In this document: one piece after another, positions 1-64,000 of the stretch
How the letters are laid out: each line of letters opens with the position of its first letter
Numbering within the stretch: the first letter of the stretch is position 1
From: Octopus vulgaris
Taxonomy: Eukaryota
Length of the DNA stretch: 64,000 nt
Assembly: GCA_951406725.2 (NCBI GenBank)
Contig: OX597824.1
Coordinates: forward strand, 310,001 to 374,000
Direction of reading: 5' to 3'
Notes under the pieces: model-generated
Database searches by the model: none
Told to the model about the DNA's origin: nothing
Seen by the model: only the letters and a program-made list of their open reading frames with translations
Made by a program: the position numbers and the translations under genes

Positions 1-1082
1 TCTATACTTTTTACTAATTGAGCTGGAAAGCGCACTGAATTTGTTGGTTTGTTTTAGTACTTGAGGAAATATGTAAAGAAAGAATTGATGTATATATTTT
101 GTCTTGTGTCCTATTGTCACTCATAGAATTATGTATTCTTATATTAAAAGTTACCTAAAAAGTTTTCTTGATCCTTTACATTTTTGTGTTAAATGATCGT
201 TTTTTTTTTCCCCTTTTCATTTGTATTAGATGTGACCCATAATAATCTTTACATGCATTTATGTTTCTTAAAACAAAAAAAGATGTCAAATTATAATTGT
301 TGTAAAGAAAAAAAAAGAAAAGAAAAATCAAACAAAAAGAAAACAACCCCTATCTGATGATCATATAATTATCAATTAAATTGCTTTAACAATAATTAAT
401 GTATTTGAAATTTTTGCAGTTCTGAAACTGTTTTCTAATTGAAATTCAGACATTTTCCTTTTCAATACATTTTGTCTTCCAAAGTAAAAATTTTCTTCAT
501 TGATATTTCAACCGTTTCTATTTCAAATATTTGTCACACTGTGAGGCCCAGTTTGCTCTTAATTTTTTTTTTATTCCACCGACTGCCTGTTTTTTTTTTT
601 TTCTTGTTAATCTCTGTCTCTCTCTCACATTATCTTTGGGAAATATTGTTCCCTACCCTGATGTTTTTATATAATGCCCACAACCATCAACACAACAGTT
701 CCATTCTTGTCACTGAAGCAAAGAAACTTGTCTACACATTGTCTCTCGTTTGCATAATCTTTAATCTATACAACAGATTAAAGATCATTTTGTCTCAATC
801 AGGTGCAACATCATGTGATCATTTCTTTCAAAGTATTTTCTTAGAATATTTACCATCATTAAGTGCCTGGGAGAGATACTTAATGAAACTTAGTGAAAAG
901 ACAAAAAAGGTGGGAGTGGGGGAGGGGTTAAGAAGTTAATTAACAAGGGGGTTCTTTTGTTGGAGAACATATTGAAGAGAGTATTTCCCCATTGAATATG
1001 AATATAATCATCTCTCAATTAGTTGGCTTCATTAGAAAATGCAGTATTAATTAGTAAAGTGGAGATGGCAATATATACACAC

Positions 1083-1155
<73 letters not shown>

Positions 1156-1409
1156 AAAAACAAAGAGTTTTAGCCCAAAATAATTTGAAACTAGAGACTA
1201 GAGTAGAATGCTGACTCAGTGAGATCTCCAGCATACTTTAAAATAATAAAAGAACTTCAATCCCTCCCTGCCCACCTCCTCTCAGTAAATGATACGCAAG
1301 TTAGACTTGAATTTTGAAATACAAGTCTTAAGAGTTAAAGTTCTGGTTAGGAATTGCTTGGAATTAAACTTCATTGCTGATAAATATTTTTCTTCCTTTT
1401 CCTTTTTAA

Positions 1410-1628
1410 TACTGCTTTTGCAACCATATTTCTGTTGAAATGCATTAATTTTGTTTCATTCGATTTAGAAAAAACTGAAAAAGTTTTGAAAATAACTTTG
1501 TTATTATTAAGCTTTGGAACATAAATTATTATGAAATTTAAATGCAAAGTTTAAATTTAGATCAGTTTAAGAGAGGAAGTCTGTGTTGCAGAACCACGAA
1601 CAGCCTAGATTGGTATCAAAAGGGTTAA
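1410..1628. mobile_element. piggyBac-like MITE, decayed; a related copy lies at ~1755-1942
   Basis: Ends AAAGGG-TTAA; internal sequence resembles 2979-3189 (accatatttct, tattaagct, tttagatca blocks). Confidence 0.5.
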
Positions 1629-2978
1629 TGATATAATGCCTAGATTATCAATATTCAAGAAAACAAATCTAATGGACAGGGGTAAGTTTGATGTAAATTA
1701 TGAAATTTTCTTACATTGTGTGTGTGTGTGTTGACCATCACAAAGAAATGTTCAATACCATACTAGAGAGTGTTGTTGAAACACTGCCTTTGAAAATAAA
1801 GAAAAATTTAGTTAACTAATTTTGTCACCATTAAGCTGGTATTTGAAATGTCACATGAGATTTTGATGTAATTTAGATCATTTTGAAACAGAGTTTGTGT
1901 CTTAGGACCAGGGAGGGTTCCAGATGGGTTATTATCTAAAGGATGGAAGTTTTGGCTAAGCCATTTGTACTTTGGGTATGTACTTTAAACATTTTAAACC
2001 AACAAGAGAACCTCTGCAGTTTCTTGATATGTTAAAAACAGCAGCTAAATCATATTTTACCTAGCATAGGACACTTTGAGTAATATGGTATACTGTGTTA
2101 AGAAAAAGACAAAATGGTAACACACACAGTGACCCTTTGTAGTTTCAGTGGGGCCAGATAGTTAAAAGGATGTTCCCTTTTCACTTGCAAGGTCTGTGAC
2201 TTAATCCCACTATTTTGCATTTTGGGGCGTCTTACTATACCTCTGTGTAAAGTCATACCTTCCAAGTAAAATTTGGTTGTAGATAGAGACTGTGTGGAAG
2301 CCTGCTGAATGGATTACCCTTGTAATTCAAAGGGGCACTGAATTCACCTGAAAGTTATATTTAGGGTATACAAGTCTATGGAATGCTCAGCCACTCACTG
2401 TGTTTAGAATGGAAAAAAAGGACTGAACGACATAAAAAATACCTCGTGCTTAACTCTTGGATAATTAATTCATTTAATTAAACAGCTGAAAAAAACTTGT
2501 GGTAGGAAATTCTGACTGCTATCCATTCATGAGAGTAATCTAGAATGGTTGTTTCACTTGACCCCAGGGGTTGCAAATAAGATTTTCAAGGGTCCATGGA
2601 AACCCTTTGCTTTCCATATCTCGTCTTCATTTAACTTTTGTTTTCCATGCTGGCAAGAAACATCTAGATTTTTCTCAGATGGTTTTACATGGCTCAGCAC
2701 ATTTCCAGTCACTGAAACATGTTCTCTCACTTGTCGCAAACATACACAAGGGAATGGGTGAAAAACAAAATAGGAATTTTGAAAGAAGTATCGATAAACT
2801 AGTTTCTAAACATGGAACAGCTTTGGAGGCCCACCACAATAAAACAGGAAACAAAAGGCTCCATAGATAAAATAGCTAAGATCCAATAATCTGGGTCCTA
2901 ATAATATATCCAAACATTAATCTTGCTAATCTCATCCAGTTTTTTTTTTGTTCCTTCTTGATTAGCACCAAATTGAAG

Positions 2979-3189
2979 TTAACCCTTTTCTTACCATATT
3001 TCTATTGTAATATACTGCCTTTATTTTAATTAATTTTGATAGTAATGAAGAATTTGGTAAAATTTTGCCATTATTAATCTGGTGCTTAGAAAATGGATTA
3101 GAATGAAGTTTTGATGGGTGGTTTTGATTCTGTTCACTTTAGAATAGGAAGTGTGCATCATAGAAAGGGGTTGTAGTCTAAAGGGTTCA
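2979..3189. mobile_element. piggyBac-like MITE
   Basis: TTAA-CCCTTT ... AAAGGG-TTCA termini, i.e. TTAA target and CCC-starting TIR. Confidence 0.55.
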
Positions 3190-3958
3190 ACAACAACTCT
3201 TAAACATTTTGTGTTTTCTAAAATCTTCATTTTTAAAAGATTCAAGTTTTGTATCCAGTTTAACCCAGGATATTATCAAATACTAATTACATTAGCTTTT
3301 TAAATAATTTTGCTTATATTCCCACCACCCCTCCCCTCATTTATCTTTGTATTCTAGTGACATTTTTGAAATTCTTTAATCTTTCAAATTATTTGATTTT
3401 AATCTCTAGTTTGCCAAAATAAGTACTAAATGCTACCAAACTATCCTTTTTCACTCTAACACTTCAGAAATTAAGGATTTTGACTTTTTTTTAACAAAAT
3501 GGCAATTTAAAAATTTCATTTTTTAATTATTTTTCAACTTATAATTTTCAATAATTTACATTTAATTTTTTAGTTTAGTTTATTTTAATTAATATCATTT
3601 TAAAATATATTGCAAGACTATCATGAGTTGTAAAATGAATGCATTAGTTGTTGAATTGCAAACACTAAAACTAAACACAATTTTATGAAATTTCCAGAAA
3701 TCTATTCTGAATCTTTTTGAAGTGTCATTTGAAATTTTTGCAAAATATATTCATTGCATATTTTAATACAATTTTTCTCCTTTATATAATATATATATAT
3801 CTTTATATATATATATATTTTGTACATATGAAATGACTTTTTGCAACAAAAATAAATTTGCTTTTGGCTTTCTATAAATTAAAAAACCAAAAAATCCAGA
3901 AAAATCTATTAATTTCTTAAAGCCACAGTTTTGCTTCACAGTTGAGTTGGATTCCGTT

Positions 3959-4009
<51 letters not shown>

Positions 4010-4595
4010 CACATATATACATATGTGGAAACTCGCTACGGGGTGAGTGGATAACAGGAGAAACCTAGAGAGGAAGGACCTTCATCAAACAAATGTTTTG
4101 GCCTATTAGTTCTCTGAGGGAGCTTGGCCCACCTTAGGTCACGACTCTTAGGTGCCCTCCTGCATACATATATACATACATAATCTTGTTGACATTTTCA
4201 TCTTTTTTTTCTAAAAGGTCACCAGTTGGCTGTCTTATATTTTAATTTATACCAAAGATGTTTAAATATATTCATCTAACTCCTGTTTAGCATGGAAGAA
4301 AAAGATGTAAAAAAAAAACACAAGAAAATACCTCGCAAATGCTTGACTCTTAAGGTAATTTCATAACATCTTTGGCAGTCCCCCACCCCACATGAAAGAC
4401 TTGAAATAGTTGTCTCTATTTAAAAGGCAATAAAAATGTTAAAAGTATCTTTAATCACATCTATGTAATAAAAATGTATATAATTTTTAAGTCTCACTGT
4501 TTTGTTTTAAGTTCAATTTTCTTGATTCTTTACAAATCTGCTTATAGACTGGAATGCTGCTAAATCCAACCTAAGAGTACACACACATATATATA

Positions 4596-5714
4596 TGAGG
4601 GGGGACCCAAAAGAAACTGGAGTTTTGCAATATTATTTAATTCATTTAGTTTTATATGTTTACACTTTTATCACCTTCAAAGTATTCTCCATTTGAAGGA
4701 ATGCATCAGTCCAGGCATGTTTTCCACTATTCGAACCAGTGCTGGAACTTTTGCCAAGTGACGCCTTTTAATGCCTCTGTCGTTTTTTTCTTCAGTCTTT
4801 CCACATCTGCAAAACATTTTCCTTTAAAGACTTTTTTTCTTTCATTCAGGGTTTCAAAAAAAAAAAATTGCAGAGAGCAAGATTTAGTGAATAGGGAAGG
4901 TAAGTGGGGTCATTCCTTTTTGGTTGAAAACTGTCTCACACTGAAAGGGAGGGGGGGAGTGCGCTGTTGTAATGAAACCACCACTTGGCCACTGGTCGGG
5001 GCATTTTTGTCTTATAAATGCTTCAAAACTGCCAAGTATTATTATCAGGCTAACAGTTTGACCAGGAAGAACAAATTCTGTGTTGGACGATTACTTTTGC
5101 TTGGATGAAACAAACCAACATTGTCTTGACACTGGGCTTCACTAGATGTGTGCTTTTTGGTTGTCATGGTGACGTTGAATGCTTTCATTGCTGCTTCGTT
5201 TCTGGGTTGTAGCTGTAGCACCAGCATTTGTCACCAGTGATGACCTTTGAAAACAAGTTGAGATCAACTTCCAACTGCTCTTCCTGTTCAAAACACGCAT
5301 GGAATCGTGACTGTTTTTCAACTTCTGTGAGCAAGCAAGGCATAAATTTTGCTATAACTCTTCATTTGCAATTTTTCACTCAAAATTCATTTACAGGAGC
5401 TCCAGGACACACCAGTCACATCAACAAGCTCGTCAATTATTCGGTGATGGTCCTCCAAGATCAGTTCATGAATTTTCGTGATATTTATGTTCATTTGAGA
5501 GGTCAATAGTCACCCTAGATGAGGTTGGTCTTCAAGTGACTGGTGATCATCCCTAAAGCATGAAAATCACTCGTAAACTTGTTTCCCCTCATGGCAGCTG
5601 TTTAAAGCATTACAACTCTTTTGGCTGATGTTTTCCACAGCAAAAAAAAAAAGGAATTTCACAGAAACAGGCTTGTCCCACAGAGAATGCTTCCAGTAAC
5701 TTTCGGGTACCTCC

Positions 5715-5715
<1 letters not shown>
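4596..5715 (-). mobile_element. Decayed mariner transposon with internal deletion
   Basis: Imperfect TIRs (tgaggggggacccaaaagaaactgga / ttccagtaactttcgggtacctccg) flanked by TA; minus-strand remnants VITGDKCWCYSYNPETKQQ and C-terminal CIPSNGEYFEG. Confidence 0.8.
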
Positions 5716-5757
<42 letters not shown>

Positions 5758-5861
5758 CATACATACGCATACATATTCATACATACGCATACATATACAT
5801 ACATATGTATACATATGTATATATATGTGTGTGTGTATATATATGTGTGTGTGTGTGTGTG

Positions 5862-5932
<71 letters not shown>

Positions 5933-5936
5933 GTGT

Positions 5937-6514
5937 GTGCCAAAGAAACAGCTACGGTGCACTGCAGGATAGGGCCACCCCTTGAAAAAGATGATACACT
6001 CACAGGAAATCCAATGAGGATAAGTGAAATACTAAATGAGCAATTCAAAAGTATTTTCACTCCACCCCTAGGGCACTTTCAATTCAGCAATCCAACTGAC
6101 TTCTTTACCACTGCAGATATAAAAACAGAGGCAATGATGATTGATTACATCAATATAAAGGAAGACGATGTAATGAGGGCTATAGATGAAATTAACCCAA
6201 ACTCAGCTAGTCCTAGCAAGACCACTGCAGTTCCTCTTTCAGAGCTTCCTTGCAACTGGCAAACTTCCAAGAAACTGAAGGAAGGTAAAATATGCCCTAT
6301 TCATAAAGGAGGTAGCAGAGCGGAGGCCAAGAATTTCAGACATATCTCTCTGACCTCACACATCAGCAAGGTCATGGAACGAATAGTCAGAAGGAAACTG
6401 ATCACTTTCCTTAAAGAAAATGACTTGCTGCCTGACACCCAACATGGTTTCCGACCAGGAAGAAGCTGCTTAACTCAGCTCCTACAACACTATGACTGGG
6501 TGCTGAAACGACTG
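5937..6514 (+). mobile_element. Internal fragment of LINE family A1 ORF2 (linker and RT start), with a deletion removing GPDG
   Basis: Collinear with 13292-13915; PIHKGG, HISLTSHISK, QHGFRPGRSC motifs. Confidence 0.9.
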
Positions 6515-6578
6515 CCAGGTGGTGCTATTAAGTTAGACATGGCCTGGGCCAATAATGGCCGAAACCTATCAAAGTATC
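6515..6578 (+). mobile_element. 3' terminus of LINE family B with AAAGTATC tail
   Basis: Matches the reverse complement of ~15950-16012. Confidence 0.85.
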
Positions 6579-7246
<668 letters not shown>

Positions 7247-9300
7247 TGATTGATTGATTGATGATTGATTGATTGATTCCAGTTCCAGCCTGTGAGCTGT
7301 GGCCATGCTGGGGCACCGCCATTTGGTGTTGCTACTTGGTTTTACTTCATGGGGCTTTCTAGCAACTGCTATTTGGTGCATGAGAGAGTTCGATGCAGCT
7401 GCCCTCATCTGCCCCTCCTGCCGTGAAGTTGGTTCATCTGGGACACCAGACAGNNNNNNNNNNNNNNNNNNNNNNNNNNNNNNNNNNNNNNNNNNNNNNN
7501 NNNNNNNNNNNNNNNNNNNNNNNNNNNNNNNNNNNNNNNNNNNNNNNNNNNNNGATCAGTTTTTTTCTGATGATTCGTTCCATGACCTTACTTATGTGTG
7601 ACGTCAGGGAGACTGGCCTGTAGTTTTTGGCCTCCGCTCTACTCCCTCCTTTGTGGATAGGGCATATGGTGCCTTCTTTTAGCGCCCTGGGCAGTTTACC
7701 GTTAGCCAAGGAACCACTGAAGAGCTTCTTCAGTGGTCCCGCTAGGGCATGCCTGCATGTTTTTAGGAGGACTGCTGGGAATCCATCTGGTCCAGCAGCT
7801 GAGTTTATTCTCATTTCTTCTATGGCAGATATTACATCCCTCTCTGTTATGTCTATGTGGTCGATGGTTGTTGTTTGGTTTTGGAGTGTTGTGGCATCAA
7901 AGAAAACTTCTGGGTTTGTGATTTGCATGTGCCCCAGAGGGGATGTGAACACACTTTTATACTGTTCCTTTAGTATTTCACTTATCCCTTGGGGGTCCTC
8001 AGTTAGAGAGCCCTTTTTATCAAAGAGTGGGCCAATCTTGCAGTGTACCGAGGTGGTTTCTTTCGCAAATTTAAAGAAGGCTTTAGGGTTTGTTTTAATA
8101 TTCTCTATGGCCCTGGCTTCTCTCTCTGCCCTCTCCTTCTCATAGGAAAGTTTGAGTGCAGTTTCCGTTTCAAAAAGTTTCAGGTGGAGTCCCTCATTGT
8201 TTCTCTGCCGTGCATTCAGTTGCTTCGAGAGCTTAGCTCTTCGCCTCATAAGTATTTTCCTGTCTCTGGGAATAACGTTCCTATGCCCGCTGGCTTTTTT
8301 CTCCGGGACAAACTTATGGCATATGTTCTGTATTGTTGTCATGAAATGTTGGAAATGTGTGTCGGTGTCTTGTGTGGTGATGAAGTCACTCCAGTCATGT
8401 TTTCGGATCTCTTCGTTGATCTTCTTCCAGTTTGCCTTATGGAAGTTTAGACTGGATAGGCCTGTGGTATTTTCTAATGGCTGCGTCTCAACTAAGTCTC
8501 TCATACCATATATCATTACCTCTACTAAGTTGTGATCTGAGAGAATTGTTGGTGTTACCATTATGTTGTGGATGAGCATCGGGTTGCTTGTGAAACAGAG
8601 GTCCAAGACATTCTCACCTCTTGTTGGCCGAAGCACTGCTTGCTCCATGAAAAACTTGCGTGTGAGAGCCAACAAGGACTCTGTCTGTCTCTGTTCAAGT
8701 GATGTCATTCCAGGGAGGAGATGGCCATCTGGCCATTTGACTTTCGGAAGGTTAAAATCTCCCAGCAGTAGAATGGTGTTACCCTGGTCCAGTTTGTCCA
8801 GGACTTCTTCTATTCTTCTGAGGCTATCTTCAAACACTCCTTCATGACTAGGGGTGTCTGGTGGCCGATATGTGACACATATTACTATTTTCGGTTGTTT
8901 CATGTGTACTATCAGTGTGTCACAGACTGAGTTTGAGTGTGTCAACAGTACTATGGGTGTGACATCTTCACGGACGTACAGGGCAACCCCACCATGAGTT
9001 CTTTCCTTCCTGTCTGACCGAAAAACAGTATACTTTGGTATGTGTATTTCTGCATCTGCTATACTGCTTGACAGGTGCGTTTCAGTCAGCGCTATGCATA
9101 TTGCATGGTTGCTTGTGCTTAAGTCCCTAAGGTAAGGAATTTTACTCATATTAGTGGGTTTCACCAGACCTCTGACATTCAGCAGAAGCACTGGTGAGAT
9201 ATTTGGGGTGTCAATAAAGGCTGACGGTGTGGCACCTGGGCTGGTGTCAGCGGTGGCCACCCTGGGTCCCTTGATTGTGGTGGTCTTGAGTGCTGTTGTG
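7247..9300 (-). mobile_element. LINE family A2 (CR1/L2-group APE-RT), 5'-truncated; most of RT falls in the gap; (AATC)n tail
   Basis: APE motifs LLNVRGL, LTETHL, YRPP, GDFN, PTRG..LDL, SDH; GPDG and NYRPVSLTS; the C-terminus and 3'UTR beyond the gap are homologous to 15015-15190. Confidence 0.93.
7454..7553. other. Assembly gap (100 N)
   Basis: N run; comparison with the A1 copy implies about 1.2 kb is missing. Confidence 0.99.
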
Positions 9301-10822
<1,522 letters not shown>

Positions 10823-10872
10823 GAAAAAAACAAGTCAAAAATAGAAAATACTAAAATAATTTTATAGTGAAC

Positions 10873-10918
10873 ATTTCAGTACCGGTTTCGGTCATTTTGA
10901 GACCTTTTCAACTGTAAC
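10873..10918 (-). ncRNA. Type I hammerhead ribozyme, U3-A8 core variant
   Basis: cag-UUGAAAA-gguc(ucaaaau)gacc-GAAA-ccgg-UA-cug. Confidence 0.75.
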
Positions 10919-11264
10919 GATTAAATAATTAAATTTAGAAAAATTAGAAGAAAAGTTTTTTAAAAGAATATTTCTATAGTAGTGTTCAGATTTAAGTGGC
11001 ATTCTGCCTTTCTCTGACTCCCTTGTTTGCACTTGTGTGTTGGAGGTCGTTGTGAGTTCTTGGTAGGGTAGTAGAGGAAGAAAGCTGGTGAGGAAAGGGG
11101 GTGGGAGAATCTGGGAGTGCCCTGATGGTCGTATTTTGAATGGTCAGTGGCGGCTGGCAGTCTCAGTTCAATTCAGGAGAATATTTATATTGACAGGCTT
11201 GTTTATAGAATTTGCGTAGGTGTTATATTAAAAAACATTAGTGACAACGTTAAGGGGTAGGAGG

Positions 11265-11460
11265 TGGAGAAGTAGAAGAAGAAGAAGAAGAAGAAGAAGA
11301 AGAAGAAGAAGATGACGATGTTGATGATGATGATGATGATGAAGAAGAAGAAGAAGGAGAAGGAGAAGGAGAAGATGATGGTGATGGTGGTGATGATTAT
11401 GACGACGATGATGATGATAATGATGATGATGAAGAAGAAGAGGAAGAAGAAGAAAAAAAC
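11265..11460. repeat. (GAA)n/(GAT)n compound microsatellite inside the PLE 3' region
   Basis: Seen directly. Confidence 0.95.
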
Positions 11461-11742
11461 AGAGAAGGGAGAATATGAATGGGTTAAAGTAGTGAGGTGT
11501 TGTATGACTTGAAGTTGGTATGTTATGGATTATAGCTGTGATTTAAGCTGTGATTAGTAATGGATTCTTTGGAATGTAATATTTGTGTGTGAATATTTCT
11601 TTTATTCTAAAGTTGAGGTATATTAATTGTTTGTCGTAGACCCGTTAAGAAGTGGCCTGTATTTTGCAATAAAGAGAGTTTCTTTACTTATTCGTTGTCT
11701 CGAGGTTGTATCGTCCCATATATATATATGTATATATATGTA

Positions 11743-12174
11743 TGCCAAAAAGGATGGCATCCATATGCCAAAAAGGATGGAAACAAGCAGCGCACACGGG
11801 TATGTAGGTTCTACCTGAAAGGTGCCTGCCGGCATGGAGAGGAAGGTGCAGGCTGCCGCTTTGCACATCCGGGACCCTGCCACAGAAACCAACCACCGAA
11901 AGGAAATGGGATGGACCACGCATCACCTGCCCCAAAACGGAGGTACGCAGATGTGGTGCGTACCACAAACCACCAACGTGTTGTTGAAAGGGCAGCTGCT
12001 GAGCAGGAATCTTTTTTGTGCATGGCACAAAAGATTGTACAGCAGCTAACCTGGCTCCATCAGGCTCAGGCTCGCAGATGGAAGTGCCCACAGTTCACAA
12101 GACCGCCACTGCAGATGGACCCAGGGTGGACACCGCCGGCAACAGCATACACCTCACCTCGATGCTCCTACTGA
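11743..12174 (+). CDS. LINE ORF1 C-terminal part with CCCH zinc finger (5'-partial)
   Basis: CRFYLKGACRHGEEGAGCRFAH; overlaps the ORF2 start in another frame. Confidence 0.75.
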   Translation, partial: CQKGWHPYAKKDGNKQRTRVCRFYLKGACRHGEEGAGCRFAHPGPCHRNQPPKGNGMDHASPAPKRRYADVVRTTNHQRVVERAAAEQESFLCMAQKIVQQLTWLHQAQARRWKCPQFTRPPLQMDPGWTPPATAYTSPRCSY

Positions 12175-15122
12175 ACATCAGAGGACTACTAACACACAGT
12201 AACAGGACAAAAGTCCCGTTCCTGAGAGACTTTGTCGCATGCAATCAAGCCTTATGCATAGCACTCACAGAAACGCATCTCAAACCGGACATAGCAGATG
12301 CGGAGTTACACATACCACAGTATGTTGTACTACGGACTGACAGGAAAGAAAGGAGTCATGGAGGAGTTGCTATGTACATCCGTGGGGACCTCACACCCCA
12401 GGTCCTTTTGTCATACTCAAACTCGGTGTGTGACACACTAATTGTACACATAAGGCAACTTGATGTAGTTGTGTGTGCTACATATCGCCCTCCAGATGCC
12501 CCAAGTCATATGGGCAAGTTTGAGGACTGCCTTTTAAAAATAGAAGAAGTTCTAATCACATTAGAACAACACATAAGTGTACTTCTCATGGGAGACTTCA
12601 ATCTACCCAATGTCAGATGGCCCGAGGGCCTTTCTCTCCCAGGAATGACAAGATGTGAACGAGGACAGGCGAGGTCCCTCCTGAACCTCATCAACACCCT
12701 GTACATGGAGCAAGTAATACTCCAACCAACCAGAGCAGGTAACACACTGGATCTCTGCTTCACAAATAATATGGATCTCATCCATAATGTGAAAGTGACA
12801 CCGACACTACTCTCGGATCACAACATGGTAGAGCTGACCATGTACGGGCCAAAAGAGAGCACGGACATGCAGCCTACAAGAAACCCTCAGAATCTTTCCA
12901 GCTTGAACTTCAATAAGGCAAACTGGAAACAAATTGAGAAAGAGATCCTCAAACAAAACTGGCCTGAATGTCTCTCCTCGCCGGACATCGACATGATACT
13001 TCAACAATTCATGTCTGTAATGCAAGCCATATGCTACAAATGTGTCCCAGAGAGAAAGGCCACTGTACACAAGAACAAAATCCCCAGAGAGAGGAAAATT
13101 TTAATGAGACGGCGTACAAAAATTTCAAATCGCCTACACAAACAAATTGAAAGCAGTGAAAAGTCCCGCCTGAAAATAAAACTGTTGGAAATTGAAAATT
13201 GTCTGCAACTCTCCCATGAGAAGGAAAGAGCAGACAAAGAAGCCTGGGCTATAGACAACATAAAAACTAACCCCAGAGCTTTCTACAGGTATGCCAAAGA
13301 AACAGCTACGGTGCACTGTAGGATAGGGCCACTCCTTGAAAAGGATGGCACACTCACAGGAAAACCAATGAGGGTAAGTGAAATACTGAATGAACAATTT
13401 AAGAGTGTTTTCACTCCACCCCTTGGGCATTTCCAAATCAGCAATCCAACTGACTTCTTTACCACTGCAGATATAGAATCAGAGGCGGCGACGATAAATT
13501 ACATCGATATAAAGGAAGACGATGTAATAAAGGCTATAGATGAAATGAAAACAGACTCAGCTATTGGCCCCGATGGATTCCCGGCAATCCTCCTAAAAGT
13601 ATGTAAGAGAGTCCTAGCAAGACCACTGCAGTTCCTCTTTCAGAGCTTCCTTGCAGCTGGCAAACTTCCAAGAAAACTGAAGGAAGGTAAAATATGCCCT
13701 ATTCATAAAGGAGGTAGCAGAGCGGAGGCCAAGAACTACAGACCTATCTCTCTGACCTCACACATCAGCAAGGTCATGGAACGAATAGTCAGAAGGAAAC
13801 TAATCACCTTCCTTGAAGAAAATGACTTGCTGCCTGACACCCAACATGGTTTCCGACCAGGAAGAAGCTGCTTAACTCAGCTCCTGCAGCACTATGACTG
13901 GGTGCTGAAACAACTGCTCAACCACTCAAATGTGGAAGTCATATATCTCGACTTCGCAAAGGCCTTCGATAAAGTCGATCATGGAATGATATGTCACAAA
14001 CTGCGTGATCTTGGCATAGTTGGAAAACTAGGAGAATGGCTTCATGACTTTCTGAAGAATAGAAGTCAGGTGGTAGCAGCCAATGGGGCCACTTCCATTA
14101 GCACGCAAATAGTGAGCGGTGTTCCACAGGGCACTGTTTTGGGACCACTACTGTTCATAATGGCCCTCTCAGACATGCCCTCAGCCACGCAGAGAGCCAC
14201 GATCACAAGTTATGCAGATGATACAAAAGTTTCACAGGCAATACAGAACCCTGAAGACACTAAACGCCTGCAATGTGAGCTGGACGAAATATACAAGTGG
14301 GCTGAAAAGAATAGCATGCAGTTCAATGCTGAAAAGTTTCAAGCTTTATACTATCAGCATGCAAAACTGAATGCAATACCCAATGAATACACTGTACCCG
14401 GAGGGATTGCAATCCCAGAGGCACAATCAGTGCGTGACCTGGGTATTCACATGAGTGATGACGCGACCTTTCATGTACATGTTGCTAAACTGACAATGAA
14501 ATGCAGACGGCTGGCTGGATGGATTCTTAGAACCTTTAGAACAAGAGAACAAGAAACCATGATGGTCCTCTGGAAGACACTTGTCCTAAGCCACTTTGAC
14601 TATTGCTCTCAGCTATGGTCACCATCCAGTGTCAAGTTGATCACAGAACTTGAGGCGATCCAACGAAGCTACACGAAGAAGATAGCCTCTGTGCAGCATA
14701 CGAGCTACTGGGAGAGACTCAAGAGATTAAAGCTCTATTCCCTGGAGCGTAGGCGAGAAAGATATGTCATAATATATATTTGGAAGATCCTGGAAGGTCT
14801 TGTCCCAGACTTTGGCATAGAGAGTCACACAAACGCTAGAACCGGACGCCACTGCGTAGTACCAAGGACTCCAAATTTGCCATCAAGATGTAGGACAAGA
14901 TATTGTGATAGCCTGGGCTTCAGAGGCCCACGGCTCTTCAATGTCCTCCCGAAGAACCTGAGGGATCTGCATGGTGTAGATGCGGATGTCTTTAAAGTAG
15001 GACTGGATCTCTTCCTGTCAGGTGTCCCGGATGAACCAACTTCACGGCAGGAGGTGCAGATGAGGGCAGCTGCATCGAACTCTCTCATGCATCAGATGGC
15101 GTTTGCTAAAAAGCATCCGTGA
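12078..15122 (+). CDS. LINE ORF2: APE endonuclease plus reverse transcriptase (start ATG 12078 or 12162)
   Basis: Uninterrupted ~1000 codons; LLNIRGL, LTETHL, GDFN, SDH; YRPISLTS, QHGFR, LDFAKAFD, GVPQGTVLGP, YADD. Confidence 0.97.
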   Translation: MEVPTVHKTATADGPRVDTAGNSIHLTSMLLLNIRGLLTHSNRTKVPFLRDFVACNQALCIALTETHLKPDIADAELHIPQYVVLRTDRKERSHGGVAMYIRGDLTPQVLLSYSNSVCDTLIVHIRQLDVVVCATYRPPDAPSHMGKFEDCLLKIEEVLITLEQHISVLLMGDFNLPNVRWPEGLSLPGMTRCERGQARSLLNLINTLYMEQVILQPTRAGNTLDLCFTNNMDLIHNVKVTPTLLSDHNMVELTMYGPKESTDMQPTRNPQNLSSLNFNKANWKQIEKEILKQNWPECLSSPDIDMILQQFMSVMQAICYKCVPERKATVHKNKIPRERKILMRRRTKISNRLHKQIESSEKSRLKIKLLEIENCLQLSHEKERADKEAWAIDNIKTNPRAFYRYAKETATVHCRIGPLLEKDGTLTGKPMRVSEILNEQFKSVFTPPLGHFQISNPTDFFTTADIESEAATINYIDIKEDDVIKAIDEMKTDSAIGPDGFPAILLKVCKRVLARPLQFLFQSFLAAGKLPRKLKEGKICPIHKGGSRAEAKNYRPISLTSHISKVMERIVRRKLITFLEENDLLPDTQHGFRPGRSCLTQLLQHYDWVLKQLLNHSNVEVIYLDFAKAFDKVDHGMICHKLRDLGIVGKLGEWLHDFLKNRSQVVAANGATSISTQIVSGVPQGTVLGPLLFIMALSDMPSATQRATITSYADDTKVSQAIQNPEDTKRLQCELDEIYKWAEKNSMQFNAEKFQALYYQHAKLNAIPNEYTVPGGIAIPEAQSVRDLGIHMSDDATFHVHVAKLTMKCRRLAGWILRTFRTREQETMMVLWKTLVLSHFDYCSQLWSPSSVKLITELEAIQRSYTKKIASVQHTSYWERLKRLKLYSLERRRERYVIIYIWKILEGLVPDFGIESHTNARTGRHCVVPRTPNLPSRCRTRYCDSLGFRGPRLFNVLPKNLRDLHGVDADVFKVGLDLFLSGVPDEPTSRQEVQMRAAASNSLMHQMAFAKKHP

Positions 15123-15317
15123 AGTAAACCCGTGTAGCAAACCAAATGGCGGTGCCCCAGCATGGCCACAGCTCATTAGCTGAAACTGGAAAAATCAAAA
15201 TCAAAATCATATATGTATATATATATATATGTATATATATATGTATATATATATGTGTGTATATATATGTATATATGTAGATATATGTATATATATGTGT
15301 ATATATATGTGTATATA

Positions 15318-15717
15318 TTCCATCAGCACTGTCCGAATGATGTTGGCATCACCTTCAAAATACATCCAAGGCTTGACCACGTGCCATCCGTCCACAACAA
15401 AAATCTAAATCGCATCACATAACGACAATACGGCACAACTATTTCACCTCAATTGTACCCGCTCTCTTCAACATTACACCAGGACACGTCAAAAAAGAAA
15501 CTGACCACACAAAATTCAAAAAGTCTTTGGACAAATTCCTTCAAACAGTACCGGACAAACCACCCACACCCGGATATGTCTCCGCAAACAATAACTCTCT
15601 GCTCGAATGGGCCTTGGTGCCCAAATCCTGAACTGAAAGACTTCGCCAGGTGGTGCTATTAAGTTAGACATGGCCTGGGCCAATACTGGCAAAAACCTTT
15701 CTAAGTTAAGTTAAGTT
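15318..15717 (+). mobile_element. LINE family B variant, 3' fragment with (TAAGT)n tail
   Basis: [14 protein letters not shown] also occurs in the 15937-16810 copy; same 3'UTR. Confidence 0.88.
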
Positions 15718-15824
15718 ATATGTATATAAATATATATATATGTATATATATGTGTATATATATATATATGTATATATGTGTATATATATATATATGTATA
15801 TATATGTGTATATATATATGTATA

Positions 15825-18188
<2,364 letters not shown>

Positions 18189-18190
<2 letters not shown>

Positions 18191-19306
18191 ATACTGTTTT
18201 TCGGTCAGACAGGAAGGAAAGAACTCATGGTGGGGTTGCCCTGTACGTCCGTGAAGATGTCACACCCATAGTACTGTTGACACACTCAAACTCAGTCTGT
18301 GACACACTGATAGTACACATGAAACAACCGAAAATAGTAATATGTGTCACATATCGGCCACCAGACACCCCTAGTCATGAAGGAGTGTTTGAAGATAGCC
18401 TCAGAAGAATAGAAGAAGTCCTGGACAAACTGGACCAGGGTAACACCATTCTACTGCTGGGAGATTTTAACCTTCCGAAAGTCAAATGGCCAGATGGCCA
18501 TCTCCTCCCTGGAATGACATCACTTGAACAGAGACAGACAGAGTCCTTGTTGGCTCTCACACGAATGTTTTTCATGGAACAAGCAGTGCTTCGGCCAACA
18601 AGAGGTGAGAATGTCTTGGACCTCTGTTTCACAAGCAACCCGATGCTCATCCACAACATAATGGTAACACCAACAATTCTCTCAGATCACAACTTAGTAG
18701 AGGTAATGATATATGGTATGAGAGACTTAGTTGAGACGCAGCCATTAGAAAATACCACAGGCCTATCCAGTCTAAACTTCCATAAGGCAAACTGGAAGAA
18801 GATCAACGAAGAGATCCGAAAACATGACTGGAGTGACTTCATCACCACACAAGACACCGACACACATTTCCAACATTTCATGACAACAATACAGAACATA
18901 TGCCATAAGTTTGTCCCGGAGAAAAAAGCCAGCGGGCATAGGAACGTTATTCCCAGAGACAGGAAAATACTTATGAGGCGAAGAGCTAAGCTCTCGAAGC
19001 AACTGAATGCACGGCAGAGAAACAATGAGGGACTCCACCTGAAACTTTTTGAAACGGAAACTGCACTCAAACTTTCCTATGAGAAGGAGAGGGCAGAGAG
19101 AGAAGCCAGGGCCATAGAGAATATTAAAACAAACCCTAAAGCCTTCTTTAAATTTGCGAAAGAAACCACCTCGGTACACTGCAAGATTGGCCCACTCTTT
19201 GATAAAAAGGGCCCTCTAACTGAGGACCCCCAAGGGATAAGTGAAATACTAAAGGAACAGTATAAAAGTGTGTTCACATCCCCTCTGGGGCACATGCAAA
19301 TCACAA
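18189..19306 (+). mobile_element. Internal APE/linker fragment of LINE A2, lacking both ends
   Basis: Near-identical inverted copy of ~7916-9033; two amino-acid differences seen (K/M, S/P). Confidence 0.93.
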
Positions 19307-19324
19307 TATATACACATATGTGTG

Positions 19325-19435
<111 letters not shown>

Positions 19436-19524
19436 GTGTGTATATATATATATATATGTATATATGTATATATATGTATATATATATATATATGTATATA
19501 TGTATATATATATGTATATATATG

Positions 19525-19555
<31 letters not shown>

Positions 19556-19646
19556 ATGTATATATATATATATATGTATGTATATGTATATATATGTATA
19601 TATATGTATATGTATGTATATGTATATATATGTATATATATGTATA

Positions 19647-19729
<83 letters not shown>

Positions 19730-19892
19730 GTATATATATACATACATACATACATATATATATACACACACATATATATATATATGTAAATACATACATG
19801 CATACATATATATATATATACACACACATATATATATATATATGTAAATACATACATGCATACATATATATATATATACACACACATACATA

Positions 19893-19960
<68 letters not shown>

Positions 19961-20134
19961 CACATACATACGTGTATGTGTGTTTTTCCCTTTTCTCAAT
20001 TTTAAAAAAATGTTTTTTCGCCTTCCAAATCTGGAAATTTTGCCTTGCTATGAAAGCTGGTTTGATTTCCTTTTTTAATTTTTCATACACCCAATTTTTA
20101 TTAAAATTTGCTTTCAGTTTAGCATTCTGCCTTA

Positions 20135-20247
<113 letters not shown>

Positions 20248-20329
20248 CATATATCTGTGTGTGTGTATGTGTGTGTATATATATATAATCCCAAAAATGA
20301 AGACAAACAACAACGCAAGGACGTTAATA

Positions 20330-20695
20330 GAAAATAGATGTGAGATATGTAGGGCTATTGAATTTGTAGATCCATTTTTTTAGGCAGAATGGTATATATA
20401 TACCATTCTGCCTAAAAATGGATATAAAAAATGGATATAAAAATGGATCTGAAAAAGGGATTTATAAATTCCATATCCCCACATATCTCACATCTATTTC
20501 CTTTCCTCCACCTCACTCTCTATTTTGTATCCTATCTAAATTAACTATTACTTAACCATCCTCTCACACCATCTCTGATGAAGGGATATAATTAATAAAT
20601 ATCCTGGAAACAGCTGTAAGACCTTCTATCTATAAATGTTCTAATATCTACACAGCCTTGGTTTTTTATCTCATTACGCAAAAAATCCTTATATA
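20330..20695 (+). mobile_element. PLE-type pLTR remnant with 5' inversion
   Basis: Palindrome 20371-20421; 20331-20353 inverted relative to ~20478-20500; contains a hammerhead. Confidence 0.65.
20572..20621 (+). ncRNA. Type I hammerhead ribozyme
   Basis: ucu-CUGAUGA-agggauau...auauccug-GAAA-cagcug-UA-aga. Confidence 0.7.
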
Positions 20696-20774
20696 CACAC
20701 GCTGACATATGACCAACGTTGAGCCCCTTATTCGCAAAATCACCGAACCTGGAACTTAACTATGGTCTGTCTAT

Positions 20775-21680
20775 AGCACTTATAATTGTGCCTTATTGTT
20801 GTTATGAGATGCAAGTGTGATTTATGCTGTGGAGGAATAGGCCAAGTCTTGGATGTACCTTAAAAGTGATGCCAACATCATTTGGGCAATGCTGGTGGAA
20901 TATTTTCCACATCATTCAGATGATGTAGCGCTCACGGCGACGTTCAGGGAATAAAGCTGGATCCTTTCTAGTCGACCCCAATAGTCAAGGCCTGTCATGC
21001 CATCTTTTTTTGTAATTGATCTTGGAAATGCTTCAACTTTCATGATGCTTTGTTTCGTGTGGGGAGACCACAGTGGACAACAGTATTCAAGGTGGGGTCG
21101 GGCAAAAGTGCAGAAAAGAAGGATAACTGGGTATCTCTCGCCTGGCAAGTTCTGAAAATCTAGGAGCACATTCTGCGAGCCATGTCGACTTTATTGTTTT
21201 TGTGAGTAGCCCAGCTTATGTTATTGTCTACAATTATTCTCAAGACTCTGATGTTGTTGGATTCCATGAGAGTTTCACCTGAAGGAAGGGAGTATGGGAG
21301 TTTCAGGGTATCCCCTTTTCCAAAATGGATTAACTTAAATTTATTCTCGTTCAGCAGCATATTGTTTTTTTTCCGCCCATCTTGGAATTAACTGCAAAGA
21401 TTCTTATTTTGCTGTGCTTGATGATCTCAGTAATGTCATTGATGTTGATGATGAAAAGAAGTGGACCTTCAACACAGTGCCTTGTGGAACACCACTACTG
21501 ACTTTGGCTGGGCTTCATATTACTCCCACTACAACGTGTTGGGTTCAGCCTGTCAGGACATACTTGATCCATTGTAGTAACTTTTCAGAAATACTAATAT
21601 CGGATAGTTCTTGCCAAGAGAATCTTATGATCGATCCCGTCAAAGGCTTTGCTAAAATCAAGGGAGATGACATCGGTGCC
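20775..21680 (-). mobile_element. Older, decayed LINE family B copy
   Basis: [32 protein letters not shown]; frameshifts and deletions. Confidence 0.88.
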
Positions 21681-21689
21681 ACACGTCAG

Positions 21690-21814
21690 ATGTGGAAGGG
21701 ATTGCTATGCAACGTTAAATAGGGTGTTTTGCTCATGAACACAACACCCCACCCGACCTGGGAATGGAACCCAGAATCATAGGATCGTGAGTGTAACAAC
21801 CTTACCAGTAAGCG

Positions 21815-21815
<1 letters not shown>
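21690..21815 (-). mobile_element. tRNA-derived CORE-like SINE fragment
   Basis: B-box-like GGTTCCATTCC followed by tgtgttcatgagcaaaacac. Confidence 0.55.
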
Positions 21816-21852
<37 letters not shown>

Positions 21853-22182
21853 TACATACATACATACTTATATGTATACATGTGTATTGATGATCGTGTT
21901 ACTGAAAGTTGTCTTCAATGTTGGTCGAGGACAATTGTAAGAGATTAGACTGCTAAGCAGAAAGCATAAACACATTTTATCGGAAAATTTGAAAATATCA
22001 AAACAAGGTATAGAAAATTCTAGATATTTATTTATTCAGTTATTTATTTAATTTCGTCAGCAATTATCTAAATTAGATTTTCTTCACATGAAGAAAACGT
22101 GTGGCAATCGGCTTTTTCATCTCAACTTTTATCTTTTCGATATTTTCAACATACATACATGCATAGACAGATAGATAGATAT

Positions 22183-22279
<97 letters not shown>

Positions 22280-22292
22280 TTGCGCGTGTGTG

Positions 22293-22323
<31 letters not shown>

Positions 22324-22582
22324 GTTTTATATATGCATCAAATACAATCATACACACACACACACACACACTCAGACATGCACGCGCAGGCAACTGCGCA
22401 CGCGCACACATCTTCACATTAAAAATTTAATATACTTATTTTGCACATCACGTTTTAGTACCAACTTCTCCGAAAGCAAATTCTCTCTCCCTCTTTCTCT
22501 CTCTCTCTCTCACTCTCTCTATCTATCTATCTATCTCTATCTGTCCATCTATCCAACTACCTATCGCTCTCTCTCTCTCTCT

Positions 22583-22620
<38 letters not shown>

Positions 22621-22626
22621 ATCTGC

Positions 22627-22663
<37 letters not shown>

Positions 22664-22737
22664 CATCCATCCATCTATCTATTTATCTGTCTACCTGTCT
22701 ATCTCGCTATATCTCTCCCCCTTTTTCTCAGCTTTCT

Positions 22738-22791
<54 letters not shown>

Positions 22792-23744
22792 ATCTCTCTC
22801 GTTATCTCTATCTATCTATGTATCAATCTATGTATTTCAGGTAAATTTCGACTGTTCTTTTTAAGTCATTTATTAACCAAGTAATAGATTTCCAATTAAC
22901 TTTCAATCGTGAATAATGCATTATTTGATAAATACTGCGTACATAAACATGTACTCACACACATACACAGACGCACATATCCTTATATGCACGCACGCAC
23001 ACACATACATACGCATATATAGGAAGACAGACAGACAGATGGACGGACAGACGGATGGACGGACAGACGGATGGACGGACAGACGGACAGGTAGACAGAT
23101 AGACAGGTAAGTAGGCAGGCAGGCAGGCAGGCAGGCCCAGACAGATAATATTTTTCTTTTTATCTACCCGCGGAATAAATTTAATCGATAAACTCGGGAT
23201 TATTCACTTTGCATAAACATTAAGAAATGATAAAACAACAAAATCATAAAAGAAAAAGAAAAATAAAGCGCTAAAACACAAAATAACCAAACACTTCCAA
23301 AACAAAAAACAAGAAAAATAGAATAAATGAAATAAACCAATAAAAATATAGCATAGAATAATAAAAGATGCCTAAAACAAAAAGAAGAATAAAAATATGC
23401 ACAAAACAATTATCCGCTCTTGTGTGTGTGAAAATTAACTTAAGTACATAATGTTTTGCCAATGTAACATGTCTCCTTCTTATTTATTGACTTGCAGACG
23501 GCGTTTTGCTTTGTTTTTGTTCATTCTTTTATACTTTTCTTTCTCTTCTTATTTAATTTATTTTCATTATATGTTGTTGTTGTTGTTGTTGTTTTTGTTT
23601 TTGTGTGTGTGTTTATGTGTTTTCTTTTTCTTTCCTTTTCAGGCAATCGACTGCATACAATTTCAGATAACAGTAACAATATTAACGTTAATTTCATCTC
23701 CCTCCTTATCGTCTGCGTTCGTTGCTATAAAGTCCAGTTGGGAG

Positions 23745-24815
23745 ATATATTCAACTGAGATATTACAGCCATCTCAATTGGGCGAGATTATTCCGTTCAG
23801 ACAGACATGGCAGCATCACTGTTCAATTTTAGACTTAAAATCCAGATAAGTAGTTGTGATATTCAGCAGAACGCAGGAACATAGAAACGAGCTCAGTTGA
23901 TCATCTGTACAGTATAGACATCGCAGGAAGCTCAGTTGGTGAGCTGTGCAGTGGTGACGTCACAGAAAGCCAAATCTGTGTGCTGCACAGTTTGAAACTT
24001 GGGAGTAAAGTAAGGAGCTAAGTTGTTCAGTTGCTCAGACATTACAACAAACTTATTTGGTGAGCTACTCAGGTGATACATAACAAATCTGTTAGGGAAC
24101 TGTATAGTAAAGACATAAAAGGAAGCTTAGAGCATTGCTCAGTTGCTATAGAACAGCTATTTCAGTTTTGAACTGTGGAATTGAGCCATAACAACTATTT
24201 CTGTTGACGTGCTCTTCATTTTAGACAACCGTCTCAATTGACAAGCTTTTTAATTCGGACATAACACCTAACTCGTTCGAAAGAGGAGCCAAAGAAGGAA
24301 TCTCGGTGTAGCCAATTTTCTTACAAGGAAAAACAGCTAAATCTCCCTCAGTTGGTGAACTGTTCAGTTGAGCCATAGCAGCTATCTTAGTCGATGGACT
24401 GCTCAGCTGAACCATAACATCTAGTTTTGTTTAGTTAATCGCTCAGTAGAGACACTGCAACCAGCTCAGTCATGAGCTGTTCAGTAGAGATATACCAGGA
24501 AGTTGAGTCGGTGATATGTCCGTCTGAACAATAACAGCTCAGTCAGTGAGGTGTTCAATTGAGCCTTAGCAGCTACGTCGGTTTTGGTGCTGAATTTTTC
24601 GACTCAGTCATAGCATCCAGCTCAGTTAGTGAGCTATTGAATTCAGACATAACAGTTAGTTCAGTCGATGAGCTGTTCAGTTGAGTCACAGCAACTAACT
24701 CTGTTTAGTGAGTTGTTCAATTCAGACATGATACTTTATCATTTGAAGATTTGCTCAGTAGAGACATGACATCCAGTCGAATTGGTTGCCAGTTCATTTG
24801 AGACACGGCACCAAC
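23745..24815. repeat. Degenerate ~39-bp tandem repeat
   Basis: Units such as cagctcagttagtgagctattgaattcagacataacagt and tagttcagtcgatgagctgttcagttgagtcacagcaac. Confidence 0.8.
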
Positions 24816-25730
24816 CACCGTTTGAAAAACTATACTCTTATGACACAGCAAACTGGCTTAATTTACTGGGATGGAAACTTTGATAAAATCTTGATTCCCA
24901 CTTCAAGATTTCATTAATCGTAGATTATAAAACAAATGGATCTGAGCGAGATTACGAAACATTCAGTATCGTTATACAAAGAAGTCTCTATGTGGAGAAG
25001 TACATCTTCGTGCTGTACCCCTACGTAGGAGCCCAGGCTGTTAGAAGAAGCAGTGAGACTACCCTCAGTTACACACTGCCTACCAACTTAGAAAAAGGAC
25101 GCACTAAGCAATGTCATCACAGATATTTAAATTATCCTCGGGTAAATAATGACCCAGCATTCCTGAGATCAAAGACAATGGAGTACTTTTGATCATGAAA
25201 ATACTCACCTCGTATTGACCAGGGGCTAAACAACAACAGCCAAACTGGATTTTACTATATCTCTATACAAAGCAGAAACCGAAAGAAGTATTTAAAAAAC
25301 AAGAGTGTTTTTAAAGAAAACCGTATTTAGTGGATCAGAAGTTGGATTGTGTTACAAGATTTGAGTTGCCGGTTATTATCTGATAACCTCATCGAAGAAC
25401 ATTTGGAACAAATTAAAAAAATAAAACTAATCCTGCAATTCGAATAATTTCATTTTCTTTGGCATTTCTCAGAAATTTCGTCTATTCATTTATTGATTTA
25501 CTTTTTTTTTATCTTCGGCATATTTTCTCTTTCTCTTTCTCTTTTTCTTTTTCTTTTTTTTTTTTTTCAACAATGAAACCTGTGTATTTTTAATTAATTC
25601 TGTGCTCCATTTTGTTAAGTGACAAAGATTAAATGACAGCAGGAATCAAAATTGATTTTTTTTCTTTACAATAATGTCCTAGACACACTCACGCGCACAC
25701 ACACACACACACGCACACACACGCACACAC

Positions 25731-25769
<39 letters not shown>

Positions 25770-26119
25770 AATAAAAATACAAAGGTATTTTTTAAATACA
25801 TCGTGAGAAGATTAAATTCTTCCCACCCCGCCATTTACTTGTTTCTTTCCTTCTTTAATGAAGACATTTTGATCATTGTATTCCAAACATGTCTCACTTC
25901 AGATATCACACTGTGTGAGCTCACAAGTAAAGCGGTTCGCTATCACCATTCAGTTTCCTGGCGTGAATATTTTTGCATCTTTTTCTCCTATTTGTCTTCA
26001 TTACAAGACAGAATTATGACCACATGACACAAACACTTTGTTCTCAAAGTAAAATATCACAAGGAAATTGGACCGAGCATCGCGATGGAATAAGCAGCTT
26101 TATTTTTATTGTTTTCATT

Positions 26120-26310
26120 CATCTTTTACTTGTTTCCGTCATTAAACTGCTGCCATGCTGGAGCATTGCTATGAAGAGTTTAGTAGAACAAAGCAACGTC
26201 AGTACTATTCTTTTAAAAGTCAGATATTTATTCCCACGGTCTTATTTGCTGAATCGCAAAGTTACAGAAACGTGAACAAACCAACACCAGTTGTCCAAGA
26301 GTGAGAAACA
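26120..26310 (-). mobile_element. Decayed SINE, same family as 32940-33150
   Basis: 3' end gctccagcatggcagcagtttaatgacggaaacaagtaaaag. Confidence 0.7.
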
Positions 26311-27328
26311 AAGCATACACAAACATACATGCATACATACATACATACATACATACATACATACATACATACATACATACATACATACATACATACGTAC
26401 ATACATACATACATACATACATACCTATCAGGGATGTGCCGCCTCGGTTGGCAAGGTAGGAAGTGCCTAACTTGAATAAAATAAATCAACAGCATTTTTA
26501 TGGCAAAACATGCACGTAATTCAATAAAATTATGAATTGGTATTCTGATTACGATGCATAAAATGCAAAATGTTTTAACTTTTTTGTAGATTAGGTGGGG
26601 CATAATTCCCCCCCCCCCCCTGCCTTTCAATCTCAGAATGTAAGCTACACATAGTATTGCTGTAGCACACGTGCTGCATACATTCCTACAACACCGTTTT
26701 CTTTACGTGCTATAAAGACAGAAATAGATCTGCCTTCAACTCAGTCACATGTCCGTGTATCGCTTATTTTTTGTGTGTTTTACTACATAAAAGTCGCCAA
26801 CTATCTGCCCTGAGCAATCCCTGACGGCACGAGCCTGCTGTAAGGATTCACTTCCACACACGCCAGATTAATTTAATTTGTCTTAGTTGAAATACACCTG
26901 TTGTTAATGTCCTGTTGTTTGCATTTGTATTTGTGTACCACTTCTCCGTTTTTTTCCGTCCTTGTTTCCGTATACATTCGCTGCTTTCTTCCAAGGAATC
27001 TAGTGCTCTTAGCTTACATTTTCCTTAGGGCTGGCCAGATTGGAGCAGTCTCGAGTGTAACCAGCTGAAACTGCAAAGATAATCTGGAACTCGGCTGACG
27101 AAAGAAAACTCCGAATGACCCGTCCTTGTTTTTTCTTCTCCCCTTTTGTATCAGCTAACTGTCTAGATGTTTTGTTGTCGCCTGTTGCATTCTTGTCCCA
27201 TTTTTGTATTCTCATATGTATCCAGGGTGATTCAAAGTCGCCATACATAAGAACAATTTATTTTTTTATAAGAAACAGTTTTTTTTATTTAACTGTTTCT
27301 TATGAAAAGATTTTCCTATGTATGGTGA

Positions 27329-27380
<52 letters not shown>

Positions 27381-27387
<7 letters not shown>

Positions 27388-27543
27388 CAAATAAGAAAAT
27401 AGAGAAATAAATTTAGAGTTTGTTCATCAACTTTCGGATATTAGAATGTTGGATTGTTTATATATAGCATACATATAATATATGTATGCTATAATTCAAT
27501 ACGAATAAGATAAGAATACAAATTATAAAAATCATAATATTAT

Positions 27544-27584
<41 letters not shown>

Positions 27585-28405
27585 TGATTATTATTTATGT
27601 GGTCATAAGCATAGACGTGTTTATATGTCCCAGTATATGTATATATATATGTATATGACGAATGGTATATTTACTTGGACCTACTGTTTAATTGTGTTTA
27701 TTTATGTATTTTTACGCATGTAAAAGTATATACACTCTGCTTATGTATGTATATGTGTATATGTGTATATATGTACATTTATATATCTATATGGATATTT
27801 GTTCATATTTTTATATATATTAAGTAATACGTGTATCATGTTTCATGTATTAATATTAATATTTTTAAAGTTCCTTATAACCTCTGACAAGACCTATGGT
27901 TATATATATAAGTACCCTGTTTTTAAATGCCTATAACCTCAATATATTGACAACTATAGGCAATAAAAATAACTACTTTTAACCATAGGCTGAAACAGCT
28001 GTAAGAAGTGATTTTAATGATTTCAATAATTTATATTATGATTTTTATAATTTGTATTCTTATCTGATATGTATTGAATTATAAGATATATATATGTATG
28101 TTATTGAGGTTTTCATTTTGTTAAATGAATAAACAATCCAACATTCTAATATCCGAAGGTTGATGAACAAACTCTAAATTTGTTTCTCTATTTTCTTATT
28201 TGTATTATATTCTCTATATTCTTATTTGTATAAATTAACGGTAAAAATATTTCTTTACCTGCACCCGCTTAATACTATAAATGAGTTAATTGCATTGCAA
28301 TTAAAACATTTATGTATTAAGAATCTGAGTACATTACCAACAGTATATTGGATAAATACTATCCCTTAGTGGGTTATACCCATAATCCCTAACTTACTTT
28401 GTGTT
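27381..28405 (+). mobile_element. PLE-type pLTR with inverted 5' duplication, between TA arrays
   Basis: 27381-27545 is inverted relative to 28031-28209; hammerhead-like motif inside. Confidence 0.7.
27882..28005 (+). ncRNA. Hammerhead-like motif with long stem II insert; core mutated (CUGACAA)
   Basis: ccuaugguu...aaccauagg, then GAAA-cagcug-UA. Confidence 0.55.
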
Positions 28406-28422
28406 ATATATATATATATATA

Positions 28423-28461
<39 letters not shown>

Positions 28462-28570
28462 CAAACACACACACACACACAGACATATATATATATATGT
28501 GTGTGTTAAAATGAGGAGAATGAAGAATTTGAACATTCAAACGTTTTGTCTATTTCCAATTAGAATAAAA

Positions 28571-28641
28571 GTCCGACACATGTTTCGATCGCACCAATCA
28601 CATATCGTTGCATATTCTTATTGGTGCGACCTCTTCAGAGC
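28571..28641 (-). ncRNA. Type I hammerhead ribozyme with weak stem I
   Basis: CUGAAGA-ggucgcaccaau...auuggugcgauc-GAAA-caugug-UC. Confidence 0.7.
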
Positions 28642-29098
28642 AAATAAATTTGACATCATTTGAAAAGGAACTTTCCTCCTCAATTAGTTTGAATTAGATT
28701 TGGTAGCAATAATAAATTCTGAATATTCCTGGTGGTGGCTCAGAGCCGACACCATCGTGAAAATCACACCGCCACCTTCCTTTGACCGGATGTGGCATTA
28801 TTTTTTCTCTGCCTGGTGGCACCGGAGAAAGTGGTTGTGTGGCAGACATTAGTGAAACAGCTGAGGACAAGCGCGTCCCTTTTCGGCCACACCCTCATCA
28901 ATTTGTTGGGGTTCCATTTGCAAAGGAAACAAAGCAGTGGGGAGGGAGATGTTTCCCAGTAAATTTGGTTAAAGGTAAATAAATGTAATGAGAAGGATGC
29001 AAGTTAAGTGTACCTGCGCTGAGAATGCGCCAAAAGGTTGGAATTCACTGAGGAGAGAGGTGCTGGCCTTGTGCCAAAATTTGAAACCATTGTTGTTG

Positions 29099-29132
<34 letters not shown>

Positions 29133-29193
29133 CATCATCATCATTGTTATTATTATTATTATCATCATCATCATCATCATTATTATTATTATT

Positions 29194-29750
29194 GAGTGAG
29201 AGAGCAGTTCATGCCATCAAAGTGACACTGGGGTAAAATATACGAAGCCCAATATACCCATCATGACTACCCGTCTGATAAAGGTACACCAGGCACATGC
29301 ATCACAACCATATGTGCGCGACATGGTGATCTCATATCAAGATAAACAGCACATGTCCTTGCAGGTGGGGCCCAGTTAGAATTTTCTTCAGGTTCAGTAG
29401 CCCATCCCGCTCAAACGGTCCCTGAATAAGGGTTGTTTAAGGACGTTGAACGAAACATCCATGTTTCCAGAGGTGAATTATTCAAACCCCAAAGAATCCC
29501 TCTCAACACACGGTTATGATGCTCCCCCACTACTTCTGCTCGTGATCAGAGATGCACATATCGTCAGCCACTAAGGGACATGCTCAACTGGTTAAGGTCA
29601 AACAACTGACAAGCAAATCTGTGGTATTGAGCAGAATATTTGCTGTAGCCCATCTTTTATACCAAGACAAAACAATGTACATGATATCACTTCCAATCAG
29701 TTAAGATCAGAAGCCATGAGAGCCACTGCCTGGTACTGCATCAGGGCATT
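29194..29750. mobile_element. ~560-bp insertion embedded in (TAT)n
   Basis: Sharp boundaries with TAT repeats on both sides; family not identified. Confidence 0.55.
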
Positions 29751-29752
29751 TA

Positions 29753-29840
<88 letters not shown>

Positions 29841-29844
29841 CACG

Positions 29845-30030
29845 CTGGGTGAAATGCCGCTAAACATTTTGCCCGTCTTTATGTTCTGAGTTCAAATTAC
29901 GCCGAGTTCCATTTTGCCTTTTATCTTTTCGGGGTCGATAAAATAAATACAAGCAGAGCGCTGGGGCTGTTGTAATCGACTTTTACACCCTCCCCTTGTA
30001 TTTGCTGGCCTTGTACCAAAATTTGAAGTC
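29845..30030 (+). mobile_element. tRNA-type SINE, decayed
   Basis: B-box-like GAGTTCAAAT; its 3' end gctggccttgtaccaaaatttgaa recurs at 29062-29088. Confidence 0.6.
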
Positions 30031-30626
30031 ATCATCATCATTTGTTAGATTCCGTATTTGAAAATGTAACTATTTTCATATATTTTATCTTATAATTTTA
30101 TTCTTATTGAAATTTGTGAAGAATTTCATATTTGATTACATGTTTCTAGATGGGCCAATAACTGCAATTCCACCATACGAAACGTACGATGAGTGCTCTT
30201 GGGAGAATTGTTGAAATGTATATACTTATAGGAATATCCGAAAGAGACACTTGTGAGAACGTCTTAAGTGTGTACTTGTACCGCAATGGCCGAGATGTAC
30301 GCTTATAGGAAGTTAGTGAAGTATGCTGCTATTTTTATTATAATTCCTAATCTGAATAATATTTCTGTATTTGTGCAATTTTCATGTCTCTGATACTTAA
30401 CTTTAGTCTTACAGAATCAATCGCTAAGTAAACACACACATGCAAATACGGAATCTCTACGCACACACGTGTGTGTGTATGTGTGTTTGTGTGTGTCTGT
30501 GTGTGTGTGCGTGTGTGTGTGTGTGTGTGTGTCTGTCTGTCTGTCTGTGTGAGTGTGTGTGTATGTGTGTGTGTGTCTCTGTGTGTGTGTGTCTGTCTGT
30601 CTGTCTGTCTGTCTGTGTGTGTGTGT

Positions 30627-30665
<39 letters not shown>

Positions 30666-30844
30666 TATACATGTATGCATATTGCACCATCGGCCATTTT
30701 TCGTTTCCTTGTATCCGTTCTTTTTCTCCCTTCTCATTTGTTATGCTGGTATTTATATAAATGCATGTATGAAGGTAAATAGGTGTGTATGTATGAGGAC
30801 AGAAAGGGAGACAGACAGACAGGCAGACAGACAGACGTACAGCC

Positions 30845-30924
<80 letters not shown>

Positions 30925-31351
30925 GTTGATCAATACCTGCATATATTAAATGATTATTAGAGATTGACATACATTGACCCCCATCTTAATGAAAAAGAAA
31001 GTATCGATTATTAGATATTTATAGACAGCAATCGCCAGACATATCCCAGATTGGTCACTTATGACGTTCCTTACATTTTGAAATGGCCACCTTCAAATAG
31101 TTAACAAGACAGACATACGAATGATGACATATTGGTCACGTGTGCGTAGTATCATATGGAGTGCAGTATGTATGGAGTCGTAATGAAGAAAGAGCGACTA
31201 ATGTGGTGGACAGATTATTGAATTCAGAACGTGAAGTCGCTATACAAACTGAATGCATATGGATAACCATATACTACAATATACACACACACATACGTAC
31301 ACATTCACTTACATGTATAAATACAATATATATATATATATATATACATAC

Positions 31352-31398
<47 letters not shown>

Positions 31399-31422
31399 CA
31401 TACATACATACATATATATACA

Positions 31423-31458
<36 letters not shown>

Positions 31459-31499
31459 CATACATACATACATATATATATACATACATATATATATAC

Positions 31500-31546
<47 letters not shown>

Positions 31547-31926
31547 CATACATATATATATACATATATATATATACATATATATATATACATACATATA
31601 TCTATATATGTATATATATTTATATGTAATTATCGTTAGACGAGGAAATTGACAATAGCTATTTACGTGCAAATTATACAGGAGATATATATGATCATGA
31701 ATAAATTGTATACACAAACGCATATATGCATACATGATACATAATGAATATATATACATACACTATATGTGGATGAACGTGTCTCTGTTGTACAAGCACC
31801 TGTACATATATATATATATTTATACATACACACACGTACATACAATATATGCTTACGTGTGTGTCTGTATTTATTCATGATTATGAATAAATGATATATA
31901 TTTGTGCGCATATATATCATTTATTC

Positions 31927-31991
<65 letters not shown>

Positions 31992-32806
31992 CTAGCAGTA
32001 TAGCTTGGCGTTGCCCGGGATTACGTTAGGATTATTAAGTGATCAAGTGCTTTATTTCAAACCAAAATAAGTGACACCGGCATCAAATTTGAGCGAAATC
32101 CGTTGAAATTGGTAAACGTTTGGCTGAAAATGGGTTGCAGGCAATTTGATTGCCTTAAGGAATCGGTTTATCGATTATTTCCACTCACCGAGTGTTTTTT
32201 TTTTTTTGTTTTTTTTTTTGAGAACTTAAAGCATTCAGAGAGCCCATGAGTCCTAAGTAATATTGGCATCAAGTTTAAGCAAAATATGTCACAATTGGTA
32301 AAAGTTATGGTTGAAAATGGGGTATAGCTAATTTTAGTGGGAGATCCTATAAGGAATCGGTTTATCAATTTTTATCGTGATTGAATGAAAAACCCCAAAT
32401 GGATGCCTGCCACTGTTAAGTGTTTGGCCTTGGGATTTGTTGATGGACGTGGCGATGCATAGTCACCGGGAAACTGTTGCACTGTTTAGGCTGAAGCAAG
32501 TTTCTGGTTAGCATAATTGGGCATCCAACCCTTAGCCTAAGAATGTGAGGTGGAAGCCCTGCTGGCTCCAATGAGTTGAGAAACTCGATAGGGTAATTTA
32601 CAACGTCTTGGAGGTCAGAGGTTCGGCCAATCGATTTGTAGGCGCGCTCCTCATCCGGAATTCGGCTTATAAGCTGGTCGGTGATAGCACTGACAGCCAT
32701 GTTTTGGGGGGCCAGGATGGTTCTTTCACTGAGCCAATTGATGTCTGCATAATTACTTTCCAGATTGGGGAACACTGTTTCCAAAAGATTGGAAGGGTTG
32801 TCCACG

Positions 32807-32808
<2 letters not shown>
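31992..32808 (-). mobile_element. Helitron 3' fragment with Pif1-family helicase remnant
   Basis: WLSERTILAP, YPIEFLNSL, GLPPHILRLRVGCPIMLTRNL; 3' CTAG-T preceded by an imperfect GC hairpin. Confidence 0.9.
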
Positions 32809-32888
<80 letters not shown>

Positions 32889-32939
32889 ATGTATGTATGT
32901 ATGTGTTGTATGTATGCACGTATGCATATGTGTATTCTT

Positions 32940-33150
32940 TTATTCTTTTACTTGTTTCAGTCATTTTTGACTGCGGCCATGATGAAGCACCGCCTTTAAA
33001 GGTTTTTTAGTCGAAGAAATCGACTCCAGGACTCATTCATTGTCAGCTTAATACTTATTCTATCGGGATTTTTTGCCAAACCGCTAAGTTACGGGGACGT
33101 AAACACACTTATATTGTTTGTCAAGTGATGTGGGAGGACAAAAAGACACA
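32940..33150 (-). mobile_element. SINE with LINE-like 3' end; other copies at ~26120, ~34985 and ~56230
   Basis: ggcggtgcttcatcatggccgcagtcaaaaatgactgaaacaagtaaaagaata. Confidence 0.75.
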
Positions 33151-33185
33151 GACACACATAAACACATGCACACGTATACGCATGT

Positions 33186-33242
<57 letters not shown>

Positions 33243-33553
33243 TTTATATTGTTAATTAGTATATTCCAGATTATGGCATATAACCGGTCAGAAGTTTCTA
33301 TTGATTTTGTGTCCAGCATTGCTCTTGGCAAACATTGACGTTTCTTCAGACAAAATGGCCGGAAGCACGCAACCTTCTTAACACGGGAGGTAAATGCACA
33401 GAGTTGCACAACTTAGTGGTGAAAGCAAAAACAGAAACAAAATCCCCTTTACACCACCAAACCGAGAAAGTATGTGTATTTACTTCCTGCATTAAAGAGG
33501 CTATGTACTTCCAGCCAGCATCTCTGATGAGTCGTCAGTATACACACACACAT

Positions 33554-34112
<559 letters not shown>

Positions 34113-34189
34113 ATACACACACACACTCGCACACACACATATATATATATATATAAATATATGTATGTTTGTATGTGTGTGTGTGTAGT

Positions 34190-34985
34190 TTTCCCTTGTT
34201 AACAATTAACACGGCAAAATTGGATAAATAGTTACCAGGGTAGCAAAAAATCACACAAGTAAAATTGTTGTAATTCCTTGATTTTAAAGGTAGAAACTCC
34301 GAGTTTACGTGAAATATTTTGTATAATATATATAAATAAATAAATGGAGTTAAACGCGGGTGTTATTCAAATTCTTTTATTTCCGACACATGTTTCGAAG
34401 ATATCACTGGTATTATTCCAAAGGAATAAAATTGTGTAAAACAATGTAATCTTCTCTTCAGGGAAATGAAGAAATGAAACTTGTCAATAAGACATTTTCA
34501 CAGAATATGGTGGATAGGTATAATAATGAACGGAACGCTATTAAGTTGCTTTTTTTTAAAACCTTACAGGATATAAGGTCAAAGGTAGCCTATAGAAAGA
34601 GGAGGGGTAAAGGAAAGAAAAAAAACAAATAAATGAGAAGTATATAACGATATGTAAATTAAATAAAACCCTATGGTCTTGGAAGAAGATAGTGAATGTG
34701 AAATGTAATAAGAAAATTAATGTTTAAATTATATATTATGATAGGTATCACTTATATTCACTAAAGGTGTGTTTCTGCCAATGTTTACATCGGTATGCAC
34801 GCTCTATAACTGTGTTTACAATGGGGTTTTTTTAGAGAAAAGAATAAAAAATAGTTCAGAATTACAGAGAAGACAGAATTCATTGCCTTTATCATAAGTT
34901 ATCGAAATTGAAAGAATCAACCAATCTAAATTAAATTGTTTATTGTGGTCTTTTAGATACCAAATTAATTTACTAAGCCCTGTAC
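34190..34985 (-). mobile_element. Penelope-like 3' end (GIY-YIG C-terminus plus pLTR)
   Basis: STGLSKLIWYLKD, CLLCNSE and RCKH motifs; hammerhead downstream. Confidence 0.8.
34379..34467 (-). ncRNA. Canonical type I hammerhead ribozyme
   Basis: auuucc-CUGAAGA-gaagau...aucuuc-GAAA-caugug-UC-ggaaau; perfect stems I and II. Confidence 0.88.
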
Positions 34986-35074
34986 TGTGCTGGAGCACCA
35001 CCTTTTGTAGAAGAAATCGCCCCCAGGACTTATTCTTTGTAAGCCTAGTATTTATTCTATTGGTCTATGTTGTG

Positions 35075-36430
35075 CTGGACCGTACCCACCCAGACCCTGA
35101 GAACAACAATCAGGTGAAAGGAGTGATTGCATATGCAATATGGGCTAGCATAAGAATCACGTTGAAGAACCACATAGTAAAGTTTAACAAGAAACTATAT
35201 ATGCATGTTCAAGCTGTAGCCATTGGTGTCGGTGTAGCTGGAGATGTGGCCGGCCTTTTCATGACCTGATGGGACAGAAAACTTAAGCAATCCTTAGCAG
35301 AACAGTTCACAATTCTTTTACTTTATAATAGGTATGTAGATGACATTAATATCCTAGTTAAGACCAACTCTAGTAACGGTAAAGTAGAAACTGAGAAGAA
35401 CGTAATGAAGAGCATCCAGCAAGTAGCTAACTCCATCCACCAAAGTATCAAGGCAACTATACATTACCCCACTAGGCACCCCAACAATAGACCCCCCGTC
35501 CTGATACTGAACTTCGGTTGGAGACTGTGAACAACAGACTGCAGCTCCTCAACTCCTATTACATGAAACCCATAGCTTCGAAATGTGTTGTTCACAAGAA
35601 CTCAGCTTTGTCACACAACATGAAAATTAACGTACTGATAGCAAACACAGTTAGGATAATGAACAACGTGTCCCCACTATGCAAACCCTATGAAACGAAG
35701 GAACGTGTACAGAACTTCATGCACCACAAGCAATTCTCTGGATATGGTCAGAAATATAGGGTTCGAGTACACAGGGGTGCTAGAAAGAAGTTAGATAACA
35801 TTATATGTAATGAAACCAGTGGTACCTGCCCTAGATATAGAAGCAAAGACTGGAATGGGATACAAGGAGCTTGTGACAAAGCAAACAGGGTGAAAACGTG
35901 GTATAAAAACGAACAAATATCAAGGAGTGATGTTTATAGAGGCCACAGCCCATAGAGAACTAGCCCGTAGATTTGAGAAAGCTCTGAAGGAGACCAAACT
36001 CAACATTAAGATTGTTGAAAATCCAGGGAACTCCATCAGATCACAACTATGTAGGACATACCCCTTTGAGAATACCATATGCACCAAAGATAACAGCATG
36101 CTATGTAAGATTAGTCCTGGCATTAATTGTAGAACTAGAAATGCATTCTACAGCATAAGATGCATAGAAAGTGCTTGTAAAGACAAAAACATGACATACA
36201 TAGAAGAGACATCTAGGAGCATTGCGGAAAGACTAAATGAACATTTCAGACAATATGACGACAAAAAAATTGTACTTCATACTCTACCAACATGGAGGCA
36301 ACCTGGGTCAACTTGACATCCGCATTTTGCCCAAGCACCCAAAGGACCCAACCCTCAGACAAATATAGGAGTACGTCCTCATAAATGAAACATCCACAGT
36401 ACTAAATAGGAACTATACGTAGAGGGTAAT
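35075..36430 (+). mobile_element. Decayed Penelope-like element (RT plus GIY-YIG, Neptune-like Cys-rich linker)
   Basis: RYVDDI, YYMKP..S......SA, YSIRC...YIEETSRS...RLNEH; several frameshifts. Confidence 0.85.
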
Positions 36431-37472
36431 CATACCCCAACACCCACAATTTATATTTATATACAGGTAGAATAGTTAGTGGGCTGTTATGGAGATGTAG
36501 GTATGTGTGTGTATGTGTGTGTGTATGTATACCTATATGTATATGCACATGTATGTAGGCAAATGGATATGAATGTAAACAAATATACATACAGATGGAC
36601 AAGTACATAGGTAATATGAAGAAACATACACACATACACACGCAAATGAAGACTGAAACACATGACCATATACTCACACACTTCACTTCACACGAGGACA
36701 CATATGGAGAAATACATATGGAGACAGAGGTACACACACACAAACACACACGCGCGCACACACACACAGGCAAGCACACACACACAAACACACGCACACC
36801 CCTAAAAACACAAAACACTCAAACACATGAATATTCAGAATACATACTTACAAACGTACACATACACATACATACATATGCACACACACACACACGCATA
36901 CATACATATGCGTACACATACACATGCATACACGCATACACACATTTACATGCATGCATACATACACACATACATGCATACGTACATACAAACATTCATA
37001 CATACATGCATACATACATACATACATACATATATATACACACATACATACATACATACATACATACATACATACATACATGCATACATGCATACATACA
37101 TACATACATACATACATACATACATACATACATACGTACGTACGTACATCCACGCTTACATAAGTAGATAAAGAGAAATTAGCATATCCCCTGTGCAAGC
37201 GTGACATGCAAATGCATATACATACATATACATATATACATACATATACATATATACATACATATACATATATACATACATATATACAGTGAATGGTTAT
37301 ACCAGACTGGCGATGTGGAGAAAATAAACAAGGCAATGAGACTTTTCAGTGTTAAAAATTGCATTGGACGTTTATTTTGGGGTGGAGTCGAAAACTGAAG
37401 ACCGAAAGAAAATTCTGTTACTCAATGTTTCGTTCTCTTATCTCTTGGTTTTGTTCTTGGATTTTTGACGGC

Positions 37473-37549
<77 letters not shown>

Positions 37550-37554
37550 TATTA

Positions 37555-37601
<47 letters not shown>

Positions 37602-37605
<4 letters not shown>

Positions 37606-38700
37606 TAGTTCTATTTTTATAGCGTGCTTTCACTTCACTACCGAGCGCAGCTCTGTGTGCCTTGGGTATGTGCTGTGATTTGTTGTGATGCTCTGATGGT
37701 TATTGTATGGAAAGTGTTCTGCGTAGGATGTGTGCAGTGCCTAGTAGTGCAATTTTCTGTATGTTATATGTGTTTGTAAGTCCTGGTGTTTTTGTTATGT
37801 ATTTGTCTGAATATTTTTTTATCATGCCTAATGCACCTACTATGATAGGAATTGTTTCTGTTTTCAGGTTCCACATTCTAGTTACCTCTATTTCCAGGTC
37901 TTTGTATTTTGAGAGTTTCTCCATTTCTTTTAGAGACACGTTGTCATCTGCCGGTATTGATACATCAATTAGAAAGCATTTTTTTCTTCATGATCTCTGA
38001 CAACTATATCTGATCTGTTGGCCTTAATTTCTCTATCTGTGTGTATCGGCATATCCCAGAGTATGGTTGCTTTCTCGTTTTCTGTGACCTTTTCTGGTGT
38101 GTGCCTATACCATCTTTTTTCTGTTGTTATTCCATAATGTTGGCATAGCTTCCAATGTATGTAGGTTCCAACTCTGTCATGTCTGTGAATATATTCCTTC
38201 TTAGCCAGGACTGGGCAGCTAGAGATAATATGATTTATTGTTTCTTGTCCATCTCCACATATTCTGCAGTTACTTGTAATATTTCTTTTCATTACATGTT
38301 TTTGGTAATTTCTGGTGGGGAGGCTTTGGTCTTGTGCTGCAATTAAAAATCCCTCTGTTTCTGCTTTGAGTCCTGAGCTTCTCAACCATTGCTGGGATTT
38401 TTCTTTGTCTATTTCTTTTGCGTTTAGTTTAGTGCAGTATTTACCATGAAGGGGCTTTTCTTGCCATCGTTTTATCATGGCTCGTTGCTGTTCTATTTTT
38501 AGTTTGGATTTCATTTGTTTTATAACTTTTGTTGTTTCTTCATCATCTTCTTCTTCTTCTTTGTGTTTATTAGGTGGTATGATTTCTTGTTTGTATCTGT
38601 CAGCTTCCTTAAATACTGAGAACAGTTTTTTGTTTTGCTCGTGTTTTGCTGCTATCTGGATCAGTTTTCCTTCCTTCTGAAGTAGGTATTTTTGCAGGTA
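37602..38700 (-). mobile_element. Dong/R4-clade non-LTR element, 5'-truncated, in (TAA)n
   Basis: AAQDQ, CCHC knuckle CRICG...ETINHIISSC, RHD, RSDIV...IDVSIP, K..KY..L restriction-like endonuclease; frameshift ~37975. Confidence 0.93.
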
Positions 38701-38989
38701 TTATTATTATTATTATTATTATTATTACTTTGTCAGCTGAAAATTAAGTTCTTCATTCTTGGCATACTTCGTAAGGTTTCTTTTTTAAAAAGAAGATATA
38801 AACAAACATAACTCTTATTGACATTTAAATACGTCGCTGCATGTTTTAACTTTTATTTCAATTCTTTTTCCCAGGCTGGTAGAACTGAAACTCAGGTTAG
38901 ATAGAGACTATTTCTTATCATGTATTATTAACTCTTGTCATACATTTTGACATTATACATACATGTGTGTGCGCGCGCGCATATTTGTG

Positions 38990-39025
<36 letters not shown>

Positions 39026-40160
39026 TGTATGTATGTGTACATATATGGATATATGGCTGCTACCAGTAAATGAAGAATTCATGTTGAGAAAAACTGTAGT
39101 AGGCTCAGCATCATGGCTATAGTCTAAAGTCAGTCAAAGAACAGAAGGATATAATAATATAAATGTATGCGAGGGCGTATATTGATGAATACAGTAAATA
39201 CATATGCGTACATACAAACCTTCACACACACACATACGACGGTCTTTCGGGTTCTTTCAACCAAATCTACTCATAAGGCTGTGGTCAGTCTGGTATTATA
39301 GTAGAAGACACGGGTAAAAAAAGAAGGATTTCCTAATGAATGTTTTGGCTTTTGAAACTATAAAATGCTGCACATGCACTCAGTTCTGAGTTCAGCTTCT
39401 TATAGCAGAAACAACTGTAAGCTAATGAAGTTGATCCCATAATTTTTGTTTCCTTGCCAGTCAATAATTATGTTACACCCTGTTCTGGTCTAACTCGAAA
39501 TGTATATTGAGTTCTAAGAACTGGTCAGGTAGTTAGAAGTTGCACCGTCCTAGAGAAAGTAAGCTCGGCAGTTAACACTGTTTTGTTTTAGTTGGAGTTC
39601 GAGTCGGGGTTTTAGGTTGTAAGCGTCCTGGGAAAACTCCCTACAAGATACTGAGTGTTAAAGAACCCTGAATGTCACACCTAAGAGAGACAACTCGCCT
39701 CGAGAATGATCGATATCGATATCTCACAATTACTGTGACTTTTTAATACTATGTACTCGAAACATCACAAAACGAAATGAATCGCTGATCTAGGGACATT
39801 TATGCAAATAACGTGGAGTCTATTTGCTGAGTATAATTCATATCTTTCTTTTATACCCACGTGCAGTGTGTTAAGATCTAGACCGCAGTAAATGCAGTTT
39901 CGATCATGGAGTGAATTTATTCAAATATTAATTATAATAATAAAGGTAAAATCAATAATAATTTTACCAAGTAGCCAGTGCGGAAATAAAAACCTTATAG
40001 GTAAATTTTACAAATTATAACAAGGGATCGGCTTTATGCCTCACCACGCACTGCAAGAAATAGACGCCAAAGTCCTTTTTGCCACCTTAAATTCTCCGAG
40101 AATAACACACTATATTGTAGGCAAGAAAAGGAAAAAGAACGAATCATCAAGGCTGGTTAA

Positions 40161-40218
40161 CTATGTACGCGTTTCAAACTTAAAGTAATTTTACTTACTG
40201 TTCCTCTCAGCAGCATAG
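40161..40218 (-). ncRNA. Hammerhead-like motif, A6C variant
   Basis: cuaug-CUGCUGA-gag-gaac...guuu-GAAA-cgcg-UA-cauag. Confidence 0.6.
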
Positions 40219-40582
40219 AATTCCATATAAGTTCACGATTATCTCAAAATATGCACATGACCAGCGTCATCGCATGTCCAGTATGAATCCACACTCGCAA
40301 AAATATACTGCCGAGTATAATTCATATCTTTCGCTGGTCGCACTGGCTACCTGGCAAAATTATTGATTTTACCATTTATTATTATAATTAATATTTGAAT
40401 AAATTCACCCCATGATCGAAATTGCATTTACTGCGGTCTAGACCTGAACGCACTGCACGTTGGTATAAAAAAGATATGACTCATACTCGGCAGTATATTT
40501 TTGCGAGTGTGGATTCATACTGGACATGCGATGACGCTTGTCGCGTGTATATTTTGAGATACTCGTGAACTTATATGGAATT

Positions 40583-40647
40583 CTATGTTGTTGAGATGAA
40601 CAGTAAGTAAAATTATTTTTTACTTTAAGTTTGAAACGCGTACATAG
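40583..40647 (+). ncRNA. Hammerhead-like motif, paralogue of 40161
   Basis: cuaug-UUGUUGA-gau-gaac...guuu-GAAA-cgcg-UA-cauag. Confidence 0.5.
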
Positions 40648-40865
40648 TTAACCAGCCTTGATGATTCGTTCGTTCTCCTTTGCTTGCCTAAAATATAGTG
40701 TTTTATTCTCGGAGAATTTAAGGTGGTAAAAAGGACTTTAGCGTCTATTTCTTGCGGTGCGTGGTGAGGCATAAAGCCGATGCCTTGTAATAATTATGTA
40801 TATAATTATAAAATATTTTATACATACATACATACATACATACATATTTATATATACATATATAT

Positions 40866-40918
<53 letters not shown>

Positions 40919-40954
40919 TGTGTGTGTGTGTGTGTGTATTAAATAAGATGAGAT

Positions 40955-42014
40955 TTTATATTGTCAAGAGCCCAGGCTTCTTAGTCTGTTCTTTCTTTTT
41001 GTTGCAGATTTTTTTCAATCTCCAGCATTTGTATTTTCAGGCTGGATTTTTCACAGCTTTCAATTTGTTTCTTTAGGTGATCTGAAATTTTTGTACACCG
41101 TCTCATAAGAATTTTTCTCTCCCTGAGGATTGTGATTTTGTGTACAGTGGCCTTTCTCTCCGGGACACATTTGTAGCATATGGCTTGCATTACAAACATG
41201 AATTGTTGAAGTTTAATGTCGATACCCGGTGAGGAGAGACATTTAGGCCAGTTTTGTTTGAGGATCTCTTTCTCAATTTGTTTCAGTTTTCTTTATGGAA
41301 GTTCAAACTGGAAAGATTTTGGGAGTTTCTTGTAGGGTGCATGTCCTAGGTTTCCTTTGGTCAGTACATGGTCAGCTCTACTATGTTGTGATCCGAGAGT
41401 AACGTTGGTGTCACTTTCACATTATGGATGAGATCCATATTGTTTTTGAAGCTGAGATCCAGTGTATTACCTGCCCTGGTTGGTTAGAGTACTATTTGTT
41501 CCATGTACAAAGTGTTGATGAGGTTCAGAGGGACTTCAGCTGTCCTTGTTCGCAAAGATTCCTGGAAGGAAAAGGCCTTCAGGCCATCCGACATTGGGTA
41601 GATTGAAGTCTCCCATAAGAAGTACACTTATGTGCTGTTCTAATGTAACTAGGACTTCTAGTTTTGTAAGGCCGTCTTCGAACTTGTCTGCATGATTCAG
41701 AGCATCTGAAAGATGATATGTAGTACATATAACTACATCTTATATGTACAATTAGTGTGTCACATACTGAATTTCAGTGTGACAAAAGGACCTGGGGTGT
41801 GAGGTCTTCGCGGATGTACGTAGCAATTCCACCGTGACTCCTTTCTTTTCTGTCGGTCCGTATTACAATATACTGCGGTATCGGCATGTGTATTTTGGCA
41901 TTTGCTATATCTGGTCTCAGGTGAGTTTCCGTAAGTGCTAAGCACAAGGCTTGAGTGCATGCAACAGGGTCTCTCAAGAAAGGGATTTTTGTCCTGTTAC
42001 TGGGTGTTAACAGG
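40955..42014 (-). mobile_element. Decayed LINE A1 APE fragment
   Basis: [33 protein letters not shown]. Confidence 0.9.
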
Positions 42015-42081
42015 CTATATATGTACATATATATACGTATGTATACGACTGTTAATATCATTCTTGTTAAAGTGTATATAT

Positions 42082-42143
<62 letters not shown>

Positions 42144-43376
42144 ATGTATGTATATACATATATATATATATACATATATGAACATATATATAAATAAATG
42201 TATATATAAATGTGTGTGCTTGAATTTCAGACGAAGTGACTCTCATTATTTTTATAACCTTTTTTTAAAACTTAACGATCCCAAATTGAACAATCCCACT
42301 TAGAATTATTTTTCTCTGTGAAAAATGTAAATATCAGCCTGGCATCGTTGAATATAAGTGTTTACCATTAAATGTTAAATTTCTTAGCCAAAGATAAATT
42401 AATATTTATTATAGCTTGACAATCCGTTTTCACCTTCGATTAAATGTCGTACCATTTGGCGCAAAGGTGTATTCAGTGCTTCTCCTACACTACATTTTCG
42501 TGTTTGTCACACACAAACACGAGGTTAAAAAACAAGAGGGTCGTGTGGTCTGCGGCCTCGCTTTTGTAAGCCCTTTTTAGTTGACATGAACTGATACGTT
42601 CTGGTTTTCAGACTTTTAGGTAGCTCTTGTTTCATTCGTTCTTTTCGTAAGTCCCAAGTGACTCTGATGGTCGAAAGAACTGGATATGTGTATCATATAT
42701 GATGCATGGATGCCAGATGCCCACTGTGTCACGTGACGCAGTGATCGCAGGGAAACGCGAGTGCAACACCCCAACCGCTTGGCACCCTCTTTGGCAATTA
42801 TTAGCATTTAAAAGCAGAAAAGAAGGGGAAAAAAAGAATTTAAAACTACCAAAACAGAGATTTAGAAACGATTTTTAATTAACGGAATGAATTTGATCAA
42901 AATCAATTATAAATTGGGAAAACTAACATTAGCAATTGCAAAGCACCAACAACAAGAAGAAAGACTAAAACGACCCCTAGCGGCAAGTTTAAAACGGTTT
43001 GGGTCTATTTCTAGAGTTCAACCAATGTTCCCGGTAATAATTAATAACAACCATAAAAATTTTAGACTAGTATTTCACAACAACAATAGAAAACTACAAA
43101 TCGAAATCGCAATAAATTCTTAATAAAAACCAAACAGTAGAAGCATCATAATTGAATTTATAAATAAACAAAATTCTAAGAATAAAGTTGATCAAAATGG
43201 TAATTACAAAAGGTTGTGGAGTTGAAATATTCTTTTACCTTAACAAAAGCAATCACTGCTCATTAGACTTCCACTATTAAAGAAACTGTTTTGTACAGAA
43301 TTATTCAGAATGTCAGAAAAACAATGAAACTAATCGTTGTAATAAACAGTTTTTAACATTAAATAATGACACTTCG

Positions 43377-43502
43377 GTGGTGACGCTTGGCCAAGCGGTT
43401 AGTGTGTTCGGTTTTCTATCATAAGTTTGTGAGTTTCAATTCCTGGATCGTACGGCGAGTTGTATCCTTAAGCAAGGCACTTCATTTCAAGTTGCTCCAG
43501 TC
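43377..43502 (+). mobile_element. tRNA-derived CORE-like SINE
   Basis: A box TGGCCAAGCGG, B-box-like GTTTCAATTCC, then tccttaagcaaggcacttcattt. Confidence 0.65.
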
Positions 43503-44369
43503 TTCATAATTGAAGGCGAATCCTGGGTCAAGAATGGAAGTGTCGAAAGATAGTTTATATCTGCTGGTGAGTACATAGGCGCCTAAAACAACCAAATCAT
43601 TAAAACCGGTTACCAAAGCATATTTGTTTACAAAGTGACGGCTGGTTGGCAGCTTAACTGTACTAACACAAGAAAAAACATTCTAAAAGTCTGAGAGTAT
43701 TTCTTCACATATTTTAATAACAGAACCAACAAGCTATTTACTATGCATTCCATATCAGCTTTTTTAATTAGACATGTGGAAACTAGGCTGTAAAACGGGT
43801 CGAGGATCGAATCACGCTTTCCAATGCTTTCAATTTTACGATTTCATTCAATCAATAAAAATAATATTTTCCAATCAAATCAAACAGGTGAACAAATAAA
43901 TAGGTATTGATTTTATAAGGTAAACTGGACATAACGAATTTGTAGCAAATTCATCGATATCGCATCATCCAAAAAGTTGAAAATAAATTTACAATTATTT
44001 ACTCACAAAGTTCAAAACACAATTATTGAAAAAATAATAGTTCTAAACAAAAATATCTACTACAGAAGAGGACAATGATGAAATGAAGAATTAAAAAGAT
44101 TAAGAGACGAGATTATCCAGTCCTTAAAAAAGTGAAATATCGTCAAACAGATTCTAACCACGAAATATATAAAAAGATTACTTTAAATAAGCAAAACAGG
44201 CAAAACAAACAAAAACGGTTTTGATTTAGTGAAGTTTAAGTCCATCAGCGTTAGAGAGAATATATATAATTTAATGATTAAATGAAAATCAAGAGCTATG
44301 AATACGTGATCACAATATCAAGAACTATCAATACGTGATCACAATAACAATGCAATCGTAGATACCCCT

Positions 44370-45060
44370 AAACACATATATTTACAGAAATATTCTAGTG
44401 CTTCAAATGTATAGGGATACGTGTTCTATAATGGCCCAATGCTAACATCATCATCCTTCAAACTCCAGATTTAATCAGAGAATGCTGTAGCGAAGCGTCA
44501 TTCCAAATGATCGAATGCATGCATTTGTTGCGAACCCTTTCATTAAAGGTATGCTAAGTAAGTGCTGCAATGCAAGGGACACATGAGCTCAAGAAACCAA
44601 TGTTTAGAAAGGCACATACTGTTGATAAAGCAGCTATTAGGATTCTTACAATTACATACGGGAAGATATTTTTGCGCGCTTACACTGGTAAGTTTATTAT
44701 TATTATTATTATTATTTATATAAGGATTTGAAACAGAAATTTCTTGGTGCAACTGTGACTCAACGCTGTATTTATTATCTTCAATGTAATGCTTCTTGTA
44801 AGATTTTTGAAAATTCCGCTAACATTGGAACTAACATTTAAACTGTAGGGAAGGGAATAGAGTATAACATTTCGGTTTCTACCCTTGCATTTATGAATAT
44901 TAGCCTTATCATGCAAGTAATGTATTCTGTCTTTGAAGCCAATCTTTTAATGTGTCATTCAGAAAATGAGTATGTTTAAAGGATTAATCGTCAGAGGATA
45001 AACTGCATACACGATATCTACAGTCTTTGAAGGGCGCAAATCTAGGTTTTTAAAGATAGT
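44370..45060 (-). mobile_element. Highly decayed Penelope-like fragment
   Basis: RNRNVILYSLPYSLNVSSNV, CNCKNPNSCFINSMCL, IWSLKD. Confidence 0.7.
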
Positions 45061-45284
45061 AACGAATGGGTAGAATTTGCATCAATATATGGCAATTACT
45101 CGTTTATTTTACATGAAGAACACTGATTACAAGAACGTAATACTTTAATGACTGAAGACTGCAAGCTGGGCTTTATATGTCCTATTATAAAACTATTTTC
45201 TTGAGGCAATCTACGGCGAAGGCTCATAATTCTATTTACAAAATTTCACTCACCACCGTTTCCTAATTCACGCACACACACACA

Positions 45285-45426
<142 letters not shown>

Positions 45427-45447
45427 GTATGTATATATATATATATG

Positions 45448-45590
<143 letters not shown>

Positions 45591-45767
45591 GATAAGAAAG
45601 TTTGTTTGGTAAAGCACGTGGGTGAATATATAAGAAAATAGTAAAGTGTGAAAAAACGACAGAAGGCTTAAATGTTAAAAAATATATATATTTGTGTCAA
45701 AATGTCTGGAGAATATTGGAAAAATTTTTTTTCCTTTCCTTAAAATGACATAATTTTAAAATTTTTA

Positions 45768-45807
45768 AAGAAATTACCGGTTTCGCGTGTAGCTTTTCAA
45801 ATTTCTT
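45768..45807 (-). ncRNA. Minimal type I hammerhead, U3-A8 core variant
   Basis: aagaaau-UUGAAAA-gc(uacac)gc-GAAA-ccgg-UA-auuucuu; 7-bp stem I. Confidence 0.8.
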
Positions 45808-45943
45808 GTGACGTTATGTTTATATTGCATGGAATTATCGTTGTTTTTATTTCCAGGAGATTTCTAAATAAGGGGAGGTAGTGAGTGATTTTTTCCGGTG
45901 TAGGGGAGATAATCGCTTAAAAAAATTTTTTCCCATTTCCTTG

Positions 45944-46890
45944 TTAATTTCTCTGTGTCAGTATGTTCGGATGGTTGAGTCTGGGTTTGTACTTTTCAAT
46001 GAAGAATGTTTCCTTGTTCAGTCTCATTTGTGTTGATGATCCGAAAGCACATTGGTAAAATGGGAAGATTAAAAATTGTGGCAGTAGTTGCTTTGCGCAT
46101 TTCTCAATGTGCTCACTAAAAGGTATCATTCTATATTCTGGGAATGCAATCTGTTGTCGATGTAGTGTGCATCTGCGCCTGAGTGATAGTCCCGTGGAAC
46201 CCACGTAGTCTTGGTGGCAGCCCGAGCATTTAATAACATAAATTATGTTTTCAGAGGCACAAGTAAAGTTAGATTTGATCTTAAATTTCTGTCCTTCTTT
46301 AAAGAAGAATTCTGATCCTTCCAATAGGTTAGGACATGTTGCACAGTTCGATCTACCACATTTTTTTACTTTTGCATCCGTAATTTTAGAAGACAATTTT
46401 GCCTTTGTGAGAATCTTTTTAAGTGATTTAGGCTGTTTGTAGCTTTTAATGATTTGGTGTATGTTTAGAATTTCCTTTAATTTTGGGTTTTTATGAAGTA
46501 TTGGTAAATTCTGGGTGATGATGGTGAAGGCTTCTTTGTTTCTGGGGTTGTATGTAGATATGTAAGGTAGTATTTTCGGGGAAGGTGTGTTGTTGTGTTG
46601 AACTTTTCTTAAAGTTTCTATGTTGATTTCTGTTGCACGTCTGATCCCATCCTCTATGAGTTGAGCTGGGTAATGTCTGTCAATTAGGGTGTTTTTGAGT
46701 TCTTGCAGTCTAAAGTTCCTGGTATTTTGTTCTGACAATAGTGTGCATATCCTTCTTGCAAGGTTGAAGGGGATGTTTGTTTTAGTGTGTCTTGGGTGGC
46801 ATGAATTAAAAAGAAGGTATTGTTTGGCGTCTGTGGCTTTGTAAAAAATGTCTGTTTCTATTTTAAGGTTAATTTTTTTAATTAGTATAT
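45944..46890 (-). CDS. PLE ORF C-terminal part: RT thumb plus GIY-YIG endonuclease (5'-partial)
   Basis: TDIFYKATD..QYLLFNSCHP, C...CATC, NIIYVIKCSGCHQDYVGSTG...RR...H, KETFFI...P.LN. Confidence 0.92.
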
Positions 46891-47008
46891 TCATGTTTGA
46901 CAATACATTTTACCGTCATTTTTCCAATATTCTCCAGACATTTTGACACAAATATATATATTTTTTAACATTTAAGCCTTCTGTCGTTTTTTCACACTTT
47001 ACTATTTT

Positions 47009-47741
<733 letters not shown>

Positions 47742-47966
47742 GGTTTTCCAATGAAAACCGATTATAGCAGCGACACCATCTAAGAATATCTGAAGAAGGA
47801 ATTGTATTCCGAAATATCATCGGACTATGGATAACTAAATTACAACAGGTATATAGTCCATTTTTAAAAATATTATAGTGCATTGTTGTACCATTCATGT
47901 ATGTATACTCGTTAGCCGATATGGAAGGGAATATAGCGACTGCTTTCGCCATATTCCCTTCCATAT

Positions 47967-48060
47967 CGGCTAACTCTGATGAGCGTAAAGTTATATAATC
48001 GGTTTGTTACTTAACACTCCATTGTATTCTGTACGCGAAACCGATTGGTAAGTCCAGCCG
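47967..48060 (+). ncRNA. Canonical type I hammerhead ribozyme
   Basis: cggcu-a-acu-CUGAUGA-gcgua...uacgc-GAAA-cc(gauu)gg-UA-agu-cc-agccg. Confidence 0.85.
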
Positions 48061-48554
48061 TGATGGATATTTAATACTATACATTTCGGATAATATATGT
48101 ATATACATAAATATATATAAATACATCGTGTCTTGTCGACGGAAGATTGAAAGATCGTTGTTGTATCTGGATTTAAAGTTTTCTATTGGCAAGAAATCTT
48201 GAAATAAACTGAATAATGACTTATATATATAATGACATACATATATATATAATGAAAACCACAAACACCCTTGTGAAATGCAACTACCCAGGATTTTCTG
48301 TCCAAAATATTAACTTATTTCGCTATTTAACAAGCTGGTAAAAACAATATGACGGTCTAGTAACTTCGATCGATGCAATTGACATTTGAATAAGCACGTG
48401 CATTTAAAAAAAAGAACAGAGAGAAACACAAGACAGATAATTAATACCACAGTAAATATAACCTGTGCTTTACGAATATCAAACTTACTTAAACCAACAC
48501 TGGAATGGTTTGCGATGCGTCCGGTAGTTTATTCTTAATTTCTGTTAAAATATA

Positions 48555-49200
48555 ATTTTTTAAATGCGGACATACCGAAAAAATTTCGCTCCTGCTATTT
48601 ACGGTCATTGGAGGTTTTTGAATTGTTTAAAAGATGCAGTCTTTTCCAGTGGAACAATGACATATCTCTTTGACCCTTTAATATAAGGTTGGTCTTAATA
48701 AGGATCTTCTATTTGATGGTGTAGCTGACGTTCTCGTCCTTAAGTTTCCAGACTAATGTTGAGAGTGTTGTTGCACGTGCCTTCTCGATATGTCTGAAGA
48801 TTGAAAGATGATTGTTGTATCTGGATTTAAAGTTTTCTGCTACCAATCCAATATAACATTTGGTCTCTGTCCAACAGCTGCCATAATTTGTTGATACCTG
48901 CGCTTTATAAACAACGGGGAGTATACCGCATGCCTGTCTCGGGGGATATTTAGATTTATCTCTGCATGGGCATCCTTGAAATGTCTGAGTCATCAGTTGT
49001 TTAATGATATAGGCCTTCACACGGGGGTCGCATACGTGATTTTAACCGTGTGTCTATTGATTATTCTTCTATACGTATGGTTTTCGGGAAAGTGATTATC
49101 TAATAAGTGTAAGAATCTTCTACCTATATTTGTCATAACATTTAGGGAGAAGAGAGGGGCACACCATAATATATTCTGGAACAATTCTTACGACCTGATG
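48555..49200 (-). mobile_element. Decayed Penelope-like GIY-YIG fragment
   Basis: FSLNVMTNIGRRFL, VVYKAQV, YIGL...FKSRYNNH, TTLSTLVWKLKD. Confidence 0.85.
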
Positions 49201-49497
49201 GTTGAGGAGGTGGTAGTGTTATAATATATACATGTGGAAAGTATAAGATTCCTAAACTGGTGTTGTGTCGCTGAGGGAAGATATTTCGAAGTTTCAAACT
49301 AATTGCTTCTTCCTGGAACCAGGAAATTGTCTTTTTCTATCTTTGGTCAATCAGACAAACTTGAAAATTTTTATTCTTTACCAGTCCAGAAAGTCTCATT
49401 TTTCGTCAACGTAGAAGGCAACTAATCACCCTAAAATTCATAGGCAAAATTGCATAAATACATAAATGCATACATGCATAAATGTATTCATACATGT

Positions 49498-49562
<65 letters not shown>

Positions 49563-50299
49563 TGTGTATATGTATATATACACATACATACATACATACA
49601 TACACATACATATATATATAGACCAATGTAAGTACGTACGCATGCATACGTATATACATACTGCATATGCATACATACATGTATACATGGATGTCAGAAA
49701 GAGTGTGCCTGTGTGTGTGTGTTTATGTGTGTGTGTGTGTATGTGTGCGTGCGCGTATGTAACACTTAATTTTCTCACTATCCACTTGGGATAACACGTT
49801 CACTTCGCAGATGATTGCTTTGCATAAGCATGACTGCATATGTGTAAGTGCGATTATACATTGGTAGAGAGAAAAAGATACATATATGTACACATGAAAA
49901 ATATACATTTTAATAATGCCTACATACTCACATGCCAACCGAACGTACACACACACACACACACATACACACACACACACACACACATATATATATGTAT
50001 GGCGTATAAGCATATTGGTCGATTAATATCGGTCACATACTGTGTTTTCATTTTCTAGCGTTAAAAAATTCGTTTATTATTTTTTTTTTACAAATGTTTA
50101 ACTACATCTAAAATAAGGAAGGCCAAAATAGCAAAGAATCGCTAGAGGAAGATATATGGTAGACGTGAATCATAACCCCCCCACACACACACACACACGT
50201 ATATAATTATGTTTATATAGATATATTTTTGTAATCAGCAGAAGTTACAGAGTAACTCAAGAACTGAGACTTTCGTTCATTGGCACTTATCGAACTTAC

Positions 50300-50358
<59 letters not shown>

Positions 50359-50398
50359 TATGTATGTCTATAGACATATAAATATATAATATACATAC

Positions 50399-50451
<53 letters not shown>

Positions 50452-50781
50452 TTCATATACCTACACACACACACACACACATCGATATTGGTTTTGGCGA
50501 TCGGTATCTGAGGCATACAACCGCAGTGTATTTAATTTTCTCTCCTCAAGGAAACTGACAGCTTTATATGCGAAATACTCGGCCACATGCGCAGATGGGA
50601 AGTGATTAAAAAAATATATGTATAACGATAAAAATTAACATTGTTAACTGAAATAATAAATTGATGAAAATATCGTCGACTCGACGTCTCTGGCACGCAG
50701 CGGTTGATAAAAATCGATGGAAAATATTTCATTTTCTTTTTAAATTTAAGTGGAGATATATACATATGCATACATATATAA

Positions 50782-50845
<64 letters not shown>

Positions 50846-50880
50846 ATGTGTGTGTGTCTGTGTGTGTTTGTGTGTGTGTA

Positions 50881-50914
<34 letters not shown>

Positions 50915-50938
50915 GTATTCATACTTACCTACATACAC

Positions 50939-50970
<32 letters not shown>

Positions 50971-51113
50971 ATACATTTATATATATATGCACATATATAC
51001 ATTTACATTTACACATATATACATATATATATATGCATATATATGTGCATCTATATATATATATATATGTATGTACGTATGTATAACTACATATATATGT
51101 ATATATGAATGTA

Positions 51114-51151
<38 letters not shown>

Positions 51152-51152
51152 C

Positions 51153-51187
<35 letters not shown>

Positions 51188-51192
51188 CATAC

Positions 51193-51291
<99 letters not shown>

Positions 51292-51443
51292 ATTCCTTAT
51301 TCAATTCAAATTTAATTTGGGAGAGTGATGGAGATAATGTTTATACAAGATGTATATGTTTTAATATTTGCTCTCCACAAAAACATGTTATCGAAATATT
51401 TTGTAAAAAATGCGTGTCTGAGATATTCCATGCGTTCCAAACT

Positions 51444-51499
<56 letters not shown>

Positions 51500-51516
51500 G
51501 TGTGTGTGTGTGTGTA

Positions 51517-51553
<37 letters not shown>

Positions 51554-52394
51554 GTGTGTGCGTGTGTGTGTATTGGAGAAAGTGTGTTCGTACATTTCTT
51601 TTTAGTCAATAAAAACTAAGTGCAACAGCATATGTGAGATAGCCTGGTGAGAAGTTTGTCTTGTCTCTATGCAATAAATCGATATTATTTTTAGTGAAAC
51701 TGTGCTGGTAATGGTAAATTTGGAACAGAGGACTGGAACTGTTTCATGGGGGTTGTGTAGAGGATTTGGTGGTGGTGGTGGTGGTATTAGTATATTTTAT
51801 CGGAAATTTTCAACTAATATAACTGGTACACTGCGAAAAGAACAATTAAGTAGAAAAACAAAGAAAATTACACTGATGCGACGGTGGCTATTCTTTACTC
51901 CTTTGCAAAAAAAAAAAAAAAATGAGCATTCAGAAATACAAAATGACAAAACTGTTTCATCTCTGTGGCTTTGCCATGCAAAAATCTCACATTTCTTCTC
52001 TTTTTCCTTCTTCCCGAAGGACAAATCTTGGGAAATCCACGTGAGTTGTTTGTCCCACCCAGCTTTTGGAAACTGAAATCAATTTTTCAAGTTCGTCATC
52101 ACCAAGGAGTCCTTCAGCCAGCATTTTAAGAAATTCGCTTCTAGATTGGAGTTTGTTGTTCAATTTGAATTGTGGTTGCTTTTCAATATGTGACAAAAAA
52201 GATATTGTATGCTGCCCGTATCAATCAGGTTGAAAAACGCTGCCGTCAGATGGGTCGTCAGATGGCGTCGAAACAATTTCTGATCATGTTGCCGACATCT
52301 CGATCTTAAATGGCAGATTTTGGTAATATTACATTGTTAATGTCATCTTGAAAGCTCTTTATAATTACTTCAGGGTTTTAACTGTGATTTTTAG

Positions 52395-52800
52395 AATATT
52401 GCTGAGGTGAGATACAATACTTCTAAGGTGAGGTGTATCATTGCTGATGCGAGCAGAATAATAAAGTTTACAGTACTCCAAGAGTGAGGTAAACTATTGC
52501 TGATGTGAGATACGGTACCGCTAAAGGTAGGTTATTGCTGAGGTAAGGTAGACTAATGAGTTGTGTGATGTATATTGCTGAGGTGAAGTACCGTGCTGCT
52601 GAGGTATGGCTCATTTTTCTGGAGTGAGGTACACTGTTGCTGGTGTGACCTACAGTATTACTAAGGTAAAGTAGATTTCTCTGCGTGAGATACAATATTA
52701 CAGAGAGAATGGACAACACTAGTGAGAGGAGGTATTGTGTTGACTAAGTGAAGTGCAATACTTCTGGGATGGGGATAGAACTGCTTTGGTGAGTTACAGC
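52395..52800. repeat. Degenerate ~21-bp tandem repeat
   Basis: Units resembling gctgaggtgagatacaatact. Confidence 0.75.
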
Positions 52801-52929
52801 ACTAGAGAAGTATGTGACCTGGCATACAAGCGAAACTCAGAGTTCTAACGGGAAGTGTCTCAGCACTGGAATAAATATCCACATTCTATTCTGTATTGAG
52901 TAATTTTCTCCCTTCTTTGTAAATTCAAA

Positions 52930-54420
52930 TTTCAGAATTCTAGACACGGATTTCGTTAATGATGTGAAGGTGTCGCCGACGATTTTCTGAAACCATAACG
53001 TGGTGAAACTGTCAATGAGTGGCCCAAAGGAAACTGTAGACACGAATTGTTCAAGAAGCACTCGAATTTTATCCAGCGTGAACTTGCACAAGGCTAATTG
53101 GAAATCGATACAAAAGAGATGCTCAACCAGAGCCGTCCTGAACATCCCTCTACGCAACAAAACGGCATAAAACTTAAGTGATATATTTCAATAATGCAAG
53201 TAATATTCTTTGCATTTGTCGCAGAAAAAAATGGAGAACATGTACAAAAATAGAATACCGAAGAGTAGAAATATTTATGAAATGAAGAGCAAAATTTGAA
53301 ATCACTGAAATGAATACCTGAAAGTCAGCGAAAAATCCCGCTTCAAAAAGTCTCTGTTAGAAATTGAAAATGTAATGAAAGACTACTGTGGAATAAGAAA
53401 GTGCAGAAAGAGGAACCATGTTTCTGTGGGTGATACAGAAGTTCTGTCGGTAATATGAAAGTTTCTCATACAATTTGCAAAAGGATCAATTTTAATTCAT
53501 TAAAAAATATCGCCGTTGATACCAGAAAAAACGCTCATTTACTGCGGACTACGTAAAGGTACGTGAAATGCTGAATAAATAATTCAAAAGTCTTTTCACT
53601 ATCCCCACTGAGACACATGCAAAGAAACCCATCAGACTGCGACAGAAAAACAGCCGGTATTATACACGGCCATTGTTGAGACGCTTAGTGAAATTAAGCA
53701 GGTGATAATAGTGTTTTCATGTAGCTAATGCTTCTTATTTGCTTTTGGTTATTATGGTTTGGGCAGGTGTACCTCGTGCGTTTGCTATTGAAACTTTTGT
53801 CAACCTGTAAAAGATGAGAATTTTTTGTTGTTTTCTTTTCTGCACCCTCTAAATAAGTCAACTGAAGCAGCAGCGATCGATTATACCGACATAAAGAAGG
53901 AAGATGTAATATCATCCAGAAATGAAATGACCTTAAACTCCGTAATAGGCCCTTTTCGACGTCTAATAATTTCCTTAAAAACATGTAAACAGGCCTTAGC
54001 AAATCCACTTCATACACTTAACGAAAGCTTCCCTGCTTGTCGGAAACTCACAAAAAGGTTTTTTAAAAAGCATAATAAAAGAGATAACAGATTGGATGCT
54101 AAAAATTACAAACCTGGTTTATTTATTCACAAAGTTAATGAACGAACTATGTATGTGTGTATGCGTGTGTGAGAGCCTGGAATGGTTAGCACTAAGCGTT
54201 GGCACTGAGAGCAATGCTAATCCCCGAGCTGGACGCTACAGCATTGTACCAAAGGTCTCGTTCGCCCCATTTCGAGTTTGGACGGGTGTCTTCAATAATT
54301 TAGGGTTCAAAGATCAAAACTCTTTAATATCCTGCAAGAAACCGTGAATTATCTACATGAAGTGGATGTTTTCAAGAAACCTCGAGTCATTCTAATATCT
54401 GAGGTTCCACATGAGCCATT
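52930..54420 (+). mobile_element. Ancient, internally deleted LINE family A copy
   Basis: Patchy similarity to 12770-15040 (NDVKVSPTI, LSSVNLHKANWK, IDYTDIKKEDVI, gaggttccacatgagcca). Confidence 0.7.
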
Positions 54421-55245
54421 TGTTTTTTGCGGCAAAAACGTAAATGTGCGCAGCAGTATCAAACTCCTTTATTCGCTAAAAAAGAGACAACTGCCACAAA
54501 AGGAGCCCCAGCATGACCGCATCCCACTGACTTGGACTGTATAAACCGATGCATTTATAAATGCGGGGAAAAAAATTACCGATGGAAAATTATATAAAAA
54601 CCCCTCTGAAGATGCGGCTTTATAAACGCAGATTTCTCGGGAAAAAGAAAGACTTGTTTTTTTAACAGAATAAGTGAAGACCCTGCTGCTAAGAGTTTCT
54701 ATGTCTTCGATTTTTGTGTGATTTGTGCAATTTCAATATAAGCGTTTTTATGTTGTTGTCGGTAGCGATATGAAGGGAGATGGGGACTGAGAACATCGGA
54801 CAGATGGGTACTTGTGCACCTGAATGTTAGGACAAATAGAAAGTTTATTGAAAAGTTGATTGTGATACGGTGACAGTGGTTAAATTACGGCTGAAAAAAG
54901 ATACTCTCGTTGATGAAGAGTGAATTAACAGTCGGCTCGTTTACATTAGCAAAAATAAATTTATTTCGTCACGGTTGTTAAGAGTTTTGTTGGTTATATT
55001 CTAAACAAATAGTACATGGCTGTGAATGTGAATGACTGTGAGCGGGAAGAGAGAGAAAGAGGTCGAGAGAGAGAGAGAAATGAGAGACAGACAGACAAGA
55101 AAGAGAGAGAGACGGAAAAAATGGCCGTCCGTTTGCATGTACGGAATAATTCAATGTTTTGAACATAAGAAACAAATCGAGAAAAAATATCGGGAGAAGT
55201 ATTCACATATATATGAGGTTAGGTATATGCGCATACATACTTTAG

Positions 55246-55877
55246 TACATACATACACACATACATACATACATACATACATACATACATACATACATAC
55301 ATACATACATACATACATACATACATACATACATACATACATACATACACACATACATACATACACACATACATACATACATACATACATACATACATAC
55401 ATACATACATACATACATACATACATACACACATACATACATACATACATACATACATACATACATACATACATACATACACACATACATACATACATAC
55501 ATACATACATACACACATACATACATACATACATACATACACACATACATACATACATACACACATACATACATACATACATACATACATACATACATAC
55601 ATACATACATACACACATACATACATACATACATACATACATACACACATACATACATACATACATACATACATACATACATACATACATACATACACAC
55701 ATACATACATACACACATACATACATACATACATACATACACACATACATACATACACATACATACATACATACATACATACATACATACATACATACAT
55801 ACACACATACATACATACACACATACATACATACATACATACACATACATACATACATACATACATACATACATACA

Positions 55878-55909
<32 letters not shown>

Positions 55910-56205
55910 CATACATACATACATACATACATACATACATACATACATACATACATACATACATACATACATACATACATACATACATACATACATACAC
56001 ATACATACATACATACATACATACATACATACATACATACATACATACACACATACATACATACACACATACATACATACATACATACATACATACACAT
56101 ACATACATACATACATACATACATACATACATACATACATACATACACACATACATACACACATACATACACACATACATACATACATACACACATACAC
56201 ACATA
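55246..56205. repeat. ~960-bp (TACA)n array
   Basis: Seen directly. Confidence 0.98.
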
Positions 56206-56404
56206 TGTATGTTTTTCTTTTCCTTTTTTCTATTTTTCATTTTATTTGTTTCAGTCATTTGACTGCGGCCATGCTGGAGCACCGCAAGTGTGCCTGTGTG
56301 AGCCTGTGTACGTATGTCAATGTATACATGTAGCCTTGTATGTGAGTATCTGTATAAGTATATAAATAAATATACAGGCATTTACACAGGCATAAACATG
56401 TACG

Positions 56405-56512
<108 letters not shown>

Positions 56513-57015
56513 TAGCTAGGCATCTGGGGCCGTATTGTACGTAGTATGACTGCAAGTAGGAGCGGGAATGTATTTAAGCTACATTTTCACTTGACAGGTA
56601 ATAAGATCACGAACACTTCACAAGTTAGTCTAAGTTTCCAAGTTTGAATGTCACATGCTGGCCCGTGGTAACTGGCATTCAGTGAAGATAATATATCGGT
56701 GCGAGTACGTGCATGCCCACGTGTGCCTAACGGAATATACGTCTGAAACGGAATATACGTCTGAAAGTGCTTATAGAAATATATCTGCGCATAGGTGAGT
56801 ACGCGTATGGGTGTGTATTTAGGCAAAAACATATATATTCAGATGAGTGTTTGGAAGTCACTTGACCCTGTTATCTCCCCTACTATCCCTCTAGCGTCTA
56901 ACGTCTGACCTCTGGCCTCTGACTTCTGCCTGAAGTCAGAACGCCATGATAGACCGTTAGCTCCTACACGCATTTTTTCTCTCTTTGTTTCTCTCCTTGT
57001 TTCTTTTCTGTGTAT

Positions 57016-57051
57016 CTTTCTGTAGAGGAGCGTAGGCTCGAAACGTAAAAG
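57016..57051 (+). ncRNA. Minimal hammerhead-like motif, A6U plus one extra nucleotide
   Basis: cuuu-CUGUAGA-g-gagc(guag)gcuc-GAAA-cg-UA-aaag. Confidence 0.6.
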
Positions 57052-57178
57052 GCTTGTTCTATTTCTATTCCTGAGCGCCATACTAATACATTTGTTTGTT
57101 TGTACTCCTCCTGCCTTCGTCTTTTGTTTATTTTCGTAAACCTCCCGTTATATATAAATACATATATATATATACATG

Positions 57179-57241
<63 letters not shown>

Positions 57242-57323
57242 GATAATTCACAAAAAAAGACGAAGGCAGGTTGTGTAGACAACAAACAGATGTATTAGTA
57301 TAATGCTCGGGAAGTGAAAAAGT

Positions 57324-57359
57324 CTTTAACGTTTCGAGTCTACGCTCTTCCACAGAAAG
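57324..57359 (-). ncRNA. Minimal hammerhead-like motif, A6U plus one extra nucleotide
   Basis: cuuu-CUGUGGA-a-gagc(guag)acuc-GAAA-cg-UU-aaag. Confidence 0.55.
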
Positions 57360-57404
57360 GAACACAGAAAGAAACAAGGAGAGAAAATAAAGAATGTGTA
57401 GCGG

Positions 57405-57459
<55 letters not shown>

Positions 57460-57462
<3 letters not shown>

Positions 57463-57785
57463 GGGTTGGACAAAATAATGGAAACACCAAGCATCATAGC
57501 ATCATAATTTTGAAATATCTAAAAAAAAAACATCAAATGCTTGTTTATTTTTAGGATTTTTTATTTATTATTAGTGTTGCTTTATATGTTTTGCTAAAAT
57601 TGCTGGGGTTTTTTCAGATATCATCAGTGAAAGGTAATTAAAATTTATTAAAATGACACATCTATCGGAATTTCAAAGAGGTCAAATTGTTGGTGCTCGT
57701 ATTGTAGGTGCTAGCGTAAAGAAAACAGCCGAAATGTTTGGTGTATGAAGGAGTACAGTCTCGAAAGTAATGACAGCCTTTAGAC
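57460..57785 (+). mobile_element. Tc1-like transposon left end with transposase N-terminus
   Basis: TA-CAGGGGTTGGACAAAATAATGGAAACA TIR; MTHLSEFQRGQIVGAR...MFGV*RSTVSKV from 57653. Confidence 0.88.
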
Positions 57786-58185
57786 ATGTTCAGTCAACCG
57801 TGTCGGCTTTAACTTACGAATGCAAGCATTGTCACTTGATACTAACACACGGACGTAGCGGAGAACCTACAAAAATTTCTAGAACCAGTTATGTGACTAT
57901 CCTCTACCAATCAAATCCTATTCAAAACATTTGCTAATTTGAGCCACGAACTCCCTATGTAAATAGGGCAAGAATCAAACACTAGTCAGAAGCAAGACAG
58001 CTGCGACATAAGCCAGGTCTTTCTATTTGAACTTTTTGAAAATCAATGCAAACTGTGAAACCGGTTAACGCTTTAAATATAATAATGATAAAAAATATTT
58101 TAACTATTACATTTTACCTAAGTCCATTTTCAACATCTATTTTTCCTATATTTCTACCCGTGGGGAGTAAAATAATTTTGTTTAC

Positions 58186-58260
<75 letters not shown>

Positions 58261-58267
<7 letters not shown>

Positions 58268-58525
58268 GAAATGAAGAAAATGCTGACAACATAATTTAAG
58301 TAATTTAAGTAATTTAATTAGGTGAAAGTTCTTTTTACCGGTTGCGCATTTGTTATGCTTATCAAAAGATAGATTTTTCCTCTTATCTGTCTTTTGATAA
58401 GCATAACAAATGCGCAACCGGTAAAAAGAACTTTTACCTAATTAAATTACTTAAATTACTTTTGTCAGCATTTTCTTCATTTCCTTTTTTATCTATCACA
58501 ACTCATGTTCCACATCTCCTTTTTT
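58261..58525. mobile_element. Foldback PLE-type terminus with ~110-bp arms, between TA arrays
   Basis: 58261-58372 is near-perfectly inverted relative to 58384-58492. Confidence 0.8.
58392..58428 (+). ncRNA. Hammerhead-like motif, U3-A8 with A13C; mirror copy at 58331-58368 (-)
   Basis: UUGAUAA-gcau(aacaa)augc-GCAA-ccgg-UA. Confidence 0.55.
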
Positions 58526-58551
58526 AAATATATATATATATATATATATTT

Positions 58552-58710
58552 GAGGAAACCACCCCACTTCAGTCATGAATGACCATGGGATTGCACCTAG
58601 AAAGTTATCCTCCGAGGCAATAGTCCGGGCAAGGTTGTGGATGCCCAGCAGTCGCCCATGCGTACCAGCCTCTCCTCTCCACACCACTGAAGTTATCCAA
58701 GGGAAAGGCA
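58552..58710 (+). mobile_element. Possible RTE-clade 5'UTR fragment in (TA)n
   Basis: Recalled resemblance (atgaatgaccatggg...cagcagtcgcccatgc...ccaagggaaaggca); unverified. Confidence 0.4.
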
Positions 58711-58738
58711 TATATATATATATACACACACACACATT

Positions 58739-58769
<31 letters not shown>

Positions 58770-58770
58770 A

Positions 58771-59200
58771 TGAGGTCTGATCAATAAATATCCGGACTAT
58801 TTCCATAGTAAGGAAGCTGAAGCACATAGAACAAAGCTGCTCACCACAGATTGATTTTGAATTCTGCTGTGCATGCACACTAAGTCTTAACGCTCTAGTG
58901 CACTTCCGCTGTTTACGGCAGTGCTTGGAAGGAAGGTGTGTCGCGTGTGATCTTTGTATTGACCATGACAGAAAAAGCTTGGTGATACCTGCTCAGAGGC
59001 CTACACAAAATTTTCAAAAAGTTTTCATCGTTCCCGACGCATCAAGATCTTGTGCAATTGAAACCCGAATTCCATTTTGGTCAACTGAAAGCAGTTTTGA
59101 CACAAACGTGACAGACATGCGCCTCATACCCTAATCTTCAGTGATAATGGACTGAACTGAAGCGTAACTAATCTGCACATCTGATAACTCACCGACGGCA
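58771..59200. mobile_element. Rearranged mariner remnants (+ left end joined to a - transposase piece)
   Basis: TA-tgaggtctgatcaataa TIR; GDTCSEAY on +; SVQSIITED*GMRRMSVTFVSKLL on -. Confidence 0.7.
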
Positions 59201-60872
59201 CCGACTACAACATAAGACCGCTCGCATGGACTTTCATTACATCAGGCATCAACGGCGCACATCGTCTTCCAGCAGACTTCGAACCACCTGGTTGACACCA
59301 TTGGCTTCCAGCACGAACAAGCTCTGTCACCACGTGTTCCCTAATAGTCTTCATAGTGCGCCCACACAGTAAAAAGAGCGCCAAAGTCATACCGCCTACG
59401 CGTTAAACGGTCACGTGACCACAAAGAATTATTTTTTCGCTTTGCCTTGCAATTCAGCATCGTACGAACGAGAGAGTATTTGAATATAATTTTTTCGTTC
59501 GTAACAATACACAGTATACACACATGCACACACACTCACACACACACACACACACACACATATCTATAAACATATATATTTATGTATGCGTCTCTATGTG
59601 TCCTCATGGTTTAATTTTTCAAATATATTTTCAGTAACGAAAGTGTCATCACCAGCTCCGAATCAAACCGCCTGCATACTGAGCAGTTACCTGTACATAT
59701 CTGTAGGTTTTGATAGATGTGTGGCTACACAAAGCTCTTAGATAAAGGTGCAAACATCTACATGCTTTGATGCTTTACATGTGTGTACTCATGCCTGTGT
59801 TTGTAAACCTACATGTGCTTAAGAGTGTGTGCGTGAATGCATTTGTGTATGTGTGTGTGTGTGCGTGTGTTTTATTACGTACAACAGGCAAACTTCGGGT
59901 AAGTTGTCAATATTTTTTCCAGTTTCCTTGTTTCAGCTCATGACTGTAAATTTCCAATTAGTTATGTTTTTTATGGTTTTGTGGAACACAGACTCTCAAG
60001 ATTAGTTCTGAGGTTGTTAATTAAGTAACCAAAAGCCCGATAGTTACAAATATTATAAATATATAAAGAAAGAGTCCGAGTGCATTAGCTGCAAATTTCT
60101 CATTAGTTTGCTATAAATGTACCGTATATGTTTCCTTCAAACCAACTACAAAAATGAAGCATTGAAAGGTTTACTCAAGCTTGTAAGAAGCTGGAAATCA
60201 AATAATGTTGTCTTAAAGGAGAAAAAATAACAACTGGATAACTTTACTTAATAAAGATGCTGTAAGTTAACTAATTCAGTAGGAAAAACGCATCAATGGG
60301 AAAATACAGAGATTAACCATTTCATACAAACACACTCGCGTGGAAACACACACACATGCACATATGGACGCTCACTACAGTAAATACAGACACATCCACG
60401 CACACTCACACACATTCACATAAGCACTTACACACAGTAACACGAGAGCCCAGACAAATACATACATGCATGGCGACATATAAATGATACTCTGCAACAT
60501 ACAAACACAATACGGAAGAAAAATCAGTTGGAAATCGATTCAGAGGGTCACAGATGTGTTACGAAAATGTTTCGACGAACGAAATAAACTAATCGATAAT
60601 TAACAGTAATGATTCCATTGACAGAATGACCTTCCCAAAGTAGGCAATACTTTTCGCTTGCTCAACCTCATGATATGAAACTGATACACCTAAATATGCA
60701 CATCTGATTACAAAATTGTACATGCGTGAATCAATTCTGAGCAACCACAGATTTAATCAATAAAAATTTTCTCCATGACACCTCCCCATCACAACCTACC
60801 CTAACCTAATTACCAGTCAATAGAACTCCATCCAACCCAGAAAAATTTTAACTCAAGAAAGACTACATAAAG

Positions 60873-61943
60873 CAGGCATGTCAAACATGCGGCCCACTGC
60901 AAACACACCTGCGTCCCGCACAGACGGCCGCCCCATCCTCCCGAGCGCATTGGCATCATCGAATTAGTGCCTGATTACAGGCAGAAAGAACTTTATACAA
61001 TTCACAATTAACTAATCTCAACTTGAAATTACAAGGTTAAAACAAACTCATCACTCAGTTATATGATGGCATCAGGTGCTTCATTACAAAATGAAGCTTA
61101 TGGAAGTCACAGTTGTCAAATGATAATTTAGTTCATTTTCCTAAGTGCAAAGAGCTGAAAAGCAGTTCTAATACTGAGTCTGTACTTAGCTTCGCCAAGT
61201 ATGGCAGTCACCTGGGATTGTTATCAAAGGAATTTCAGGAAAATTTCGTTGATTTCTCATCTTTTGAACATCCGTTTGCATTATTCTCAGCACCATTCAC
61301 CTTCGATGTTGCCAAGGCAGAAGAGAGCCTGCAGATGAAACTATTAGAAATACAGTCGGAATTCTTCACTCAGATCAAAGTATTTTGAGTTGGAGATACC
61401 TAGTTTCTTTTCATACCTTTCTAAAAACTTTGCCACAAGAATTACAGCCAATGTTTCGTTCTATTTATGTGTGAACAGTTATTTTCCTTCATGAAATCAA
61501 CAAAAACTTCGGAGAGAACAAGGCTGACACTTGTCATCTCTGATCAAACTCGGAACTGCAAAGACATTTCAGCCACGAAATACCAAAAATTGTCAGCAAA
61601 AAGAGATGTCAAGCCTCAGGACAAAGCACTAAAAATGTTTGAAGAGTCGTAAATAAATGTTCATTTTGAAATATTGTAATTTTTGTGCAATGTATTTGTT
61701 GCTGATCCATTCAAATCTATGTTGCCATTTAAAATTTCGTTTTTTTTTTCTTTTGTTAATCTTCATTACTTTGCATTCTGGAATGTGGCCAACCCACAGT
61801 GTGTTTCCAAGTATAAGTAAGAAAAATATTTTACAATAATTCTAATTAAATGACTTCAATTAGAATTGAACCGAGTGCAGCCCTCATGACAACACAAATG
61901 TGACCCATATGACCCTCGGGGGACCCTCAGTTTGACATGCCTG
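60873..61943 (+). mobile_element. Internally deleted hAT transposon (Charlie/SPIN, GTF2IRD2-like)
   Basis: 14-bp TIR CAGGCATGTCAAAC; 8-bp TSD ACATAAAG/ATATAAAG; LNLKLQG, LVHFP, PF, CEQLFS. Confidence 0.92.
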
Positions 61944-62441
61944 ATATAAAGCCATTATGGACTCAAATACCATAGTCCAGTAATAACTTAGATGGCCGAA
62001 ACTTCGAAGTCACTGTCAATATCATTTTTGTTAAAGAGAATAATAAATTTGGATTCTACAAAGGTATCGATTAATCCTTCAATTTAATATTGTTTCTATT
62101 ATAGCAATGGAAAAACTAATATTTACACATTTTTACAGATTATTTATTAAAAATTGGTGATAGACCGACTGATAAGCGACTGGTGTCAAGCTTGGCAGAG
62201 TATTGGCGTAGGGGCTGTTGGTGGTGGTAGCTTTTAGTAGGTCAGCAGTGGCGGGTGTACCGCGATCAGCAGGGTGAGACAGAGGAATAATAGGAGGACA
62301 GTAAAAGCGAAGCGTATATGGCTTTATGCACTACAACAATACTCGAATGGCCGGAGGTCTATAACTTCTGTACAACGTAAGGGATGAAAACATCATGGTC
62401 AGTTAGTGTTGTAAACTATCAACCTACTATACATGCACACG

Positions 62442-62512
<71 letters not shown>

Positions 62513-62513
62513 G

Positions 62514-62562
<49 letters not shown>

Positions 62563-62644
62563 GATGCCTATTAGTATGTCTGTCTCTATGCCTGAGTAAC
62601 TTGTCGTGACTTATGAATGCGACACATAGTGATACATTCTAGAG

Positions 62645-62947
62645 CAGTGCTTCTCAAACAATTTGATGTGGCCTACCGGCACTTCTATTTTCCCCAATGT
62701 GCCAGGGACCAGTAATATTTCTTAGTAACATTAATTTATACCGGAAACAATATATATAATGAATATAATAGAAGTTGACAATATTTTTGTATATTGTATT
62801 TATTTTGTAAACAAATAATACAATATTACATAAGCATTTCATAAACATTTTATAATGTTTCTTTCTTTTCTGGAAACTCGCCGTGTACCAGCAGCTGATG
62901 GCTCGCGGCCGGCGCCGGTCCGTGGACCACCGCTTCGAGTAGCACTG
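62645..62947. mobile_element. hAT MITE with NTCTAGAN-type target
   Basis: TIRs CAGTGCTTCTCAAA / TTCGAGTAGCACTG; flanks TTCTAGAG and GTCTAGAT; 13-bp tandem duplication at the right end. Confidence 0.8.
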
Positions 62948-63183
62948 GTCTAGATCACTGGTCTAGATCAGCTTGCCCGCTTCAACGCTTGAACTAAACA
63001 GCAAATATAATAAAAAAGAATGGTGCTAAAACATATTCAAATACATAATTATTAAGAGTAATCTTAAATAATATTACATGAATATGAAAAATTGCAGCTT
63101 CGTGATGTTGTGGGGTATTGAAGCATATGTGACGATGAATAATTAAAGCCCATAGATTGCCATCCTTGTATTATTATTATTGT

Positions 63184-63503
63184 CATACATACATACATAC
63201 ATACATACATACATACATACATACATACATACATACATCCATACATACATACATACATACATACATACACACATACATCCATACATACATACATACATAC
63301 ATACATACATACATACATACATACATACATACATACATACATACATACATACATACATACATACATACACACATACATACATACATACATACATACATAC
63401 ACACATACATACATACATACATACATACATACATACATACATACATACATACATACATACACACATACATACATACATACATACATACATACATACATAC
63501 ATG

Positions 63504-63548
<45 letters not shown>
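63184..63548. repeat. (TACA)n/(TA)n array
   Basis: Seen directly. Confidence 0.97.
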
Positions 63549-63551
<3 letters not shown>

Positions 63552-63935
63552 TATATTTTTTTTTATTAATATTATTATATATATATATATTTATTTTGCA
63601 AGATTTTTGATGTGAAATCGTGTATGGAAACAGATATTGTTGCATTTAGGAATGGTCATTTTGCCAGTTTAGCCAATAAAAACACACGCACTATATATTT
63701 GGTGTTACTTTGCTTCAGCGTTATTTATTTTTTACATTAATATTAATCTTATTTCGGCCACCAGATACAAATATTACAGGCACTTCCATCACCACCACCC
63801 CCCACACACACTAACTAAACATAGACACACATAGAGGTATACGCATGCACAAATGAAGACACATAAAATAGGAATACAAAATGGCTGACCGTTAGTAAGG
63901 AGAAACACACGAATACGAAAGAAGAAAGCAAAGGA

Positions 63936-63975
63936 CCACTGATGAGGTCACAGAGGTGTGACGAAAGAACTCTGG
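63936..63975 (+). ncRNA. Type I hammerhead ribozyme with one extra nucleotide after A9
   Basis: cca-CUGAUGA-g-gucaca(gagg)ugugac-GAAA-gaac-UC-ugg. Confidence 0.75.
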
Positions 63976-64000
63976 CTGAAATAAGATTAAGATTCAATAA

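Follow-up and report, generated by a model that had tools for sequence, protein, structure and literature searches.

An inverted pair of permuted 484-nt units with hammerhead-like motifs in Octopus vulgaris, consistent with a non-autonomous Penelope-type insertion

The 64,000-nt stretch of Octopus vulgaris DNA analysed here (hereafter the window) contains, at positions 39825-40800, an inverted pair of copies of a 484-nt non-coding unit, and each copy carries one hammerhead-like motif. We read this element, with a probability of roughly 0.55, as an old and dead insertion of a non-coding Penelope-type unit, which would have been moved in trans by the protein of an autonomous Penelope-like element (PLE). 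The family may not yet have been reported, and its kind is already in the literature. A preliminary description of the locus had suggested an undescribed kind of circRNA-forming retroelement. This suggestion was given up, because such a kind has already been proposed or shown (PMC4209133, PMC7229834 and a 2026 preprint, bioRxiv 10.64898/2026.07.22.740005). The placement of the element near the non-LTR retrozymes and tandem pLTRs was right.

The self-comparison proposed in the preliminary description was carried out as a self-BLAST of the window, and it confirmed both the inverted blocks and a 24-nt direct repeat. The block at 40470-40800 is inverted with respect to 40331-40009 (91.5%, E 3e-134), and the block at 40339-40492 with respect to 39982-39825 (89.3%, E 7e-54). 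The direct repeat, which was also found by a repeat search, lies on the minus strand with its 5' copy at 40309-40332 and its 3' terminal copy at 39825-39848; the two copies are identical at 23 of 24 positions, the single mismatch being a transition at a CpG. Their spacing of 484 nt gives the period of the unit. The repeat structure described earlier thus stood, with a 19-mer starting exactly at 39829 and 40313 as had been claimed, and the period of 484 nt replaces the earlier unit size of about 490 bp.

Alignments showed that the minus copy (39825-40332, minus strand) is 508 nt long, or one period plus 24 nt. In its 5' to 3' direction it reads segment B (40331-40009), a 26-nt spacer (40008-39983), segment A (39982-39849) and a 24-nt restart of B (39848-39825). 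The plus copy (40339-40800, plus strand) is 462 nt long, starts at a different phase and reads A and then B without the spacer. This is the order given in the preliminary description for both copies. The spacer, which is found in the minus copy only and is a candidate PLE tail, stretches to 38 nt if the end of B is placed at the last clean block shared by the two copies. Segment A begins with the same base in both copies. The substitution distance between the copies is 6.2% in A and 6.2% in B, and this equal divergence fits one common origin. The copies face each other head to head across the junction 40332/40339, where a 6-nt filler (40333-40338) looks as if the start of A had been copied with a slip.

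The two outer ends of the element lie in different surroundings. On the right, the 3' end of the plus copy enters AT-rich DNA with (ATAC)n/(GT)n microsatellites (40801-40939), which is the likely insertion target. The left side is ordinary sequence. The 500 bp of the left flank (39322-39824) matched no other part of the window, and five of their frames gave no Pfam match; an octamer-like ATGCAAAT motif is found there, about 25 nt away from where the element begins on the left. No target-site duplication longer than 5 nt was found in the 50-nt flanks, in which the best common words are 5 nt long, consist of A and T only and lie away from the ends. Self-BLAST showed no further copy of the 484-nt unit elsewhere in the window.

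A descriptor search found a single type I hammerhead-like motif in each copy, as had been noted before, although the cores of both are altered. The motif of the minus copy (40161-40218, minus strand; predicted cut 40166/40165) has a 5-bp stem I, a weak 4-bp base of stem II, GAAA, a palindromic CGCG and UA, and its core is CUGCUGA (A6C). The motif of the plus copy (40583-40647, plus strand; predicted cut 40642/40643) has the core UUGUUGA (C3U and A6U) and a 7-nt insertion in the loop of stem II; it is probably inactive. Both cores depart from CUGANGA, and the G10.1-C11.1 pair is absent. A6C is a naturally occurring hammerhead variant of low activity (PMC3088659, PMC7151607). U at core position 6 is likewise found in a separate hammerhead-like pair at 57 kb. 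With our own descriptor, the strict motif appeared in none of 600 Markov 507-mers and in none of 20 block-shuffled windows. The Rfam hammerhead gave no match at the gathering score in the whole window and was absent from the 23 Rfam matches up to E 10 in 39300-41000. The Rfam matches near the element were below gathering scores and were rejected as microsatellite or inverted-repeat artefacts. The locus shows no same-strand hammerhead tandem, each strand having a single motif. With one ribozyme on each strand and neither core unaltered, the locus itself would be unable to release a monomer or a circle.

The element has no long ORF, in agreement with the preliminary description. Its longest stop-to-stop frame is 69 aa, and the element is for this reason not an autonomous PLE. 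Of 49 listed frames, 16 were scanned against Pfam, with no match for 15 and a match at E 0.14 for one. A profile built from 64 PLE proteins found no PLE protein remnant in 39300-40820 (best domain E 0.67), and the same profile did recover the PLEs at 35-36 kb and 46 kb; a remnant of a PLE ORF in the element was ruled out on this basis. No relatives were found for a 42-aa frame spanning the A/spacer junction, or for the 69-aa frame among 1.84 billion representatives. Self-BLAST showed no likeness to the PLEs or pLTRs in the window, and identity with the pLTRs of the neighbouring PLEs was thereby ruled out. The 24-nt motif had no match in a set of genome contigs, and phage and plasmid collections gave no match; these sets are prokaryotic and uninformative on animal copies. 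A 15-nt motif of the element had no match in literature full text. Short motifs had no exact match in the available parts of the supplements of PMC8557442 and PMC13282606, where line breaks can hide matches. No description of the family was found in the retrozyme, PLE and cephalopod literature, a search that did not extend to the O. vulgaris repeat library.

The layout of the pair agrees with a pattern published for PLE insertions, namely a partial tandem with an adjoining inverted 5'-truncated copy and a tail of 30-40 bp at one end (PMC8557442). These insertions also show a bias towards microsatellites (PMC8557442). The PLE-type hammerhead is of type I with a short palindromic stem III (PMC4209133, PMC6765202), and an intron at the hammerhead has been described for Penelope (PMC4209133, PMC2377424). 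Two internal sites downstream of the hammerhead serve as starting points for a PLE RT, and in vitro the PLE protein cleaves and extends both strands of AT-rich DNA (PMC11167929).

A young PLE at 45591-47017, about 5 kb away, was used as an internal control. It contains a 5'-truncated ORF for the end of the RT and GIY-YIG (46909-45944, minus strand), whose relatives have PF26215 in all 64 matches listed and in most of them also the RT PF00078. Its hammerhead, at 45800 on the minus strand, has the published U3-A8 core. As in the element described here, an inverted copy is present: 99 of 99 bp are identical, head to head across about 9 nt. About 35 nt of extra sequence, the tail, is found at one end only, and (TA)n lies on both sides. 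This tail is terminal, whereas the candidate tail of the element, the spacer of 26-38 nt, is internal. The ends of the control lie 149 and 184 nt past the cut; in the element, the distances from the cut are 146-158 nt for the end of B and 183 nt for that of the spacer. For three further hammerhead-like ends in the window the distance from the cut is 88, 101 and 202 nt, and for a fourth, at 34.4 kb, it is 478 nt with a microsatellite inside. Since these ends vary widely, the match of 183 to 184 nt depends on a single control. The control may also have an intron beginning at its hammerhead cut site.

On this background we propose the following course of events for the insertion of the non-coding Penelope-type unit. 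The unit would be of pLTR size and comprise a promoter-like region, a hammerhead, a predicted intron and a tail, in the natural order A-B-(spacer). The RT/GIY-YIG protein of a putative autonomous partner would cut AT-rich DNA, and cDNA would be primed from both target ends. At the right end, synthesis would start at the usual tail-less site about 150 nt past the hammerhead and copy B and then A to give the plus copy. At the left end, a partial tandem would be copied through B and the spacer and then through A and 24 nt more to give the minus copy. This partial tandem could stem from a linear head-to-tail transcript, from a jump off the 5' end of the RNA onto a tailed 3' start site, or from a downstream unit that was shortened by a later deletion. 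The two cDNAs would finally be joined head to head via a short filler. Twin priming and template jumping are well-known concepts.

In this way, the permutation and the 24-nt repeat would represent two truncation states of a head-to-tail unit, and therefore a covalent circle is not required. The preliminary description had expected a circular or multimeric template. It is correct that both copies are stretches of a 484-nt head-to-tail repeat or circle; the circle itself is not needed, because a partial tandem with an inverted 5'-truncated copy and a tail is a described PLE pattern (PMC8557442), because a solo unit with short direct repeats has been described for Penelope (PMC2377424), and because hammerhead pairs on opposite strands, 100-700 bp apart, were already reported in 2014 (PMC4209133).

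Several facts count against a Penelope-type insertion by linear copying. No sequence link was found between the element and any autonomous PLE in the window. The left outward end of the minus copy lies 341 nt past the predicted ribozyme cut, which is not a 3' site of PLE type. Unless a self-jump is assumed, it would be a coincidence that the minus copy comes within 24 nt of one period; by a length argument we estimate the chance at roughly 5-10%. The hammerhead is non-canonical and is not recognised by Rfam, and the two copies form the whole sample.

The promoter-like region and the intron are predictions. TATA, Inr and splice signals follow well-known consensus motifs. In the plus copy, a TATA-like box (40464-40471) lies about 30 nt upstream of an Inr-like GCAGT (40490-40494, plus strand). 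Such a pair occurred in 30 of 2000 shuffles, and a TATA-like box alone in 540 of 2000. The spacing implies a start at 40490-40494 rather than at the first base of A, a further point against the Penelope-type insertion proposed above. The minus copy has its TATA-like box at 39855-39848, and the 24-nt repeat sits between the TATA-like box and the Inr-like site; its 3' terminal copy would end at the predicted +1. A spliceosomal intron of 89 nt is predicted across the cut site of the minus copy (40110-40198, minus strand), with a GTAAGT donor in stem II, a pyrimidine tract and a UAG acceptor, and one of 96 nt with the same signals in the plus copy (40603-40698, plus strand). Donor, pyrimidine tract and AG are present in both copies; such a set of signals occurred in 2 of 2000 shuffles, with thresholds picked after the sequence had been viewed.

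Another explanation, which we consider unlikely, is that the template was a covalent circular RNA. A 484-nt circle would be supplied by a dimeric-hammerhead master tandem elsewhere, and the PLE RT would enter it at two phases from the two target ends, run for about one round and halt at its own cDNA, leaving copies of +24 and -22 nt. It would then need no coincidence that both copies, at different phases, come within 26 nt of one period. The mechanism has already been proposed (PMC4209133, PMC7229834), for PLEs as more-than-unit reverse transcription of a circle made by the hammerhead (PMC4209133), and retrozyme circles have been shown in coral, mussel and axolotl (PMC7229834). The A6C core, as a natural and weakly active variant, would also be compatible with a circle. 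On the other hand, a circular template requires that entry points are free, that a master ribozyme is active and that a tandem exists, and no same-strand hammerhead tandem is seen at the locus. The 3' end of the plus copy falls where the fixed ends of PLEs fall, and the one PLE RT studied uses fixed start sites; for that PLE, the available text reports that RNA-seq reads ending at the hammerhead cut were not found (PMC11167929). Eight of nine predicted Xenopus retrozyme dimers were uncleaved in vitro (bioRxiv 10.64898/2026.07.22.740005).

The predicted folding of the unit bears on the circle in both directions. The minus unit folds into a nested rod with 48 confident long-range pairs, a number reached by none of 60 shuffles and by one of 48 background strands, and the outer helix of the rod begins at the first base of A. 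Such a rod would suit a circular RNA. The linear form (z -3.5 to -4.1), however, is as stable as the circular form (z -3.4), and therefore the fold gives no sign of circle closure. A z of -3.4 or lower was also reached by 8 of 44 background strands (from 22 of 24 candidate windows), and folding energy as proof of a circle was rejected. Moreover, the plus copy is without the fold (z -1.0; 9 long-range pairs). Placed on the minus fold, the 33 differences between the copies break pairs in 15 cases, keep pairs in 10 and are unpaired in 8, with no clean compensatory change. The rod and the intron are not independent signals, because the purine run that follows the TATA-like box is a pairing partner of the predicted pyrimidine tract. 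When alleles were swapped, those of the minus copy stabilised the plus copy in 14 of 30 events and the reverse held in 7 of 30, in a test that is unable to tell one insertion from two; with 28 random changes, the plus copy attained the minus energy in 1 of 40. This modelling hints that the minus copy is closer to a structured ancestor. It was also noted that a transcript through 39825-40800 would form a long dsRNA (MFE -567 kcal/mol, 81% paired), on which A-to-I editing or small-RNA processing could act.

A further point in favour of the circle is an anti-core strand at the end of the 24-nt repeat (40304-40315, minus strand). Its 12 nt are complementary to the stem I/core strand at 40217-40206 and are predicted to block the ribozyme. 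The helix has a probability of 0.91 and -18.0 kcal/mol, a value found in none of 200 shuffles, and the probability of stem I drops from 0.99 to 0.28. It is worth noting that these observations could be extended to a cephalopod family of 484-nt circular RNAs, which a PLE RT would enter at whatever phase, starting from the two ends of a double-strand cut, and copy into DNA, but we regard such a family as doubtful. It is a similarly tentative idea that each member would combine a Pol II promoter of its own with an A6C hammerhead, an intron spanning the cleavage site and an anti-core strand like that of viroids. Speculative to the same degree is the notion that the anti-core strand, which would overlap the start site, is short in the primary transcript and becomes complete and blocking in the circle.

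It is also conceivable, with a low probability, that the minus copy is a complete solo unit flanked by a 24-nt tail repeat, and that the plus copy is a partial tandem with a truncated 5' end and with its 3' part lost to the microsatellite. In the virilis group, solo ORFs lie between two 34-bp direct repeats, and the 34-bp repeat of Penelope scores as a basal promoter element (PMC2377424). The position of the 24-nt repeat between the TATA-like box and the Inr-like site, ending at the predicted +1, would be comparable, and a complete unit would account for the better fold kept by the minus copy in the allele swap. The repeat is, however, shorter than a tail of 30-40 bp, and the end 341 nt past the cut does not suit a tail. 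The repeat also lies upstream of the hammerhead and the intron, whereas the 34-bp repeat of Penelope lies at the start of the ORF. Under this explanation the near-unit length of the plus copy turns into the coincidence.

We attach just as little probability to a one-off DNA event, such as template switching in replication, unequal exchange or a deletion inside a partial tandem, that would have permuted the pLTR ends of an autonomous PLE, so that no independent non-autonomous family would exist. Most PLE insertions are 5'-truncated ends (PMC8557442, bioRxiv 10.64898/2026.07.22.740005), and the lack of a further copy in the window is as expected from a single event. Switches could be steered by internal 7-nt repeats, which lie at the start of A and have their complement in B. 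Against this, the spacer forms a direct link between a 3' end and the start of A, and neither side of it has ORF sequence. The spacer has no counterpart after the plus copy either: a decayed spacer there was rejected, because 1139 of 2000 shuffles scored as well. A local event would therefore need at least three switches and the loss of the spacer.

Finally, a non-PLE repeat (SINE, solo LTR or MITE) that was duplicated in inverted orientation and carries a chance hammerhead-like motif is highly improbable: the lack of an Rfam hammerhead, the altered cores and a B-box-like 9-mer in A speak for it, but the strict motif is absent from both null sets, the head-to-head geometry is shared with the nearby coding PLE, no target-site duplication beyond 5 nt marks the flanks, and a Pol III SINE head was ruled out by a tRNA search without a tRNA-like head and by a T4 run at nt 29 of A that would stop Pol III.

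The element was compared with known systems. With the PLE insertions that have pLTRs (Penelope/Poseidon, Neptune, Hydra) it shares the partial tandem, the head-to-head inverted 5'-truncated copy, the type I hammerhead with a palindromic stem III, a likely AT-rich/microsatellite target on the right, a candidate tail on one copy only and a predicted intron at the ribozyme. Unlike the PLEs as described in the available parts of PMC8557442, PMC2377424, PMC4209133 and PMC11167929, it has no RT/GIY-YIG ORF or remnant; at its head-to-tail junction the promoter-like segment follows immediately on the 3' end, and no partner was found in the window. Penelope is described as TATA-less, whereas the element has a TATA-like box. 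The non-autonomous Chlamys PLEs such as MRC1 (PMC8557442) are likewise non-coding PLE derivatives with pLTRs and head-to-tail insertions. Their 3' ends are similar to those of their autonomous partners, and hammerheads are, in the available text, mostly lacking, whereas the element has no similarity to a partner in the window. As judged from sequence, the hammerhead type, the partial tandem and the adjoining inverted copy are those of a non-autonomous PLE derivative, and the 2026 preprint argues that animal retrozymes are such derivatives (bioRxiv 10.64898/2026.07.22.740005).

Like the metazoan non-LTR retrozymes, the element is non-coding, AT-rich (35% GC) and built on a unit of a few hundred bases; each period has one type I hammerhead, the sequence runs on head to tail, and the RNA is predicted to be self-paired. 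Its 484 nt exceed the 150-450 bp of the first-described retrozymes and lie within the 51-972 bp of the preprint (PMC7229834; bioRxiv 10.64898/2026.07.22.740005). A target-site duplication of more than 4 bp is optional in these retrozymes, and none above 5 nt accompanies the element. In contrast to them, the element has only 1.05 and 0.95 periods in opposite orientation and no hammerheads in consecutive units, and its core and stem II are non-canonical. Because it lacks tandem hammerheads and has a non-canonical core, it cannot be filed as an active non-LTR retrozyme. It also differs from most animal retrozymes in that its core is predicted to be blocked. Predicted blocking by a complementary strand is a likeness to plant LTR retrozymes and hammerhead viroids, although plant retrozymes have type III hammerheads, LTRs with PBS/PPT and 4-bp duplications, none of which is found in the element. 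A core-blocking strand has been described for viroids, plant retrozymes and, exceptionally, some mussel retrozymes (PMC7229834). Hammerhead reviews were consulted for the PLE and retrozyme context (PMC6765202, PMC7761336).

The O. vulgaris assembly has 190 families of PLEs, which together make up 6.83% of it (PMC13282606), and five hammerhead-like ends besides the element were found in the window, which is AT-rich overall and full of microsatellites. The stretches 34372-34467 (minus strand), 33676-34002 and 35200-36316 hold an intact-core hammerhead with a long stem II at 34461 on the minus strand, an inverted pair of 96 bp close to it and, on the plus strand, degraded fragments of PLE RT/GIY-YIG. 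A non-coding PLE-like end at 27385-28205 has a 74-bp inverted copy head to head and (TA)n on its left; its hammerhead-like motif (about 27880-28010) has a very long stem II, was seen by eye and failed the descriptor. At 56988-57386, two related minimal-hammerhead repeats, 14% diverged and both with U at position 6, face each other across (TA)n. Past a long (TA)n, a further GAAA-CCGG-TA motif and palindromic stretches are located near 47740-48070. The stretches 45626-45724, 46919-47017 and 47720-48100 fold at z -4 to -5. A near-perfect 240-bp palindrome beside (TA)n (58255-58496) is possibly a fold-back or another inverted PLE end.

Other retroelements were also observed in the window. A LINE at 12003-15122 has an intact 1039-aa endonuclease/RT frame, with its best named relative in Argonauta hians (63%) and related fragments at 5935-6515, 7434-9190, 18189-19306 and 40951-42009. 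The segments 7916-9033 and 18189-19306 are inverted and 99.6% identical, which may be due to a recent duplication or an assembly artefact. A 243-aa frame at 37969-38700 (minus strand) has a zf-RVT match at E 3e-06; we take it to be probably the 3' end of a non-LTR retrotransposon with a restriction-like endonuclease.

The element adds one probably unlisted non-coding family of the PLE/retrozyme type to a genome in which PLE ends abound. How an RNA of this kind could switch between cleavage, splicing and a stable form is suggested by its anti-core helix and by an intron predicted to span the cut. The spread of the start and end points of the family around the 484-nt unit bears on whether PLE enzymes copy circular RNA or linear tandems. 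The circular-template model has been proposed since 2014, and the available parts of the PLE and retrozyme literature examined hold no demonstration of it. If the template was indeed a circle entered at any phase, phase-shifted copies of unit length would be direct genomic evidence for retrotransposition of PLEs and retrozymes from a circular template.
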